Part shown: piece after piece, positions 1 to 61,044 of the stretch | How the letters are laid out: the number at the start of each line of letters is the position of its first letter | Position numbering within the stretch: the first letter of the stretch is position 1 | Origin: Candidatus Zambryskibacteria bacterium RIFOXYD1_FULL_40_13 | GTDB lineage: Bacteria; Patescibacteriota; Minisyncoccia; Phycocordibacterales; DATDWN01 | Reading direction: 5' to 3' | Length of the DNA stretch: 61,044 nucleotides | Assembly: GCA_001824295.1 (NCBI GenBank) | Contig: MHWY01000005.1 | Location: 304 to 61,347, forward strand | Position numbers and translations under genes: made by a program | The notes under the pieces: model-generated | The model's database searches: none | What the model was told of the DNA's origin: nothing | The model's input: the letters and a program-made list of their open reading frames with translations, nothing else

Positions 1-823
1 GCTCAAAAGGAAACCTTTTTACAAAGTCCGCAATATCTTTTTGGTCTATTCCAATCTCAAAAGCTTTCTTTTTATTCCACAGTTTTCTTTCCTTCTGTTT
101 CTGAAGCTGGATAAAAAATATTTCCTGGAAGGCAAATCTTTTTCTAGCGGATTCCGCATCGGCTTCCTTCTTTGGGGTGTGAATCCAGATGAAGGCGGTT
201 TTTATACCAGGTAGATTATATTTTTTTAGAATTTCTTCTGGGATGGGGTCGGCAATTGTATCTAGAATACCTCGAGACATGATTTTCTGTACTGCATGAT
301 AAATCCAATAAGAGGTTACACCCCTGCTTTCCGGATAGACAGGGTACATTACATGCGTATCTTCTTCTGATTCTGTATCGTGGACAAAAAGTGAGTCTCC
401 AACAGCTGTGGGTATTTTATCAACCACTTCTATCTTCGGGTTACTCATGTAGAGCTCGCCCCGTCTCTCGGCTACCTTTCCTTCCACTCGAACAAGCTGT
501 CCCTCGTGAACCATCTTGGCAATGTATGGCTGGTTAAACCAAACGATTTTTATTTTATTAGTATCGTCGGTTACCACCGCCTCTGACATGGGGATTTTTT
601 TGACGAAGGCCTTGCTTGTCTTGAGGCCAGATATTCTCCCGAAAACAGTAGAGTCGTCACCTTTTACGAGCGACTCAATAGTTTTCATCTGGCTTGTGTC
701 TCCATATCGGACAGGGAAGTAGTACAGCAAATCTTCCACCGTTTTAAGCCCAAGCTTATCTAGAGCCTTCTTGTGGTTTGGGAGTATTCTAACTATTTCG
801 GACAGCGGGGAAAGTAGGTTCAT
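1..823 (-). CDS. recG: ATP-dependent DNA helicase RecG, N-terminal portion (gene runs off the window start)
   Basis: Minus-strand frame is open from ATG (821-823) to position 1. My translation MNLLSPLSEIVRILPNHKKALDKLGLKTVEDLLYYFPVRYGD...KIVWFNQPYIAKMVHEGQLVRVEGKV...KRFPFE fits the RecG N-terminus and wedge domain. Confidence 0.75.
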   Translation of the reverse strand, partial: MNLLSPLSEIVRILPNHKKALDKLGLKTVEDLLYYFPVRYGDTSQMKTIESLVKGDDSTVFGRISGLKTSKAFVKKIPMSEAVVTDDTNKIKIVWFNQPYIAKMVHEGQLVRVEGKVAERRGELYMSNPKIEVVDKIPTAVGDSLFVHDTESEEDTHVMYPVYPESRGVTSYWIYHAVQKIMSRGILDTIADPIPEEILKKYNLPGIKTAFIWIHTPKKEADAESARKRFAFQEIFFIQLQKQKERKLWNKKKAFEIGIDQKDIADFVKRFPFE

Positions 824-827
824 GACT

Positions 828-1349
828 CTATTGTAACATCAGTTTCTTGTATACTTCGTATTCTGCCATTGCTCCGTTTATTCCTCTGTGAACCTCGGGT
901 TCTGGGGGGATTTCAAGATATTCACAAATCGACTTCAGACTCCAGCTCTTTATTTTATCGTGAGGTATCTTGGCCCATGCTAGGGAAAATATATCTACTT
1001 TGTGTCTGTCAAAATTATTTTCTAGGCTACACTTTTTCAGTGCCTTTGATATGAAGTCATAGTCTAGGGTCATGTTGTGAGCACAAAACATTGTTTGGTT
1101 TGTTTTCTCTTTAAACATTTCCATGGCGTTCTCTAGAGGGATTGAGTTTCTCCAGCTTTCTTCTGTGTAACCATTTCTCGCATAGGCAAGCGGGTGACAT
1201 ATCTCTGGGTGGAGGGGCTTCACCCTTACATCAAGCGTGTCTAGGATTTCAAAACTTTGGTCGTCAAAAACAACCAGGCCAATTTCTATTATTTCGTTTA
1301 TCTCTGCATCAAGCCCCGTTGTTTCTACATCTACAATAGATATCTTCAT
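828..1349 (-). CDS. DEDD-family 3'-5' exonuclease (DnaQ / Pol III epsilon-like)
   Basis: 173 aa with exonuclease motifs VDVETTGLD, HNMTLDYDF and HRGINGAMAEYEV (DEDDh pattern). Confidence 0.75.
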   Translation of the reverse strand: MKISIVDVETTGLDAEINEIIEIGLVVFDDQSFEILDTLDVRVKPLHPEICHPLAYARNGYTEESWRNSIPLENAMEMFKEKTNQTMFCAHNMTLDYDFISKALKKCSLENNFDRHKVDIFSLAWAKIPHDKIKSWSLKSICEYLEIPPEPEVHRGINGAMAEYEVYKKLMLQ

Positions 1350-1404
1350 TTGGATATTATATCACCAAACTAAAACTAGACATTTTGTCTCCGATTCTGG
1401 TTTT

Positions 1405-1426
1405 CAATCTGGCGGACAGAGTGGGA
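1405..1426. repeat. 22-bp exact copy of the tRNA-Ser 3' end plus 5 nt of flank (att-like direct repeat; partner at 2867-2888)
   Basis: caatctggcggacagagtggga occurs at both 1405-1426 and 2867-2888. Confidence 0.8.
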
Positions 1427-1667
1427 GTTTCTTTTTTAATTTCAATTCGTCGTCACTCATTGAAATTCAAAACGGGAATTTGCGACATTCGCTGGTGCGA
1501 ACGTAAACCGCAAATTCCTTCGAATCCCACACGTAAACCTGCGGTTTACTTCTGCGGTGACGATTGGCACAACTTTGAACCCAAGCGGCTCAATTTCAAC
1601 TGGGCTGATAAGGTTATACGAGAATTAAGGCAAATCTACTATGAGAAACCCGAGTTTTTTGATGTTC

Positions 1668-1841
1668 CTACTTTTGCCCAGAAACAGTATTAAGTATCTG
1701 TTCGACTTCTTTGTCAGCAATCTTTGAGCCTGCAAGACGAGTGGATGCACCAGTAGAGGCAATAAGCGTGGCACGTTGAAGCTCCTCCAGACGGTCTGGT
1801 AAAATATCAAGATTGCTTTTTGTGCGTTTAGATTTCGTCAT
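1668..1841 (-). pseudogene. Short ORF resembling only the N-terminal segment of Fic-family proteins (probable gene fragment)
   Basis: 57-aa ORF MTKSKRTKSNLDILPDRLEELQRATLIASTGASTRLAGSKIADKEVEQILNTVSGQK. It resembles the region upstream of Fic cores, but no Fic core follows. Confidence 0.2.
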
Positions 1842-1853
1842 ACCTAATCGAGC

Positions 1854-2285
1854 CTACGGTTCTACCCTCCTCATTAACAAGTCATATCCGCCCCCAGGCC
1901 ATTTCCAAGTACCATTAATAATTTTACCATCTTCGCTGAATTGGCCTCTGAATGCCATGCCTGAGTCTTTGCTGTTCAACCAAAATTGAATGGTGCGATC
2001 GTCCACTTCCCAAATGTACTTGTAGTGGTAGCCACTACTGCTCTCAAACCAGTGTCCGACAATCTCTGAGCCGGGCTCAGTTTCTTCCCAACCCATCTCA
2101 TGACCAATGATCATCATTCCTCTAATGCCTTTTTCTTCTTCATGGTGGTAGGCCAGAAAATGTCCTCCCGGTAACCATTCGAAAACATCTTTTCCGCTCC
2201 ATTTCGCTTTCGTCTCAAGATCACAATGCTCAAGATTCCAAATCCCCACTAATTTATTGAGTTGTGCAAGTTCTTGGTTTGGCAT
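1854..2285 (-). CDS. Hypothetical protein, DUF1579-like
   Basis: 143-aa ORF with an LNKLVGIWNLE...GGHFL...GYHYKYIWEVDDRT pattern. The family assignment is from memory only. Confidence 0.45.
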   Translation of the reverse strand: MPNQELAQLNKLVGIWNLEHCDLETKAKWSGKDVFEWLPGGHFLAYHHEEEKGIRGMMIIGHEMGWEETEPGSEIVGHWFESSSGYHYKYIWEVDDRTIQFWLNSKDSGMAFRGQFSEDGKIINGTWKWPGGGYDLLMRRVEP

Positions 2286-2428
2286 GTTTATAATTTACCT
2301 AGTTCGAATCCTTTCAGGGTTCTTACATTTTAGCACTTTTGCGTTTTAAAATGTAGCGCAAAATAAGGGAATTTTGACGCTCCTTTTCAAAAAATTTTGG
2401 GCGGTAAATTCTTTCTAATCCAAAAACT

Positions 2429-2457
2429 AAAACCGGCTTTTTGTAAAAGTCGGTTTT
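2429..2457. terminator. Hairpin terminator (A-tract / T-tract flanked)
   Basis: AAAACCGGCTTTT-tgt-AAAAGTCGGTTTT, 12/13 paired, lying just downstream of the minus-strand ORF 2465-2668. Confidence 0.55.
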
Positions 2458-2464
2458 AGCGTCG

Positions 2465-2668
2465 CTAACCTAGGAGTCCTGCCAAATGCAGAAGATAGAG
2501 AAAGAAACCAGTGGAGACAAGGACTATTGCCCAGCCAAGGGCTAATCCAACCGGAGAGCCCCATTCATCCCATCTGTGCCTTCGTGGTTTAGACCAGTCG
2601 TAAGGTTCTTCCAACATTTGCTTCTGCAAGGCTTCTTCATGAGCCTTGTTGAATTCTTTTTGATCCAT
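2465..2668 (-). CDS. Small membrane protein (hypothetical)
   Basis: 67 aa with a C-terminal hydrophobic helix GLALGWAIVLVSTGFFLYLLHLAGLL. Confidence 0.4.
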   Translation of the reverse strand: MDQKEFNKAHEEALQKQMLEEPYDWSKPRRHRWDEWGSPVGLALGWAIVLVSTGFFLYLLHLAGLLG

Positions 2669-2871
2669 AGTTGTGAAAGAGACATTTGAATTGCGCCATC
2701 CAATCGACCATTTATTTTTGGATAGTTTGGGGCTCTTGATTTTTTGATTGGGACTCCTTTGTGCGTCTCAAGAGCAAGACAGGAGTACAAATTCCAATAT
2801 TTAAACTATAGCTTATTTTTTCTTTGACGGCAAATTCTTGATATTTACTCATAAGTTCAAAGATGCCAATC

Positions 2872-2961
2872 TGGCGGACAGAGTGGGATTCGAACCCACG
2901 GTACCCGTTAGGGTACGGCGGTTTAGTAAACCGCTACCTTAAGCCACTCGGTCATCTGTCC
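2872..2961 (-). tRNA. tRNA-Ser, anticodon apparently ACU (A34), CCA encoded
   Basis: Hand-folded class II cloverleaf: GGACAGA TG ACCGAGTGGCTTAAGGT A GCGGT TTACTAA ACCGC CGTACCCTAACGGGTACC GTGGG TTCGAAT CCCAC TCTGTCC G CCA. Confidence 0.8.
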
Positions 2962-3012
2962 AAAATGTACTAATTACTATACATTATTTGTATTATTTTG
3001 TATAATGGAGCC

Positions 3013-4071
3013 ATGCTGGAGTTGTCTAAATACAACAGGATAAGATTTCATAAGGAAGGAGTTCAGACTAAGTTTATTTTAAAAGCAAGGAAAACTTTAA
3101 ATTTAACTGAGCTGGAGTTATCAAGGAAATTAAAATTGTGTCGACGGACGATTACTGATTGGACAAAAGAAAGAGTTACTATATCTCAAATTGGTGCAAA
3201 TAAAATATCTAGCTTGGCAAAGATATCAATTCCCAAAGGTTACGACATTATTGACTGGAAGGAACACTGGCGAAAGGCGGGGAGGGTGGGGGCTATGACT
3301 AGATTTGTAAGATGTGGAAGGGTTTGTATAGATGAAAAATACCGAAAAATGAAGTGGAATGAATGGTGGAGGAATGTCGGGCAGTACAAAAAGCCACCTC
3401 CAGGTTTTCAGTCTTTGGTAAAGATAAAGATACCACGAAAGAGTAAGTTGCTCGCTGAGTTTATTGGCATTTTGCTTGGAGATGGAAATATATCCCCATA
3501 TTATATTAGTATCACCTTGTCTTCAAAGGAAAAAGAATACATTAAATATATTTGTAAAATTATTGAGAAACTTTTTAGAGTTGTACCAAAGATATTTAAA
3601 CATAAAGAAAAAAAAGCTGTAACTATTGTTGTTAATCGAAAACAACTCGTCGACTTTTGTCAGGAAGTTGGGTTTAAAAAGGGAAACAAGGTGTCCAACC
3701 AGGTTGATATTCCCCAATGGATTAAAAAAAGTAAAATGTATAGTTATGAATGTATCAGGGGCTTGATTGATACTGATGGATGTTTTTTCTTCCATAACTA
3801 TATTGTTAATGGAAAAAAATATTTTTATTTCAAAATAGCTTTTACAAGTGCGTCTATTCCTTTAAGGTTGTCAGTAAAAAAAATTTTGATAAATTCAGGT
3901 TTTGGTGTAAGAATGAGTAAGGCGGGGAAGGGAAAAGGTGGAGATGTTCGTATTGATGGTGGTTTTTATGTGAAAAAATATATAAAAGAAATAGGCTCAC
4001 ACAACAAAAAACACCTAGATAAAATCGAAAAATGGAGGGTTGCTCCGAATGGTAAGGTAGCGGTTTGCTAA
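3013..4071 (+). CDS. LAGLIDADG-family homing endonuclease (free-standing, two-motif)
   Basis: Motifs FIGILLGDGNI and IRGLIDTDGCFFF. ATG at 3013 lies 6 nt after TATAAT (3001-3006); the ORF track begins at TTG 2998. The last 38 nt overlap tRNA-Ser(GCU). Confidence 0.85.
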   Translation: MLELSKYNRIRFHKEGVQTKFILKARKTLNLTELELSRKLKLCRRTITDWTKERVTISQIGANKISSLAKISIPKGYDIIDWKEHWRKAGRVGAMTRFVRCGRVCIDEKYRKMKWNEWWRNVGQYKKPPPGFQSLVKIKIPRKSKLLAEFIGILLGDGNISPYYISITLSSKEKEYIKYICKIIEKLFRVVPKIFKHKEKKAVTIVVNRKQLVDFCQEVGFKKGNKVSNQVDIPQWIKKSKMYSYECIRGLIDTDGCFFFHNYIVNGKKYFYFKIAFTSASIPLRLSVKKILINSGFGVRMSKAGKGKGGDVRIDGGFYVKKYIKEIGSHNKKHLDKIEKWRVAPNGKVAVC

Positions 4072-4120
4072 ACCGTGAGGGTCTTAAAACCCTCTATGGG
4101 TTCGACTCCCATACCCTCCG
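4034..4120 (+). tRNA. tRNA-Ser(GCU)
   Basis: GGAGGGT TG CTCCGAATGGTAAGGT A GCGGT TTGCTAA ACCGT GAGGGTCTTAAAACCCTCTA TGGGT TCGACTC CCATA CCCTCC G. Long variable arm; CCA not encoded. Confidence 0.85.
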
Positions 4121-4158
4121 CAACAAAGACTCAAGAAAGGAGGGTTTTAATTGTGTAT

Positions 4159-4815
4159 TTAATGTGCAAGAGTGAAGGCCACAACTTCGCGAGCGCCAGA
4201 TGAAAGTAGGGTAGAGCGAGCTTCGGACAGAGTGCTTCCTGTGGTTACAACATCATCAATCAAAATTATATATTTACCCTCAACTCCTGGATTAGCCCCA
4301 AACGAGCCAACGAGATTTGTTATTCTCTCTTGTTTTGTCTCACTTCTACTTTGTTTGGGAGTATCTTTTACTTTTTCTAACCATTGTGGGGCGTAGAGTA
4401 ATTTCCTTTCCAAGTCATTTTGAATAATTGATTTTGCGATAAGCTCACTCTGGTTGTAACCTCGTTCTATCCGCCTCTCACTTGTGATAGGTATAGGTAT
4501 CAAAACAAAATTGGCGTCACTATCAAATATTATTGTGTCGGACATATAGACGAGGATTTCCTCAAAGAGTATTTTTCCAAGATATTCAAGGGGCCGAGTG
4601 TTTTCCTTGTACTTCAATTCCCAAACAATCGCTCTGACGCGGTTGTCCTTGTATTGAAAGAGGGGGTGAATCCAGTCAGTCTCAGGGCTTTCACTCGCTC
4701 TCGGCAGGTCATTTATCCTTTCAGGAGTCAATTTTTTTACAATGGTAAAATCTGTTCTGGGTGGCAGAATAAAATCAAAAATTGATACAAAAAACTCTTT
4801 AATACTTTTAGACAT
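4159..4815 (-). CDS. comFC: ComF-family phosphoribosyltransferase-domain protein
   Basis: 218 aa with the PRTase motif YIILIDDVVTTGSTLSEA near the C-terminus. Confidence 0.7.
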   Translation of the reverse strand: MSKSIKEFFVSIFDFILPPRTDFTIVKKLTPERINDLPRASESPETDWIHPLFQYKDNRVRAIVWELKYKENTRPLEYLGKILFEEILVYMSDTIIFDSDANFVLIPIPITSERRIERGYNQSELIAKSIIQNDLERKLLYAPQWLEKVKDTPKQSRSETKQERITNLVGSFGANPGVEGKYIILIDDVVTTGSTLSEARSTLLSSGAREVVAFTLAH

Positions 4816-4857
4816 GCGTACTTTTTATGTTATACTAATTATATACTCATTATTTTT

Positions 4858-5988
4858 ATGGCAAACTTTCTTTCAAACCTTGTTGGAGACTTATTTAGTA
4901 AGAAAAACGGAAGTGTACTAGGGATAGACATAGGTTCTTCCTCTATAAAAATAGTCCAGCTAAGCCGTAAAAACGGCCACGCAGTCCTTGATACATACGG
5001 TGAGCTGGCCCTCGGTCCTTACGCTGGCAAAAGTGTGGGTGAAGCCACAAACCTTCCTCCAGAGAAAATTGTAGAAGCAATAGCAGACATGCTGAAGGAA
5101 AAAGAGGTTAACATTACTACTCGCGCCTGCGGAGTAGCCATTCCTTTCTCATCAAGCTTGATGACACCAATAGAGATGCCAATGGTTTCGCCAAAACAGC
5201 TTGAAACCATGATTCCAGTGGAGGCTAGGAAATATATTCCAGTTCCTATTTCAGAGGTTGCTCTGGATTGGTACATCATTCCCAAAGACAAGAATCCTGA
5301 CTCAGAGCAGTTTGTTGACCAGACTGAAAAAGAAAAGTTGCAGAAGATTGAAGTGCTTATTGTGGCTATTCACAACGATACGCTTATTCGTTACAAAGAC
5401 ATCGTTACAAAGAACGCACTAGAAGCTAGTTTCTTTGAGATTGAAATCTTCAGTACCATGCGTTCGGTATTGGAACAAGAACTTACGCCAGCTCTTATTG
5501 TTGACATGGGAGCAACAAGTACAAAGCTATACATTGTGGAGAGGGGAATATTGCGTTCATCACACATGGTTAACCGGGGCTCACAGAGTATAACCGACGA
5601 GCTTTCAAAGTCTTTGGGCATTTCGCTGACAGACGCCGAGAATATAAAACGCGACAAGGGACTTTTGGGAGAAGTGAAGGGGGTAAAAATTAAAGATGTG
5701 GTTACTCTAACCCTTAATTATATTTTTTCCGAATCAAACAGAGTTGTTTTGGCTTATCAGAAGAAATATAACAAGAATGTAAGCAAGGTGATTTTGGTTG
5801 GTGGTGGTAGTGCCTTGAAGGGGGTAGTAGATGTGGCAAAAAATAATTTTCAAACAGAGGTTGTGGCTGGAGACCCATTTTCAAAAGTAGTTGCTCCTGC
5901 ATTTCTTGAGAAAGTATTACATGAAACTGGTCCGGAATTTGCTGTTGCTATCGGTGTTGCACTCCGCCGTCTCCAAGAGCTGGATTAG
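4858..5988 (+). CDS. pilM: Type IV pilus assembly protein PilM (actin-like ATPase fold)
   Basis: 376 aa with N-terminal LGIDIGSSSIKIVQL. It is the first gene of the pilus cluster. Confidence 0.8.
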   Translation: MANFLSNLVGDLFSKKNGSVLGIDIGSSSIKIVQLSRKNGHAVLDTYGELALGPYAGKSVGEATNLPPEKIVEAIADMLKEKEVNITTRACGVAIPFSSSLMTPIEMPMVSPKQLETMIPVEARKYIPVPISEVALDWYIIPKDKNPDSEQFVDQTEKEKLQKIEVLIVAIHNDTLIRYKDIVTKNALEASFFEIEIFSTMRSVLEQELTPALIVDMGATSTKLYIVERGILRSSHMVNRGSQSITDELSKSLGISLTDAENIKRDKGLLGEVKGVKIKDVVTLTLNYIFSESNRVVLAYQKKYNKNVSKVILVGGGSALKGVVDVAKNNFQTEVVAGDPFSKVVAPAFLEKVLHETGPEFAVAIGVALRRLQELD

Positions 5989-6074
5989 TTTTGTTTCTCA
6001 GTTTGATATTTTTGGTTTTTATACACAGTTTGCATAGTTTTTTATTTCTACATGTATTATAATTAACACGATAT

Positions 6075-6665
6075 ATGGAACCAAGATTTCAAACTTCTTT
6101 TATTCCCAAAAAACCCATAGGTTCTCCAGACGGTTCTGGGGTTAAGATAGTACACAGTACTAATATTTTTTCTGTTATAGCCACAGTTATATTTATTATT
6201 ACCGTTCTTATGGCTGGAGGTTTGTTTTTTTACAAAAACATTTTGGCAAATCAGATAAAAGAGAGTGAAAAGAAGCTTGCGGAGGCTCAGGATGCCTATG
6301 CCTTAAGTAGCATAAAGGAGCTACTTGATGTCAGTGCCAGAATTACTTCTGCAAACAGCCTGCTCAACAAGCATGTTGCTGTGTCTAAGGTTCTTGTCTT
6401 AATAGGAGATTTAACAGTTCGAAAACTAAGATTTACAGACTTGACATACACTATTAAGAACAATATTCCAACAGTTGCTATCTCTGGTGAGGTGCAGACC
6501 TACAACGCCCTTGCAGAACAGCAAGATAAATTTTTGAAAAACGAGTTTATAAAGAATCCAACATTTTCCAATTTTAATCTGGGGGACAACGGTTATATCA
6601 TAGTTGATTTTTCTACAAACATTGATCCAAATTTTGTGTCGTATAAAAGTACTATAGAAAACTAA
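6075..6665 (+). CDS. PilN-like pilus assembly membrane protein
   Basis: 196 aa with a single N-terminal TM helix (IFSVIATVIFIITVLMAGGLFFY). The call rests on its position between pilM and pilO. Confidence 0.45.
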   Translation: MEPRFQTSFIPKKPIGSPDGSGVKIVHSTNIFSVIATVIFIITVLMAGGLFFYKNILANQIKESEKKLAEAQDAYALSSIKELLDVSARITSANSLLNKHVAVSKVLVLIGDLTVRKLRFTDLTYTIKNNIPTVAISGEVQTYNALAEQQDKFLKNEFIKNPTFSNFNLGDNGYIIVDFSTNIDPNFVSYKSTIEN

Positions 6666-6669
6666 TCAT

Positions 6670-7227
6670 ATGAAACTCATAACGCCATTAATAATAATAG
6701 GAATATGCGTAGCAGCGTATTTCACATATATCAGTAAGACTGTAGACGACATTTCTATATTGAGTTCAACGAAGTCTAGTTATGAGGCTGTGTTGAAAAA
6801 GGCAGACGAAGTCGCTGTTAAACGAGACCAACTCTTCAAGGATTATGACGGAATATCCAAGGCAAATATTGAAAAACTTAACAAAGTTATTCCAGAGATG
6901 TTTAACTCAGTTCTTTTTGCAAATGATATAAATGCCATGGCATCAAGAAATAACTTGGTGGTTAAAGATTTTAAAATAGACCCAAAGAGAACAGAGGAGA
7001 GAGATGTCATGCTTACTCAAAAAAAAGAAGCCCCATACAAAACAGCCATAGTCACATTCAGATTAATCGGACAATATGACAAGTTTATAAAATTCCTTAC
7101 AGATGTTGAGTCAAGTTTGCGACTTATAGATGTGACCAAGTTATCAATCAAAACAGTCGGTGGACAGAGAGCAACGGATGATTCTCTAGAATACTCGTTA
7201 GAAATGAACACTTATTCTCTAAAATAA
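6670..7227 (+). CDS. pilO: PilO-like pilus assembly protein
   Basis: 185 aa with an N-terminal TM helix and coiled coil, in the pilMNO position. Confidence 0.55.
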   Translation: MKLITPLIIIGICVAAYFTYISKTVDDISILSSTKSSYEAVLKKADEVAVKRDQLFKDYDGISKANIEKLNKVIPEMFNSVLFANDINAMASRNNLVVKDFKIDPKRTEERDVMLTQKKEAPYKTAIVTFRLIGQYDKFIKFLTDVESSLRLIDVTKLSIKTVGGQRATDDSLEYSLEMNTYSLK

Positions 7228-7231
7228 CATC

Positions 7232-7597
7232 ATGGCATCACCCAAAATAAAAGGAACAGCGGTAACAATTATTGTCATATTGCTCGTGGGTTTTTTGGGA
7301 TACAAGATTCTCAATAAAGAGCCGGCTGTGATTGACCCAACCCAAGCAACAGCAGACGATAATGCTGGTGTTATCGGCCAGGAGATTTTGAATTCTGTTG
7401 AAAGATTAGAGGTGATTGTTATAGACCAGAAATTCCTTCAGGGTAACCTGTTTGCAAGTCTTAGAGATTTTTCTCAACCTATTTTTGGAGAACCATATGG
7501 TAGAATAAATCCATTCGCACCAATAGGTTCTGATAGCTTCTTGCCTGTGAATGTGCCAAACACAGCACAGTCAACCACCACGGGAGGTGTGCGATAA
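7232..7597 (+). CDS. Hypothetical membrane-anchored protein in the pilus cluster
   Basis: 121 aa with an N-terminal TM helix. It is co-oriented and tightly spaced with pilO and pilB. Confidence 0.35.
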   Translation: MASPKIKGTAVTIIVILLVGFLGYKILNKEPAVIDPTQATADDNAGVIGQEILNSVERLEVIVIDQKFLQGNLFASLRDFSQPIFGEPYGRINPFAPIGSDSFLPVNVPNTAQSTTTGGVR

Positions 7598-7646
7598 TAA
7601 ACAGTCTTAGATTTAAGATTGTTTGGAGCGAAAATAATTTTATCTC

Positions 7647-9371
7647 ATGGATATACTTAAAATACTTGTAAAAAAAGGCATTTTGCTACAAAAGGACACT
7701 GAGGAGATTTTGAAAGAATCAGAAGAGTCCGGACTTTCCATAGATGATGTACTGATTAAACGAAATATCTCTGCCGAAGACATTCTTTCTGCTAAGGGTG
7801 ATTACTATGATATTCCGGTGAAAACAATCACTGAGCAAAGTGTTCCACCAAGTCTCCTGGCCTATGTTCCAGAGGATTCTGCAACCCACTACCGCTTTAT
7901 TCCTATTGGTGTGACAGATGGTGTGCTAGAAATCGGCATGGTAAACCCAGACGATATAGAAGCGAGAGATGCTATAAACTTTATTGCTTCAAAGGTGGGG
8001 ATGCCGTTTAAGATTTTTCTTATTACACAGGCAGATTTTGCCAAGGTTTTCTCGTTGTACAAAGGTTTTACAAATGAAGTTTCAAAGTCCCTGTCTGAGC
8101 TTGAGATGGAGCTGAAGGCTGATGTAAAAAATCAAGAAGCGGTAAAAAATGAAACAAAAAATTTTCCGGATAAAAGTACCAGAATGGCAGAAGATGCCCC
8201 GATTACAAAGATTGTGGCTACTATATTGCGTTATGCTACGGACGGAAATGCTTCAGATATTCACATTGAACCATGGCGAGATAGTGTGAAGGTTCGTTTT
8301 CGTGTGGATGGTGTTATGAATACCAGCCTAGTTCTTCCGGCCAAAGTTCACTCAGCCCTCATTGCTCACATAAAGATTCTGACAAACGGAATGCGACTTG
8401 ATGAGAAACGCAAACCACAAGACGGTAGGTTTACTGCCCATGTTGAACAGAGACAGATTGATTTTCGTGTTTCTACATTTCCAACATACTTTGGAGAGAA
8501 GGTTGTGATGAGACTTTTGGACCAAGCTAAGGGCGTAAAGAAGCTGGACGATATTGTCTTGGGCAAAAGAAACTCTGACCTAGTTCACGAAGCGATTAAC
8601 AAATCCTATGGACTCATACTTATCTCTGGTCCAACCGGTTCCGGTAAAACAACGACGCTTTACTCCATGCTAAACGAAATTGACCGAGAGCATCAGAACG
8701 TTCTCTCCCTTGAAGACCCGATAGAATATAACATTGAAGGAATGTCTCAGTCACAGGTTCAGGCGGATATAGGATATACATTCGCCACAGGTCTCCGAAC
8801 AACATTAAGACAAGACCCAGACGTAATCATGGTTGGTGAGATTCGAGACAAGGAAACAGCACAACTTGCAATACAAGCAGCTCTTACCGGCCACTTGGTG
8901 TTTTCTACTATCCACACCAACAACGCCGCAGGAGTTATTCCAAGACTTATAGACATGGGAGTTGATCCATATCTTATTGCCCCAACACTCATCCTTGCCA
9001 TGGCTCAGAGACTAACACTTGGACTTTGTCCTGGTGCAGGAGAGCCTGTTCCAATAGAGGGAAGTCTCAAGATGATGATAGACAAGCAATTTAGTGACTT
9101 GCCACAGAAGTACAAAGACGAAATAGATTTTACAGATAAAGTATACAAAGCGAAGGCAACGCCCGACTGTCCAAACGGTACTCGTGGTCGTCTATCGGCT
9201 ATTGAGCTCTACAGTATGACGGATGAGCTAGAAAAAGTTATCCTAACAAACCCTACAGAAGCAGAAATTATGAAAGTTGTTAGGGCACAAGGAATGCTTA
9301 CTATGCGTGAGGATGCAATACTAAAAACGATGCACCAGATGATTCCATTTAGTGAAGTTAGTATGTTATAA
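7647..9371 (+). CDS. pilB: Type IV pilus assembly ATPase PilB (GspE family)
   Basis: 574 aa with Walker A GPTGSGKTTT, Asp/His boxes, and a C-terminal cysteine-poor GspE domain. Confidence 0.9.
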   Translation: MDILKILVKKGILLQKDTEEILKESEESGLSIDDVLIKRNISAEDILSAKGDYYDIPVKTITEQSVPPSLLAYVPEDSATHYRFIPIGVTDGVLEIGMVNPDDIEARDAINFIASKVGMPFKIFLITQADFAKVFSLYKGFTNEVSKSLSELEMELKADVKNQEAVKNETKNFPDKSTRMAEDAPITKIVATILRYATDGNASDIHIEPWRDSVKVRFRVDGVMNTSLVLPAKVHSALIAHIKILTNGMRLDEKRKPQDGRFTAHVEQRQIDFRVSTFPTYFGEKVVMRLLDQAKGVKKLDDIVLGKRNSDLVHEAINKSYGLILISGPTGSGKTTTLYSMLNEIDREHQNVLSLEDPIEYNIEGMSQSQVQADIGYTFATGLRTTLRQDPDVIMVGEIRDKETAQLAIQAALTGHLVFSTIHTNNAAGVIPRLIDMGVDPYLIAPTLILAMAQRLTLGLCPGAGEPVPIEGSLKMMIDKQFSDLPQKYKDEIDFTDKVYKAKATPDCPNGTRGRLSAIELYSMTDELEKVILTNPTEAEIMKVVRAQGMLTMREDAILKTMHQMIPFSEVSML

Positions 9372-9387
9372 TATCTCAATAAATACT

Positions 9388-9777
9388 ATGGAAAACAAAT
9401 CTCTTAAAATATTGCTAGTAGATGATGACCGTTTTCTCCTAGACATGTACTCTTTGAAGTTCAAAAAGTCTAATATTGAGACAGACCCAGTGGGAGACAG
9501 CACGACGGCTCTAGAAAAACTAAGAACAGGAAATAAATACGATATTCTTATTTTAGACATCATCATGCCAACCATGGATGGTTTAGAACTTTTGGATGTA
9601 ATTAGAAAAGAAAAGCTTGTTCCAGAGGCAACCATAATTATGCTCACAAACCAGGCGGATGATTCAGACAAAGCCAGGGCTTTGGGAGTTGACGGCTATA
9701 TTATTAAGGCAACCACCATTCCTTCAGAGGTTGTGGAGAGAGTAGTTGCTATTCATAACGATAAAAACACAAAATAA
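9388..9777 (+). CDS. Response regulator, receiver domain only
   Basis: MENKSLKILLVDDD...ILDIIMPTMDG...GYIIK, with no output domain. The stop overlaps the pilT ATG (TAATG). Confidence 0.8.
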   Translation: MENKSLKILLVDDDRFLLDMYSLKFKKSNIETDPVGDSTTALEKLRTGNKYDILILDIIMPTMDGLELLDVIRKEKLVPEATIIMLTNQADDSDKARALGVDGYIIKATTIPSEVVERVVAIHNDKNTK

Positions 9778-10844
9778 TGGCTTCTGATTACAAAAAGGAA
9801 TTTGAAAATATAATAGCCACAGTCATAAAGGAGGATGCATCTGATCTGCATTTAGCAGAAGGTCGCCAGCCAATCATTCGAAGTAGTGGTTTTCTTATAC
9901 CGTTGACAAACTATCCCATCCTGACAAAACAGGACATGAAAAGCATCTTAGACCAACTTATTGATGTTTCAAAAAAAGAGATATTTTTGGACAAAAAGGC
10001 GGTGGACTTTGCTTACTATGACTCAGCAGGTGCAAGATTTAGAGGTAATGCTTTCTATCAGTTGGGCAAGATAAGTGTTGCTTTACGCTTAATTCCAAAG
10101 AAGATCAAGACATTTGAGGAGTTACGCCTACCGTCTATTCTTGAAACTTTTGTCGGCAAACAGCAGGGGTTCTTTCTGGTTGTCGGTCCAACAGGCCAAG
10201 GTAAAAGCACTACTCTCGCCACACTCATAGAACGGATTAACCAGGAGCGCTTGGAGCACATTATTACCATTGAAGACCCCGTTGAATATGTTTTTGAGTC
10301 AAAGAAATCAATCATTGACCAGCGAGAAGTTTTACAAGACACGCCAGACTTTCACACGGCTCTTCAGGGCATGTTTCGTCAGGATGTAGACGTACTTATG
10401 ATAGGTGAGATGCGGACACCAGACGATATTTCAACAGCTGTAACGGCAGCCGAGACTGGACACTTGGTTTTCTCAACCATGCACACCAACAATGCACCAC
10501 AAACCATTGAGCGTATAATTGATTCATTTGATACAAGACAGCAGACCCAAATCAGAACCCAGTTGGCTTCTAGTCTTTTGGGGATTTTCTCTCAGAGACT
10601 TATCCCGAGAGTTTCAGGCGGTCTTATTCCAGCTGTGGAGCTTCTAATAAACAACAGCGCGGTTGCCAACCTTATTCGTGAGAATCGCGTTCATGAGATT
10701 AACTCTGTTATAGAAACCAGTTCTGACCAAGGAATGATAGATATGAATAGATATTTGAGTGATTTGGTGGGCGCTGGAGAGATAACAATAGAAAACGCCT
10801 ATCTATACTCACCAAATTCAAAAAGTCTAGATAGAATGTTATAA
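9777..10844 (+). CDS. pilT: Twitching-motility ATPase PilT
   Basis: 355 aa with Walker A GPTGQGKSTT and the PilT-type motifs TIEDPVEY and GHLVFSTMHTN. Confidence 0.9.
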   Translation: MASDYKKEFENIIATVIKEDASDLHLAEGRQPIIRSSGFLIPLTNYPILTKQDMKSILDQLIDVSKKEIFLDKKAVDFAYYDSAGARFRGNAFYQLGKISVALRLIPKKIKTFEELRLPSILETFVGKQQGFFLVVGPTGQGKSTTLATLIERINQERLEHIITIEDPVEYVFESKKSIIDQREVLQDTPDFHTALQGMFRQDVDVLMIGEMRTPDDISTAVTAAETGHLVFSTMHTNNAPQTIERIIDSFDTRQQTQIRTQLASSLLGIFSQRLIPRVSGGLIPAVELLINNSAVANLIRENRVHEINSVIETSSDQGMIDMNRYLSDLVGAGEITIENAYLYSPNSKSLDRML

Positions 10845-10851
10845 AATCACT

Positions 10852-12057
10852 ATGATTTTCAAATATAAAGCACTTACAGATAAAGGCGAAAAGACGGAGG
10901 GGGTCATTGAGTCCTTCAATGTGGATATCGCCATAAATCAACTTCAAAAAAGAGGTCTGATTATTTCTGAAATACACGATACAGAGGAGAAAAAATTCCA
11001 ATTTCCTCTCATGTCTTTTTTAAACCATGTATCAAACAAAGATATCGTTATTTTGTCCCGTCAGATGTCAACTTTGTTTCAAGCCCAGATTTCTGCTCTT
11101 AGGGTTTTCCGATTACTTGGCTCACAGACCGAGAATCCTGCCCTGAAGAAATGCCTAACTTCTATTGCTGATGACCTCCAGGGTGGTAGTGCTATCTCTG
11201 TGGCTTTGTCAAAATACCCCGATATTTTCTCTACATTTTATGTAAACATGATTCGTTCTGGAGAAGAGTCCGGTAAATTAGACGAAGTCTTCAGTTACTT
11301 GGCTGACTATCTTGATAGAACTTATGAGGTAACAACAAAAGCAAAGAACGCCTTAATATATCCAGCCTTTGTTATCTCTACATTTATTGGTGTTATGGTT
11401 TTGATGCTTACTGTTATTATTCCTAAAATCGCCCTGATGATTACTGATTCTGGTCAGGCCATTCCTTTCTATACGAAAATAGTGCTTATGATCAGTAGTA
11501 TTTTCGTAAATTACAGCATATTCCTTGCTTTGGGAATAGTAATCTTAGTTTTTGTTCTATGGAGGTTTTACCACACAAAAGAGGGGGCGATTTTCTTTGA
11601 TGATATGCGTCTTAATCTGCCATATTTAGGGAACCTTTACAGAAAACTTTACCTTTCTCGTATCGCAGACAACCTAAACACCATGATTATGAGTGGAATT
11701 CCTATACTGAAGGCTCTGGAAGTGACATCTTCTGTGGTTGATAACCGTATTTACAAGGCTATTCTTGACGATACTCTAAACAAGGTTCGAGAAGGGGTCT
11801 CTTTGTCTAACGCATTTGGTCAGTACAAGGAAATTCCAAATATCATGACCCAGATGGTTCAGGTGGGGGAAGAAACAGGAGAACTCGGCAGTATTTTGAA
11901 ATCTTTGGCAAAATTCTACCAACGAGAAGTGAACACAGCGGTAGATACCCTGGTTAGTCTCATAGAGCCAATCATGATTGTTGGTTTGGGCCTCGGTGTG
12001 GGGGTACTTTTGGCTTCGGTGCTTATGCCGATTTACAATATTGCTTCAGGTGTCTAG
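10852..12057 (+). CDS. pilC: Type IV pilus platform protein PilC (GspF family)
   Basis: 401 aa with duplicated GspF domains and three hydrophobic segments. Confidence 0.9.
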   Translation: MIFKYKALTDKGEKTEGVIESFNVDIAINQLQKRGLIISEIHDTEEKKFQFPLMSFLNHVSNKDIVILSRQMSTLFQAQISALRVFRLLGSQTENPALKKCLTSIADDLQGGSAISVALSKYPDIFSTFYVNMIRSGEESGKLDEVFSYLADYLDRTYEVTTKAKNALIYPAFVISTFIGVMVLMLTVIIPKIALMITDSGQAIPFYTKIVLMISSIFVNYSIFLALGIVILVFVLWRFYHTKEGAIFFDDMRLNLPYLGNLYRKLYLSRIADNLNTMIMSGIPILKALEVTSSVVDNRIYKAILDDTLNKVREGVSLSNAFGQYKEIPNIMTQMVQVGEETGELGSILKSLAKFYQREVNTAVDTLVSLIEPIMIVGLGLGVGVLLASVLMPIYNIASGV

Positions 12058-12217
12058 GGTTTTTAACAGCCCTGTTTATCCACAGGGGTTCTTCCAATAT
12101 CCTAGATAGAGCCGTATAATATAGATACTCGTTTATTAAAACGGTAATCTCTGACAATAGAGAGGTCGACCAACAATTATATTATAAAGTTTCATTTAAT
12201 AAATCATTAAATAAAAT

Positions 12218-12712
12218 ATGAAAAAAGGATTAAATCGAGGTTTTACACTTATTGAGTTGTTAGTTGTTATCGCAATCATTGGTATTCTTTCATCTGTCGT
12301 TTTGGCAAGTCTTAACACAGCTAGAACAAAAGGTGCTGACGCAGCTATAAAGGCTGACCTTAACAACATAAGAGCCCAGGCAGAGCTATATTATGACAAT
12401 ACAAGTTCTTCTTATGGCTCTCTACCGCTTACTCAGGGAGCTTGCCCAACTGCATATGCCGCTGGCGCAACCAACTTATTTGCTGGTGATCAAAACATTG
12501 TACAAGCCATTAATCATGCAGATGCACAAGGAGGAGATTCATCATGTGTAACTATTGGCACCCCCGCAACAGCTTATGCTGTGGCCGTACAGCTAAAGAC
12601 GGGAGGTCAGGTATGGTGTGTTGACAGTTTTGGTCAATCAAAACAGGTTACAGCAGCATCAGCTGCCCTAGCTATTACAGCAGCTACAGCTACTTGCGTT
12701 GCTGGATCATAA
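12218..12712 (+). CDS. Major type IV pilin (prepilin with G|F cleavage motif)
   Basis: MKKGLNRGFTLIELLVVIAIIGIL..., 164 aa, followed by a strong terminator. Confidence 0.85.
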   Translation: MKKGLNRGFTLIELLVVIAIIGILSSVVLASLNTARTKGADAAIKADLNNIRAQAELYYDNTSSSYGSLPLTQGACPTAYAAGATNLFAGDQNIVQAINHADAQGGDSSCVTIGTPATAYAVAVQLKTGGQVWCVDSFGQSKQVTAASAALAITAATATCVAGS

Positions 12713-12734
12713 ATCTACAGTTAGTTAAACAAAC

Positions 12735-12761
12735 AAAAAGACCGGCTTGCCGGTTTTTTTG
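12735..12761 (+). terminator. Rho-independent terminator after the pilin gene
   Basis: aaaaagACCGGcttgCCGGTttttttt. Confidence 0.7.
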
Positions 12762-12889
12762 TTTTCGTTTATACATTTTCAGTGTATAATAAATAAGTCG
12801 AAAGTAAAAAGTTTATAAAGTTCATAAAGAAAAAATAGAATACTTTATAAATTTTTAGCTTTTATTGGCTTTATAACTTTATAGACTTT

Positions 12890-13741
12890 ATGGACTTTCT
12901 AACTTATGTATATATTTTTATATTAGGTACTCTTATTGGTAGTTTTATAAATGTTGTAGCAATGCGGTTTAATACTGGGCTTTCTATTTATAACAGTCGG
13001 TCAAAATGCTTTAGTTGTAGCAGAGAACTAGCGTGGTACGAGCTAATTCCCATTTTTAGCTACTTTTTTCTTCTTGGAAAATGTAGAAGTTGTAAGAGCG
13101 GTATATCGCTACAATATCCCTTTGTAGAGCTTCTGACTGGTCTTGTTTTTGTGGCTATTGCTCTAAGACAAGTGGGGTTGTGGTCAACATACAGTGCTTT
13201 TGACAACGGACTCCTTTTGTCTATCTTATTCTTCGTATTTTACGCCGTGGTTTTCAGTTTGCTAATAGTTATTATGCTTTACGACATTCGTCACAAAATA
13301 ATTCCAAATGCTTTGGTCTATACCCTCATCGTCTTAAGTGTTGTTAAGCTTCTATCTTTCTTGTACCTCAAGGGCTTCACCTTATCAGTTGCGGACTGGT
13401 TTGATCTTGGCACCCCGTTTCTTCTTTTCATTCCTTTTGCCTTGTTGTGGTTCATGTCAGGGGGAAAGTGGATAGGGTTTGGTGATGCAAAACTAGTTTT
13501 CGGAATCGGTGCTTTGACCGGTTTTGTCTTCGGAGTTGGGTCAATAGTCTTGGCTTTCTGGATTGGGGCCGTATGGAGCATCGGACTTATGATTTATAGT
13601 AAATATAACAAGGGGCACAAAGTAACGCTTAGAACCGAGATTCCATTTGCTCCGTTTCTAATATTGTCTACTATTATTGTTTTTGTTACGCGTATTGACG
13701 TGGTTGGATTGCAAAACTTAATAGAACTTTTTTATCAATAG
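12890..13741 (+). CDS. pilD: Prepilin peptidase PilD (A24 family)
   Basis: 283 aa, polytopic, with N-terminal Cys motifs CFSC...CRSC and the GFGDAKL active-site motif. Confidence 0.85.
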
Positions 13742-14362
13742 ATGTTTATTAAACGCTCACATAAAAAGGGATTTACTCTGGTGGAAGCTCTTGTTTCTGT
13801 CAGTATTGTGACCCTAATAATGTCCTCAGTTCTGTTTAATTACGTTGCTTTTAACGACGACCTGGCTCTAGGTTCTGCTGGTCAGGAATTAGCTATTTCG
13901 GTCAGGCAAGCTCAGACATACGGCTTAACTGTGAGAGAGGTGACAAAAGACATCACTGCTGGTGGAAGATTTAGTTCGGCTTATGGCATTCATTTTAATG
14001 TTGGAGCTTCAGAGTATTATATTTTTGCCGACCTAGATGGAGACGGTGCTTATGATGAGGGTGGTGGTTGTGGTAGTGGTCTGGGCGGTGGGACTGAGTG
14101 TGTAGAAAAAATTACACTAAGAAACAGCATAACTATTTACGGTGTTTGTGACGCAACCTGTCCAACATCTGGAAGTGCAATGATGAGTGTCACCTTTTTA
14201 AGGCCAAATCCTGATGCAAGGGTTTTCATAGCTGATAGCGTTGGTCTGCCATCACCCGGTGCGTCACTTACGGGAAAAGTGGTTTTAACCTCACAGAGAG
14301 GGAAAAGACTCATCATAACCATTGAAAACACGGGGCAAGTATTGGTGGAACAAATAAGTTAA
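13742..14362 (+). CDS. Minor pilin / pseudopilin (prepilin-type N-terminus)
   Basis: KKGFTLVEALVSVSIVTLI N-terminus. Confidence 0.7.
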   Translation: MFIKRSHKKGFTLVEALVSVSIVTLIMSSVLFNYVAFNDDLALGSAGQELAISVRQAQTYGLTVREVTKDITAGGRFSSAYGIHFNVGASEYYIFADLDGDGAYDEGGGCGSGLGGGTECVEKITLRNSITIYGVCDATCPTSGSAMMSVTFLRPNPDARVFIADSVGLPSPGASLTGKVVLTSQRGKRLIITIENTGQVLVEQIS

Positions 14363-14369
14363 TTTCAAA

Positions 14370-15029
14370 ATGAAGAAAATAAAGACAAAAAATAAAAATA
14401 ATGGATTTACACTAGTAGAACTTATGGTTTCTATCACTATTTTTACTGTTATTATGGTTATAAGTATGGGCTCTATTCTTACAATATTTGATGCCAACAA
14501 GAAATCTCAGTCCCTTCGAACTGTTATGGATAACCTAAATTATTCCCTTGAAGCCATGACAAGAACAATCAGATTCGGAACGGATTATCATTGTAACACC
14601 AACACTGGTGTAATAACTGAGCCTAGAGATTGTAATGGTTCTGATACTTTGGTGGTGGGTGAGGACACGACTATACGTTTTGTTGCCTCCTCAATGGCGG
14701 TTAAGGCACCGGACACTAGTGGTGGACCCATTGTTCAGAGAACTGTAGAGTACAAACTAGACATATCACCGCTAGACGGAAAGGGAAGGATTGTTAGGTC
14801 AATTGATGGTGGTCCAGAAAACCCCGTTACATCTTCTGATGTTAATATTACAGACTTGAGATTTAGAGTTATTGGTTCAACCTTGTATTCCGAAGAACCA
14901 TCTGATCCAGATACATCCCAACCTATGGTTATAATTACAGTTGGTGGTTTTGCCGGAGTGAAAGCTACAACAAAATCAACATTTGTATTGCAGACCACGG
15001 TTTCTCAGAGAATGTTTGATTCACAATAA
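14370..15029 (+). CDS. Minor pilin / pseudopilin (prepilin-type N-terminus)
   Basis: NNGFTLVELMVSITIFTVI N-terminus. Confidence 0.7.
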   Translation: MKKIKTKNKNNGFTLVELMVSITIFTVIMVISMGSILTIFDANKKSQSLRTVMDNLNYSLEAMTRTIRFGTDYHCNTNTGVITEPRDCNGSDTLVVGEDTTIRFVASSMAVKAPDTSGGPIVQRTVEYKLDISPLDGKGRIVRSIDGGPENPVTSSDVNITDLRFRVIGSTLYSEEPSDPDTSQPMVIITVGGFAGVKATTKSTFVLQTTVSQRMFDSQ

Positions 15030-15031
15030 AT

Positions 15032-15619
15032 ATGAAAAAAGGACAAAGACAAAACAAAATGCAAAAAATAAAACAGGCTGGGTTTACCTTAGTTGAGACA
15101 TTGGTGGCTATTAGTATATTAACTCTCTCTATCGTGGCCACATTTACTGCAGTCCAGAACGGGATACAAAATTCAACTATTGCAAAAGACCAAACAACCG
15201 CTTTTTACCTAGCACAAGAAGCCATGGAGTTTATAAAAAACAAGAGGGATGAGAACGCTCTTAAGTCTATAAGTGGGGAGACAAATAATTGGCTGACAAA
15301 ACTTTCCTTTGAGCCGAACGACCCTTGTTACTTCGGTAGGGCGTGTAGGGTTGATTTGACAGCTAACAACAATGATGAAATTGTTTATTGTGGCAGTAAT
15401 AACTTTAGTGATTGTCCAGTTTTAAACCAAAACACAGTTACTAGTTTGTTTGGATATTCCTCAGATGCTGATTGGGAGCCAAGCATATTTAAGAGAGGGA
15501 TAAAATTCAGAGAGATTTCTTCTGGAACAGAAGTTGAGGTCACTATAGAAATGAGTTGGACAAGCCGGTGGGGTACAAAGTCATTCCAGGTAACTGAGAT
15601 ATTGCTTAATCGTCAATAA
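15032..15619 (+). CDS. Minor pilin / pseudopilin (prepilin-type N-terminus)
   Basis: QAGFTLVETLVAISILTLS N-terminus. Confidence 0.7.
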   Translation: MKKGQRQNKMQKIKQAGFTLVETLVAISILTLSIVATFTAVQNGIQNSTIAKDQTTAFYLAQEAMEFIKNKRDENALKSISGETNNWLTKLSFEPNDPCYFGRACRVDLTANNNDEIVYCGSNNFSDCPVLNQNTVTSLFGYSSDADWEPSIFKRGIKFREISSGTEVEVTIEMSWTSRWGTKSFQVTEILLNRQ

Positions 15620-15651
15620 TAAATGCCAGTATAAAGTATAATGTATAAAGT

Positions 15652-18230
<2,579 letters not shown>

Positions 18231-18249
18231 TTATGTTATTATCAAAATC

Positions 18250-18531
18250 ATGACACTAACTAAAAAAGATATTCAAAATCTGGGGAGTCTCGCTCGTATT
18301 GGTATCTCCGAGGAGGAGGCAGAAAAGCTTACTCCGGAGATTGACTCAATATTGGGTTATGTTGGACAAATAAAAGATGCAGTTGGAGATGTAGAAAAAA
18401 GAGTTTCAGCTCACCGCAATGTTATGCGTGAAGATATTCCAACAAATGAACCAAGGCAATATACAGAAGATGTTATGAGCAATGCACCCTCTAGAGAAGG
18501 AGATTATCTAAAAGTAAAAAAGATTTTATGA
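18250..18531 (+). CDS. gatC: Glu/Asp-tRNA amidotransferase subunit C
   Basis: 93 aa, LARIGISEEEAEKL...ILGYVGQI pattern, overlapping the gatA start. Confidence 0.85.
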   Translation: MTLTKKDIQNLGSLARIGISEEEAEKLTPEIDSILGYVGQIKDAVGDVEKRVSAHRNVMREDIPTNEPRQYTEDVMSNAPSREGDYLKVKKIL

Positions 18532-19946
18532 TTGATATTCGAAACTTAACAATAAAAAAAGCGCGAAAACATCTTGATGATAAGGATTTTTCTGCAAGGC
18601 AACTTGCCGAGGCTTATCTCGAAGAGATTTCAAAGGTAAATACCGATCTAAATGCTTACCTTGAGGTTTATAAAGATGTTTTGGAGCAGGCTGATGTTGC
18701 AGATAAAAAAATAGCGAAAGGAGAAATATCCCCACTAACAGGCATACCGCTTGCAATAAAAGATAATATTTTGATAAGTGGTAAACATGCGAGCGCTGGC
18801 TCAAAAATTCTAAAGGGCTACATTGCCACATACGATGCCACAGTTATTAAAAAACTAAAAGACGAAGGGGTTGTATTCATTGGACGCACAAATATGGATG
18901 AGTTTGCCATGGGTAGTTCTACAGAAAACTCGGCTTTCGGTCCTACAAAGAACCCACTTGATAAAACAAGAGTGACGGGGGGTTCCTCTGGCGGTTCTGT
19001 TGCAACGGTAAAAATGAATGGGGCATTGTTTGCTCTTGGTTCAGATACTGGTGGTTCGGTTAGACAGCCAGCATCGTTTTGTGGTGTTGTGGGTTTGAAG
19101 CCCACATATGGAAGTGTATCCCGATATGGCCTCATGGCTATGGGCTCATCCTTGGATGTGATAGGGCCAATCACAAAGACCGTCACTGATGCTGAGATTG
19201 TTTTTAATTCTATAAAAGGTAAAGACGAGTTTGATAGTACTTCACAAAATGAAGAAGGAATAAATAACAAAAAAACTCCAAAAGTAATCGGTGTTCCATA
19301 TCACATATTGGAAGGCGGTGGTATGTCAAAGGAAGCTCTCAATAGTTTTAAGGAATCAATACAGAAACTTGAGGGCCTTGGCTATGAGATTAGAGATATA
19401 AAATTACCGAATATTGGATATTCTCTGGCTGTTTATTATGTCATCATGCCAGCAGAGGTCTCTTCAAATCTTGCGAGGTTTGATGGGGTGAAGTACGGAC
19501 TACATATTGACGGCAAAGATTTGCTTGACGATTATTTGAAAACTCGTGGAGAAGGTTTTGGTAAGGAGGTTCGCAGAAGAATACTTATCGGCACTTATGT
19601 TTTATCTGCTGGATATCATGACGCATATTACAATAAGGCCATAACACTTAGGCAGAAAATAACAGACGAGTTTATAAAAATGTTTGAAGAGGTTGATGTT
19701 ATTGTTACACCCACAACACCGGGGCCAGCATTCAAAATAGGGGAGATAGTGAATGACCCTCTGGCGATGTACCTTGAGGATATATTTACAGTGCCGGCAA
19801 ATATTTCTGGTATTCCAGCTATGTCTGTGCCCGCTGGTACGGTAGAGGTAGATGGGGTTTCTTTGCCCCTTGGGTTGCAGATAATGGCACCACACAACTG
19901 TGAGAATTTGCTATTTGAAGTTGGCAAGAAATTTCTGGGTGAGTAG
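18528..19946 (+). CDS. gatA: Glu/Asp-tRNA amidotransferase subunit A
   Basis: 472 aa with the amidase signature GGSSGGS...GSDTGGSVRQPA. Confidence 0.93.
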   Translation: MIDIRNLTIKKARKHLDDKDFSARQLAEAYLEEISKVNTDLNAYLEVYKDVLEQADVADKKIAKGEISPLTGIPLAIKDNILISGKHASAGSKILKGYIATYDATVIKKLKDEGVVFIGRTNMDEFAMGSSTENSAFGPTKNPLDKTRVTGGSSGGSVATVKMNGALFALGSDTGGSVRQPASFCGVVGLKPTYGSVSRYGLMAMGSSLDVIGPITKTVTDAEIVFNSIKGKDEFDSTSQNEEGINNKKTPKVIGVPYHILEGGGMSKEALNSFKESIQKLEGLGYEIRDIKLPNIGYSLAVYYVIMPAEVSSNLARFDGVKYGLHIDGKDLLDDYLKTRGEGFGKEVRRRILIGTYVLSAGYHDAYYNKAITLRQKITDEFIKMFEEVDVIVTPTTPGPAFKIGEIVNDPLAMYLEDIFTVPANISGIPAMSVPAGTVEVDGVSLPLGLQIMAPHNCENLLFEVGKKFLGE

Positions 19947-19996
19947 AAGCGTATAATTATCTAGATACAAAGCACTAGCTACTGTATACTAATGAT

Positions 19997-20686
19997 ATGG
20001 CAGACGAAAAAAAACCAGAGGCAAAACCAGCACCAGAACCTACTTCATGGCTGGCACATGAGGATCCCTTTATTGAGCTTGTTTGGACTCTGCTTGCTAT
20101 TTTTGTCATCATGTATTTGCTAAGCTGGTTTACTTCGGCAATCCGTTCTGGGGCCCCTTCTATTATGGGGTTTAATAATATTGATTATAAAAGTTTATTG
20201 GCCACTCTTAAGTGGATATTTACGATATTTCAGATAGTATCAGTTTTAGTTTCTGCTTTACTTATTGGGTGGGCGGTTTATCTCTATAGAAAAATATCCG
20301 AACTTCGAGTAGAAGAAGCAAAAAAATACTCTCCTCCTGAGGTTGTGTCACCAGATGAAAATGCAGAGTTGCATAATCCACAGTGGGATAGGGTATTGAA
20401 TCACATAGAATCACAAAACGAGGGTGATTGGCGACTGGCCATACTTGAGGGAGACATTATGCTGGAAACATTACTTAGTAACATGGGGCTTCCTGGGGAG
20501 ACCGTGGCAGATAAACTCAAAGCGGTTGAAAAAAGTGACTTTAATACTATTGATAACGCATGGGAAGCACACAAGATTAGAAACCAGATTGCTCACGAAG
20601 GTGGAACCTTTGTTATAAGTCAGCACGAAGCCAAGAGGGTGGTATCTCTCTATCGGTCTGTTTTTGAAGAATTTAAGATTATATAA
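19997..20686 (+). CDS. Hypothetical membrane protein
   Basis: 229 aa with two or three N-terminal TM helices and a soluble C-terminal domain. TATACT lies 6 nt upstream of the ATG. Confidence 0.5.
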   Translation: MADEKKPEAKPAPEPTSWLAHEDPFIELVWTLLAIFVIMYLLSWFTSAIRSGAPSIMGFNNIDYKSLLATLKWIFTIFQIVSVLVSALLIGWAVYLYRKISELRVEEAKKYSPPEVVSPDENAELHNPQWDRVLNHIESQNEGDWRLAILEGDIMLETLLSNMGLPGETVADKLKAVEKSDFNTIDNAWEAHKIRNQIAHEGGTFVISQHEAKRVVSLYRSVFEEFKII

Positions 20687-20715
20687 TTGATTGAATGGTT
20701 TGTTTGTGATACAAT
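20687..20715 (+). promoter_or_regulatory. Putative sigma-70 promoter of the tRNA cluster
   Basis: TTGATT, 17 nt spacer, TACAAT (preceded by TGA), about 28 nt upstream of the first tRNA. Confidence 0.5.
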
Positions 20716-20742
20716 CAAACCGCTGTCAAATATTGGCTCAAT

Positions 20743-20813
20743 AGCGGGGTAGAGAAGCAGTATCTCGGTAGGCTCATAACCTGCAGACCCACGTGCAAAT
20801 CGTGGCCCCGCAA
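20743..20813 (+). tRNA. tRNA(CAU), initiator-like (acceptor AGCGGGG/CCCCGCA with a 1:72 A-A mismatch)
   Basis: AGCGGGG TA GAGA AGCAGTA TCTC G GTAGG CTCATAA CCTGC AGAC CCACG TGCAAAT CGTGG CCCCGCA A. The T-loop is TGC (not TTC) and the D-loop lacks GG. Confidence 0.65.
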
Positions 20814-20848
20814 CAAGAAGAAAAGCTCTCGAAAGAGAGTTTTTCTGT

Positions 20849-21039
20849 TGCGGGGCCAGGATTTGGGAAGGGGTCGGGAAACGGTAGTGAGGAGTGATGT
20901 TATCATTCCGCAAGACCTTGAACGTTTTGTAATCAAAATGTGAAAGGTGTACAGAACCTGTAAGGTTTCCCGTGCACGAAGGCAGTGAGCGAAGTGAGCG
21001 TTGGAAAACCGTCAGTTTCCAAGGAATCCAGGCCCAGCA
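20849..21039 (+). ncRNA. Conserved structured element, copy X1 (unknown class; paralog at 34741-34869)
   Basis: 20/20 and 55/60 identity to X2 in two core blocks (20865-20884, 20966-21025). Closing helix TGCGGGGCCAGGAT/ATCCAGGCCCAGCA is 12/14 paired. An ~80-nt hairpin-rich insert replaces the X2 tetraloop. Confidence 0.4.
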
Positions 21040-21081
21040 GTAGTTTGAGTTTTTGGGTTTTTCTGTTATATTTCCTATATT

Positions 21082-21155
21082 GTCGGCGTAGCTCAGGTAG
21101 TTAGAGCGTGGGACTCATAAGCCCAAGGTCCCCCGTGCAATTCGGGGCGCCGACA
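21082..21155 (+). tRNA. tRNA(CAU), elongator Met or Ile2-type
   Basis: GTCGGCG TA GCTC AGGTAGTTA GAGC G TGGGA CTCATAA GCCCA AGGTC CCCCG TGCAATT CGGGG CGCCGAC A. Confidence 0.8.
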
Positions 21156-21266
21156 CAAAATTAATATTGACTCTTTGAAATTATACGATTTTATGTATAA
21201 TAGGTTGGGTACATCAAAACTATTCCTTAAGAGGAAGAAGGATGTGTTTGAAAGGTACAAAAAGAT

Positions 21267-21550
21267 GCGGTCGTAGCTCAATTTGGTTAGAGCGCGTCCC
21301 TGTAGAATACTGCAGCTTTCTGTCGAAATGGCAGATTGAAACTCTTTGGGATATCGGTGAAGGCTAAATCCTAAGTGCAAACGAAGGACATGCGAATACC
21401 GAGGGAACTCATCTTTTGATGAGAGCACCGTAGAGACTAGATACCAGAGCACCTAACGGGAAACCTATGGTGAAGATATAGTCCACGCCTTTATGAAAAT
21501 ATTGGATAAGTGCACGGACGAGGTTGTGGGTTCAAGTCCCATCGATCGCG
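21267..21550 (+). tRNA. tRNA-Asp(GUC) interrupted by a group I intron in the anticodon loop
   Basis: Exons: GCGGTCG TA GCTC AATTTGGTTA GAGC G CGTCC CTGT | CAC GGACG AGGTT GTGGG TTCAAGT CCCAT CGATCGC G. The spliced loop is CTGTCAC and the discriminator is G. Confidence 0.75.
21304..21512 (+). ncRNA. Group I self-splicing intron (IC3-like, about 209 nt, no ORF)
   Basis: P1 hairpin CTGT|AG-AATA-CTGCAG has a U.G pair at the 5' splice site. R element CCGTAGAGACTAGA and S element GAAGATATAGTCC are present (P7 GACTA/TAGTC). AATCCTAAGTGC and ACCTAACGGGAAACCTATGG resemble the Azoarcus tRNA intron. The intron ends in G. Confidence 0.85.
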
Positions 21551-21555
21551 CATCG

Positions 21556-21587
21556 AAAAATAGAGCCAATAATACGGCTCTATTTTT
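21556..21587 (+). terminator. Rho-independent terminator after the tRNA cluster
   Basis: AAAAATAGAGCC-aataatac-GGCTCTATTTTT. Confidence 0.75.
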
Positions 21588-21625
21588 GTATACTGATTGG
21601 ACGAAATAACTGGTATACTATTTGT

Positions 21626-22849
21626 ATGGAAGAAACTAAACCAGAAAATATAATTCCATTTATACAGCCTGAACTACCAAAACAATCTAATAAAAAGTTT
21701 ATTGTTCTTATTGGCCTAGTATCCCTTTTAGTAATTTGTGTTGGCGCATATATGTATTCTAAAAATAAAGAAGTTAAATCAGAAAATACCTTAGAAACAA
21801 CACAAACCTTGCCTTCAGAAGGTTTTGATTCTTACTCAAATAAAGCTTTTGGTAGTTTGTATCCCAAAGATTGGGTTGTCACTGAGGAAATTTGGAATTC
21901 GTATGGTTGTAATGCTCAGGCTGACTTTGTTCAAAATCCTGTCTTGCAATGGAGCCTCTTAAATGATGATGGTGGTACAGACAATCTACACAATTTAAAG
22001 AATCCTGGTTCAGTAATTTCTGTAAGGGGTGGTGTAGGCGGAAATACGCAATCTTTTAACCAGTATAAAAAAACACTCAGTGATATTTATAAAGGTGATA
22101 GAAGTATTCAGCTTTCATTTTTCCAAGACAAAGTGGAAGTAACTAATAAAAAGCTTGATACTGATGGCCAGACACCTTCTCTCACATATTATTTTAATTT
22201 TCCAGTTTACAAGAAAAATGGAGTGTCAAAGTCTATAGTTCTTAATGGTAAATTTCCTCAAGTAATCTCAATTACCTATATTGCACCTGAGAAAGATTTT
22301 TCTGAAGAATTATTTGATACAATTGTCTCCTCATTAACAAACAGATTAAAAGAAGCTACATGCACTAATGCTATTGATATGCAGAAATATAATGATTTAC
22401 GAACAACCTTGAGTAATATTAATTTAGTTTATGGACAAAAGATTGATCTAAATTCTGGTAACTATAGTTTTTTTCCACAAGAAAATATTAAAGATGTTAA
22501 AATTGGGACAGGAGAAGTTGCTAAATATGGCGATAAGGCAGTTGTAAATATTTCCAGTGTTTTAATGCGTGGAAATATTTACAATGATCCTTGGGTGCCA
22601 GCAGGGAAACATATTGTTGGCGGAGGAGATGCATATTTCAATCATAAAATAAATTTGAACACTACGATAGATTCATATGAGTCTTACGCGTTGGGAGTGA
22701 TAGGAATGCGAGTAGGTGGTATAAGAAAAATCACTTTTATAACCTCAGGCGGATTTTGGTTTTTAGGCGCTGGACCAGATGCTATTTCAATAAAAGATAA
22801 AGAGTCAGTAACGTATACAGTAGAACTTGTATCTTTATTGCCAAATTAG
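21626..22849 (+). CDS. Membrane-anchored protein with a C-terminal FKBP-like (PPIase-like) domain
   Basis: Start taken at MEETKPEN; the upstream part of the track ORF overlaps the tRNA. One TM helix. C-terminus GTGEVAKYGDKAVVN...GVIGMRVGGIRKITF...YTVELVSL resembles the FKBP fold. Confidence 0.55.
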   Translation: MEETKPENIIPFIQPELPKQSNKKFIVLIGLVSLLVICVGAYMYSKNKEVKSENTLETTQTLPSEGFDSYSNKAFGSLYPKDWVVTEEIWNSYGCNAQADFVQNPVLQWSLLNDDGGTDNLHNLKNPGSVISVRGGVGGNTQSFNQYKKTLSDIYKGDRSIQLSFFQDKVEVTNKKLDTDGQTPSLTYYFNFPVYKKNGVSKSIVLNGKFPQVISITYIAPEKDFSEELFDTIVSSLTNRLKEATCTNAIDMQKYNDLRTTLSNINLVYGQKIDLNSGNYSFFPQENIKDVKIGTGEVAKYGDKAVVNISSVLMRGNIYNDPWVPAGKHIVGGGDAYFNHKINLNTTIDSYESYALGVIGMRVGGIRKITFITSGGFWFLGAGPDAISIKDKESVTYTVELVSLLPN

Positions 22850-22910
22850 ATAGAAACACCAATCCTGCTTGCGTATTACAGTTCTAACATCGTCCACTAG
22901 TCCGCGCAGA

Positions 22911-22934
22911 AAAATCCGCCGTGAGGCGGATTTT
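22911..22934. terminator. Bidirectional terminator between convergent genes
   Basis: AAAATCCGCC-gtga-GGCGGATTTT. Confidence 0.75.
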
Positions 22935-22945
22935 GCATTTCTAAA

Positions 22946-23305
22946 TTATTTTTCTTGATTCTCTAATTTCACTGCAGCTTCTGGGGTAGAGACAGTTTTT
23001 CCCATAAGGAATAATTTAACGATTCCCATGGCTATAATCCAATATACCAGCATGGCCAGAAGGGTAGTCCACTCAAAAATATTTCCCTCTATGTAACTGA
23101 CGCGAAAAACGCTTATAAACGGAGATGCAAGAAAATTCGTTGCTCCATAAATAAAACTAGTAAAGCCAGCACCAGCGTTTGCACCTAGTAACTTGAGAAC
23201 GAATCGAAATAACAGCAATACCTCTATCAAACCGACAATATACCAAACGATTTGAGTACCACGATATAGTGGCTTTGTTGTTGACGAGTTGTGTGATGAA
23301 TCCAT
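22946..23305 (-). CDS. YggT-family membrane protein
   Basis: 119 aa with LLFRFVLKLLGANAGAGF...PFISVF, a typical YGGT repeat pattern. Confidence 0.65.
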   Translation of the reverse strand: MDSSHNSSTTKPLYRGTQIVWYIVGLIEVLLLFRFVLKLLGANAGAGFTSFIYGATNFLASPFISVFRVSYIEGNIFEWTTLLAMLVYWIIAMGIVKLFLMGKTVSTPEAAVKLENQEK

Positions 23306-23424
23306 ATATTTTTGTCTATTTATGTAGATTAATTAAGCTTTTAATAAAAAATCTTATATTATCTAAGCCGTTTTACGAATATAAATATTACAGCCGGGTT
23401 CGAACTGTGGTATAATTTTGGTAT

Positions 23425-24651
23425 ATGGACAAGAAGAAACTATTTTTATGGTCACTATATGATTTTGCTAACTCTATCGTCTATATCAATTTCATCTTAT
23501 ATTTTGCCCAGTGGATAGTTATTGATGCCGGCCTGTCTGATTTTTCATACAATATAATATTTGCCATAACATCAATACTGCTTTTGTTTACGGCTCCTAT
23601 ATTGGCATCTCGCACAGATTTACGTGGTGGTGCAAAATGGTGGTTAAATGCGTCTACATTTGGTACGTTTCTCTTTTACATGTTGTCTACTGTTTTTGCT
23701 TGGATGAATATAAATGTATATCTAGTTGCGTTTATGTTTCTAATAGGCCAATATTTTTATCAACTATCTTTCGTGTTTTATAATCCAATGCTGGATGATA
23801 TTGCAGATGAATCGCATAAATCAAGGGTTTCTGGTATCGGAAATTTTGCTAGTGCTATGGGCTTTGTGGTTGGAATTTTGATCACGTTACCATTTGCCAG
23901 TTCTCGAATACTGCCACTATTTGTATCCGTGCCAGTATTTTTTATTCTTGCTTTACCCATGATGGTTTTTTATAGAGAATCAAAACATTTTGATATGGGG
24001 GGATATGTAGAAAAATCCAAAGGTAGAATCGACACCTCATTAAGAAAAATGGTCACCTTTTTTGCTGTGTCAACGGCAACCCCAATGCTAGTTGCCTTTT
24101 TCTTTTTTAACGACGCACTACTAACTGTTAGTAATAATTATTCAATTTTTCTAGAACGGGTCTTTCAAATTCCAGACCAAACAAAATCTATTTTACTTCT
24201 TGCAATATTAGTAGCATCTGCAATCGGTAGTGTTGTTGCTGGGTGGCTAGGAGATAAAATAGGAGCACTAAAAACCCTGAAGCTGATCATGGTTGGGTGG
24301 GTGCTAATCCTTCCTTTGATAGCAATAGCACCAAACTTCCTCATGGTAGCTGTGTTGACTCCAATAATGGGGTTGTTTATAGGTTCGGCTTGGACTGTTA
24401 CCAGGGCGTACTTAATTGAGGTGTTGCCAGAAAACAACAAGAGATATGGTTTTTCTTTTTATACAATTGCAGAGCGCTTTGCTACTTTAGTTGGACCTCT
24501 TACATGGGGAGGAATAATATGGGCAATGGGAATTCAGGGCTTAAGCTATCGTATTGCGGTGGGAGCAATGACTTCTTTTATTATTATAGGATTGATCATT
24601 CTTCATTATTGGAAAAGGCCCGTGGAGAAGAGTTTTGGCATCATCAGCTAG
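23425..24651 (+). CDS. MFS transporter (UMF1/Atg22-like)
   Basis: 408 aa with about 12 TM helices and N-terminal LWSLYDFANS. TGGTATAAT lies 8 nt upstream of the ATG. Confidence 0.75.
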   Translation: MDKKKLFLWSLYDFANSIVYINFILYFAQWIVIDAGLSDFSYNIIFAITSILLLFTAPILASRTDLRGGAKWWLNASTFGTFLFYMLSTVFAWMNINVYLVAFMFLIGQYFYQLSFVFYNPMLDDIADESHKSRVSGIGNFASAMGFVVGILITLPFASSRILPLFVSVPVFFILALPMMVFYRESKHFDMGGYVEKSKGRIDTSLRKMVTFFAVSTATPMLVAFFFFNDALLTVSNNYSIFLERVFQIPDQTKSILLLAILVASAIGSVVAGWLGDKIGALKTLKLIMVGWVLILPLIAIAPNFLMVAVLTPIMGLFIGSAWTVTRAYLIEVLPENNKRYGFSFYTIAERFATLVGPLTWGGIIWAMGIQGLSYRIAVGAMTSFIIIGLIILHYWKRPVEKSFGIIS

Positions 24652-24689
24652 TCCGCATAAGACTTTCATTATTATTTTAATCCATAAAT

Positions 24690-24980
24690 ATGATTTTTGA
24701 ATGGGCTGTTCGTAAAAAACTATTTAGAAACATAAACCATGTTCTTTGGTTTATGATGAGTGTTTATATATTAGCCCTTATTGTTGCTTATTATTTTTAT
24801 CCTAATTCTAAGATAGTTATTCTTTTACCAATTGCTATTCACCTCACTGCCTTTTTTCAAGCAATATATTCATACATTAAGAAAATTTCTAGCGAGTCAA
24901 TCAGTAGAGATTGTATTTGGTGGAATCTGTTTATGTTGTTCATTTACTCCCTTCTCCTTTTTGTAATTAAATTGTCTTAA
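24690..24980 (+). CDS. Small membrane protein (hypothetical)
   Basis: 96 aa with three hydrophobic segments. Confidence 0.4.
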   Translation: MIFEWAVRKKLFRNINHVLWFMMSVYILALIVAYYFYPNSKIVILLPIAIHLTAFFQAIYSYIKKISSESISRDCIWWNLFMLFIYSLLLFVIKLS

Positions 24981-25014
24981 TTTTAGTATGTAAAAATGCT
25001 CAATATAATTTTTT

Positions 25015-25545
25015 ATGGATATAAAAATAGTTAAACCAACGATAGAGGATGTCCGGGGAACTATTGAGGTTCAATATAAAACCTGGCTTGCAACTTATCC
25101 CAACAAAAAGGCTGGAATAACTATTGATGATATTGAATATAGATACAAGGATGCCTTTTCTCCCGAAAGGTTAAAAAAAAGAGAGGAGATGATAGTAAGT
25201 CAGGAACCAAATGAAAAATATATTGTTGCAAAGGATGGCGATAGGGTAGTTGGCATGTGTTACGCAGTAATACACGAAGACAAGAATCAGCTTGAAGCAA
25301 TTTATATCTTACCTGAGTATCACGGGAGGGGAATAGGCACGAAATTATGGAACGCAGTTTTGCCATTTTTTGATAAAACAAAAGACATCTATGTTGAAGT
25401 TGCAGATTACAACGAGAAGGCCATTGGTTTCTATAAGAAGCTTGGGTTTATTGATACTGGGAGGAGATTTAGCGATGAGAGGTTTAAAATGAAAAGTGGG
25501 GCTATGTTACCTGAAATGGAGATGAAAATTAGTGTCACGCAATAG
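25015..25545 (+). CDS. GNAT-family N-acetyltransferase
   Basis: 176 aa with the acetyl-CoA motif HGRGIGTKLW...FYKKLGF. Confidence 0.8.
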   Translation: MDIKIVKPTIEDVRGTIEVQYKTWLATYPNKKAGITIDDIEYRYKDAFSPERLKKREEMIVSQEPNEKYIVAKDGDRVVGMCYAVIHEDKNQLEAIYILPEYHGRGIGTKLWNAVLPFFDKTKDIYVEVADYNEKAIGFYKKLGFIDTGRRFSDERFKMKSGAMLPEMEMKISVTQ

Positions 25546-25597
25546 TGTCTTATATTGTGGAGCAGAATGTTGGGATTGGTTATGATACTATTTAAGT

Positions 25598-26206
25598 ATG
25601 CAATATCAATCTACAAAACATGTTGCGGTGATTGTGGCCGGATTAGGAGGGTTGGAAAACTTCCCAACCCTAACCTCTAGTTGGGCAAAGTACGGCATAG
25701 AGACTGTTCACTTTAAACCCATGTGGAAAAGCGCTGAGTCGTTTGAGAATAAGTTGGGGAGGTTTCTTGGGTTTATCGATCTTCTGGTCTCTCAGGGTAA
25801 AACAGTCTCTCTGGTTGGGACTAGCGCTGGTGGTAGCATGGTCGTAAATGCTTTTATTGAAAGGCGAAAGATTATCAATACGGTTGTTGTTGTTTGTGGG
25901 TGGATTACTGTTGGTAAAAACAGTGCCATATTTGATAAGTTGAGGTTAAAGGCGCCCTCTTTCGTTGAATCAGTAAGTATGTGTGACGACAGAATAGAGT
26001 TGCTAACTCTAGAAGACCGGTCCAAAATAATGACGATTAGTTCGGTTATGGATGAGCTCGTGCCGTCGGAGGTTTCGCGTTTAGAGGGGGCAAAAAATAT
26101 CAAGACACTTATTCCTATACATGTTGTGGCTATACTGTTTAATCTGGCACTTGCATATCGTAAGATTATAGATTTTATTTTAGATAATTCTAACACCACA
26201 CGATAA
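25598..26206 (+). CDS. Alpha/beta-hydrolase-like protein (hypothetical)
   Basis: 202 aa with the nucleophile-elbow-like motif LVGTSAGGS. Confidence 0.4.
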   Translation: MQYQSTKHVAVIVAGLGGLENFPTLTSSWAKYGIETVHFKPMWKSAESFENKLGRFLGFIDLLVSQGKTVSLVGTSAGGSMVVNAFIERRKIINTVVVVCGWITVGKNSAIFDKLRLKAPSFVESVSMCDDRIELLTLEDRSKIMTISSVMDELVPSEVSRLEGAKNIKTLIPIHVVAILFNLALAYRKIIDFILDNSNTTR

Positions 26207-26238
26207 GTCACCTAGTATTATAGTATAATCAACTTATT

Positions 26239-27111
26239 ATGCCCTGGTACATTCTTCCATTAATTTCTGCACTTATTATCTCTGTTTCAACCATTCTTGA
26301 AAAGAAGGTTTTGGTTGAAGAGCACGCAACTGAATTCTCTACGGTTTTTGCCATTTTCAATGCTATTTTATGTATACCCTTTGCTTTTCTTGCCGATTTC
26401 TCTCTCTTGTCTTGGGAGCTGGTCTTTATAATTTTCCTGGGGTCTGTTGTGGCCACAACATCTTTCTTGCTTACTGCAAAAAGTACGAGACACATGGATG
26501 TGTCGTCTACTAGCTCTTGGATGATTCTTGCACCTGCTGTTACTGCTGTGTTTGCCTTTTTCATTCTTGGGGAAAAGCTTGGCTCGCAACAAGTGTTCGG
26601 AATCGGACTTATGCTTATTGGAATGTATGTCTTACAATCACACCAGAATTCATCAGTATGGGATCCGTTGAAGGAGATATATCGTTCAAAATATATTCAC
26701 TTCATAATCATTTCTTTGTTTTTGTATGCTTTGGGTGCAATGATAGACAGGGTTTCTTTGAGTCACCTCAGTGTTGATTTTTTTGCCTATGTTTCACTCG
26801 TTCACTTCTTTATAGCTTTCAACTTTTTTGTTATATCTTATTTCTTGTACGATGGAACGATGGGGATTAAGCACGGTATAAAAAAATATGGGTGGCTTAT
26901 TTTACTTATCTCCGTTTTAACTGTTGCTCAAAGGACGACAATGGCTTTGGCTATTTCCACCACAATGCTTGGTCTTATCCTTCCTATTAAGAGACTGTCT
27001 TCATTGTTTACCACAATAATCGGTGGGGAACTGTTTCATGAGAAAAATCTCGGCAGAAAGATTTTTGCTTGCGTTGTGATGCTTATAGGTCTTGTCTTTA
27101 TGGTAGTCTAG
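26239..27111 (+). CDS. EamA/DMT-family transporter
   Basis: 290 aa with about 10 TM helices and a two-EamA-repeat architecture. Confidence 0.75.
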   Translation: MPWYILPLISALIISVSTILEKKVLVEEHATEFSTVFAIFNAILCIPFAFLADFSLLSWELVFIIFLGSVVATTSFLLTAKSTRHMDVSSTSSWMILAPAVTAVFAFFILGEKLGSQQVFGIGLMLIGMYVLQSHQNSSVWDPLKEIYRSKYIHFIIISLFLYALGAMIDRVSLSHLSVDFFAYVSLVHFFIAFNFFVISYFLYDGTMGIKHGIKKYGWLILLISVLTVAQRTTMALAISTTMLGLILPIKRLSSLFTTIIGGELFHEKNLGRKIFACVVMLIGLVFMVV

Positions 27112-27583
27112 GTAGACTATTTATTTGAACCCCTCCGTTTTTCATGTATCCGCGCATCATTCCTTGTATAGGGCCTCTTCGTGAGAGTTTGTCGTTGACC
27201 CCAACAGTATCAATAATCCAACCGGCGATTATTATTGCAAGAATAAAAACAATAATAATATGCAAGTAGTTCCTTTTATAGGAAAACTCGTATTTGTGTA
27301 TGAGCCAGATTCCCAGGGCCAAAAACAGGATTGCAAATAGTGAGGTCCACCAAGGGAAGTTTGATATAAGTTCGTTGAGCTTGTACTCTCCCATTGGGCC
27401 GTGTGCGCGGACGGAAAACCTTATGAGACTAAACAAGAAGGTCGACATAACAATAGAGCCAACAAGCCCAAGGAAGGTCAAGATAGACCCGAGTATAAAA
27501 TACAGCTTCGGCTTCATTTTTATCTTATCTTCATGGATTTTACTCATTACGGAGTCCTTTATGTTTTCTAGTTCGTGAGACAT
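27098..27583 (-). CDS. Membrane protein downstream of the ECF sigma gene (possible anti-sigma factor)
   Basis: 161 aa with three or four TM helices. It overlaps the sigma gene stop by 16 nt, suggesting translational coupling. Confidence 0.4.
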   Translation of the reverse strand: MSHELENIKDSVMSKIHEDKIKMKPKLYFILGSILTFLGLVGSIVMSTFLFSLIRFSVRAHGPMGEYKLNELISNFPWWTSLFAILFLALGIWLIHKYEFSYKRNYLHIIIVFILAIIIAGWIIDTVGVNDKLSRRGPIQGMMRGYMKNGGVQINSLPRLP

Positions 27584-28110
27584 ATTTTTTTCATTATTAT
27601 TTTTGCCCTACTAATACGCGTTGCCACCGTTCCAATTGGTATTTGTAATATATCACTGATTTCTTCATATGATTTTTCTTCTACATAAAAAAGGTTCAAT
27701 GGTTCTGAATATATAATAGGAATTTGATTTAGACAGCTCCTAACTTTGTCTATTGTCTCTTTCTGTTCAAACTCCTTTTCTATGTTTTCATCACTTTTAT
27801 AGTCGATGTTGTCTAGAAGGGGAGTCTCCTTGTTGTATTTCTTTACAACATTCATCGCCTGGTTGTGTACTATGCGATATATCCAGCTAGAAAACTTCTT
27901 TGTCGTGCTGAAACTGTTTAAATTGATATAAGCTTTGATGAATGATTCTTGTACTATATCCACAGCTTTGTGCTCGTCTGTCACTAAGTGTTTTGCATAT
28001 CGTAAAAGTTTATCCTCATATCTTTCAATCACTATAGCAAAAACTTCTTTGTCATTGAGTCGAACTTCTTCAATCAAATCTTCGTCAGTAAGTTTTTTAG
28101 TATCCGTCAT
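27568..28110 (-). CDS. ECF-type RNA polymerase sigma factor
   Basis: Sigma-70 region 2 (FAIVIERYEDKLLRYAKH...ESFIKAY) and region 4 (YEEISDILQIPIGTVATRISRAK). Start taken at MTDTKKL. Confidence 0.8.
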   Translation of the reverse strand: MTDTKKLTDEDLIEEVRLNDKEVFAIVIERYEDKLLRYAKHLVTDEHKAVDIVQESFIKAYINLNSFSTTKKFSSWIYRIVHNQAMNVVKKYNKETPLLDNIDYKSDENIEKEFEQKETIDKVRSCLNQIPIIYSEPLNLFYVEEKSYEEISDILQIPIGTVATRISRAKIIMKKICLTN

Positions 28111-28186
28111 TGTTTTGTTGTTTGTCAGTATATAATACACCAAAACCCCGACATAATCGGGGTTCTAATGCATTTGTGATAATAAA

Positions 28187-28567
28187 CTATCTGTTCAATG
28201 TTCGGCCATAACCCATGCCACCAGAAGTTCTTCCTTGGCCATTTTTCAACCCCAAGCCCAACTCCTGTCTAATCTTTTGAGCTTCTTCGGTTTTACCTTG
28301 CAAAGCTAACTCATGTGCTTCGGCAAACTTGGCAAAATTATCTTTGTTTATAACCTGGGTTACTCTTCCTTTACCTTGCATAAGACTTGCCCAAGCTGTG
28401 TAGTCTTTTGTTTCGAACGCTTTAGTCATTGCGTCGTGTCGCTCAACACTGTAGTTTGGCCCCTTTACGGCAGGGTCGCCCTTATAAGCTTCTGCGGTGT
28501 TTGTAAATACCCCCATAAATCCTAGAACTAGTGCTAATGATCCAAAGCCAATTAGTAATTTTTTCAT
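28187..28567 (-). CDS. Secreted small protein (hypothetical)
   Basis: 126 aa with signal peptide MKKLLIGFGSLALVLGFMGVFTNTAEA. Confidence 0.5.
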   Translation of the reverse strand: MKKLLIGFGSLALVLGFMGVFTNTAEAYKGDPAVKGPNYSVERHDAMTKAFETKDYTAWASLMQGKGRVTQVINKDNFAKFAEAHELALQGKTEEAQKIRQELGLGLKNGQGRTSGGMGYGRTLNR

Positions 28568-28672
28568 ATTTTTTATTTATTAACTATTAATATAACCCCT
28601 ACACTATTAATACAACCGGGACGGCAGTTTTCTTTCATGGCTCAATAATGGATAAATTAGTATAATGTGAGA

Positions 28673-29296
28673 ATGACAAAAACTCCTTACACAAAGGAAG
28701 AGATAAAACTTTTTCGGAAACTCAACACACCCCAAAAAATACAAGAATATTTGAGTTCACTCCCTTTTAATTTCAGTGAAGATGGTTTTTTTTCTTCACC
28801 CAGAATGGTTATCAAAAACAACTCAGCAGACTGCTTGGAGGGAGCTATCTTTGCCGCTGCGGTTTTAGAGTTTCATGGACAGAAGCCCTTAGTTCTAGAT
28901 TTACGCTCAATGAGAAAGCCTTTTGATTATGATCATGTCGTTGCAGTCTTTAAGAAGTTTAATTCTTACGGCGCAATATCTAAAACAAACCACGCGGTTC
29001 TAAGATACAGAGAACCGGTGTACAAAACCACGAGAGAATTAGTCATGTCATATTTTCATGAGTATTTTTTACAAAACGGGACGAAAACACTAAGAGAATA
29101 TTCCGAACCATTTGATTTGTCGTCTGTGAAGCACTTTGATTGGCGGACAACCAGTGAGGATTTGTGGGAAATTCACGAAGTTTTGGACAAACTAAAACAC
29201 TTTAAAATCCTATCCAAAAAGCAGGCACAAAACCTTAGGAAAGCAGATAGTGTTGAGATAGAGGCTGGTAAAATTGTGGTGGAGACACAAAATTGA
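28673..29296 (+). CDS. Hypothetical protein, possible Cys-His-Asp (transglutaminase/peptidase-like) fold
   Basis: ATG lies 6 nt after TATAAT (28661-28666). Contains NSADCLEGAIFAA and YDHVVAV. The family is not recognised with certainty. Confidence 0.45.
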   Translation: MTKTPYTKEEIKLFRKLNTPQKIQEYLSSLPFNFSEDGFFSSPRMVIKNNSADCLEGAIFAAAVLEFHGQKPLVLDLRSMRKPFDYDHVVAVFKKFNSYGAISKTNHAVLRYREPVYKTTRELVMSYFHEYFLQNGTKTLREYSEPFDLSSVKHFDWRTTSEDLWEIHEVLDKLKHFKILSKKQAQNLRKADSVEIEAGKIVVETQN

Positions 29297-29394
29297 TCCC
29301 ATTAGAAGTTTATGAAAATCTATAGTAAGATATGTTTTATTGATATTTGTTTAGTATTAAATTTGTAAAAGAACGTTACTTTACTTCTAACGGG

Positions 29395-30555
29395 ATGAAT
29401 ATACTCTATAAAACACGAAATAGTATAATACACTTTTTTTATGTATGGGCGCTAAAACCAGTGCTTTTTCTCTTTGACCCAGAAGACATACACAATCTCT
29501 TTACAAAAACAGGCCATTTTCTTGGAAGATTCGGCATAACAAGGTGGAAGACAAGAATGCTTTTTGGGTACAAAAACTCGCGCCTGACGCAGGAAGTCTT
29601 GGGAATAAAGTTTGAAAACCCAATCGGTCTTTCTGCCGGCTTTGATAAGGATATAATGCTGACGGAAATTATTTCTGATGTTGGTTTTGGTTTTGAGGAA
29701 GTTGGTTCTGTCACTTCTCGTCCATACGCGGGTAATCCTAGACCAAGACTGTGGAGGTTAACAAAGTCTAGAAGTCTTGGTGTTTGGTTTGGGCTAAAGA
29801 ATCAAGGGGTAGAGGTATTGTCAAAGAAACTTGCGGGCAAGGTTCACAGGTTGCCTATTGGTGTTAATGTGGCTTTTACCAACTGCAAAGAAAATCTGGA
29901 GATTTCCTCTGCTATACCTGACTATGTTGCTGGGGCAAAAGTAATGGAGAAATATGCAGACTATCTGACAATAAACCTAAGTTGTCCAAACACATCTGGT
30001 GGCATGCCGTTCCTCCTCCCTGACAACTACGAGAAGCTCATGGTTGAGATAGATAAAATTTCTACGAGCAAACCTATTTTTGTAAAAATAAATCCAGATA
30101 TGACTCATGCTGAGATAGATAAATTCCTTGAGATAAGTTTGCGACACAGAGTGCGTGGAATCATTTGTTCAAATCTTACAAAGAACTACAGTGATGCAGA
30201 CAAGAGAGACGCCCTCCCACCACACGGGGGATTGTCTGGGAAACTGGTTTATCCAAAAGCTCTCGACCTGCTTTCCTATATGTATAAAAAAGCCCGCCTG
30301 CCATCGCCTGCAGGCTCAGCCAATGGCGGGCAGGTTGGAAACAAATTTGTCTTTGTCTTTGTTGGTGGGGTTTTCTCCGCGGATGATGCTTACAGGGCAA
30401 TTCGCCAAGGGGCGACTCTGATTCAGCTTATTACAGGGATGATTTTTGAAGGCCCACAGGTTATAAGTGAAATCAATCGTGGACTAGTGGAGAGAATGAA
30501 CCGCGATGGTTTCAAAAATATAAGTGATGTAGTGGGGTTCGACAATAAGAGATGA
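29395..30555 (+). CDS. pyrD: Dihydroorotate dehydrogenase (class 2-like)
   Basis: GLSAGFDKD, FEEVGSVT, INLSCPNT and GGLSG motifs. Start taken at MNILYK; the track ORF begins at an upstream TTG. Confidence 0.85.
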   Translation: MNILYKTRNSIIHFFYVWALKPVLFLFDPEDIHNLFTKTGHFLGRFGITRWKTRMLFGYKNSRLTQEVLGIKFENPIGLSAGFDKDIMLTEIISDVGFGFEEVGSVTSRPYAGNPRPRLWRLTKSRSLGVWFGLKNQGVEVLSKKLAGKVHRLPIGVNVAFTNCKENLEISSAIPDYVAGAKVMEKYADYLTINLSCPNTSGGMPFLLPDNYEKLMVEIDKISTSKPIFVKINPDMTHAEIDKFLEISLRHRVRGIICSNLTKNYSDADKRDALPPHGGLSGKLVYPKALDLLSYMYKKARLPSPAGSANGGQVGNKFVFVFVGGVFSADDAYRAIRQGATLIQLITGMIFEGPQVISEINRGLVERMNRDGFKNISDVVGFDNKR

Positions 30556-30577
30556 TAATGTAATATGTCAGGAAAAG

Positions 30578-30652
30578 GCCGGGATAATTCAGTGGTGGAA
30601 TGCCGTCTTGGTAAGACGGATGTCGAGAGTCCGATTCTCTCTCCCGGCTCCA
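30578..30652 (+). tRNA. tRNA-Thr(GGU), CCA encoded
   Basis: GCCGGGA TA ATTC AGTGGTG GAAT G CCGTC TTGGTAA GACGG ATGTC GAGAG TCCGATT CTCTC TCCCGGC T CCA. Confidence 0.85.
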
Positions 30653-30656
30653 AAAA

Positions 30657-30732
30657 GCCATCTTAGCTCAGTTGGTAGAGCAACATATTCGTAATATGTG
30701 GGTCCCCAGTTCGATTCTGGGAGATGGCTCCA
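30657..30732 (+). tRNA. tRNA-Thr(CGU), CCA encoded
   Basis: GCCATCT TA GCTC AGTTGGTA GAGC A ACATA TTCGTAA TATGT GGGTC CCCAG TTCGATT CTGGG AGATGGC T CCA. Confidence 0.9.
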
Positions 30733-30737
30733 AAAAT

Positions 30738-31622
30738 ATGGATAAGGAAGAATTAAAAAAGGAATTAGAAAAACTGGAGACTGAGATGGTATCGGCCGAT
30801 TTTTGGTCAAACAAGGACAAGGCGCAAACGACAATCAAACGAATTCAAGAGTTAAAAGCGGAGATAGAGGGGGTTGGTAAATATGATTCAGGGGATGCTG
30901 TCATGACCATCTTTTCTGGTGCTGGAGGAGATGATGCGGAGGATTTTTCTAGTATTCTCCTAAATATGTATCTTAAGTACTGTGATAAAAACAATTTTCA
31001 GGTTGCTGTTTTACACCAGAACGAAAACGACCACGGCGGGTATAGAAACATCACCATAGAAATATCTGGGAAAGGTGCGTATGGAATACTAAAGAACGAG
31101 TCTGGGGTGCATCGCCTAGTTCGAATCTCTCCATTTAACGCCAAGTCGCTTCGCCACACATCTTTTTCAATGGTGGAAGTTATTCCAAAATTTGAAAAGT
31201 CTACAAAACTCTCTGACCTAGATATTCCAGATACCGACATAAAGGTTGAGCTCTCGCGTTCTTCTGGTCCAGGGGGTCAAAATGTGAACAAAAGGGAAAC
31301 AGCAGTACGTGTGGTACATATTCCGACAAATCTCTCGGCTCAGAGTGACAACGAGCGCTCACAGGCCCAGAACAAGGAGAAAGCCATGCAGATTTTGTAT
31401 GGAAAGATATATAAAGCTCTGGAGGAAGAGAGAATCTCTAAAGAAAAAGGTATGTATATCTCAAAAACCACCCAAATAGAGTGGGGGAATCAGATTCGTT
31501 CGTATGTCATGCACCCATACAAGATGGTAAAAGACCACAGAACAGGAGTTGAAACTAGTAATATCGAGCGGGTATTAGATGGGGATATTGGAGAGTTTCT
31601 TGTTGCAGAAAAGGAGCTATAA
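30738..31622 (+). CDS. prfB: Peptide chain release factor 2 (short form, no frameshift site)
   Basis: SPF motif (RISPFNAK) and GGQ motif (SGPGGQNVNK). Start taken at MDKEEL, 6 nt after the tRNA-Thr CCA; the track ORF start overlaps the tRNA. Confidence 0.88.
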   Translation: MDKEELKKELEKLETEMVSADFWSNKDKAQTTIKRIQELKAEIEGVGKYDSGDAVMTIFSGAGGDDAEDFSSILLNMYLKYCDKNNFQVAVLHQNENDHGGYRNITIEISGKGAYGILKNESGVHRLVRISPFNAKSLRHTSFSMVEVIPKFEKSTKLSDLDIPDTDIKVELSRSSGPGGQNVNKRETAVRVVHIPTNLSAQSDNERSQAQNKEKAMQILYGKIYKALEEERISKEKGMYISKTTQIEWGNQIRSYVMHPYKMVKDHRTGVETSNIERVLDGDIGEFLVAEKEL

Positions 31623-31666
31623 ATATTTTGCCCTTGGGGGTCTAATGAGCTATAATGGAGGGATGA

Positions 31667-31983
31667 CCCGGTAGTGAAATTTTAGTTCGATTATGTTCTA
31701 TACATACGTATTAAAGAATAAAGATGATAAACTGTATATTGGATATACAAAAGATCTAAAACAAAGATTTGCAGAACATAATCAAGGGTTAAATCTTTCG
31801 ACTAAAGCCAGTCGCCCGTGGAAGATTATTTATTATGAGTGCTGTCTAGATATTAATGATGCAAAGCGAAGAGAGGGGTATTTTAAAACCAGTCAAGGCC
31901 GCAGGTTACTACGACGGAGACTGAAGGAGTATTTTTATAAAATAAGGTCGAAAGATTTAACAAACTAAAATTCTACTACCGGG
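31667..31983 (+). mobile_element. 317-bp element: GIY-YIG ORF between 19-bp terminal inverted repeats, flanked by an ATGA duplication
   Basis: Left TIR CCCGGTAGTGAAATTTTAG (31667-31685). Right TIR CTAAAATTCTACTACCGGG (31965-31983). ATGA at 31663-31666 and 31984-31987. The same terminus family recurs at 32.7, 45.4 and 54.2 kb. Confidence 0.6.
31693..31968 (+). CDS. GIY-YIG (URI-domain) nuclease family protein, 91 aa
   Basis: FYTYVL...LYIGYT...RFAEHN...REGYFK, the classic short GIY-YIG pattern. Confidence 0.85.
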   Translation: MFYTYVLKNKDDKLYIGYTKDLKQRFAEHNQGLNLSTKASRPWKIIYYECCLDINDAKRREGYFKTSQGRRLLRRRLKEYFYKIRSKDLTN

Positions 31984-32664
31984 ATGATTCATTTTGACAA
32001 AGTATCAAAGATATACCTCGATAATTCAATTGCTCTAGAGGATATCTCGTTCTCTATTGAACCAAAGGAGTTCGTCTCTATTGTGGGGCATTCTGGCGCG
32101 GGAAAGACGACACTACTAAAGATGTTTCTTGGAGAAGAGCTCCCTACAAAAGGCAAGATTTATTACGAGTCCATAGACATAAGCACACTGAAAAAAAGTC
32201 AAATCAACGACTTCCGTCGCAAAATTGGTGTAGTTTTCCAAGACTTTAGACTTATACCCGACAAAAACGTATACGAAAATATAGCCTTCGCCATGGAGGC
32301 TTCTGGCAGAACTGACGAGGAAATAGAGGCGGATGTACCGCACGTCTTGGGGCTGGTAGACCTTGAGAGGAAGATGTGGAATTTCCCACATGAACTTTCT
32401 GGTGGAGAGAAACAGAGAGTGTCTATCGCCAGAGCTATAGTCAACCAACCGGATGTGGTTATTGCCGATGAACCGACTGGAAACCTAGACCCCCTAAACA
32501 CCTACGACATTGTTCAGATTCTAAAGAAGATAAATGACCTTGGTACTACAGTTGTCTTAACCACTCACAACAAGGGCGTGATTGATTCCCTGAAAAAAAG
32601 AGTTTTGACTATGGAGAACGGAAAAATAATTCGCGATGATAAAGAGGGAAAATACGTCATTTAG
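31984..32664 (+). CDS. ftsE: Cell-division ABC ATPase FtsE
   Basis: MIHFDKVSKIY..., Walker A GHSGAGKTT, signature LSGGEKQR, Walker B VVIADEP. Confidence 0.9.
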   Translation: MIHFDKVSKIYLDNSIALEDISFSIEPKEFVSIVGHSGAGKTTLLKMFLGEELPTKGKIYYESIDISTLKKSQINDFRRKIGVVFQDFRLIPDKNVYENIAFAMEASGRTDEEIEADVPHVLGLVDLERKMWNFPHELSGGEKQRVSIARAIVNQPDVVIADEPTGNLDPLNTYDIVQILKKINDLGTTVVLTTHNKGVIDSLKKRVLTMENGKIIRDDKEGKYVI

Positions 32665-32699
32665 TAAATTAACGAGCAAAGCGACTATAATTTACTTAA

Positions 32700-32864
32700 C
32701 CCAGTGAAATGATTTTAAATTAAAGACATGAAAAGAAATACAAACAAACCGTTTGCAATAAACCAAAAAGTACATTACAGTGTTTATTATCAGAATTTAA
32801 AATCAAGATTTGAATTATCAAATCTTATTTCACAGGGTAGTGATTTTCAAAAACTCACTACCGC
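32700..32864. repeat. Degenerate palindromic elements of the GTAGTGAA family in the ftsE-ftsX spacer
   Basis: CCCAGTGAAATGATTTTAAATT (32700-32721) pairs with AATTTAAAATCA...ATTTCACAGGG (32794-32837). A mini hairpin GGGTAGTGA-N12-TCACTACCG lies at 32835-32864. Confidence 0.55.
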
Positions 32865-32882
32865 TCGTTAAGAAAATCAACT

Positions 32883-33821
32883 ATGCTCTGGATAAAAATA
32901 AAAAGAATAGTTCACGCGGGTTTCTATAGTTTCTGGCGAAACGGGTTTGTTTCGCTTTCTTCCATCCTAGTAATGGTTGTTACTCTTTTTGTCATTGGTT
33001 CTACGATTTTTTCTGGTGCAATACTTGGTTCAACCCTAAATCAAATCAAAGACAAGGTTGATATAAATGTTTATTTTGTAACTACTGCTCCAGAAGAAGA
33101 GATACTTTCAATAAAGACGAGTCTAGAACAGCTTCCAGAGATTGCTCCTCCTGTAGTGTATGTTACAAGGGAAGAGGTGTTGGCAGATTTTAAGAATAGA
33201 CACCAGAATGACGAGTTCACACTTCAGGCTCTAGACGAGCTCGGAGAGAACCCACTTGGGGCAACGCTTAACATAAAAGCCAAAGACCCTTCACAGTACG
33301 AAAGCATAGTCAGCTTCTTTGGCCTGAAGGGTTCAGAGTGTAGTTCCTTGGAGAGTAAGTTTTCTATTATAGATAAGGTTAACTATTGTCAGAACAAAGA
33401 TGCTATTGATCGCTTGACCAATATAATAAACTCAGCAAACAGACTTGGATTTATTCTTACAATCTTCCTTATCGTCATCTCTATACTGATTACATTCAAC
33501 ACACTTAGACTGGTTATATATATGTCTAGGGATGAAATATCTGTTATGAGACTTGTGGGAGCTTCTACAAACTATATCCGCGGTCCATTCTTTGTGGCTG
33601 GAGCAATATATGGCTTCATCTCGGCTATTATTACGCTTATACTCTTTTATCCTATTACTATCTGGCTTGGAAATACGACGGAGAACTTCTTTGTTGGTCT
33701 AAACATTTTCCACTACTACACATCGAACTTCGGTGAAATATTCCTTATTATTGTTTGTTCTGGAGTGGCCATTGGTTCGATTTCATCTTTTCTGGCAACT
33801 AGAAAATATCTGAAAGTTTAG
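32883..33821 (+). CDS. ftsX: Cell-division permease-like protein FtsX
   Basis: 312 aa with an N-terminal TM helix, a periplasmic domain and three C-terminal TM helices. It is adjacent to ftsE. Confidence 0.85.
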   Translation: MLWIKIKRIVHAGFYSFWRNGFVSLSSILVMVVTLFVIGSTIFSGAILGSTLNQIKDKVDINVYFVTTAPEEEILSIKTSLEQLPEIAPPVVYVTREEVLADFKNRHQNDEFTLQALDELGENPLGATLNIKAKDPSQYESIVSFFGLKGSECSSLESKFSIIDKVNYCQNKDAIDRLTNIINSANRLGFILTIFLIVISILITFNTLRLVIYMSRDEISVMRLVGASTNYIRGPFFVAGAIYGFISAIITLILFYPITIWLGNTTENFFVGLNIFHYYTSNFGEIFLIIVCSGVAIGSISSFLATRKYLKV

Positions 33822-33869
33822 TTTGACCACTTTCGTTTTTGGGTGTACAAATCTAAAGGGAGAGAAGAC

Positions 33870-34115
33870 ATGTACACCAAAAAAACCGTTGTCGTAATCG
33901 ACATCAAGGCCACCACCCCGGAAACACTCTACTGTTTCAGGGAATTTCTGAGGACTGAAATGATCGCCCCGATTCTTTCTAGTGATGGATTGGACGAAAA
34001 ACGTGTGGCTTACTTCGCCGGATGCTTCACACCAGAAGCGTCAAGGCGAGTTGAGACGTGGCTACACGAACACGGAATCGATTGTTGCGAGGTGGTGATC
34101 GAGACTACGGAGTGA
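33870..34115 (+). CDS. Small hypothetical protein in a GC-enriched islet
   Basis: 81 aa from ATG 33870, preceded by AAGGGAGAG (Shine-Dalgarno-like) and followed by a GC-rich terminator. Confidence 0.5.
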   Translation: MYTKKTVVVIDIKATTPETLYCFREFLRTEMIAPILSSDGLDEKRVAYFAGCFTPEASRRVETWLHEHGIDCCEVVIETTE

Positions 34116-34121
34116 CACCAG

Positions 34122-34150
34122 GAGCGGACGCGAGTCCGCTCTTCGCTTTC
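34122..34150 (+). terminator. Rho-independent terminator
   Basis: GAGCGGAC-gcga-GTCCGCTC followed by a T-rich tail. Confidence 0.65.
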
Positions 34151-34187
34151 TTGTAAAATCACTATTTTTCGGGTATTGTTTTAACAT

Positions 34188-34248
34188 TGCGAGATCACCC
34201 GTCTCGACTTGGCAAGCTCGCGAGCCGAGGTGGATCTAATGGTAGGAT
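34188..34248 (+). pseudogene. 5' portion (acceptor strand to D-arm) of a split tRNA-Gln-like gene, carrying a 37-nt insert
   Basis: TGCGAGA TC a[CCCGTCTCGACTTGGCAAGCTCGCGAGCCGAGGTGGA]TCTAATGGTAGGAT. TGCGAGA is the exact complement of TCTCGCA at 34703-34709. Confidence 0.5.
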
Positions 34249-34250
34249 AT

Positions 34251-34502
34251 ATGAGTTGTCACGTTTATGTATTAAAAAGCAATAGACATGATAAATCTTA
34301 TGTTGGGTCAACAAATGATCTTGAAAGAAGATTATCAGAACACAATAACGGCAAATCAGCTTATACTTCAAAATATAAACCATGGAGTATAATTTATACT
34401 GAAGAGTTTAGTGTACTAAAGGAAGCTCGGGAAAGAGAGAGGTATTTAAAGGGTCGTAGCGGGAGAAGGTTTTTGAAAAAGATTTTTGATAATAAAAAAT
34501 GA
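34251..34502 (+). CDS. GIY-YIG (URI-domain) nuclease family protein, 83 aa
   Basis: HVYVL...SYVGST...RLSEHN...RERYLK. It is a paralog of the ORF at 31693-31968. The start choice (34251) is uncertain. Confidence 0.8.
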   Translation: MSCHVYVLKSNRHDKSYVGSTNDLERRLSEHNNGKSAYTSKYKPWSIIYTEEFSVLKEARERERYLKGRSGRRFLKKIFDNKK

Positions 34503-34516
34503 CTTCTGCACAAAGC

Positions 34517-34587
34517 TGGGAGATCGTCTAATGGTAGGACGCATCCCTCTGAAGGATGCTATCTTGGTTCGAGTCCAAGTCTCCCAG
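34517..34587 (+). tRNA. tRNA-Gln(CUG)
   Basis: TGGGAGA TC GTCT AATGGTA GGAC G CATCC CTCTGAA GGATG CTAT CTTGG TTCGAGT CCAAG TCTCCCA G. U1-A72 is typical of tRNA-Gln. Confidence 0.85.
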
Positions 34588-34609
34588 CTTTGTGCAGAAG
34601 TCTGAATAA

Positions 34610-34710
34610 TCGTCTAATGGCCCGTCTCGACTTGGCAAGCTCGCGAGCCGAGGCGGATAGGACACATCCCTCTGGAGGATGTTATCTTGGTTCGAGTCCA
34701 AGTCTCGCAG
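34610..34710 (+). pseudogene. tRNA-Gln-like body (positions 8-73) lacking its 5' acceptor strand, with a 37-nt insert in the D-loop
   Basis: TC GTCT AATGG[CCCGTCTCGACTTGGCAAGCTCGCGAGCCGAGGCGGA]TA GGAC A CATCC CTCTGGA GGATG TTAT CTTGG TTCGAGT CCAAG TCTCGCA G. Confidence 0.5.
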
Positions 34711-34740
34711 CTAGGAGTTTTTTGTTAAAAAAACGACGCC

Positions 34741-34869
34741 GCAAGAGACTTGGACTCGAACCAGGGAAGGGGTCGGGAAACGGGAGTTTCCCGTGTAGGA
34801 AGGCAGTGAGCGAAGCGAACGTTGGAAAACCGTCGGTTTCCAAGGAGTGAGAGATCCAAGTCTCCCAGC
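34741..34869 (+). ncRNA. Conserved structured element, copy X2 (unknown class; paralog at 20849-21039)
   Basis: Core blocks at 34764-34783 and 34787-34846 match X1. Hairpins CGGGAAAC-GGGA-GTTTCCCG and TTGGAAAACC-GTC-GGTTTCCAA. Closing helix GAGACTTGGA/TCCAAGTCTC. Confidence 0.4.
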
Positions 34870-34926
34870 CCTGCTCAGAATTAACCTTCTAAACCCTCGT
34901 GAGCTGAAGTTTGGTATAATGTAAAC

Positions 34927-35229
34927 ATGTTTAAAAGATATATCTCATATTTAAGAAATAACCCAGAAAAGTATTGGTTTAGGGCCAAGTGGTACGGGTG
35001 GGGATGGACCCCAGCTAGGTGGCAGGGCTGGCTTGTGACTCTCATTTATATTATCGGGATACTTTCCTTTGCTTTGACGCTTGATGAAAATACGCAGGAC
35101 AAGGAGGCAGTCTTCCGCCTTATTTTGCCTGTCGTGTTACTCACTGGTATTTTTTTGTGGATTGCTTACAAGACGGGCGAGAAGCCACACTGGCATTGGG
35201 GCCCACCAGATGACAAGGATTTGATATAA
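34927..35229 (+). CDS. Small membrane protein (hypothetical)
   Basis: 100 aa with two TM helices. TATAAT (34915-34920) lies 6 nt upstream of the ATG. Confidence 0.5.
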   Translation: MFKRYISYLRNNPEKYWFRAKWYGWGWTPARWQGWLVTLIYIIGILSFALTLDENTQDKEAVFRLILPVVLLTGIFLWIAYKTGEKPHWHWGPPDDKDLI

Positions 35230-35236
35230 TAGAAGT

Positions 35237-35536
35237 ATGACTAAAAACCCATATATTAATGCTCTCGTCGCAGGTGCTTATATCGTTTTCGTCGTATTGC
35301 TTGTTACTTATGGCCCAACATTCGTTAGAGATGAGCCAGATACCATCTTCGCTCCAATGGCCATGCTTAGCTTGCTTGTTCTCTCGGTTGCTTTCATGGG
35401 CTACACCTTTATCTTCCAGCCAACACTTATGTACATAGATGGACAGAAACGCGAGGCCATAACACTTTTCACCAAAACACTCCTTGTATTCGCTGTTATA
35501 ACTGCTGTTATTGTCCTTGTTGCCTTTTCAGTTTAA
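35237..35536 (+). CDS. Small membrane protein (hypothetical)
   Basis: 99 aa with three hydrophobic helices. Confidence 0.5.
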   Translation: MTKNPYINALVAGAYIVFVVLLVTYGPTFVRDEPDTIFAPMAMLSLLVLSVAFMGYTFIFQPTLMYIDGQKREAITLFTKTLLVFAVITAVIVLVAFSV

Positions 35537-35588
35537 ATAGAGAATCTTTTTCAAACCCAGTAACTTGTAGATTTGATATAATTGATAC

Positions 35589-36104
35589 ATGGAAGATATT
35601 CCAACACAGATTCAGTTTCCACATCTCGCTTCTGAGATTAGTGCAATGAGAGAAGCTGACCAGAATATGAGGAAGAGAAATCTAGATGATGATTCTTGGG
35701 AGGAGGGATTGGATGAAAACAATACAAAAAGAATGAAAGAGATTGTTCACGAGATTGGTTGGCCTTCAGTTTCAAAGGTGGGGGCGGATGCTTCTCGTGC
35801 CTCGTGGTTACTGGTTCAGCATGCTGACCACGATGTTGCCTTCCAGTCCCACTGTCTGGCTCTTATGCAAGAATTGCCTAGTGGTGAGGTGCAGTCTCGT
35901 AATATTGCCTTCCTAACTGATAGGGTTAGGGTAAATAGTGGGCAACCCCAATTGTATGGTACACAGTTTAAACAAGTTGATGGAAAACATGTTCCAAAAG
36001 ACATTGAAGATCCTGAGCATGTTGATGAAAGACGAAAATCAATGGGTTTAGACACCCTGGCAGATAACATTGCACTAATGGAGTTAAGTTATCCTTTAAA
36101 ATAG
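35589..36104 (+). CDS. Conserved hypothetical protein
   Basis: 171 aa with GWPSVSKVG...SWLLVQHADHD...QLYGTQF...IEDPEHVDERRKSMGL. TATAAT lies 6 nt upstream of the ATG. Confidence 0.5.
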   Translation: MEDIPTQIQFPHLASEISAMREADQNMRKRNLDDDSWEEGLDENNTKRMKEIVHEIGWPSVSKVGADASRASWLLVQHADHDVAFQSHCLALMQELPSGEVQSRNIAFLTDRVRVNSGQPQLYGTQFKQVDGKHVPKDIEDPEHVDERRKSMGLDTLADNIALMELSYPLK

Positions 36105-36190
36105 ATTTAACTCATCAAAGGCACGATTTTGGTGGTAATATGTAGTGGAGGGGGTTCTGGTAACAAATTTTGGAAATAATTTTATGAAAA

Positions 36191-36688
36191 ATGTCGCAAG
36201 AAGAAATTTTTGATCAAGTCTACGAGAAATACAAGAACATATTCCCTGAAATGCTCCATAGTTCGGGTGGATTGCCAGATACAAAGGGAGTAGCGACGAG
36301 TGATGTAGATATCTCTTTATTTCATCCGAATCATGCTTCACTTGCAAAGTATTTTCCAAAAGATACAAAAATAGACAACAGTTCAATCGATAGAACCATT
36401 TATAAGTTAGAAGGATACGAACGCGAAGTAAACATTTACTGCACAGATGGCGACTGGTGGAGGAATGCTTTTTTACATAGACAGACTGAACTAGCTCTAA
36501 ATGAGCGATATCCTGATCTATCAAACAAAGCCCGGATTCTTAAAAAAGATCTTGGTGTTTCAACAGAAATGGCGTGGGCGAAGGTTTTAGATCTTGACGA
36601 CACTTATTTAGAAACACTGTTAGACGTTGAAAAAGTATTAGATATCGCCAATCGTGTAGCAAAGCCCACCTTTTCGCCAAAGGCATGA
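36191..36688 (+). CDS. Hypothetical protein, possible nucleotidyltransferase fold
   Basis: 165 aa with a G-S...D-x-D-like motif (SSGGLPDTKGVATSDVDISLF). The gene is flanked by ~40-bp direct repeats. Confidence 0.4.
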   Translation: MSQEEIFDQVYEKYKNIFPEMLHSSGGLPDTKGVATSDVDISLFHPNHASLAKYFPKDTKIDNSSIDRTIYKLEGYEREVNIYCTDGDWWRNAFLHRQTELALNERYPDLSNKARILKKDLGVSTEMAWAKVLDLDDTYLETLLDVEKVLDIANRVAKPTFSPKA

Positions 36689-36772
36689 TTTTGGTGGTAA
36701 TATGTAGTGGTAGGGGGTGGGGAGCCCAGTTTTAGCCCTAATTCTAAATTAACGAACCTGTGAAATAAACAC

Positions 36773-37948
36773 ATGGCAAATCAAAATCTTACAAATGCAA
36801 AAAAGGCGAAAAATGATGAGTTTTACACTCAATTTCCAGATATTCAAAAAGAAGTCGAGTCTTATCTTGAATATGATCCAAATGCTTTTAAAGGTAAGGT
36901 GGTTTACAGCAACTGCGATGACCCGTTTGAAAGCAATTTTTTTCGCTACTTCGTCCTAAATTTTAAACGACTAGGGTTAAAAAGGCTTATTGCAACTAGT
37001 TATAAGCCGTCACCAGTCGCGAATACTCAACTAGCATTGTTTGGTGATGATGTTACCCTTAGACCAGTCAAAGGGCGACCCAAAATCGTCGCTAATAAAT
37101 TTATTATCAACGAAGTTGGTGATGTGGATGGCGACGGCTCTTTTACGCTAGAGGATATTGCGAAGCAGCTTAGAACCAACAAAAACAACGAATGGACTCC
37201 ACTTGAGGGCGATGGTGATTTTAGAAGTGATGAATGTGTCGAGTTACTCAAACAGTCTGACATCATAGTCACCAATCCTCCATTTAGTTTATTTCGTGAA
37301 TATATTATGCAACTTTTTGAGTATAGTAAACAATTTCTCATTATTGGTAACATGGGTTCGGTTCTGTATAAAGAAATTTTTCCGTTCGTTCGAGATAATA
37401 AAATATGGCTGGGGAATGGTTTCCATGCAGGCAACGCATATTTTGCAACACCGAATACTCGTGATTATGCAACTGGAGTTTATGATCAAAAAACTGGCCT
37501 TGTAAAATTTCGCAACTGTATTTGGGTTACTAATATTGACCACGGTAAACGTCACCAGCCGATTGCTCTAATGACTATGGCGGAAAATTTGAAATTTAAT
37601 AGAAAAATGCAGGGTAAAATTGTCTATGACCACTACGACAACTATGATGCAATTGAGATTCCATTCACTAACGCTATTCCTAGTAACTATGATGGAATAA
37701 TGGGTGTACCAGTAAGTTTTCTTGATAAGTATTCACCTGAGCAGTTCGAAATTATGGGAATGTGCGAGAATGAGGATTTATATAAGTTAAAAACCAAATT
37801 TTATACATCGGCGGAATGTAAGCAGGCATACTTAGATAAGTTTGGAAAAAAAGGGGTTTATGATTTAAACGCCAGCGGTGTACTTATTCGTAACGGTTTA
37901 AGAGAGAAGGTTTACCAGAGAATATTAATTAAGCACAAAAAGAAATAA
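36773..37948 (+). CDS. N6-adenine DNA methyltransferase, M.EcoRI family
   Basis: [23 protein letters not shown] and [12 protein letters not shown] (NPPF catalytic motif). The protein looks collinear with M.EcoRI as I recall that sequence. Confidence 0.8.
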
Positions 37949-37949
37949 C

Positions 37950-39113
37950 ATGAAAACAACCTTAAAAAACGATATCACTATTAAAGAAGTTTGCGACGGC
38001 TTCGTTTACAACGAACTCGAAGGAAAAGGTTTGTTTGGTCTCTCTGGAAAACTAACTATTCAGCCAGAGTATCAGCGTAATTACATTTACGCTGACGGCA
38101 AACGTGATGTTGCTGTAATTGATTCAATTTTGAAGGGTTACCCAATAGGTTTAATTTATTTCAACCAAGTTGGCACTGATAAATTTGAAGTGCTCGACGG
38201 ACAGCAACGCATTACTAGTATTGGTCGGTTTGTGGCAGGCAAGTTTGCTGTCAAAGATAAAAACGGTCACGAACAATACTACAGCGGTATGGCTACCAAC
38301 CAACGAGAGCAGATCATGAACACTAAATTGTTGGTGTATTTGTGTAAAGGTGATGAGCCTGAGATTAAGGATTGGTTTAAGACTATCAACATCGCTGGAG
38401 TACCATTAACCGAACAAGAGATTCTTAATGCAGTATATTCTGGGCCTTTCGTCACTCGTGCTCGCGAAGAGTTTAGTAATAGTCAGAATGCTAATGTCCA
38501 GAAATGGAGCTCATACATCGCAGGTGACATCAAACGCCAAGCATATTTGGAACGGGCATTAGATTGGGTTTCTGGCGATGCAATCGACAATTATATGAGC
38601 ATGCATCGCAATGATAAAAATATTACCGAATTAAAAAAACATTTTAATATGGTAATTGATTGGGTTTCAACTACCTTCACTGACGTTGAAAGCGAAATGA
38701 AGGGTCTTGAGTGGAATAGGCTTTACGAAACTTACCATAAGAAAAAATATAAACCCGCTACAGTGTCCGCTTCAGTTCGGAAACTCTATGCCGATGGTTT
38801 TGTTAAGAATCGTCGAGGAATATTTGAATATGTTCTAGGTGGAGAAGTTGAAACAAAACTACTTGAAATACGAGTATTTGAGGACTCAGCTAAACGTTCT
38901 GTTTACGAAGCTCAAACTGCTAGCGCAAAGAAAAAAGGAGTTTCAAACTGTTCGCACTGTGCAGTGGGTCATGATGCAACCAAAGACAAGGTTTGGAGTA
39001 TTGCAGATATGGACGCCGACCATGTATCAGCTTGGAGCAAAGGGGGCAAAACAATGCTTAATAATTGCGAGATGTTGTGTAAGACACACAACCGGGCAAA
39101 AGGAAATCGGTAA
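37950..39113 (+). CDS. DUF262 (ParB-like/GmrS-type) domain fused to a C-terminal HNH nuclease
   Basis: [10 protein letters not shown] and [12 protein letters not shown] (DUF262). C-terminal [12 protein letters not shown]...[16 protein letters not shown] (HNH). Its start is 1 nt after the methyltransferase stop. Confidence 0.75.
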
Positions 39114-39123
39114 TATCTATAAA

Positions 39124-39408
39124 CTATTTTATAACTTTTAGATTAGCCCAAGTTCGTCCACTTGACTCTGTTACCAATATCTCTGCGTTTTTATTTGTAG
39201 TAGTAACTGCATTTTTTGACAAAGATAAAATTGTTGCCCTATCAAAATTACCAGAAATATTATATTCCCCATTTGGAAGTTTATATTTGATACCTTGATC
39301 TGAAATAATAAACTTTCTAAAGCCAGCGGATTCCATTGCTGCATGAAGAGGTTCGTAATCTCCTAAAACAGAATTTTGCAATTCAATTCTAACGGTATAT
39401 GATTTCAT
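39124..39408 (-). CDS. Small protein, GhoS/Cas2-like ferredoxin-fold pattern (hypothetical)
   Basis: 94 aa: YTVRIELQNSVLGDYEPLHAAMESAGFRKFIISDQGIKYKLPNGEY. The family assignment is tentative. Confidence 0.35.
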   Translation of the reverse strand: MKSYTVRIELQNSVLGDYEPLHAAMESAGFRKFIISDQGIKYKLPNGEYNISGNFDRATILSLSKNAVTTTNKNAEILVTESSGRTWANLKVIK

Positions 39409-39410
39409 AT

Positions 39411-39770
39411 TTATTTTAAATAAGAATTTTTTGCTCTTAATAATAAAATTTCACTTTGAATACCATTTATTGTGCCCTGTAAACCATTCATTTTATTGTT
39501 TGTATTTTCTTGTATATTGAAAAGTCTTTCAGAAAAATCATTGGCGACAGAATTATCACTTTTACTTGATAGTATGACTTCAACACTAACAGTTACTACG
39601 ATAAATGCAAGCGCAAAAAGTACCGCATATATTATGTTTTGATTTCTTGATTCTTGTTTTTCTGTCTGACCTTCAATTTTTACAAGGCGCTCAGATAGTT
39701 CTTTTAAAGTTTCTGCTTGAGCTTGTACCGTTCCTAGAATTTCAGTTTTTGTAGGATTTTTATCGGCCAT
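39411..39770 (-). CDS. Small single-pass membrane protein with flanking coiled-coil segments
   Basis: 119 aa with a central TM helix IIYAVLFALAFIVVTVSVEVIL. Confidence 0.45.
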   Translation of the reverse strand: MADKNPTKTEILGTVQAQAETLKELSERLVKIEGQTEKQESRNQNIIYAVLFALAFIVVTVSVEVILSSKSDNSVANDFSERLFNIQENTNNKMNGLQGTINGIQSEILLLRAKNSYLK

Positions 39771-39775
39771 ACTGT

Positions 39776-40033
39776 TTATTCTTTATAAAAACCAACTATG
39801 TGAAATACAGTGCTGTCAGTATTTTCCTCTGGAACTTCAGAATTTTGGATTGCTATATCTCGATTCTTATAAAGGTGAAAATCTATACCACCAAAAACAA
39901 CCCCTTTGGAAAAAGTGGTTCCAGAATTAAAGTTTACACCATTTATTTCAATAGGCACCTTGGGAGATAAAGACCCGTCAGGCTTCTCATCAAAAACGTC
40001 ATTAAATTTTACCCTTCTGTAGTTTTCATCCAT
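39776..40033 (-). CDS. Small hypothetical protein
   Basis: 85 aa, first gene of a tightly spaced three-gene minus-strand operon (2-5 nt gaps). Confidence 0.4.
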   Translation of the reverse strand: MDENYRRVKFNDVFDEKPDGSLSPKVPIEINGVNFNSGTTFSKGVVFGGIDFHLYKNRDIAIQNSEVPEENTDSTVFHIVGFYKE

Positions 40034-40184
40034 ATCTATAATTGTGGACTTATTTTACACTAATTTTAAGGTAAGGGCAATTTATATTAAAATACAAGAT
40101 CCCTTGCTTGATTGAAGTCGGTGTCGGGTACTGTTTAAGGAAAAGGGGGGCAAATGCGTCGATCCTACATGCTATAATACCCAC

Positions 40185-40301
40185 ATGGAAAAGGAACCAG
40201 TATTATTCTACGGAGGGAAGTATGGCTGTTTCTCAAACCTGTCTTCTTTTGCGGTAGAGATTGATGGGAAGGTGTTGGGGGCGAATTATGGGTGTTGTTA
40301 A
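40185..40301 (+). pseudogene. Truncated NADAR/YbiA-like (DUF1768) gene fragment
   Basis: 38-aa ORF MEKEPVLFYGGKYGCFSNLSSFAVEIDGKVLGANYGCC. The FYGG..GCFSN..F pattern is typical of NADAR N-termini, and a stop follows. Confidence 0.4.
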
Positions 40302-40316
40302 CCCTGTTGACTTTTG

Positions 40317-40334
40317 GGTTAACAATTGTTAACC
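40317..40334. promoter_or_regulatory. Perfect 18-bp palindrome (probable operator) overlapping the TA-module promoter
   Basis: GGTTAACAATTGTTAACC. Two further GTTAAC sites lie at ~40297 and ~40351. TTGACT is at 40307-40312. Confidence 0.5.
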
Positions 40335-40366
40335 TTAATGAAGCCACAGGGTTAACAAAGAAAACT

Positions 40367-40648
40367 ATGGAAAATAAAGGCAAAAAAGCAATATATATAT
40401 CTGTTCAAGAACTAGCAAAAATGCTAGGTATTAGTCGCATAGCTGTATTTAATAAAATCAAAAAAGGGCAAATTCCAGCAGAGAAAATTGGCCGTTCCTA
40501 TGCTATTTCAATGGAACATGTTACAGAAATAGTCGGCGGTTTAGATTCTGGTATTTTAACAGAAGAAAAAAAATCGGAAATTAAAAAGGCTGTTGAGAAA
40601 GTCGTGCAAGAGTACGGGGATACACTAAAGCTTCTAGGTAAAGAATAA
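40367..40648 (+). CDS. Helix-turn-helix (excisionase/MerR-like) DNA-binding protein, putative antitoxin
   Basis: ISVQELAKMLGISRIAVFNKIKKGQIPAEKIGRSYAI. It lies 2 nt upstream of the Doc-like gene. Confidence 0.65.
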   Translation: MENKGKKAIYISVQELAKMLGISRIAVFNKIKKGQIPAEKIGRSYAISMEHVTEIVGGLDSGILTEEKKSEIKKAVEKVVQEYGDTLKLLGKE

Positions 40649-40650
40649 AC

Positions 40651-41076
40651 ATGAAATTAAGAAGACTTAACATCACCGATATTGAATACGTCGCGTATCG
40701 TCTTGCAGAAGAGACTATGAAATGGGATGAACCGATTCCTGATTTTAGTACAAGATATACAAATTCACTAGAGAGGTGTATAGAACAACCATTTCAAGTG
40801 TTTGGTGGTAGACAACTGTATCCTGGATTGATTAAAAAAACATCAATTCTTTTCTATTTGATGATAAAAAATCATCCATTTCAGAATGGCAATAAGAGGA
40901 TAGCAATGACGACATTGTTTTATTTTTTGCATCAAAATAATAAATGGCTAAAGGTGGATAACCAAGAATTATATAATTTTGCTCGTTGGGTCGCGGAGAG
41001 TAATGCTAAATTGAAGGAAGATACAGTTAGAGCGATAGAGACATTTCTGAAGAATTATATAATCGATTTAAATTAA
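40651..41076 (+). CDS. doc: Fic/Doc-family toxin (death-on-curing type)
   Basis: 141 aa with the Fic motif HPFQNGNKRIA. Confidence 0.8.
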   Translation: MKLRRLNITDIEYVAYRLAEETMKWDEPIPDFSTRYTNSLERCIEQPFQVFGGRQLYPGLIKKTSILFYLMIKNHPFQNGNKRIAMTTLFYFLHQNNKWLKVDNQELYNFARWVAESNAKLKEDTVRAIETFLKNYIIDLN

Positions 41077-41130
41077 TACGAAAGAAAAAAGGGGGTCGGG
41101 CGTTTCTGCTTCACATGCTATAATACCCAC

Positions 41131-41559
41131 ATGGAAAAATTGACACCTGAAAAGAAAATAGAACTTGTGAACGAGGCAAAACTTGCGTTGAAAAATTGTT
41201 ATCCAAAGGATTCAAAACGAGTTTATTCAGCAGCAGTATTGGCAGGAGACGGAAATATATATTCGGCATCTAATTATGGTTCCGATACAGCTTCTCTAAC
41301 TCTACACGCTGAACAGTCAGCCCTGGCACATGCTGGGGCACACGGACAGGGGATAATTCATGCAATAGCTGTGGCGAGTAATGAAGATTTAGAGAAGGGT
41401 GAGTTTACTCCACCATGTCATATGTGCAAACAGTTGCTCTGGGAAACCCGTCTTCGTTCTGGCGTTCCACTTCTTATTATTCTCTCAAACAGTTTTAGTC
41501 AGACGAAGGAGGTATATATAGATGAGCTAATGCCATTGCCGTGGCCATCAAAAATATGA
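41131..41559 (+). CDS. cdd: Cytidine/deoxycytidylate deaminase-family protein
   Basis: HAEQSAL...PCHMCKQLL zinc-binding motifs, 142 aa. Confidence 0.7.
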   Translation: MEKLTPEKKIELVNEAKLALKNCYPKDSKRVYSAAVLAGDGNIYSASNYGSDTASLTLHAEQSALAHAGAHGQGIIHAIAVASNEDLEKGEFTPPCHMCKQLLWETRLRSGVPLLIILSNSFSQTKEVYIDELMPLPWPSKI

Positions 41560-42212
41560 AAACAGTTTTTATCACTGGTGCTAGTCGTGGAATTGGAAAA
41601 GCACTTGCTAATAAATTTATGAGCGAGGGGTATTTTGTTATTGGCACTGCACTGGATGGCAAAGTTGATTTCAATCACAAAAATTTAAAAATAGTTTCAT
41701 TGGATTTGTACGATGATAAAAGCATAGAAAGATGTGTTGAGGAATTAAAAAAACAAGACAGAAGAATAGATATTTTTATAAATAATGCTGGAGTTCTACT
41801 TGATGAGGGGGAAGAAAATATTGTTATAGATAAGTTAAGAAAAACATTGCAGGTTAATTTGATAGGTGGAATTGATTTAACTCAAAGAGCACTTCCGTTA
41901 ATAAATGACGGAGGACACATCATAAACATTTCCTCTTCTGCAGGTTCTTTGGAAAAACTTTACCACGGTGATTATCCTGCATATAAAATATCTAAGGTTG
42001 GGCTAAATATGTTTACATCATGGCTGGCGTATAAGTTAAAGGGTAAGCAAACGGTTTCCTCGATTCATCCTGGTAGTGTAAGGACAGATATGGGTAGTGG
42101 TGAAGGAGATATAGATCCTGACGAAGCGGCAAAGTATATTTATGATACAGCTGTAAAAACAAACCTGGAAACCGGGCAATTTTGGTTCAAGGATAAGAAG
42201 TTTCCTTGGTAA
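41541..42212 (+). CDS. Short-chain dehydrogenase/reductase (SDR)
   Basis: TGASRGIGKA, NNAG and YKISK motifs. Confidence 0.8.
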   Translation: MAIKNMKTVFITGASRGIGKALANKFMSEGYFVIGTALDGKVDFNHKNLKIVSLDLYDDKSIERCVEELKKQDRRIDIFINNAGVLLDEGEENIVIDKLRKTLQVNLIGGIDLTQRALPLINDGGHIINISSSAGSLEKLYHGDYPAYKISKVGLNMFTSWLAYKLKGKQTVSSIHPGSVRTDMGSGEGDIDPDEAAKYIYDTAVKTNLETGQFWFKDKKFPW

Positions 42213-42216
42213 TTAT

Positions 42217-42615
42217 ATGAAAGCAGTACTTGCTATAAAATTCAAAGAGGATTACTCAGACAAGGAAAAGATTAAGAAAATCTCGGGTGTGTTGGAAAGT
42301 GTCGGTATCTCGAGTGAGATAATGGTTAAGGATTATGAAAAGTGGGGAGCTGTCAGGTTTACTCCACAGGAATTGATGAAAAAGACGTTTGAGATTATTG
42401 ATGCGTCGGATATGTTGATTACTGAGTTTTCTGAAAAAGGTGTGGGTCTGGGTATTGAAGCGGGTTACGCATTTGCAAAAGGTAAACCCATATATGTCAT
42501 TGCAAAAGAGGGGTCTGATATTTCTACGACTCTTGCTGGAATAGCAAGAGTAGTTATTTTCTACCAGAATATTGAGGAAGTGGGGGAGAAGATAGAAGCT
42601 GTATTGGAAAAATAA
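42217..42615 (+). CDS. Nucleoside 2-deoxyribosyltransferase-like protein
   Basis: 132 aa with the GLGIEAGYAFAKGKPIYVI pattern. Confidence 0.5.
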   Translation: MKAVLAIKFKEDYSDKEKIKKISGVLESVGISSEIMVKDYEKWGAVRFTPQELMKKTFEIIDASDMLITEFSEKGVGLGIEAGYAFAKGKPIYVIAKEGSDISTTLAGIARVVIFYQNIEEVGEKIEAVLEK

Positions 42616-42653
42616 GTATCAAAAAAAACAAAAATTTTTGCTTTTTTTGATAC
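42616..42653. terminator. Long A/T-rich palindrome, bidirectional terminator candidate
   Basis: GTATCAAAAAAAACAAAAA/TTTTTGCTTTTTTTGATAC, 18/19 paired, between convergent genes. Confidence 0.55.
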
Positions 42654-42675
42654 TCATTTTAAATTGGTGGTTTTT

Positions 42676-42951
42676 CTACAGTGCTTTCTTGGATTCTACA
42701 GCTTCGGCTTCTTCACCAGCTTTTTCAGTCGCGGTAGCCTCGGCTGTTTGTTTTTCTATTCGCGCTGTTTCTTCTAGGTCAGATAGTCTAGCTAGCTCAG
42801 CATCCTTTTCCTTTTGCTGGGTCATTGCTAAGTCTACCACTTCTGCCTGATGGTTTTCTTCTAATTCTGCTCTTTCTTGTGCTTGGTCGTCTTGTAACAT
42901 ATATTTTTTTAGATTAATTATAATGCTTGATAATCTCAATTTACTCATCAT
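42676..42951 (-). CDS. Acidic coiled-coil protein (hypothetical)
   Basis: 91-aa ORF rich in E/A/K. Its coding status is uncertain. Confidence 0.3.
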   Translation of the reverse strand: MMSKLRLSSIIINLKKYMLQDDQAQERAELEENHQAEVVDLAMTQQKEKDAELARLSDLEETARIEKQTAEATATEKAGEEAEAVESKKAL

Positions 42952-43085
42952 TTTTTTATGTAATGTTTTTAAGAGTTCATAAATATTGCCGTTTAGCTAA
43001 ACGATTTATTACAAATTTGACTTATTGGTATTAGTGTGATAATAATAGATTTAGGAAAACCGCAACTCGAGATTGGAGGCATCTC

Positions 43086-43547
43086 ATGGCAGAATGCATT
43101 CGTGTGTTGGTTGGAAGTACGCGAAAGGAATCTCAGTGCGTTAGTCACTTTCGTCTCTATGCGACAAGCAACGCTCGCCGTGAGACGATGATTTTCGACG
43201 GGATGGACGGGGTCGTCATCGACAAGTTCCGGGCGACCGCAGTGAAGGGGTGCTGGGCCGACGTTGAGGGACGACCGCTTGCGATTCGGTGGTTGGTTGG
43301 CTCCAAGGGGCTCTCATTTCTCAGGATTCTCCTCCCCCGACGGATGAAGATTGTTTCCGTCACCACGCCGGTTGGGAGATGGAACAAGGCGGAGATCCTT
43401 TTCACTGAGCTCCGTGTCATCTCGGCGTGGCAGTTCTCAGTTGTCACTTCGCCTGGCGTGGAGGACAAAGCACAGAAAGCCGTGCTCTTCGCCCTCCGGA
43501 GGCACCTCGGGATGAACCTGAGGAGAATCGAGTGGGTGCTCGAGTAG
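43086..43547 (+). CDS. Hypothetical protein in a GC-rich islet
   Basis: 153 aa. GGAGG (43075-43079) lies 6 nt upstream of the ATG. Third-position G/C is high in this frame. A terminator follows. Confidence 0.5.
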   Translation: MAECIRVLVGSTRKESQCVSHFRLYATSNARRETMIFDGMDGVVIDKFRATAVKGCWADVEGRPLAIRWLVGSKGLSFLRILLPRRMKIVSVTTPVGRWNKAEILFTELRVISAWQFSVVTSPGVEDKAQKAVLFALRRHLGMNLRRIEWVLE

Positions 43548-43612
43548 AAGGGTACTCACGACGAGGGTCACACGCGACCCCCATGTACCCAGTGTTCAAC
43601 CAGCCGTCCAGG

Positions 43613-43645
43613 AAGCCGTCGCGCTCCCGGACGGCTTTCTTTTTG
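43613..43645 (+). terminator. Rho-independent terminator
   Basis: AAGCCGTC-gcgctcccg-GACGGCTT followed by TCTTTTT. Confidence 0.7.
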
Positions 43646-43660
43646 CTATAATATATAGAT

Positions 43661-44281
43661 ATGAAATTAATAAAAAAGGTGCCAACTATTGACGTTAAGA
43701 GAACATTTGTTATTTCTGACCACATTACCCAGAGAAAAAATTTAGGTAATAATCACAAATTTCTAAAGGACCTTTCTGAAGAAGAATTTACTAAAAAAAT
43801 ACATTCCGCAAAAAAGGCAATTTTGAGATTAAAAGAAAAAAGTTTGGATAAATTAATAAGCCCCAAATGGCCCAAAAGAGTTAAATCATATAATAACAGC
43901 CAGTGGTTTTTAGCAGAGGCAAGTCCAAAGGAGCTAGGTGTTTGGAATAGGGCGGGCGGGTTGCCCTTTGACTGGACGAATGATTCCTTATTTCAGACCA
44001 CAAAGAAGGTAAAAAATGCTTTAGATAAGAAATCAAAAATATTAAAACGCAGGGCAAGACACAGTATCCCAAATATTTTAAAAATTGAATCTCATTTAAA
44101 ACAAAAGGAAAAATATTTGTATCCAATAGTCTTTAAAACAGATACCGGAACACAAGGAAGAAAACGTCTGAAGAAAAAAATGAAAGGAGATATTGATGAT
44201 GGTTGCATGAGATCAATTGCTCTGGCAATAAGCGGGAGAAACCCCATAACTGTTTACTTTGGAATTCCTTTGAAAAAATAG
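43661..44281 (+). CDS. Basic hypothetical protein
   Basis: 206 aa, lysine-rich. No family recognised. Confidence 0.45.
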   Translation: MKLIKKVPTIDVKRTFVISDHITQRKNLGNNHKFLKDLSEEEFTKKIHSAKKAILRLKEKSLDKLISPKWPKRVKSYNNSQWFLAEASPKELGVWNRAGGLPFDWTNDSLFQTTKKVKNALDKKSKILKRRARHSIPNILKIESHLKQKEKYLYPIVFKTDTGTQGRKRLKKKMKGDIDDGCMRSIALAISGRNPITVYFGIPLKK

Positions 44282-44365
44282 TGTGGGTAATCTAGTAGTG
44301 AGGATATAAAATATATTCTAAAAAAATGTTAATATAATGTTATTAATTAATATCTTTTCAAAAAT

Positions 44366-44824
44366 ATGCAGGAACGTTTTAAAATAATCCCAGAAGTTTT
44401 TCTTTTATTCATTAGGGATGGAAAAATCTTGTTGTCTCGACGTTTTAACACGGGCTATGAAGACGGTAACTACGGGCTTCCAGCGGGCCATGGTGAGTTT
44501 GGTGAGACAATGCGAGAGGGGTGTGCACGGGAGACGCTTGAGGAAATCGGTGTGACGATTCAGCCTGAAGACCTAGAGTTTGCTCTGACACAGCACAGGT
44601 GGTGTCCAAATTCCGACAGTCCACATTCGAGAGTTGGATTTTACTTTGTTCCTAAGAAATACGAGGGTGAACCACATAATATGGAGCTAGATAGGTGTGA
44701 TGATTTGAGTTTTTTTCCGCTTGATAATTTACCACCAAATGTTGTTGACCACGTATATTCAGCCATCGAAGCGTATAAGGCAGGTAGGAAGTATGATGAG
44801 TTTGATTGGGATAAACGCAAATAG
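44366..44824 (+). CDS. NUDIX hydrolase
   Basis: Nudix box GHGEFGETMREGCARETLEEIGV. Confidence 0.8.
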   Translation: MQERFKIIPEVFLLFIRDGKILLSRRFNTGYEDGNYGLPAGHGEFGETMREGCARETLEEIGVTIQPEDLEFALTQHRWCPNSDSPHSRVGFYFVPKKYEGEPHNMELDRCDDLSFFPLDNLPPNVVDHVYSAIEAYKAGRKYDEFDWDKRK

Positions 44825-44934
44825 AATATAGGAAACAAGGGAAATGGCGGGAGTATTAATCTTCTAGAAATTTGGTGTATAATTAACTTAGCTGGAATTC
44901 TTTCTGACAAATTAATAAATTAACTTATTACACT

Positions 44935-45285
44935 ATGGTTTGTGAAAAATGTGGAAATCCAATAAAAGATGAAGACAGGTTTTGCACTTATTGTGGTGAG
45001 CCTGTATCTAAGGTAAATCAGGAGACTCAGCAGAGAAACCTAAATCTTGATGAAAAATGGTGGACCAGGTTTTCCAAAGTGCTAAACATTACTCTGTATA
45101 TTCCACTGCTCATAATAATTTATATTGTTTGGAGTTTGAACAGCACTACTCTCGTCGGTTCACTTTTTGGCGAATACGAGTACAAAAACACATACGGAAA
45201 GGCTTTCTGGTACTCGTTTATTGTTGTTTTAATTTACGTGGCGATAATGAGAATAGCTAGAAAACTGCTTAATAATAATTTTTAA
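44935..45285 (+). CDS. Zinc-ribbon membrane protein (hypothetical)
   Basis: CEKCGNPI...FCTYCG followed by two TM helices. Confidence 0.5.
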   Translation: MVCEKCGNPIKDEDRFCTYCGEPVSKVNQETQQRNLNLDEKWWTRFSKVLNITLYIPLLIIIYIVWSLNSTTLVGSLFGEYEYKNTYGKAFWYSFIVVLIYVAIMRIARKLLNNNF

Positions 45286-45368
45286 ACTTTTTGTCGCAAT
45301 AATTTGTGTGAATAATGTTGTATTGTCTTTCTTTTTGCCCCGAAATGAGGTAGAGTGGTCTCTTGATG

Positions 45369-45433
45369 CCCAGTAGTAGAAGTTGGCATTGTGCCAAAGG
45401 CACACAAAAACAGATGCCAACTTCACTACTGGG
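45369..45433. repeat. Palindromic MITE-like element M1 (GTAGTGAA family, inverted orientation)
   Basis: CCCAGTAGTAGAAGTTGGCAT ... ATGCCAACTTCACTACTGGG. Confidence 0.7.
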
Positions 45434-45460
45434 CTATCCGGTAGTGAAAATGACATTGAT

Positions 45461-45530
45461 CCAGTAGTGAATTTTGACATCGTGCTACGCACCGTCCGCA
45501 AGTGCGGACAATGTCAAAGTCTACTACTGG
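45461..45530. repeat. Palindromic MITE-like element M3
   Basis: CCAGTAGTGAATTTTGACAT ... ATGTCAAAGTCTACTACTGG, with an internal hairpin GTCCGC-aagt-GCGGAC. Confidence 0.7.
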
Positions 45531-45610
45531 ATTGAATACGTAATAAATAACAAACATGATAAGGTCGAAATTAGAAATAGATAATATTAAAATAACATTC
45601 TGCTCATAGA

Positions 45611-45679
45611 CCCAGTAGTGAATTTTGGCATAGGGCTTTGCCCAGCACATTATGTGCAATGCCAAAATCTACTACTGGG
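45611..45679. repeat. Palindromic MITE-like element M4
   Basis: CCCAGTAGTGAATTTTGGCAT ... ATGCCAAAATCTACTACTGGG. Confidence 0.7.
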
Positions 45680-45705
45680 AGAGCTATGTCATTTTTCACT
45701 ACTGG

Positions 45706-47157
45706 ATGGCAAAAGATGAAACAATAATAAATTTTGATAATGTCTTCTTTAGTTTTGGAATAAAGAAACCGATTTTGAATGAAGCAAGCTTTACTGTAAG
45801 GCGAGGGGTAAAGGTGACTATCATGGGACAAAACGGTGCTGGCAAGAGCACTCTTTTTGGCCTTATCTCGGGAGACCACAAACCCGAAGAAGGCAAGATA
45901 CATATTGGACAGGGATTGAGTATCGCTATGTCTCGTCAGGTAATACCGCGCTCTCAGATGGATATGACAATACGAGAGTTTTTTCAGAATTGTTTCCAAA
46001 AAAAGGTTTATGATATTGATCCCAGGATAGATACTGTTTTGGAGGCGGTAAACTTTGATGCACCAAAGGATAGAATAATAAAAACTTTTTCTGGTGGACA
46101 GCAGGCAAGACTCCTTCTGGCTTCTGCACTTATACAAGACCCGGACATATTGCTTTTGGACGAGCCAACAAACAACTTGGATAAAGAGGGTATAGCGCAC
46201 TTAACAAAATTTCTTGTTGATTACAAGAAAACGTGTCTCGTCATTTCCCATGATTCCGATTTTCTAAACGCTTTTACACACGGGGTTTTGTATTTGGATA
46301 TTTTCACAAAGAAGATAGAGCAGTATGTGGGGGACTATTTTGACGTGGTGGCAGAAATCTCTGCTAGGATAGAAAAGGAGAATAGAAAAAATGCTCAACT
46401 AGCCAAGGAGATTCAGCTTAATAAAGACAAAGCAAACTTTTTTGCAAACAAGGGTGGTCAGATGCGACTTGTTGCTCGTAGGATGCGAGACAAGGCAGAA
46501 GAGCTAGAGGAGGAGAAGGTTGACGTGAGACGGGAGGATAAAACCATAAGGCCCTTCGTCATACCCGTACAGCCAGATATAAATGGAGACATCATAAAGA
46601 TTACTTCCTTCTCCATGTTCAAAAACCACAAGGCAGTAGCTAGGAAGGCGAATGTGGTGTTGAGGAAGAAAGAGCACTTGCTTTTGACTGGTCCAAACGG
46701 TATCGGCAAAAGTACTCTTCTTGAGGCGTTGGCTAGTGGTACTGCCAAGGGGACCGAGATTGCTCCTGGGATTAAGGTTGGATACTACAGACAAGATTTT
46801 TCTACACTAAACTTTGAGGACACGGTTCATGATTCTCTCATGAGTGTTATGGAAGAGCAGGTTGAGGAGAGTTTGCGTTCGACAGCATCTGGGTTTTTGC
46901 TCAATGGGGATTTGATGAATACTAAGATTGGCAGTCTATCGGAGGGGCAGAAGGGGCTTGTGGCCTTCGCTAGACTGGTGTTGCAGAAGCCGGGGCTTCT
47001 TATACTAGATGAACCAACCAACCATATTAACTTCAGACACATTCCTTTTATTGCAAAGGCCTTGGATGGCTATGAGGGAGCAATGATACTTGTTTCCCAT
47101 GTGCCAGAATTTGTAAAACAAATTCGCATTGACGAAATCTTTCCGCTTGATAAGTAG
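45706..47157 (+). CDS. ABC-F family ATPase (two ABC domains, no TM domain)
   Basis: Two Walker A motifs (GQNGAGKST, GPNGIGKST) and two signatures (FSGGQQAR, LSEGQKG). Start taken at MAKDETIINF, immediately after the M2 right arm. Confidence 0.85.
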   Translation: MAKDETIINFDNVFFSFGIKKPILNEASFTVRRGVKVTIMGQNGAGKSTLFGLISGDHKPEEGKIHIGQGLSIAMSRQVIPRSQMDMTIREFFQNCFQKKVYDIDPRIDTVLEAVNFDAPKDRIIKTFSGGQQARLLLASALIQDPDILLLDEPTNNLDKEGIAHLTKFLVDYKKTCLVISHDSDFLNAFTHGVLYLDIFTKKIEQYVGDYFDVVAEISARIEKENRKNAQLAKEIQLNKDKANFFANKGGQMRLVARRMRDKAEELEEEKVDVRREDKTIRPFVIPVQPDINGDIIKITSFSMFKNHKAVARKANVVLRKKEHLLLTGPNGIGKSTLLEALASGTAKGTEIAPGIKVGYYRQDFSTLNFEDTVHDSLMSVMEEQVEESLRSTASGFLLNGDLMNTKIGSLSEGQKGLVAFARLVLQKPGLLILDEPTNHINFRHIPFIAKALDGYEGAMILVSHVPEFVKQIRIDEIFPLDK

Positions 47158-47179
47158 GTTGGTGTTTTCATAGCTACTC

Positions 47180-47575
47180 ATGAAAAGAATATTCAAGCTT
47201 TATTTCAGGAGAGTAAAAAGAAGAAGAACAAGAAAAACTCCAGGTAGAGCGGAGTTTCTTTTGCTCAAGGAAACAGCAAGAAAACTTGTGAAGGAAAGAC
47301 TTGAGTACTGGAATATGCACTATAAGTTCCGGTATGTGAGGGTTAGTATCAGAAACCAGAGAAGTCGGTGGGGAAGTTGTTCAAAGAGTGGCAACCTAAA
47401 TTTCAATTTCAGAATAGCAACTCTCCCTCCGAATCTTGTAGACTATATTATTGTTCACGAGTTGTGTCATTTGGGCGAGTTTAACCACTCTGAAAAGTTT
47501 TGGAACTTGGTTGCACAAAAAATTCCAGACTATGCTGAACTGAGGGCTGAATTAAAAAAGATTAGAATATCTTAA
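47180..47575 (+). CDS. YgjP/DUF45-type zinc metallopeptidase-like protein (short)
   Basis: HELCHLGEFNHSEKFW motif. At 131 aa it is shorter than I remember for this family. Confidence 0.55.
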   Translation: MKRIFKLYFRRVKRRRTRKTPGRAEFLLLKETARKLVKERLEYWNMHYKFRYVRVSIRNQRSRWGSCSKSGNLNFNFRIATLPPNLVDYIIVHELCHLGEFNHSEKFWNLVAQKIPDYAELRAELKKIRIS

Positions 47576-47625
47576 GTCCCGCCCGAGATATCTTTTATCT
47601 CTTTTTGGTGTATACTATGCTTTAT

Positions 47626-47736
47626 ATGGCAAAAAGAGCAGCAACAAATACAAAAAACAAAACTTCGCGTTCAAAAAAAACAAAGAAGAGACTAGAAATC
47701 AAGCGACTGATGCTTCTTGCAAAACGCAAGAAATAA
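47626..47736 (+). CDS. Possible very basic 36-aa peptide
   Basis: MAKRAATNTKNKTSRSKKTKKRLEIKRLMLLAKRKK, preceded by a TGTATACT -10-like box. Too short for the ORF track. Confidence 0.2.
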   Translation: MAKRAATNTKNKTSRSKKTKKRLEIKRLMLLAKRKK

Positions 47737-47910
47737 TCTTTGTTGACAAAATATGTTTTATAGTATATTATTGGTGAGTAACTAAATCTCACTAGTTTTT
47801 CTTTTGGGACTTGGGGTCCCGATACCAAATTAGTCTTGTATCTGTGACACTACTTGTTACACCTAATCTACCAGGCGATAGCCGTAGGTATTTCTAATTC
47901 AAAATAATTT

Positions 47911-49197
47911 ATGTATGCAAGCACACATTCTTTGTCGCGTTCACCTAGGCGTCCAGCTAGTTCTGGTACGAGGACTTTTGCGCGTAAATCCTTTCCTGGC
48001 AGTAGACCAGGAGGGTCAGGCAGGTCGCGTTTCGGTGGCTCCTCTCGTGGTACTGGTGGGGGATTTAGTCGTGGTGGGAGACGTGGCAAGAGCGAGAGAA
48101 TAGATATTTCCCGTTTTGTGAATAAGGTGACCATAACAGAAGATGCTATGCATTTTACACCCGACAACACCTTCCAGACTTTTCTTATTGATGAGAGTAT
48201 AAAAAACACTATTACAGCCAAAGGATATATTTTGCCGACACCTATACAGGATAAAGCTATACCACAAATTCTTTCTGGCAAAGATGTTGTCGGTATTGCC
48301 AATACTGGTACAGGCAAGACAGCGGCTTTTCTCATACCACTTATACACAAGATTATACTGAACCGAAAGGAGCAGGTGATGATAATAGTACCGACACGCG
48401 AGTTGGCTATTCAGATAGATACCGAGCTAAGACAGTTTGTACAAGGCATGAGAATGTTTTCTGTCTGTTGCGTTGGTGGTGCCCCTATCAGCAAACAAAT
48501 AAGAGATTTGCGATATGAGTATAATTTTATTATTGGAACCCCTGGGAGAATAAAGGACTTGCTTGACCGCAAGATGATTCGTCTAAATGAGTTTGGGACG
48601 ATTGTTCTTGATGAGGCAGACAGGATGCTTGATATGGGTTTTGTAAATGATATGCGGGCTATAATGTCTGGCATGCCAAAGAACAGGCAAACACTTTTCT
48701 TCTCTGCTACTCTTTCTCAGGAAATTGAAAAACTTATCGGGGAGTTTCTACATGAGCCAGTAAGAATTTCTGTCAAAACACAAGACACATCAAAAAATGT
48801 GGACCAAGATATTGTCCGCGTGCAAAACGGAAAGGAAAAGATAGATATTCTACATGACCTATTAAACCAAAAGGAACTAACAAAGGTCTTGATTTTCGGT
48901 CGGACTAAACACGGGGTTGAGAAACTATCTCAAGTGCTAACAAAAAGGGGTTTCAGAGCCGAGTCTATTCACGGAGACAAGAATCAGGGTGGAAGACAGC
49001 AAGCTCTCAGACTGTTCAAGGATAACAAAATTCAGATACTTGTGGCTACAGATGTGGCTGCTAGGGGACTTGATATCGCTGATGTAAGCCATGTTATTAA
49101 CTATGATATTCCTGCTACACATGACGACTATGTGCACCGTATTGGCCGTACTGGTCGTGCGGGCAAGCTCGGCAAGGCACTAACCTTTGTGGATTAA
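47911..49197 (+). CDS. DEAD-box RNA helicase with an N-terminal Arg/Gly/Ser-rich extension
   Basis: Q motif, GTGKTA, DEAD (VLDEAD), SAT and HRIGRTGR motifs. About 65 N-terminal residues are RG/S-rich. Confidence 0.9.
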   Translation: MYASTHSLSRSPRRPASSGTRTFARKSFPGSRPGGSGRSRFGGSSRGTGGGFSRGGRRGKSERIDISRFVNKVTITEDAMHFTPDNTFQTFLIDESIKNTITAKGYILPTPIQDKAIPQILSGKDVVGIANTGTGKTAAFLIPLIHKIILNRKEQVMIIVPTRELAIQIDTELRQFVQGMRMFSVCCVGGAPISKQIRDLRYEYNFIIGTPGRIKDLLDRKMIRLNEFGTIVLDEADRMLDMGFVNDMRAIMSGMPKNRQTLFFSATLSQEIEKLIGEFLHEPVRISVKTQDTSKNVDQDIVRVQNGKEKIDILHDLLNQKELTKVLIFGRTKHGVEKLSQVLTKRGFRAESIHGDKNQGGRQQALRLFKDNKIQILVATDVAARGLDIADVSHVINYDIPATHDDYVHRIGRTGRAGKLGKALTFVD

Positions 49198-49231
49198 GTG
49201 CTAGTTTTCAAAAGTGATATAATTGGTGTTA

Positions 49232-49777
49232 ATGAAGGCCTTTTTCCTTAAAAACTTTTTGAAAAACTGGAAAGAGGTTGGGTCAATTACTCCCAGCTCT
49301 CGTTTTTTGACTTCGAAAATGCTGAAGCACATCAATTTTCTAGAAGTCTCAATGATAGTCGAGCTTGGTCCTGGGACCGGGGTATTCACAAGGGAAATGC
49401 TAAGTAGAATGAAACCAGAGGCAGAACTAATCGCTCTAGAAACTAACAGTAATTTCTTTGATCTTCTAAGGGAAATCAAAGACTCACGCCTCACACTCTC
49501 TGAAGTATCCGCAGGAGACTTGTCTTCTGTCTTGGGTGGTAAAAAAGTAGACGCTATTGTTTCTGGTATACCATTTTCTGCTATAAAAAAAGAGGTTAGA
49601 GAAAAAATGCTTTATGAGATAAAAGATAATATAAAGGAAGGGGGGATATTTATACAGTTTCAATACTCCCTAGACTTACACAAACTTCTGAATAAAATAT
49701 TTGAAAATAATGTAAAACTTGATTTTGTCCCTCTGAATGTTCCTCCGGCGTTTGTCTATACATGTAAAGTAAAATAA
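49232..49777 (+). CDS. Class I SAM-dependent methyltransferase
   Basis: GSITPSSRFL...VELGPGTGVFT motif. ATG lies 8 nt after TATAAT (49218-49223). Confidence 0.65.
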   Translation: MKAFFLKNFLKNWKEVGSITPSSRFLTSKMLKHINFLEVSMIVELGPGTGVFTREMLSRMKPEAELIALETNSNFFDLLREIKDSRLTLSEVSAGDLSSVLGGKKVDAIVSGIPFSAIKKEVREKMLYEIKDNIKEGGIFIQFQYSLDLHKLLNKIFENNVKLDFVPLNVPPAFVYTCKVK

Positions 49778-49787
49778 AAATATATGA

Positions 49788-49826
49788 GAAAACCGGCCTC
49801 CGCTCGAAGCGAAGACCGGCCTTTTG
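49788..49826. terminator. GC-rich bidirectional terminator between convergent genes
   Basis: gaaaaCCGGCCTCCGCT-cga-AGCGAAGACCGGcctttt, 10/12 paired. Confidence 0.55.
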
Positions 49827-49852
49827 TTGTGCGAGGGAACGAACTGTCTACT

Positions 49853-50644
49853 CTACCGGATGGGAAGCCTCGTGCGCTTCACCTTCCTGGCGCAGGTCTG
49901 GAGTGACGCGAACACGATGTTCGCATTCTCCTCATCCGACACCTGGGTCAGGATGCAGGTCCAGCCACCGACGGGCAGTCCTGCAGAGACCTCAGCCAGG
50001 GGCGACTGGACGCGGATCTTGAGCCCCTTCGCGAGTGTCACGGTCTTCTCGCCCAACCCATACTGGGTCGAGAACCAGTTTTCCGCCGACCCAGACACCA
50101 TGTGTTGGACCTTGACTGTGCGACCCTCGCTGTACGGCCCCATCCAGATGTTCATGCTGGACCGGAATGCCCCGCCCTCTTCCGGGATGTCAATCAGCGT
50201 CTTGCCCACGACTTTCGCCTGGACAGGCGAGTATTCAAGGACCACGTCCTCGGTCTGGTACGACACCCCGTCGTAGTTGAACTTCAGCCGGGTGATCATC
50301 GTTCCGCGTGCCCAGACCGACAGGTAGTACTCGCCGGCGCGGAGGGGTGTCGAGGTGGACGTCCCATCGGAGAGGTACACTGTTTCGTACCAGTACCATC
50401 CCTGACCGTTCTCGTACGTGCATCCCTGGCCGACGTCTGAACCGTTATACCAACAGCTCCCGACCCACTGCATGTCCCCCCACTCGTTGATACGGGAGAG
50501 CTCCGTGCTGACGCCGTCCTTGACGGACGACATTGGCACCATGCCCCCGTTGAGAACGGAGAAGCTGATGTCAGCGGACGCCGGCGACGTCGACACGATG
50601 AGTACGAGCACGAGCAGGATGGCTGTCAGGCGGAGCGTTTTCAT
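49853..50644 (-). CDS. Secreted hypothetical protein encoded in a GC-rich islet
   Basis: 263 aa with signal peptide MKTLRLTAILLVLVLIVSTSPASA. AGAGG lies 6 nt upstream of the ATG. Other ORFs here are frame shadows of high GC. Confidence 0.6.
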   Translation of the reverse strand: MKTLRLTAILLVLVLIVSTSPASADISFSVLNGGMVPMSSVKDGVSTELSRINEWGDMQWVGSCWYNGSDVGQGCTYENGQGWYWYETVYLSDGTSTSTPLRAGEYYLSVWARGTMITRLKFNYDGVSYQTEDVVLEYSPVQAKVVGKTLIDIPEEGGAFRSSMNIWMGPYSEGRTVKVQHMVSGSAENWFSTQYGLGEKTVTLAKGLKIRVQSPLAEVSAGLPVGGWTCILTQVSDEENANIVFASLQTCARKVKRTRLPIR

Positions 50645-50814
50645 GTTGACCTCTGTGTCAGTGTGCTTGCGGAATACCCCTTATTTCAGGCTGAAATTTG
50701 GTAATATTCGCAATTCGTTGTATATATTAGCACATTACAGTGTAAAAGTCAAGTGAGGTATGGCCATAATTTGTTCACCTTTGTTTTTGGTGATAATAAG
50801 TATAAAATGAAGAT

Positions 50815-51708
50815 ATGAAAAAAATACTTATATTGCTAGTTATTTTGGTTATTATTTTTATGGGCTTTCTTCTTTTTATGGGCAAATCTGAGAAAATTAG
50901 TGGTGAAGACTATTTAAACACAACATATAAAGTTGAGGGGGTTGAAGTTAAACTTACAAATGGAAAATCAGAGGTGGAGGTAGTCCCTGGCTCGGCTTCT
51001 AAGGTGGTTACACAATATTTCGGCAATGCAGTGAAAAGTGATTTGGATGATGATGGCCGAGAGGACATTGCTTTCATTCTGACACAGCAAACTGGAGGCA
51101 GTGGCACATTTTATTATGTGGTAGCTTCTCTCAACAAGGAGAGTGGGTATGTTGGTTCAGATGCTGTCTTGCTTGGAGACCGCATAGCACCCCAGACAAC
51201 CCACATGGGTAATGGAAATGTCATTGTGGTTAATTATGTAGACAGAAAACCGGGTGAAAGTTTTGAAGTGCGACCTTCGGAAGGAAAAAGTTTGTGGCTT
51301 TTGCTTGATCCCAAGACTATGCAGTTCGGTCAAGTTGCACAGGATTTTGAAGGAGAGGCCAATCCAGATATCATGACCCTTGATATGAATGTTTGGAGAT
51401 GGATAAGCACAAAATACAGTGATGGAAGAGAGGTTAAACCAAATGGCACAAAACCTTTTTCTCTTACTATGGAAAAAGATAAAACTTTCTCAGTCTCTAC
51501 GGACTGTAACGGGGTTGGTGGTGAGTATATTGTAAAAGACAAACAAATATCGTTTACAAAAATGGTTTCAACTCTGATGTACTGCGAGAATTCTCAAGAG
51601 TCAGAGTTTACACAAATGCTTGGCGAGGCTCAAAGCTATCAGTTTACCAGCAAGGGGGAGCTCATTTTTAGCTTAAAGTCTGGTGGCGGGTCAATGATTT
51701 TCAGGTAA
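50815..51708 (+). CDS. Membrane-anchored protein with a C-terminal META (HslJ-like) domain
   Basis: N-terminal TM helix. C-terminus WRWIST...FSLTMEKDKTFSVSTDCNGVGGEY...ISFTKMVSTLMYC fits the META pattern. Confidence 0.6.
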   Translation: MKKILILLVILVIIFMGFLLFMGKSEKISGEDYLNTTYKVEGVEVKLTNGKSEVEVVPGSASKVVTQYFGNAVKSDLDDDGREDIAFILTQQTGGSGTFYYVVASLNKESGYVGSDAVLLGDRIAPQTTHMGNGNVIVVNYVDRKPGESFEVRPSEGKSLWLLLDPKTMQFGQVAQDFEGEANPDIMTLDMNVWRWISTKYSDGREVKPNGTKPFSLTMEKDKTFSVSTDCNGVGGEYIVKDKQISFTKMVSTLMYCENSQESEFTQMLGEAQSYQFTSKGELIFSLKSGGGSMIFR

Positions 51709-51764
51709 CATTTTTTGAATTAGTTTTTTTGCACGACATCATCTAAAGATGTTATTATGTATAG

Positions 51765-54101
51765 ATGATTAACACAAAAAATTTTGAAAAGTATTGTCGG
51801 GCAGCAAACTATCTTTCTGCCGCACAGATATTTTTAAAAGACAATTTTTTACTAGAGCGCCCACTATCTTTTGATGATATAAAGCCGAGACTTTTGGGTC
51901 ACTGGGGAACCTGCCCTGGGGTAAATCTCCTTTATGCCCACCTAAATGCTCTGACAAAGGAACATAATCTAGATACACTTTTCATTCTTGGTCCTGGGCA
52001 CGGTTTTGCTGGTCTTCAAGCAAACTTGTTTATTGAAGGAACTCTTTCAAAGTATTATCCAGACCTACCACAGAATAAAGGGGGTCTTGAAAAGATGGTC
52101 AAATCTTTTAGTTGGCCGTATGGTTTCCCAAGTCACACCAACCCAGGGACACCTGGTGCAATCTTGGAGGGTGGGGAGCTCGGATATTCGCTGGCTACCG
52201 CGTACGGCGCGGTTTTAGATAATCCAGATTTAATCGCGGTTGCAATGATTGGGGATGGTGAAGCAGAAACAGGGCCAACAGCCACAGCCTGGCACTTAAA
52301 TAAATTTATAAATCCGAAAACAAACGGAACAGTTTTACCTGTGCTTCATAGGAATGGTTACAAAATATCTGGGCCAACTATCTTTGGAAGAATGTCTGTT
52401 GAGGAACTTACATCACTTTTCACTGGCTATGGTTATCATCCGTATTTTGTAGATGGTGGAGAGGGGGTTCATGAAAGACTTTCTCTAACCCTTGAGGACT
52501 GCTACAAGGAAATAAAAGAGATAAAGGAGGCGTCCCCTGTGTCGCCAAGGTTTCCGATGATTGTTCTCACGACCCTGAAAGGTGAGGGTGGAATAAAAGA
52601 ACTTCATGGAAAAAAGATAGAAGGAAATTTTGCAGCCCACCAGGTTGTGGCAACCTTGGCAAAGTCAGACGAGGGCGAGCTTCGAATGGTTGAAGAGTGG
52701 CTTCGCTCGTATAACTTTAATGAATTATTTAATGCAGAAACCGGTTTTATAGACGAGATAAAGGAACTTATTCCAGAAGAGTCAAAAAGAATTGGAAACA
52801 ATAAACATTGTTTCGGCGGAGATAGGGTTTACAAAGACCTATCTCTTCCTTCAGTTACAGAAAATGCTGGAGAAGTTTCCGAGAGGGGTGTGTCTATGGT
52901 AAGCAATATGATTCAGGCTGGGGAATATCTGAAGAGGGTTATAGAGGCCAACGAGGCCGACAAAAATTTCAGAGTATTTTCACCAGACGAGACATATTCC
53001 AACAAACTACAGGCTATTTTCAAAGCAACCACTCGTTCCTTTGTTTGGCCACACATGGACCACGACGAAGACCTAGCAAGAGATGGAAGAGTAATAGAGA
53101 TGCTGTCGGAGCATTCACTTCAGGGGCTTATGCAGGGATATGTTTTGACAGGGAGACACGCAGTCTTTCCTTCGTACGAAGCTTTTATTCAAATAGTGGG
53201 TAGTATGACCGACCAATATGCTAAGTTTTTGCGTATTGCTCGCGAATTGTCGTGGAGAGGAGATATTTCTTCTCTGAATTATATTCTCACAAGTCCTGGT
53301 TGGGCACAGGAGCACAACGGCTTTTCTCACCAGAATCCTGGGTTTATAGATACAGTTCTCCAGCGACATGGCCCATATGTTAGTGTGTATTTTCCACCAG
53401 ACAGGAACTCAACCCTAGTTTGTTTAAAGAAAATGTTGGAAACAAAAAAGGAGATAAATGTTCTTGTCTCTGGAAAGGCGGATTCGCCAGAGTGGCTCAC
53501 TGTAGCAGAAGCGGAAAAAGCTCTATCGCAAGGTGTGATGACCTGGGATTTTGCTAGTGATGAAAATCCAGACATTGTTTTTGCTTCTGTTGGAGACTAT
53601 CTAACCAAAGAAAGTCTAGCTGCGATTACAACTATCAAGGAAGATGCGCCGGAAGTTAGGATAAGGTTCGTCAATATTCTTGAATTAACCGCAATGGGTA
53701 TCGGTTCAACAGAGAAACAAATGTCAGAGGGAAGCTTTGAAGGTTATTTTACAAAGGACAAGCCTGTTATACTAAATTTCCACGGTTATCCTGAGACCAT
53801 GAAGCAAGTTTTGTTTGACCACAAGGATGCAAGTGATCGATTCTCGATTCATGGATATATAGAGAATGGTTCAACTACGACTCCATTTGATATGCAGGTT
53901 AGAAACAAGACCAGTAGATTGCATATCGCTAGAGAAGCGATAGAGACACTCGGTAAAAATGGAGTTATCTCGGGGGATAAGGCAAATATTATCAGTCAAA
54001 AATATAGTAAACTTTTGGATGAACATCTAGCATTTATAAAAGAGACAGGTGATGATCCAGAGTATATAGCAAAATGGCAATGGTCCGGTAGTAGAAAATA
54101 A
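51765..54101 (+). CDS. xfp: Xylulose-5-P/fructose-6-P phosphoketolase
   Basis: 778 aa with LLGHWGTCPG, EGGELGY and GDGEAETGP (ThDP-binding) motifs. Confidence 0.93.
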   Translation: MINTKNFEKYCRAANYLSAAQIFLKDNFLLERPLSFDDIKPRLLGHWGTCPGVNLLYAHLNALTKEHNLDTLFILGPGHGFAGLQANLFIEGTLSKYYPDLPQNKGGLEKMVKSFSWPYGFPSHTNPGTPGAILEGGELGYSLATAYGAVLDNPDLIAVAMIGDGEAETGPTATAWHLNKFINPKTNGTVLPVLHRNGYKISGPTIFGRMSVEELTSLFTGYGYHPYFVDGGEGVHERLSLTLEDCYKEIKEIKEASPVSPRFPMIVLTTLKGEGGIKELHGKKIEGNFAAHQVVATLAKSDEGELRMVEEWLRSYNFNELFNAETGFIDEIKELIPEESKRIGNNKHCFGGDRVYKDLSLPSVTENAGEVSERGVSMVSNMIQAGEYLKRVIEANEADKNFRVFSPDETYSNKLQAIFKATTRSFVWPHMDHDEDLARDGRVIEMLSEHSLQGLMQGYVLTGRHAVFPSYEAFIQIVGSMTDQYAKFLRIARELSWRGDISSLNYILTSPGWAQEHNGFSHQNPGFIDTVLQRHGPYVSVYFPPDRNSTLVCLKKMLETKKEINVLVSGKADSPEWLTVAEAEKALSQGVMTWDFASDENPDIVFASVGDYLTKESLAAITTIKEDAPEVRIRFVNILELTAMGIGSTEKQMSEGSFEGYFTKDKPVILNFHGYPETMKQVLFDHKDASDRFSIHGYIENGSTTTPFDMQVRNKTSRLHIAREAIETLGKNGVISGDKANIISQKYSKLLDEHLAFIKETGDDPEYIAKWQWSGSRK

Positions 54102-54173
54102 CATTGAATAGATTCACTAAGTAAATAAATTGAAAATTGTCGAAATTATAAATAATAATTTAAAAAATTTCAC

Positions 54174-54207
54174 CGCTCGGTAGAGCGATGTTATTTTTCA
54201 CTACGGG
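54174..54207. repeat. Mini hairpin / solitary arm of the GTAGTGAA family abutting the ackA ATG
   Basis: ctCGGTAGAGcgATGTTATTTTTCACTACGGG, immediately followed by ATG at 54208. Confidence 0.45.
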
Positions 54208-55356
54208 ATGGAAAAAAATATCTTAGCAATTAACATTGGAAGCTCCTCAAAGAAGTACCACTTTTTTTCTGATGAAAGTCTTCTTTCTAGTGCACATTTT
54301 GAGCGTGACAATGAAAGACATATTGTAACTTATAGAGGGGGCGAGGAGCAGGAGATTAATTCGGAGACATATGAGAATAGTCTGGAATCATTTTATGAAA
54401 CCCTAAAGACAGGTGGACAGGTCAGTGACGAGAAGCCAGTTTCGGCTATTGGCCTCCGACTAGTTGCTCCGGGAGAATATTTTGCAAAAGACAATCTTGT
54501 AAATGAGGAATTTATTAAGAATCTTGAAACTATTGCAAAAAGTGATCCAACCCATATCGTCCCAGTACAGACAGAGCTTGGTTTTGTCAGTAAGCTTTTT
54601 CCAGGTATTAATATAGTTGCAGTTTCAGATAGTCGTTTTCACTCAACCATGTCACAGGTTGCAAGACAGTATGCTATCCCAGAGAAACTAGCTAAAGAGA
54701 AAGATATATATCGCTTTGGTTTCCATGGGATTTCTGTGGCAAGTATTGTTCATGACCTCCTTAGCCGACCATCTAGTATAGAGAAGAAAGTCGTTGTTTG
54801 CCACTTGGGTAGTGGGGCAAGCATAACAGCAGTATTGGATGGAAAAAGTGTGGATACTTCAATGGGTTACTCTCCCCTTGAAGGATTAATAATGAGTTCC
54901 CGGGTTGGAAATATTGATGCAGGTGCGGTATTGCGACTACTAGATGAAACAAGTCCAGACGAACTGCATAAATTGTTTTATTTCCAGAGTGGATTATTGG
55001 CTTTGAGTGGCCTGTCCGACGATATGAGAGTACTTCTCAGTGCCGAGAAGGAGGGGCACTCTGGAGCACATCTAGCTATTGAGTCTTTCGTTTATGCTGT
55101 TAGAAAATATATTGGTGCATATGCAACGGTGCTTCACGGTCTCGATGCTATTGTTTTTTCAGGAACAATGGGTGAGAGGGCCTTTCTTGTGCGAGAGAGG
55201 ATATGTAGTAACTTGGAATATTTGAATATTCACATTGATTTGGAAAAGAACAAAGTCGCTGTGGGTGGAACAAATATTGCAAGCTCTGGAATACCAATAT
55301 ATATAGTTAATGTGGATGAGGCAGGGGAGATTATGCGAAGGACTGCATTATTATAG
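54208..55356 (+). CDS. ackA: Acetate kinase
   Basis: ILAINIGSSSKKY N-terminus, FGFHGIS and HLGSGASI motifs. Confidence 0.9.
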   Translation: MEKNILAINIGSSSKKYHFFSDESLLSSAHFERDNERHIVTYRGGEEQEINSETYENSLESFYETLKTGGQVSDEKPVSAIGLRLVAPGEYFAKDNLVNEEFIKNLETIAKSDPTHIVPVQTELGFVSKLFPGINIVAVSDSRFHSTMSQVARQYAIPEKLAKEKDIYRFGFHGISVASIVHDLLSRPSSIEKKVVVCHLGSGASITAVLDGKSVDTSMGYSPLEGLIMSSRVGNIDAGAVLRLLDETSPDELHKLFYFQSGLLALSGLSDDMRVLLSAEKEGHSGAHLAIESFVYAVRKYIGAYATVLHGLDAIVFSGTMGERAFLVRERICSNLEYLNIHIDLEKNKVAVGGTNIASSGIPIYIVNVDEAGEIMRRTALL

Positions 55357-55468
55357 ATTTCATTTTTGGTGGTATAATATATTTATTAATAGCTAAAATA
55401 TTTTTTATGTCAAAAGGGGAAACATATAAAAAAGAGAAAAAGAAACCAAAGAAGGTAAAGTAATCGGG

Positions 55469-55903
55469 ATGAAAAAACCACTATCTGTTGATGAGCTAAA
55501 GAGTGCTCGAAAACCATTACGAAATGTAAATATAGAACACAGAGAGCGACTGACTTCTCTAGAGCTTTTTGCTGTTTGGATAACAAATAAAGTTGGTTCC
55601 ATGGGATTTTTTGTTGTCATTTTACTTTGGACAGTCATTTGGCTTGGTTGGAATACACTTGGCCCATTAGAGTATCGTTTTGATCCCTATCCGGCTTTTG
55701 TATTGTGGCTCTTTATATCAAACACGATTCAGATTTTTCTCATGCCCCTTCTTCTTATTGGACAGAACCTTTTGGGGAAACATGCTGAGGCAAGAGCGGA
55801 GGCAGAGTATGAAATAGACACAAAAGCAGAAAAGGAGATAGAAACCATCCTTATTCATCTTGAGAATCAGAATGAAATACTAGAAAGACTGGAAAAGAAA
55901 TAA
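55469..55903 (+). CDS. DUF1003-family membrane protein
   Basis: FDPYPAFVLWLFISNTIQIFLMPLLLIGQN pattern with two TM helices. Confidence 0.65.
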   Translation: MKKPLSVDELKSARKPLRNVNIEHRERLTSLELFAVWITNKVGSMGFFVVILLWTVIWLGWNTLGPLEYRFDPYPAFVLWLFISNTIQIFLMPLLLIGQNLLGKHAEARAEAEYEIDTKAEKEIETILIHLENQNEILERLEKK

Positions 55904-55931
55904 AATGGTGAAAATGAAACCCCGCGCGGTT

Positions 55932-56360
55932 TTATTTTTTTATCTGTTCCTCAATACTCTCTAATTTCTCCTCCACTTTGTTTAGTGTTTTTTGAAGTTT
56001 TTCTATCTGGTTTTCCTCAGAGAGGATTTCTTCCTCTGTTTTTTCTACAATTTTTTTCTCACCCTTAAGACCTGAGATGATAAGACGGTTACCAACAAAT
56101 ACAGAAACAAACACCCCAGTAATAAGTAAAAGAACCGAGCCGATAATGAGAGACAAAGGACCATCTAGTAGACCTGCATAAGAAAAGGGCTCTACCCCAA
56201 GTAATAATGCGGTTATAAAATCGGTAGTGTGCCATACTCCTCTCCAGAACAAGACAACGCCAATTCCTCCCAAAAAGGCATAAAAGAATGGTGTATGACT
56301 CAGTCTTCCTCTGGTCCTGTCTTCAACTTTATCGAAATATTGTGAGATTTTTTTGAACAT
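55932..56360 (-). CDS. Membrane protein with a C-terminal coiled coil (hypothetical)
   Basis: 142 aa with three TM helices and an EEILSEENQIEKLQKTLNKVEEKLESIEEQIKK tail. Confidence 0.45.
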   Translation of the reverse strand: MFKKISQYFDKVEDRTRGRLSHTPFFYAFLGGIGVVLFWRGVWHTTDFITALLLGVEPFSYAGLLDGPLSLIIGSVLLLITGVFVSVFVGNRLIISGLKGEKKIVEKTEEEILSEENQIEKLQKTLNKVEEKLESIEEQIKK

Positions 56361-56418
56361 ATTTTGTAGATTTAGCCTGTATTTGGTTTAATCATACACT
56401 AATAGTATAATTGTTTCT

Positions 56419-57174
56419 ATGGTAAACAATAATAAAAAGGTAATCGCCTGTGATCTTGATGGGACTTTGGCCGAAAGCAAATCTACACTTTCCCATGACA
56501 TGGCCTCAGTTTTATGCAGTGTGTTGCGTCGTCATTTTCTAGTTATTGTCTCTGGTGGGACATTTTCTCAATTTCAAAAGCAGTTCTTGTCTCAGTTTTC
56601 CTGCGAACCAGAGTTATTAAGCAATCTATACTTGTTTCCAACAAACGGCAGTACTTGTTATGTATATGATGAAGAAAAAAAAGACTGGAAACAGCTATAT
56701 GATGAGTCTCTTTCTAGAAAAGAACGTGAAAAGATTGTAACGGCCTTTAGGGAGGTTATTTCTGAATCTGGTATGGATTTCAGTGGCGCATATGGCGAGA
56801 TTATTGAGGATAGAGGGAGCCAGATTACCTTTTCTGGAAGAGGCCAGGAAGCACCTGTCGATGTTAAAAGGGTTTGGGATCCTGACCAGGCAAAACGTCA
56901 AATACTAGTGAGTCTTCTCAGGAGTAAAATACCAGAATTTGAGATGCGAATGGGCGGAATGACCTCAATAGATGTTACTCGTAAGGGAATAGATAAGGCC
57001 TATGCAGTGAAAAAGATTGAGGAAATAATGAAAGTATCAGAAAACGACATAATTTTTGTTGGCGATGCTCTTTATAAGGGTGGAAACGATGCCTCAGTCA
57101 AAAAAACAGACGTGGATTTTATCCAAGAGGATGGTCCAGGCGATACCATAGAACTTTTACGTGAATACGCATAG
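56419..57174 (+). CDS. HAD-IIB family hydrolase (phosphomannomutase/sugar phosphatase-like)
   Basis: IACDLDGTL motif I and GDALYKGGND motif IV. TATAAT lies 7 nt upstream of the ATG. Confidence 0.7.
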   Translation: MVNNNKKVIACDLDGTLAESKSTLSHDMASVLCSVLRRHFLVIVSGGTFSQFQKQFLSQFSCEPELLSNLYLFPTNGSTCYVYDEEKKDWKQLYDESLSRKEREKIVTAFREVISESGMDFSGAYGEIIEDRGSQITFSGRGQEAPVDVKRVWDPDQAKRQILVSLLRSKIPEFEMRMGGMTSIDVTRKGIDKAYAVKKIEEIMKVSENDIIFVGDALYKGGNDASVKKTDVDFIQEDGPGDTIELLREYA

Positions 57175-57217
57175 CTTTTCTTTGCTTGCATCTGAATTAA
57201 TGTGTTATAATTTCGAT

Positions 57218-57559
57218 ATGAAGTCTGTTACCACCAAAAGACCATGGGGGTCATTTACACGTTTTACAAACAATGAACCATCTACAGTAAAACTATTATA
57301 TGTAAACAAAGGAGAGGAGTTAAGTTTGCAGTATCATGCCCACAGAGAAGAACACTGGGAGATAATTGAAGGAAATCCAGAAATAACCGTAGGGGACAAG
57401 GTCCTATATCCGAAGCCCGGTGAAGAGTTTGTCATTATGCCGATGACCAAACACCGCATTTCTGCTCCAAATGATAACGTAATCATTTTAGAAATATCTA
57501 TGGGTGAGTTTGATGAAAGTGATATTGTTAGACTTGAGGATGATTATAACAGGACTTAA
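57218..57559 (+). CDS. Cupin-domain protein, mannose-6-phosphate isomerase type II C-terminal-like
   Basis: RPWGSF...LSLQYHAHREEHWEIIEG. TATAAT (57206-57211) lies 6 nt upstream of the ATG. Confidence 0.65.
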   Translation: MKSVTTKRPWGSFTRFTNNEPSTVKLLYVNKGEELSLQYHAHREEHWEIIEGNPEITVGDKVLYPKPGEEFVIMPMTKHRISAPNDNVIILEISMGEFDESDIVRLEDDYNRT

Positions 57560-59439
57560 TGAGAAAAAGCACATTAAAAAAACCTACAAAAATTAAGAAA
57601 ACAGAAGGCCTTCCGCTCGCTGTTTTTTCTGTGACGGGTGGTGTTTGTGCACTTGAGAGAGTAGACAAGAAAACAACAAGCTCACTTTCTCTCTCTTGGA
57701 GTACTGATGGCCTGACTTTTGTTTCTGACAATAGAAGAGTTGAAATAAAATTATCAGCAACGAAAAAAGAAAAAATCAAAGACTGTAATCATTTTTCTGT
57801 TTCGGGTACTCGGAGTGGTTTTATGATGACATATGTAAGGGATGGCAAAAAGAAGGAAGACAGTGTAATCGTTGTCGCTAAATCAAAAGATTTATACGAA
57901 TGGACTGTGAAGTCAGAAATACCTAAAGTCGACACAAATCATTCTGTTATTCTGTATAGCAAGCAGTTGGACTTGTTTTCATTGTATCGTGATGGTCTAT
58001 TTATAAAAAACCAACTAACCAGAACTCTCTCACACTGGAAAGAGAAACCAACTCTAATCTTCACCTCAAGACATGGGATGTTTGATAGTGAAGTCATATC
58101 TATTATCGGAGGGGTAGAAACAAAGGAAGGGTCACTTCTCATCTATGATGCCTCAGTAAAAAAAGACAAGGAGCATTTATTGCAGATCGGAGGAGTGCTG
58201 TTCGATGTGAATAATCCGAAGCGAATAGTATGGCGATCTGAAGCTCCGCTATGGCAAGGGGTAGTTGAGACAAAAAACAAGACCGATGCAGTTACACCTG
58301 TTGGATTTGTGCACTCGGGCCAGAACTTTATTGTCTACTGGCGGACAAAAGAAGGTGGAATGGTTATATCAACCTTTCCAACTTTATACAAGAATACAGA
58401 AATATATCAGCACAAAATACTTAATAGGTCAGAGAAGAATCCTATAATAATTTCTAGACCAGGGCATGATTGGGAGGTTTTGGGGACGTTTAATCCCGCG
58501 GTTTTTCAGGATGAAAATCATGTTTTGCACATGTTTTACCGGGCCATAGGCAAGGATGGAATCTCTAGAGTTGGCTATGCCCAGAGTGATGATGGCATAT
58601 CTATCACAAAAAGATTACCCTATCCTGTTTTTGAACCATCTTCGGGGGAGGGAATGCCAAGTGCAAAGATATTTAACGGTCCAACTGGATATTATCCTTC
58701 CTATTATACTTCTGGTGGTGGATGGGGTGGTTCTGAAGATCCAAGAGTTGTCAAAATAGATAATCGCATTTACATGATGTATGTGGCGTTTGAGGGTTGG
58801 AGTTCTATCCGCATTGCCCTGACTTCTATTTCTGTTAGCGACTTTAAGAAGGGACACTGGAACTGGAGAAAACCCGCACTTATTTCTTCCCCAGATGAAA
58901 TAAACAAAAATTGGCTTTTGTTTCCAGAAAAAATAAATGGTAGATATGCAATTCTACATACCATCACTCCAGATATTGGAATAGAGTACATAGATGATTT
59001 GGATAATATAAAAATTATCTCGAGTGAAAGACCTCAAGGACCGCAACCAGGTCGTGCGGATTTCTGGGATAACAAAATAAGGGGTGCTGGTCCTCCTCCG
59101 ATAAAGACTAGTAAGGGATGGTTGCTACTCTACCACGCACAAAACAAGAGAGAACCACATAAATATAAACTTGGGGCCATGCTCTTGGATTTGAATAATC
59201 CCACAAAAATATTATATAGGTCAAAACACGCAATACTTTCCCCAGAAATGCACTACGAAAACGACGGAAAGCCAGGAGTAATATATGCCTCCGGTGCAGT
59301 AATAAGGGGAGACGATTTGTATGTTTATTATGGTGGGGGAGATAAAGTCGTGTGTGTGGCCACCACACCACTGAAAGAATTCTTAAATTATTTGATAACT
59401 GGTAATCCCGATTCATACGAACTCAAAAGAGTGGTTTAG
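57559..59439 (+). CDS. Two-domain GH130-like glycoside phosphorylase/hydrolase
   Basis: C-terminal half has FNPA, GSEDPRVVKIDNRIYMMY and YYGGGDKVVCVAT (GH130 pattern). The N-terminal half is a divergent propeller-like repeat. Confidence 0.7.
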   Translation: MRKSTLKKPTKIKKTEGLPLAVFSVTGGVCALERVDKKTTSSLSLSWSTDGLTFVSDNRRVEIKLSATKKEKIKDCNHFSVSGTRSGFMMTYVRDGKKKEDSVIVVAKSKDLYEWTVKSEIPKVDTNHSVILYSKQLDLFSLYRDGLFIKNQLTRTLSHWKEKPTLIFTSRHGMFDSEVISIIGGVETKEGSLLIYDASVKKDKEHLLQIGGVLFDVNNPKRIVWRSEAPLWQGVVETKNKTDAVTPVGFVHSGQNFIVYWRTKEGGMVISTFPTLYKNTEIYQHKILNRSEKNPIIISRPGHDWEVLGTFNPAVFQDENHVLHMFYRAIGKDGISRVGYAQSDDGISITKRLPYPVFEPSSGEGMPSAKIFNGPTGYYPSYYTSGGGWGGSEDPRVVKIDNRIYMMYVAFEGWSSIRIALTSISVSDFKKGHWNWRKPALISSPDEINKNWLLFPEKINGRYAILHTITPDIGIEYIDDLDNIKIISSERPQGPQPGRADFWDNKIRGAGPPPIKTSKGWLLLYHAQNKREPHKYKLGAMLLDLNNPTKILYRSKHAILSPEMHYENDGKPGVIYASGAVIRGDDLYVYYGGGDKVVCVATTPLKEFLNYLITGNPDSYELKRVV

Positions 59440-59487
59440 TGTTTACTTTATTGACTTTACGAACTTTATAAACTTTACAACTATTAT

Positions 59488-61044
59488 ATGTATGTAGTTA
59501 AACGCTCAGAGCGAAATCCAATACTCGGTCCACATAGAGAGCATTCATTTGAGAGTTTTGCTGCCTTTAATGGTAATCCAATACAGGTTGGTTCGTCTGT
59601 CTACATGTTGTATCGGGCACAGTCATTTCCAGAAACAATAGACGGTAATCAGTTTTCTCTTGCTACTGTTTGTAGGACAGTAAGTGCTGATGGAGTAAAT
59701 TTCACCGGCAGAGAGGTTTTTATTTTTCCAGAAAATGTTTGGGAGAGATTTGGTTGTGAGGACCCAAGGGTAACAAAGGTTGATGGTAAATATTACATTT
59801 TCTATACTGCTTTGTCGGTATATCCTTTTGGTCCGCAAGGGATTAAGGTTGGTTTGGCTATAAGTAGAGACCTAGAGACCGTGGACGAAAAGCATTTAGT
59901 AACACCGTTTAACGCCAAGGCCATGACTCTTTTTCCAGAAAAAGTGAATGGAAAATATGTGGCACTACTTACAGCCAACACAGATGTTCCACCATCACAC
60001 ATAGGTATTGCAGAATTTGATAAAATTGAGGACGTCTGGTCTGAAGCTTATTGGAAAAAATGGTATGCAGAATTGGATAAACATACACTAGAAATACCAA
60101 ATTTCCCTGGCGATCACTTAGAAATAGGGGGATGCCCCATAAAGACAGAAGACGGGTGGCTTATCGTTTATTCCAGGGTTATAAATTATAGTTCTCACGA
60201 CAAAAAAATATTTGCCATTGAAACAGCTTTGCTTGATTTGGATAATCCCAGAACCGTTATTGGTAAAACAAGGGGTCCCTTGCTTACTCCCGAAGAACAA
60301 TACGAACAGTATGGTACCGTTCCCAACACCATATTTCCAAGTGGAGCTTTAATCATGGGGGATAAACTTAACATATACTATGGTGCGACAGACACTACCG
60401 TTGCTCTGGCATCTGTGGATTTAAAAAGTCTCATTGAATCAATGAAGTTTCCTTACAAAGAGATTGGTTTTCAGAGACTAACCCAGGGTGCTCTCATAAC
60501 TCCACGCAAGGATAAGTCATGGGAATCAAAAGCCATTTTCAATCCTGGGGCAATAAATATTGATGGGCAGATAAATATTTTATACAGAGCTATGTCACAG
60601 GATAACACTTCTGTTCTTGGTCTTGCTCAAAGTGACAATGGCACAGACGTTACTTTCCGTTCGGATGAACCAGTGTACACACCACGAGAATCTTTTGAGA
60701 GTAAGGGTGTGCCCAACGGGAACTCTGGCTGTGAAGACCCGCGTCTAACCCAGATAGGTGATATTATTTACATGTATTATGTGGCTTACAACGGGATTAC
60801 TCCTCCAGCAGTAGCCATGACTTCTATTCTCAAGGAAGATTTCAAAAAGAAAAATTGGGCGTGGTCAAAACCTGTTTTGGTTACTGCAGATGGGGTGGAC
60901 GACAAGGACGCCTGTCTTCATCCAGAAACGATTAAAGGAAAATATTTTCTGTATCACAGAGTAAATAACTACATCTGTGGAGATTTCGGTTCTACCCCGG
61001 CTTTCCCCGAAAGAAATAACTTCAAAAATATTCCGATTCTAATG
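59488..61044 (+). CDS. Tandem GH130-like glycoside phosphorylase/hydrolase (partial, runs off window end)
   Basis: Frame is open from ATG 59488 to the window end (519 codons). Contains NPILGP, CEDPRVTKVDGKYYIFY and IYYGATDT, then a second repeat with FNPGA and CEDPRLTQIGDIIYMYY. Confidence 0.7.
   Translation, partial: MYVVKRSERNPILGPHREHSFESFAAFNGNPIQVGSSVYMLYRAQSFPETIDGNQFSLATVCRTVSADGVNFTGREVFIFPENVWERFGCEDPRVTKVDGKYYIFYTALSVYPFGPQGIKVGLAISRDLETVDEKHLVTPFNAKAMTLFPEKVNGKYVALLTANTDVPPSHIGIAEFDKIEDVWSEAYWKKWYAELDKHTLEIPNFPGDHLEIGGCPIKTEDGWLIVYSRVINYSSHDKKIFAIETALLDLDNPRTVIGKTRGPLLTPEEQYEQYGTVPNTIFPSGALIMGDKLNIYYGATDTTVALASVDLKSLIESMKFPYKEIGFQRLTQGALITPRKDKSWESKAIFNPGAINIDGQINILYRAMSQDNTSVLGLAQSDNGTDVTFRSDEPVYTPRESFESKGVPNGNSGCEDPRLTQIGDIIYMYYVAYNGITPPAVAMTSILKEDFKKKNWAWSKPVLVTADGVDDKDACLHPETIKGKYFLYHRVNNYICGDFGSTPAFPERNNFKNIPILM

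Follow-up and report, generated by a model that had tools for sequence, protein, structure and literature searches.

The window, by which we mean the whole stretch of 61,044 nucleotides from Candidatus Zambryskibacteria bacterium RIFOXYD1_FULL_40_13 analysed here, carries two tRNA-Gln(CUG) sequences in close succession on its + strand. The first is an intact gene (34517–34588). The second, a tRNA-like body at 34606–34710, is an insertion-interrupted tRNA-Gln gene whose D-loop is split by a 38-nt repeat (34621–34658) and which lies directly 5′ of an element that we call X2. Perfect 16-nt inverted repeats (GACTTCTGCACAAAGC and GCTTTGTGCAGAAGTC) flank the intact gene and lengthen its acceptor stem by 16 bp (34501–34604; fold z-score −9.2). 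The resident gene is fragmented over 34189–34712: its 5′ acceptor strand TGCGAGA and a D-arm lie at 34189–34249, followed by a GIY-YIG open reading frame (ORF; 34251–34503), the intact tRNA-Gln and the old remainder at 34606–34710. Its acceptor strands TGCGAGA and TCTCGCA are as in the intact homologues at loci L432 and L266. Both D-arm copies are split by the 38-nt direct repeat (34198–34235 and 34621–34658, 37/38 identical), and it looks as if a cassette with a homing-type nuclease and a replacement tRNA had landed in the D-arm of the resident gene.

X2 lies just behind the real gene end, DR1 (34688–34711, + strand), which comprises the T-loop, the 3′ strands of the T-stem and acceptor stem and the discriminator of the resident tRNA-Gln body. 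Within it, segment a (34688–34706; TGGTTCGAGTCCAAGTCTC) is the partner of an antisense arm, a′ (34745–34763, + strand), which is its perfect reverse complement; by chance, an inverted repeat of 19 nt without mismatch would arise within about 60 nt with a probability of roughly 1e-9. Positions 34697–34711 recur as a direct repeat, DR2 (34855–34869, + strand; TCCAAGTCTCCCAGC), with 14 of 15 bases identical, and DR2 is in turn identical to 34574–34588, the 3′ end of the intact tRNA-Gln(CUG). The antisense copy and the second tRNA 3′ end described by an earlier, sequence-only reading of this DNA are therefore both exact. Since the first ten bases of a′ (34745–34754) also pair with 34855–34864 in DR2, the X2 core is closed by a helix, P1, of which DR2 provides the 3′ strand.

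Between DR1 and a′ lies a spacer (34712–34744, + strand) with an A/T-only hairpin (GTTTTTTGTTAAAAAAAC), a position occupied in most other copies by an intrinsic terminator or a GAGCGAAGCGAA-type mini-hairpin. The conserved core follows a′ (34764–34844, + strand; 105 bits with R1, the covariance model of the core) and contains a purine-rich joiner (GGGAAGGGGT), hairpin P2 (34774–34781 with 34786–34793, GGGA loop), a second joiner (TGTAGGAAGGCA), an optional hairpin P3 (34806–34820, GAA loop and tandem G·A) and hairpin P4 (34822–34828 with 34837–34843), all on the + strand. A conserved 3′ tail (GAGTGAGAGA; 34845–34854, + strand), read from the sequences as an altered T-loop copy, leads into DR2. 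It stands opposite the 3′ part of a′ (CTCGAAC), with Watson–Crick pairs flanking a tandem G·A/A·G.

A sister copy, X1, lies on the + strand behind tRNA-Met(CAU) (20743–20814) and spans 20848–21039, with a′ at 20848–20864, the core at 20865–21023 and DR2 at 21025–21039. Only two of the seven window tRNAs, tRNA-Met 20743–20814 and tRNA-Gln, are followed by both an inverted and a direct copy of their 3′ end. The proposed core match between X1 and X2 is borne out: the blocks GGGAAGGGGTCGGGAAACGG and GAAGGCAGTGAGCGAAG occur in the window at X1 and X2 only, shuffled windows gave on average 0.00 and 0.08 matches, respectively, and no shuffle contained two or more. The segment GCAGTGAGCGAAGCGAACG, which had been taken as a conserved block, is the optional hairpin P3 of variable length. 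We clustered cores by genome and by site in an attempt to detect recent intragenomic jumps, but the cores (77/84 positions identical between X1 and X2 and likewise between X2 and L083a) are too conserved to yield a signal.

The X1 core carries an extra module of about 80 nt in its P2 loop (20885–20966), which is structured (…CCGCAAGACC…AAGGTGTAC…CCTGTAAGG). A homologue occupies the same loop of the copy at the rpsI site of L389 (about 1990–2080), an X1-type module lies in the opposite orientation in L383 (about 1960–2050), and L306 has a similar sequence between tRNAs (about 5410–5580). The module may be a second, nested mini-element.

The region 21268–21550 of the window holds a tRNA gene with a group I intron in its anticodon loop; the Rfam model Intron_gpI matches 21294–21505 with 37 bits (E = 1e-7), which is under the gathering score, and the gene escaped both ARAGORN and the gathering scan. 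Two tRNA-Ser genes (2872–2961, − strand; 4034–4121, + strand) enclose an ORF that encodes a LAGLIDADG homing-endonuclease domain (2998–4071) and extends into the beginning of the second tRNA gene. Further small GIY-YIG (YhbQ-like) ORFs occur near tRNAs at about 31677–31965 of the window, in L083 (4412–4718) and in L186, L266, L303 and L430; some of them are close to X copies, others are not. We considered a tie between the X elements and a neighbouring GIY-YIG gene and rejected it, as homologues are found in a few X loci and their adjacency is inconsistent.

Public genomes and metagenomes were searched with sequence patterns and subsequently with R1. Exact DNA patterns of 17–19 bases recovered few copies because the middle block is a variable hairpin, and a pattern built on P4 succeeded. 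This search yielded 72 copies, all in assemblies of Patescibacteria (CPR) labelled Saccharibacteria, Paceibacteria, Nomura-, Kaiser-, Zambryski-, Campbell- or Taylorbacteria. No Rfam 15 family matches the element: the gathering scan of the window returned tRNAs only, and E-value scans of 34100–34950 and 20700–21620 returned only tRNA, spurious miRNA hairpin matches to the palindrome that a and a′ form and, unrelated to the element, the group I intron at 21294–21505. A known Rfam family, which the sequence-only reading had named as grounds for abandoning its interpretation, is thus absent. No copy was found among phage (INPHARED) or plasmid (PLSDB) sequences by blastn or among IMG/VR sequences, so we discarded a phage or plasmid origin, and the literature that we searched contained no description of such a family. 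X2 therefore appears to belong to a new, previously undescribed family of small gene-less CPR inserts.

Across the family, the core measures 65–85 nt and consists of hairpins P2 and P4, the optional P3 and purine-rich joiners. P2 and P4 are 98.9% paired, with eight pairs changed on both sides and 15 G·U cells, and slid controls collapse. P3 varies in length or is absent, as in the ‘mini’ copies, and carries GAA or GNRA-type loops, often with tandem G·A. The G·U pairs and GNRA-type loops favour an RNA made from the + strand, as judged from the aligned sequences, and the strand assignment is moderately supported (15 G·U cells versus 11 non-pairs). Two simpler accounts of the core were tried and set aside. 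A peptide of 9–14 codons does not fit, as its stop is not conserved outside the tRNA subfamily and the variation is compensatory for P4, not synonymous; there is also no ORF between the repeats of the element (about 110–250 bp). An intrinsic terminator alone does not fit either: the spacer is often such a hairpin, but the conserved 65–85-nt core follows it and several copies are terminator-free. Locus L250 holds two copies (436–604 and 7335–7503) 6.9 kb apart within a larger duplicated segment, each made of a truncated core and then a second, divergent core in nested or tandem arrangement.

The order of parts is the same in all 60 copies that we inspected: gene end (DR1), spacer or terminator, a′, core, tail and DR2, with the intact gene always on the 5′ side and a host terminator after DR2. 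In 50 of 60 copies from other genomes, the match of a′ (12–22 nt) to the upstream gene end exceeds the 99th percentile of shuffled controls, as does that of DR2 in 45 of the 60. The duplication measures 14–57 bp, and the outer arms vary by site and equal the local gene end. A tRNA lies upstream on the same strand in 36 of 61 copies (about 60%, ARAGORN), representing more than 20 anticodon types of the isotypes Met, Gln, Arg, Asp, Phe, Cys, Thr, Gly, Pro, Leu, Ser, Val, Tyr and Glu. At these sites, the end of a′ is always the complement of the T-loop start, and the direct repeat (14–30 nt) runs from the T-loop or T-stem to 2–3 nt past the tRNA. The remaining copies, about 40%, lie at the ends of protein genes, namely at the 3′ ends of rpsI and of genes for small Zn-ribbon proteins and at opposite-strand 5′ ends of glycosyltransferase and RNase H genes. 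The flanks thus mirror the local gene end, not a tRNA as such.

These observations sort the earlier interpretation into parts. It was right about a specific architecture, which recurs at many unrelated genes with flanks matching the local gene each time, about the duplication of the target end and about the lack of an Rfam family. The element is not specific to tRNAs, however: copies away from tRNAs, which it had held to be damaging, make up about 40%. The weightier objection that it had named, copies whose flanks fail to mirror their neighbour, does not apply, since the flanks do mirror it. Selection for pairing with the tRNA fails as a general explanation, since a′ has the same sense as the mRNA at opposite-strand 5′ sites and pairing with the RNA of the gene therefore cannot be the general reason for its presence. 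The putative tRNA 3′-end mimic is better described as the second copy of an att-like direct repeat of the insertion site, doubling as the 3′ strand of P1, than as a dedicated mimic. At the glycosyltransferase and RNase H 5′ ends of L167, L168, L041, L311 and L193, the displaced old start opens an ORF of about 55 codons. It crosses the element in antisense without meeting a stop and terminates at the new start codon or no more than a few bases from it; in L167 and L168, the two overlap as ATGA. Such an arrangement points to translational coupling, by which expression of the host gene would be maintained.

The rpsI site allows filled and empty loci to be compared. Only five of the 80 closest loci contain the element. 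The empty locus L339 reads rpsI–stop–T2–grpE, T2 being a terminator, and the filled locus L336 reads rpsI (with DR1, 22 nt including the stop)–T1–a′–core–DR2–T2–grpE. As T2 is homologous to the terminator of empty relatives, the terminator after DR2 is ancestral. The spacer hairpin T1 is the same in four of the five filled loci, and L389 has a related hairpin with the same stem. The comparison fits the earlier proposal that the target end is duplicated on insertion. From T1 to the tail (138 nt), the element is 91–97% identical among L336, L337, L359 and L383, whereas the adjacent rpsI body is 73–83% identical; conservation so far above that of its neighbour indicates horizontal transfer. Locus L341, whose S9 is 95% identical to that of L336, retains T1 and the 3′ half of T2 (1882–1960) with no a′, core or DR2, and is probably the scar of a loss by deletion.

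At the tRNA-Gln site, relatives of the window (FtsX about 85% identical) differ as well: L434 is empty and L266 has a mini-core copy. Behind the tRNA-Gln of L432 (5827–6000) lie a spacer hairpin, an antisense arm split by a small hairpin, a two-hairpin core, a GGAGGAGAGAT tail and DR2; P1 spans the whole acceptor 3′ strand and the fold z-score is −5.6. As R1 misses this divergent core, the count of 72 copies understates the superfamily.

Taken together, the core is of RNA type, the architecture is constant over many targets, the gene end is duplicated, the spacer hairpin travels with the element, and the element spreads horizontally and is lost. We consider that X2 is probably a non-autonomous, horizontally mobile module that inserts at gene ends and encodes a predicted structured RNA. 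The tRNA 3′-end mimic is then best explained as a duplicated segment of the insertion site and the antisense copy as the 5′ strand of P1. Several considerations weigh against a mobile module. The element has no associated transposase, integrase or reverse transcriptase, and the strand of its RNA is moderately supported. Spread between genomes at a single site could be ordinary homologous recombination instead of active transposition, the high conservation could stem in part from strong selection on an RNA useful to the host, and colonization of a new site requires that both a′ and DR2 be rewritten.

The behaviour of a′ bears on the first alternative, in which the element is a cis-acting RNA switch or processing module of the host. 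In addition to P1, a′ can form a longer, usually perfect helix, P0, with the real gene end, and P0 dominates the predicted fold of the co-transcript. As a switch, a′ would toggle between P0 and P1, its pairing with the decoy DR2: P0 would block folding of the tRNA or mask the mRNA end, and P1 would be stabilized by the folded core, perhaps bound by a ligand or protein, so that maturation or stability of the upstream transcript is controlled. That both helices can form, that the core resembles an aptamer in size and junction topology and that a′ tracks DR1 agree with this idea. So does transcription. No sigma-70-like promoter site precedes a′ in X1 or X2, which led us to dismiss a promoter of their own for the window copies, and promoter-like sites flank the tRNA-Met/X1 unit; transcription is thus probably read-through from the host gene, and in many copies no terminator separates a′ from the tRNA. 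Like riboswitches with P1 switching helices, the element has a junction-type core closed by a helix, one strand of which has an alternative partner. Unlike riboswitches, it lies downstream of genes, its alternative partner is the coding or tRNA sequence itself, and it is mobile and patchy. Against the switch, moreover, stand its patchy presence among close relatives and apparent loss at one locus, its conservation in excess of rpsI, the mRNA sense of a′ at opposite-strand 5′ ends, the terminator that separates gene and a′ in most copies, and its presence at only two of the seven window tRNAs. On balance, we regard a host switch as unlikely.

The tracking of DR1 by a′ is itself informative about what follows insertion. 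In the rpsI copies of L240, L298 and L042, DR2 represents a different synonymous allele and a′ matches DR1 perfectly; in the recently transferred copy of L359, a′ is still like the arm of the donor. Both observations indicate that a′ is aligned to the host gene end after arrival. DR2 usually has one built-in imperfection opposite a′: a U·U mismatch in the rpsI lineage, a GTGAGAT sequence in place of the T-loop that gives tandem G·A in most tRNA copies, and other single-base changes or insertions elsewhere. We do not claim a compensatory P1 change between L336 and L359, which a re-alignment would have to reach through a 2-nt register shift.

A second alternative holds that the elements are attR-side scars, or cis-mobilizable mini-elements, of integrase islands entering tRNA 3′ ends. 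Tyrosine integrases classically have their attB in the segment that reaches from the T-loop or T-stem to slightly beyond the tRNA 3′ end, and the direct repeat of the element spans this segment, with the displaced copy distal and the gene restored. Islands and prophages of tyrosine integrases likewise insert in the tRNA segment from the T-loop to the 3′ end, or at the end of a protein gene, carry that segment as a direct repeat on either side and leave the gene intact, with drift of the distal copy; our element, too, bears the tRNA 3′ segment in direct repeat at its two ends. Unlike such islands, however, it has only 110–250 bp between its repeats, with neither integrase nor cargo, and its conserved core is the same at every site. 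More than 25 unrelated targets, protein-gene ends among them, are incompatible with one sequence-specific integrase. The element further holds an internal antisense copy of its target, for which such att sites have no counterpart, and a predicted structured RNA. An origin in integrase islands is accordingly a poor prospect.

A third possibility is a repeat acting purely at the DNA level, whose core is a protein-binding or single-stranded DNA hairpin (REP- or attC-like) and whose flanking inverted repeat arises from palindrome extension at terminators. Inverted repeats can be lengthened and made perfect by quasipalindrome correction through template switching, an established mutational mechanism, the spacers are themselves hairpins, and GCGAAGC, a known and very stable DNA mini-hairpin, recurs in the element. 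Yet the compensatory changes, G·U pairs on one strand only, GNRA-type loops and tandem G·A are typical of RNA, the pairing of arm and DR2 in L041 and L167 relies on two G·U pairs (C·A on the other strand), and palindrome extension leaves DR2 unexplained. We hold a pure DNA repeat to be very unlikely.

Known mobile and repeated DNA offers partial parallels to the element. With MITEs, Correia, REP/BIME and RPE sequences and the group IIC introns found after terminators, the element shares small size, non-autonomy, multiple copies and frequent placement at terminators, and, like MITEs, palindromic repeats and group IIC introns, it is probably co-transcribed with neighbouring genes and is tolerated by them. 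In contrast to them, its ends are copies of the local target and not conserved inverted repeats, and its interior behaves as a covarying RNA; it has neither the conserved terminal inverted repeats nor the short duplication of fixed length (here 14–57 bp) by which MITEs are defined. The folded single-stranded attP of CTX-phi and the attC of integrons offer a further parallel, with two inverted attachment copies about 70–150 nt apart, a stem imitating a double-stranded target and a built-in imperfection. However, the attachment sequence of the element varies between copies, which sets it apart from dif or a core site, a single-stranded replicon is not known and viral collections gave no matches.

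Finally, a small self- or reverse-splicing ribozyme, with a′ as an internal guide that would pair to the left and right of the insertion point, as P1/P10 of group I or EBS/IBS of group II introns do, is in our view highly improbable and, as a group I or II intron proper, rejected on size, missing model matches and boundary bases: in the largest tRNA subfamily, a′ does span the left edge of the direct repeat (T-loop part outside, stem part inside) in the order of a group I guide sequence, but a 65–85-nt core is far smaller than any group I or II catalytic core and lacks the P3–P9 core of group I, the Rfam intron models are silent on X elements yet detect the intron at 21294–21505, there is no conserved terminal G or U·G pair at a 5′ splice site (the tail ends in G or A and the boundary pair is A–U), splicing in that subfamily would yield a tRNA without its T-loop, and the gene is already complete without splicing.

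We return to the mobile gene-end module, the reading that we prefer. It would enter by recombination within a short segment at the gene end. DR2 always opens with the first bases of a and closes shortly beyond the boundary of the gene, that is, 2–3 nt beyond a tRNA 3′ end, through a stop codon or through a start codon with its Shine–Dalgarno sequence, and because it runs past this boundary the gene survives. The gene would be kept intact by duplication or replacement of its end together with the terminator of the module or, at 5′ ends, by the translationally coupled upstream ORF. The arm a′ would keep the element's version of the attachment segment double-stranded and might recognize the target by base pairing, with the chemistry supplied by an enzyme encoded elsewhere. 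No cognate recombinase or nuclease ORF lies within or beside the inspected copies, whose neighbours are housekeeping genes, and no transposase, integrase or reverse transcriptase accompanies the element or occurs among the 20 largest ORFs of the window. We looked for a partner enzyme among these and rejected them, as they are housekeeping, pilus or restriction–modification genes. After transfer, the match between a′ and the gene end may be maintained by selection or by quasipalindrome template-switch correction. The RNA would probably be made by read-through from the host gene. At tRNA sites, P1 repeats the base pairing of the acceptor and T stems in the adjacent tRNA, so that the predicted RNA could be released and finished by RNase P, RNase Z and the CCA-adding enzyme.

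That a′ serves as a target-recognition device is a tentative suggestion. Its fullest form is doubtful: a′ would be a true guide, with which the element finds any gene end by base pairing and inserts with duplication of the paired segment through a host or unlinked enzyme, travelling as RNA or as a folded single strand, possibly as a viroid-sized circle of about 150–200 nt formed between DR1 and DR2. The nearest relatives in design are the IS110 bridge RNA, the IS1111 seekRNA and the omega RNAs of IscB and TnpB, which likewise set a variable, target-matching segment (here a′, in 50 of 60 copies) on a constant scaffold (here the conserved core). The element departs from them in several respects. 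No gene for a DEDD recombinase, IscB or TnpB is adjacent to it, its guide-like arm is one contiguous stretch of 12–22 nt at the 5′ edge, this arm is paired intramolecularly to a duplicated copy of the target with a duplication of 14–57 bp, and it matches no Rfam model (HEARO, for example).

CPR genomes measure about 1 Mb and have few known mobile elements. If the family is indeed one of gene-end modules, widespread selfish or semi-domesticated RNA modules colonize the most conserved gene ends of these bacteria without harming them. Target-derived antisense and sense arms on a constant scaffold are the signature of a site choice guided by nucleic acid, here with no associated protein gene, and identification of the partner enzyme, or proof that the element works without one, could uncover an insertion chemistry or a type of guide RNA that is new. 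If a′ does act as a true guide, the element would amount to an insertion system that is natural, programmable and free of protein genes, and that rewrites its own guide at each site. Some gains hold even for a mundane mechanism: the family accounts for odd fragments of tRNA genes and for gene ends present in duplicate in CPR assemblies, supplies Rfam with an RNA family that it lacks and provides a marker of horizontal exchange between CPR lineages.

Follow-up and report, generated by a model that had tools for sequence, protein, structure and literature searches.

IS200/IS605 and REP-RAYT elements employ HUH/Y1 transposases and produce no target duplication. Correia elements duplicate a TA at their target, and we know of no cognate enzyme for them. 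The GIY-YIG homing endonucleases possess an extra DNA-binding domain, address one specific target gene and rely on homologous repair, with neither inverted repeats nor target duplication. Closest to the elements described here is Ssn/NTS, comprising a single-domain GIY-YIG nuclease active on single-stranded DNA together with flanking hairpin repeats. Ssn, a single-domain GIY-YIG protein of 94 aa, binds the hairpin repeats on either side of its gene and cuts single-stranded DNA next to them (Chenal et al. 2025, PMC11893778). Its authors point out that the layout of gene and repeats resembles an insertion sequence (PMC11893778).

The subject of this study is a block of repeats that adjoins the start codon of an ABC-F ATPase gene at positions 45351-45708 of a 61,044-nucleotide stretch of DNA (hereafter the window, meaning the whole stretch analysed) from Candidatus Zambryskibacteria bacterium RIFOXYD1_FULL_40_13. 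We assign a probability of roughly 0.7 to the reading, taken whole and with its putative mechanism, that this block is the debris of a family of hairpin-ended selfish DNA widespread in Patescibacteria. The elements are a real mobile-element family and a variant of a described kind, Ssn/NTS being the closest. As in the case of Ssn (PMC11893778), the nuclease is a single GIY-YIG domain of ~90-94 aa, the gene is bracketed by hairpin-forming sequence that is also dispersed in ORF-less copies, and an asymmetric feature gives the repeat a direction. The nearest solved or annotated relatives here are of the UPF0213/YazA type, and the published SRM motif HGTCWY...RNCYNB had no match on either strand of the window, the repeat being unrelated to that of Ssn. 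Furthermore, the gene here lies inside one long hairpin whose arms pair together, whereas that of Ssn lies between two small hairpins. The present elements, whose hosts are CPR bacteria, also show 4-bp duplications, empty sites and placement at start codons or -35 boxes, none of which we found in the main text of PMC11893778, where no mention of duplication, start codons or Patescibacteria occurs.

The plan of one small nuclease gene between imperfect palindromes, with many ORF-less hairpin copies, is shared with REP/REPIN-RAYT and IS200/IS605, and by analogy the common principle is likely to be recognition of a folded DNA hairpin bearing a conserved irregularity. However, the GIY-YIG gene is the only gene between the arms, there being no HUH/Y1 gene, and 4 bp are duplicated. 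With the Correia elements, MITEs of Neisseria, the likeness extends to size (60-130 bp), terminal inverted repeats and short target duplications, to residence beside genes as co-transcribed stem-loops and to nested or tandem arrangement; the present family differs in its ~4-bp duplication (TTGA, ATGA, TATG), its candidate autonomous partner and its placement at -35 boxes and start codons. A selfish nuclease gene and precise insertion that spares the host gene recall GIY-YIG homing endonucleases such as I-TevI and Seg, but here the targets are many unrelated gene starts, the protein is the catalytic domain only and no intron RNA was found.

The block ahead of the ABC-F gene is a nest of hairpin elements

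The original prediction had placed four nested palindromic elements, M1 to M4, immediately ahead of the ABC-F gene. Pattern matching and folding bore out their coordinates, their arms, their central GC hairpins and the ATG on both sides; the nesting is real. The interpretation that went with the prediction is upheld in part. The TAGAGT box 9 nt before the left ATG, the TTGA around M3 and the AGA around M4 were likewise as claimed. The features of the block are as follows.

45351-45356, plus strand: TAGAGT, a -10-like box read from the sequence, 9 nt before the left ATG (consensus resemblance only)
45366-45368, plus strand: left ATG copy, the outer left edge of the block, the same as the ATG at 45706-45708
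45369-45433, unstranded: M1, a short ORF-less hairpin element (-27.2 kcal/mol, z = -10.6)
45434-45436, unstranded: CTA spacer from M1 to M2, read from the sequence
45437-45456, plus strand: left arm of M2, T-CCGGTAGTGAAAATGACAT, which pairs with 45686-45706 in the fold
45460-45531, unstranded: M3, a short ORF-less hairpin element within M2 (z = -7.0)
45536-45596, plus strand: decayed 5' part of a GIY-YIG gene in the M2 interior, co-oriented with the ABC-F gene and aligning to 31704-31764 of the ftsE element
45611-45679, unstranded: M4, a short ORF-less hairpin element within M2 (z = -7.9)
45686-45706, plus strand: right arm of M2, ATGTCATTTTTCACTACTGG-A, whose last A doubles as the A of the ABC-F ATG
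45706-47157, plus strand: ABC-F ATPase gene, its start codon adjoining the block (Pfam ABC_tran, two copies)

Eight arms of the CC(N)GTAGT(GA/AG)A type lie within 45369-45706, where none is expected by chance. The pattern CCAGTAGTGAANTTTGRCAT, with up to 3 mismatches allowed, gave 6 matches, all of them within the ABC-F block, as against 0.00 in 100 shuffles. In the fold of the whole block, M1 stands beside M2, which encloses M3 and M4 (z = -15; -158 kcal/mol as RNA). M1, M3 and M4 are 65-72 bp in length with arms of ~20 bp and no ORF, and form long stems with small GC hairpins on top (z -7 to -10.6). In M1 the asymmetry is flipped, with GTAGTAGA forming the left arm and TTCACTAC the right.

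M2 is a decayed copy of the GIY-YIG full-length form, situated on the ABC-F start codon and co-oriented with the gene. Alignment of its interior to the ftsE element gave a score of 27, a value reached by 0 of 500 shuffles (11.2 +/- 1.8), and blastn returned E = 4e-7. M3 and M4 are short ORF-less copies (MITEs) inserted later into M2, with duplication of TTGA (45456-45459 and 45532-45535) and AGA (45608-45610 and 45680-45682), respectively. M1 is another short copy, at the left edge of M2. Taken singly, M1 and M2 have no matching duplications, and the ATG flanks only the M1-M2 block as a whole. The same layout of short copy, spacer (CTAA or TTAA) and long element recurs at three other loci (L223, L245 and L278), where the individual copies are likewise without matching duplications.

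The ABC-F gene truly starts at position 45706: alignments of 80 orthologues begin at residue 1, and the gene is called there in 5 assemblies. The nest was identical in 5 other assemblies of the species, with no polymorphism or intermediate states, and thus no ongoing activity is seen at this locus. A terminator scan of the block found none, promoter-like matches inside it were weak, and the TAGAGT at 45351-45356 was not called by the promoter scan. A search of Rfam at gathering thresholds returned tRNAs only, with no family matching the repeats and no intron RNA, and the exact left flank of the nest had 0 matches in JGI metagenomes.

An intact element at ftsE encodes a GIY-YIG nuclease

The four elements of the ABC-F block had been described as ORF-less. 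The family as a whole is not: an intact GIY-YIG gene of 91 aa lies inside the copy at ftsE, and M2, which adjoins the ABC-F ATG, is a decayed element of this same kind. The position of the ftsE copy and the ATGA on both sides of it agree with what had been claimed.

31663-31666, plus strand: ATGA, left copy of the 4-bp target duplication at ftsE, following TATAAT (31651-31656) plus 6 nt
31667-31983, plus strand: intact full-length element with 21-bp arms and the GIY-YIG gene between them
31693-31968, plus strand: GIY-YIG nuclease gene, 91 aa (Pfam PF01541, E = 7e-17), with its stop codon within the right arm
31984-32664, plus strand: ftsE, which opens with ATGA, the right-hand copy of the duplicated bases

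PF01541 covers residues 1-68 of the 91-aa protein, with no further domain. We collected 255 homologues, and the catalytic-type residues are invariant in alignment A1. The nearest solved structures are those of UPF0213 proteins (1ywl, 1zg2) and the structure-specific endonuclease SLX1, and the nearest solved or annotated relatives (UPF0213, SLX1, YazA-type) have E-values of 2e-7 to 1e-3. A 45%-identical GIY-YIG paralogue is also present in the window, among tRNA pieces and outside such arms.

Reconstruction of empty sites in relatives had been proposed as a check. The orthologous ABC-F sites are empty in 80 of 80 cases. At ftsE, 71 of 72 relatives are without the element and read TATAAT-N6-ATGATT, proving the 4-bp ATGA duplication, while the one remaining relative (L303) has, at the very same nucleotide, an element whose arm differs.

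The family is widespread in Patescibacteria

GIY-YIG relatives were confirmed by tblastn at 446 loci in species-representative genomes, nearly all of them from Patescibacteria (CPR). A nuclease profile search of IMG/VR viral contigs found none. Among the best 80 of the 446 loci, both strict arms were present at fixed spacing in 59, and most of the others had arms with one mismatch. The full-length form spans ~300-320 bp and has a 21-bp terminal inverted repeat, each arm consisting of (C/T)CCNGTAGT(GA/AG)A plus ~10 variable but complementary bases. Between the arms lies a GIY-YIG gene of ~90 aa, its ATG 24-27 nt inside the left arm in most elements and its stop codon within the right arm or up to ~46 nt before it. 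Positions 0-20 of the arms pair in the stem, with compensatory changes at 12 and 16-19 and pairing of at least 92%. Positions 9-10 form a G.T plus A.C mispair in 62 of 65 elements, in either orientation relative to the ORF. When arms 421-4000 bp apart were surveyed (1.8 Mb of sequence), no other gene or larger insertion sequence was found between them, only separate small copies.

Short and long elements share the same outer 11-12 nt. The short-copy pattern occurred at more than 120 loci among the matches listed, and the two forms co-occur: 15 assemblies were common to both lists (among the matches listed), where well under 1 was expected. The mobile, MITE-like character that had been predicted is upheld by flanking duplications of at least 4 bp, present in 62 of 94 short copies against ~9 expected. 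The short copies display several properties of MITEs, being non-coding and small, with terminal inverted repeats, duplications (M3, M4), multiple copies and empty orthologous sites. Two elements at different genes (L283 and L288) are 96.5% identical, and the composites L223 and L245, at two loci of one genome, are ~90% identical.

Long elements lie on start codons and short copies favour -35 boxes

An ATG or GTG lies 0-2 nt from the right end in 50 of 64 long GIY-YIG elements and opens a co-oriented ORF of at least 60 aa; in a wider census, gene starts adjoined 45 of the 56 long elements and 5 of the 8 mid-size ones without an ORF. The codon is repeated on the left side of 44 of 51 long elements. 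The ORFs at the flank are genuine genes of diverse kinds (MetAP, DnaG, AlaRS, FtsK, an epimerase and others), and in 8 of the 9 with Pfam matches the domain begins at residues 3-17. Long elements are co-oriented with the host gene, and the right-hand copy of the duplication rebuilds an intact ATG. The register rule 'C end at +3/+4, T end at +5/+6' is kept by 44 of 46 elements, all with 4-bp duplications: C..G-ended elements insert after (T)ATG or ATGA, and T..A-ended elements insert after ATGRA, their terminal A supplying the A of the ATG. A full-text literature search found no description of a GIY-YIG hairpin element family, nor of start-codon placement such as that seen in ~80% of long CPR copies.

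We also considered whether translation begun at the left ATG might be relayed to the nuclease gene. Reading ends after 3 codons in the ATGA type and is out of frame in the others; since the upstream frames are inconsistent with the nuclease gene, a simple model of this kind is unsupported.

The preference for start codons that had been predicted for the elements at large thus applies to the long class and fails for the short copies, of which 14 of 96 had an ORF start at an end (13% in controls) and, in the wider census, only 7 of 79 (~9%) lay at start codons. Instead, ~27% of short copies reside in TTGAC -35 boxes. Of 90 short copies, 23 carry TTGAC at the flank (0.8 expected), and in 20 of 26 TTGAC-flanked copies a TANNNT box follows 15-19 nt downstream. 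No enrichment was seen for a -10 box (TANNNT) placed immediately at short-copy ends (18 versus 15.3 expected). A single machinery for both classes, if there is one, would leave their differing preferences, start codons for the long and -35 boxes for the short, unaccounted for.

Proposed mechanism and alternative explanations

The GIY-YIG protein may be the mobilising nuclease. It would recognise the arms once folded into a DNA hairpin or cruciform, as related Ssn nucleases do with hairpin repeats in single-stranded DNA, and the conserved G.T/A.C mispair may give the arm structure its identity. Its cuts would be staggered by 4 nt and would fall both at the ends of the element and at WTGA/ATG-like targets. 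To our knowledge, strand transfer has not been described for GIY-YIG nucleases, and joining would thus need host repair or ligation. Residence at the start codon would lend the nuclease gene the transcription of the host gene, and the host gene would itself survive through renewal of its ATG immediately beyond the right arm. The element or elements would accordingly form a highly structured leader on host transcripts. We think that integration is genuinely aimed at the vicinity of start codons, with selection for an intact host ATG acting afterwards as a filter. We rate at a little below even odds the broader proposition that these are an unrecognised class of prokaryotic transposon, in which a ~90-aa single-domain GIY-YIG protein, encoded in the loop of its own 21-bp hairpin, is the sole element-encoded protein, insertion is aimed at the opening bases of genes (long form) or at -35 hexamers (short form), and a 4-bp duplication keeps start codon or promoter whole.

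Residence on start codons might instead reflect survivorship. All copies would integrate alike, with a 4-bp stagger and a loose T/A-rich or TTGA preference, and only nuclease copies just inside transcribed gene starts would be expressed, multiply and stay intact. The short copies, which need no expression, are unenriched at start codons; the register varies from +3 to +6 from the ATG, with a 1-nt difference between elements whose proteins are 98% identical; and the end-base rule resembles a filter for rebuilding of the ATG. Yet such a process predicts that silent, intact, young copies should be common elsewhere, and only 14 of 64 are off a start codon, while none of 56 long elements is at a -35 box. 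The independent element L303 on the identical ftsE nucleotide, and the precision with which short copies enter -35 boxes, which implies a machinery capable of site specificity, also speak against survivorship, and we regard it as rather unlikely. A role for the GIY-YIG gene as mere passenger, a free-standing gene of the homing-endonuclease type that invaded the loop of a pre-existing hairpin moved by some other enzyme, appears less likely still. GIY-YIG homing endonucleases are the classic (textbook) invaders, the protein is a catalytic domain only, and the 45%-identical paralogue is not between such arms. However, most of the best 80 of the 446 loci share one geometry (arm to ATG 24-27 nt in most elements, stop in the right arm or shortly before it), the insertion register is tracked by the clade of the gene, the arms enclosed no other candidate gene in 1.8 Mb, genomes with one of the two forms, short or long, show a strong tendency to have the other as well, and Ssn nucleases act on their own flanking repeats (PMC11893778).

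It is highly improbable that the hairpins serve the expression of ABC-F, ftsE and ackA as regulatory or structural repeats of the host (REP-like leaders, attenuators or RNA-stabilising stems). Their absence from 80 of 80 ABC-F and 71 of 72 ftsE orthologous sites, the target duplications and the near-identical copies at unrelated genes all contradict such a role, as do the lack of relationship among the host genes, the lack of an Rfam family match and the lack of any terminator-like site in the block, even though the elements are co-transcribed by position, are very stable as RNA, show compensatory changes in their stems and, in the case of the nest, are fixed in the species.

If mobilisation by the nuclease is correct, the family supplies a concrete selfish-element biology for the newly described single-domain (Ssn-like) GIY-YIG nucleases, movement having left direct footprints as duplications, as unoccupied sites and as near-identical copies at genes unrelated to each other. 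Insertion specificity for start codons and promoter boxes, if true, is one that we have not found described for any bacterial element. The elements flag true start codons and leaderless promoters in unculturable CPR genomes. Through them the leaders of housekeeping genes (ftsE, ackA, ABC-F, dnaG, alaS, map) acquire very stable hairpins, raising the question of how leaderless translation survives. Pairs of nuclease and hairpin are also candidate new specificities for DNA tools, as proposed for Ssn.

Leaderless sites and the ackA copy

The start sites favoured by the elements had been supposed to be leaderless. In agreement with this, a TANNNT box lies 5-8 nt upstream of 23 of 44 left codon copies, compared with 9.8% of all ATGs, and the ftsE target in relatives is the classic TATAAT-N6-ATG. 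A leaderless site is, however, not required, as illustrated by the ackA copy, which was found where it had been predicted.

54084-54208, unstranded: mid-size ORF-less element (125 bp) on the ackA start codon, with (A)TGG duplicated at 54080-54083 and 54208-54211

Targeting of the open promoter bubble is similarly weakened as a candidate, both by the ackA copy and by the fact that about half of the targets are without a correctly spaced -10 box. The interiors of the ackA copy, of the L019 copy and of M1, M3 and M4 showed no significant similarity to the GIY-YIG elements. Within an operon, the ackA copy occupies a start codon that overlaps the end of xfp, and this upstream gene now ends within the left arm of the element (stop codon 54099-54101).

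Nested elements at the start codon of the ABC-F gene

The original prediction described nested palindromic elements at 45351-45708, and the sequence and layout were as given there. Eight arms of the type CC(N)GTAGT(GA/AG)A lie between 45369 and 45706. A search with the 20-nt arm consensus (at most three mismatches) returned six matches, all within this block, against none in 100 shuffles. The relevant features are as follows.

45369-45433: M1, at the left edge of M2
45437-45456 and 45686-45706: arms of M2
45460-45531: M3, with TTGA on both flanks
45611-45679: M4, with AGA on both flanks
45706: start of the ABC-F gene
31667-31983: ftsE copy, abutting the ftsE ATG, with ATGA on either side
31693-31968: GIY-YIG nuclease gene, 91 aa (Pfam PF01541, E = 7e-17)
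54084-54208: ackA copy, abutting the ackA ATG, with (A)TGG on either side

On folding, single strands of M1, M3 and M4 gave long stems with small GC hairpin caps (z = -7 to -10.6), and the whole block folded into M1 and then M2, with M3 and M4 inside the latter (-158 kcal/mol, z = -15). Each outer edge of the block carries an ATG. The ABC-F start at 45706 is genuine: 80 orthologues, the best with 82% protein identity, align from residue 1, and gene callers use this start in five assemblies. The nest is fixed at the ABC-F locus, its sequence being identical across five other assemblies. The interior of M4 (45625-45653) contains a promoter-like arrangement facing ABC-F, TTGGCA (within the left arm) and CATTAT separated by 17 nt, identified by consensus match only.

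The ftsE and ackA copies abut start codons as predicted, and each of the three gene-abutting copies in the window belongs to the long or mid-size class. The proposal that such sites are leaderless failed for ackA, whose ATG overlapped the end of xfp; the xfp frame now stops within the left arm of the element, so the insertion altered the last residues of xfp. Without the insertion, the phosphoketolase (xfp) frame at 54080-54101 would have run across the ackA start and stopped a few codons further on.

M2 is a decayed nuclease-bearing element

The original prediction missed that the ftsE copy has an ORF: it carries the 91-aa GIY-YIG gene between its arms. Within M2, the interior at 45536-45596 matches the 5' part of the nuclease gene (blastn E = 4e-7) with an alignment score of 27, compared with 11.2 +/- 1.8 for shuffles, none of 500 scoring as high. 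The element touching the ABC-F ATG is therefore a decayed nuclease-bearing element, its remnant oriented as ABC-F. M3 and M4 inserted into M2 afterwards, bearing out the predicted nesting.

A widespread family with a conserved stem

Homologues of the nuclease formed 255 clusters, and 446 loci were confirmed in species-representative genomes, nearly all from Patescibacteria. Among the best 80 of these 446 loci, 59 possess both strict arms and most others have one-mismatch arms; in most of the 80, CCN is found 24 to 27 nt upstream of the nuclease ATG; the stop codon falls within or just before the right arm, and element length is 301 to 320 bp with a single outlier of 342 bp. The arms pair as a 21-bp stem whose outermost pair covaries (C..G or T..A). 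Positions 12 and 16 to 19 show three to four pair types with at least 92% pairing, and positions 9-10 are G.T plus A.C in 62/65 elements, the orientation of this mispair relative to the ORF being split roughly evenly.

Many classes of the candidate phyla radiation (CPR) are rich in short ORF-less copies, with more than 120 among the matches listed. Fifteen assemblies are common to the listed short-copy and nuclease matches, far above chance. A three-way junction fold was obtained for 45/96 short copies compared with 8/96 once the interior was shuffled. In the short copies at loci L081-L200, and in M3 and M4, a GC-rich mini-hairpin lies directly beside the TCTAC-type arm; a second is often present in short copies, giving the three-way junction. 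No larger element or other gene was found between matching arms within the 1.8 Mb of sequence searched, and no nuclease elements were found in viral contigs.

Evidence of movement

Mobility is supported by target duplications, empty orthologous sites and near-identical elements at unrelated genes. Direct repeats of 4 bp or more flank 62/94 short copies (approximately 9 expected). The element is absent from the start in 80/80 orthologous ABC-F sites, and in 71 of 72 ftsE relatives (72-90% protein identity) the site is TATAAT-N6-ATGATT without an insertion, which proves the ATGA at ftsE to be a true 4-bp duplication. The elements at loci L283 and L288 are 96.5% identical and sit at unrelated genes.

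At locus L303 (FtsE 89% identical), an element abuts the ATGATT of ftsE at exactly the same nucleotide. Its inner arms differ (L303:1-40; ATGTCATTTTCTACTACCGGG; the upstream sequence covers 33 nt), and hence the position was used independently.

In one genome, a composite of short copy, CTAA and long element is present at two loci with ~90% identity. Composites were observed at L223:880-1300, L245:370-790 and L278 (near 975), with spacers of 3 to 4 nt (CTAA, TTAA or CTA); M1-CTA-M2 (45369-45706) shares this layout. No matching duplications were found around the short-copy/CTA(A)/long composites. Short copies at L118, L152, L178 and L199, from different species, have the common flank TA-TAGCA-C ... 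G-TAGCA and are probably one old insertion that related genomes have kept at the orthologous position, such that some copies would be long-lived.

Long and short copies occupy different sites

At the right end of 50/64 long elements, an ATG (48) or GTG (2) within 0 to 2 nt begins an ORF of 60 aa or more, without exception in the orientation of the nuclease gene; the start codon is repeated on the left side in 44/51. The adjoining genes are genuine and varied, and in eight of the nine with Pfam hits the domain begins within the first 17 residues. TANNNT lies 5 to 8 nt upstream (peak 6) of 23/44 left codons, compared with 9.8% of all ATGs. A register rule is followed by 44/46 long elements, each with a 4-bp duplication: C..G-ended elements insert after (T)ATG or ATGA, and T..A-ended elements after ATGRA, the terminal A rebuilding ATG. 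Register class tracks protein phylogeny (nearest neighbours share a class in 30/46 cases; 12.8 expected), yet can shift by 1 nt between near-identical elements.

Placement of elements by size class (size census)
Class; at start codon; at -35 box
Long, with ORF; 45/56; 0/56
Mid-size, ORF-less; 5/8; 0/8
Short; 7/79; 24/79

The predicted preference for start codons therefore stood for long and mid-size elements and not for short copies, which were not enriched at ORF starts (14/96 against a 13% control). Short copies abut TTGAC in 23/90 cases (0.8 expected); TANNNT follows 15 to 19 nt downstream of 20/26 such motifs, and TTGA is duplicated. In this sequence context, the TTGAC motifs are real -35 boxes.

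Proposed mechanism

The family is hairpin-ended, comprises a nuclease-bearing form and ORF-less derivatives, and generates 4-bp duplications. Placement is precise, the long form on start codons and the short form on -35 boxes. The GIY-YIG protein may mobilise the elements by reading their folded arms as a DNA structure. Among solved structures, its closest relatives are UPF0213 proteins and SLX1, a structure-specific endonuclease. Recognition of structure rather than of duplex sequence is favoured by the compensatory changes in the stem and by the conserved mispair. A place just inside a gene start would supply the nuclease gene with host transcription, and the duplication would restore the ATG of the host gene immediately behind the right arm. 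A translational relay was also considered; reading frames do not support the idea.

Residence at start codons may alternatively reflect survivorship. However, intact copies away from start codons are few, ftsE was hit independently at an identical nucleotide, and short copies settle on -35 boxes with a precision showing that the machinery can be site-specific. For these reasons, targeting plus a filter is favoured. The original observation is thus confirmed and its interpretation upheld in part: the element family is real, widespread and mobile, with a specialised and surprising insertion pattern.

Comparison with known systems

The closest system is Ssn/NTS, in which a bare 94-aa GIY-YIG domain binds a directional hairpin repeat flanking its own gene and cuts single-stranded DNA beside it, a layout likened to an insertion sequence by its own authors (PMC11893778). 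Both systems have a single-domain nuclease gene bracketed by dispersed hairpin repeats. Here, however, a single long hairpin encloses the gene, the repeats have no sequence relationship to those of Ssn (the Ssn repeat motif, SRM, is absent from the window) and the host belongs to the CPR, the window being part of a Paceibacteria/Parcubacteria genome; target duplications, empty sites, and start-codon and -35-box placement also distinguish the present family from Ssn/NTS by its published description. Full-text literature searches found no description of this element family.

REP-RAYT and IS200/IS605 are similar in principle, but employ HUH enzymes and leave no target duplication, whereas the present family has a GIY-YIG gene and a 4-bp duplication. 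Correia-type MITEs share its anatomy; they duplicate TA, and no partner enzyme is known for them. Homing endonucleases differ from the present nuclease in domain make-up and in their single target gene.

Other features of the window

A second GIY-YIG paralogue (34251-34502, 83 aa) is 45% identical to the ftsE-element protein. It is bordered on one side by a tRNA-like 5' fragment (34199-34250, with a repeat at 34622-34658) and on the other by tRNA-Gln (34517-34588), with more duplicated tRNA 3' halves nearby; the region 34199-34860 resembles a GIY-YIG insertion within or next to tRNA genes. Copies at loci L203 and L237 likewise adjoin tRNA sequence. A perfect 23-nt inverted repeat (34501-34523 and 34580-34602) brackets tRNA-Gln and lengthens its acceptor stem into a long hairpin. 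Finally, an AT-rich palindrome of perfect spacing (42609-42660; 26-nt arms, 92% complementary, without a loop) lies at the end of a gene block ending at 42615.
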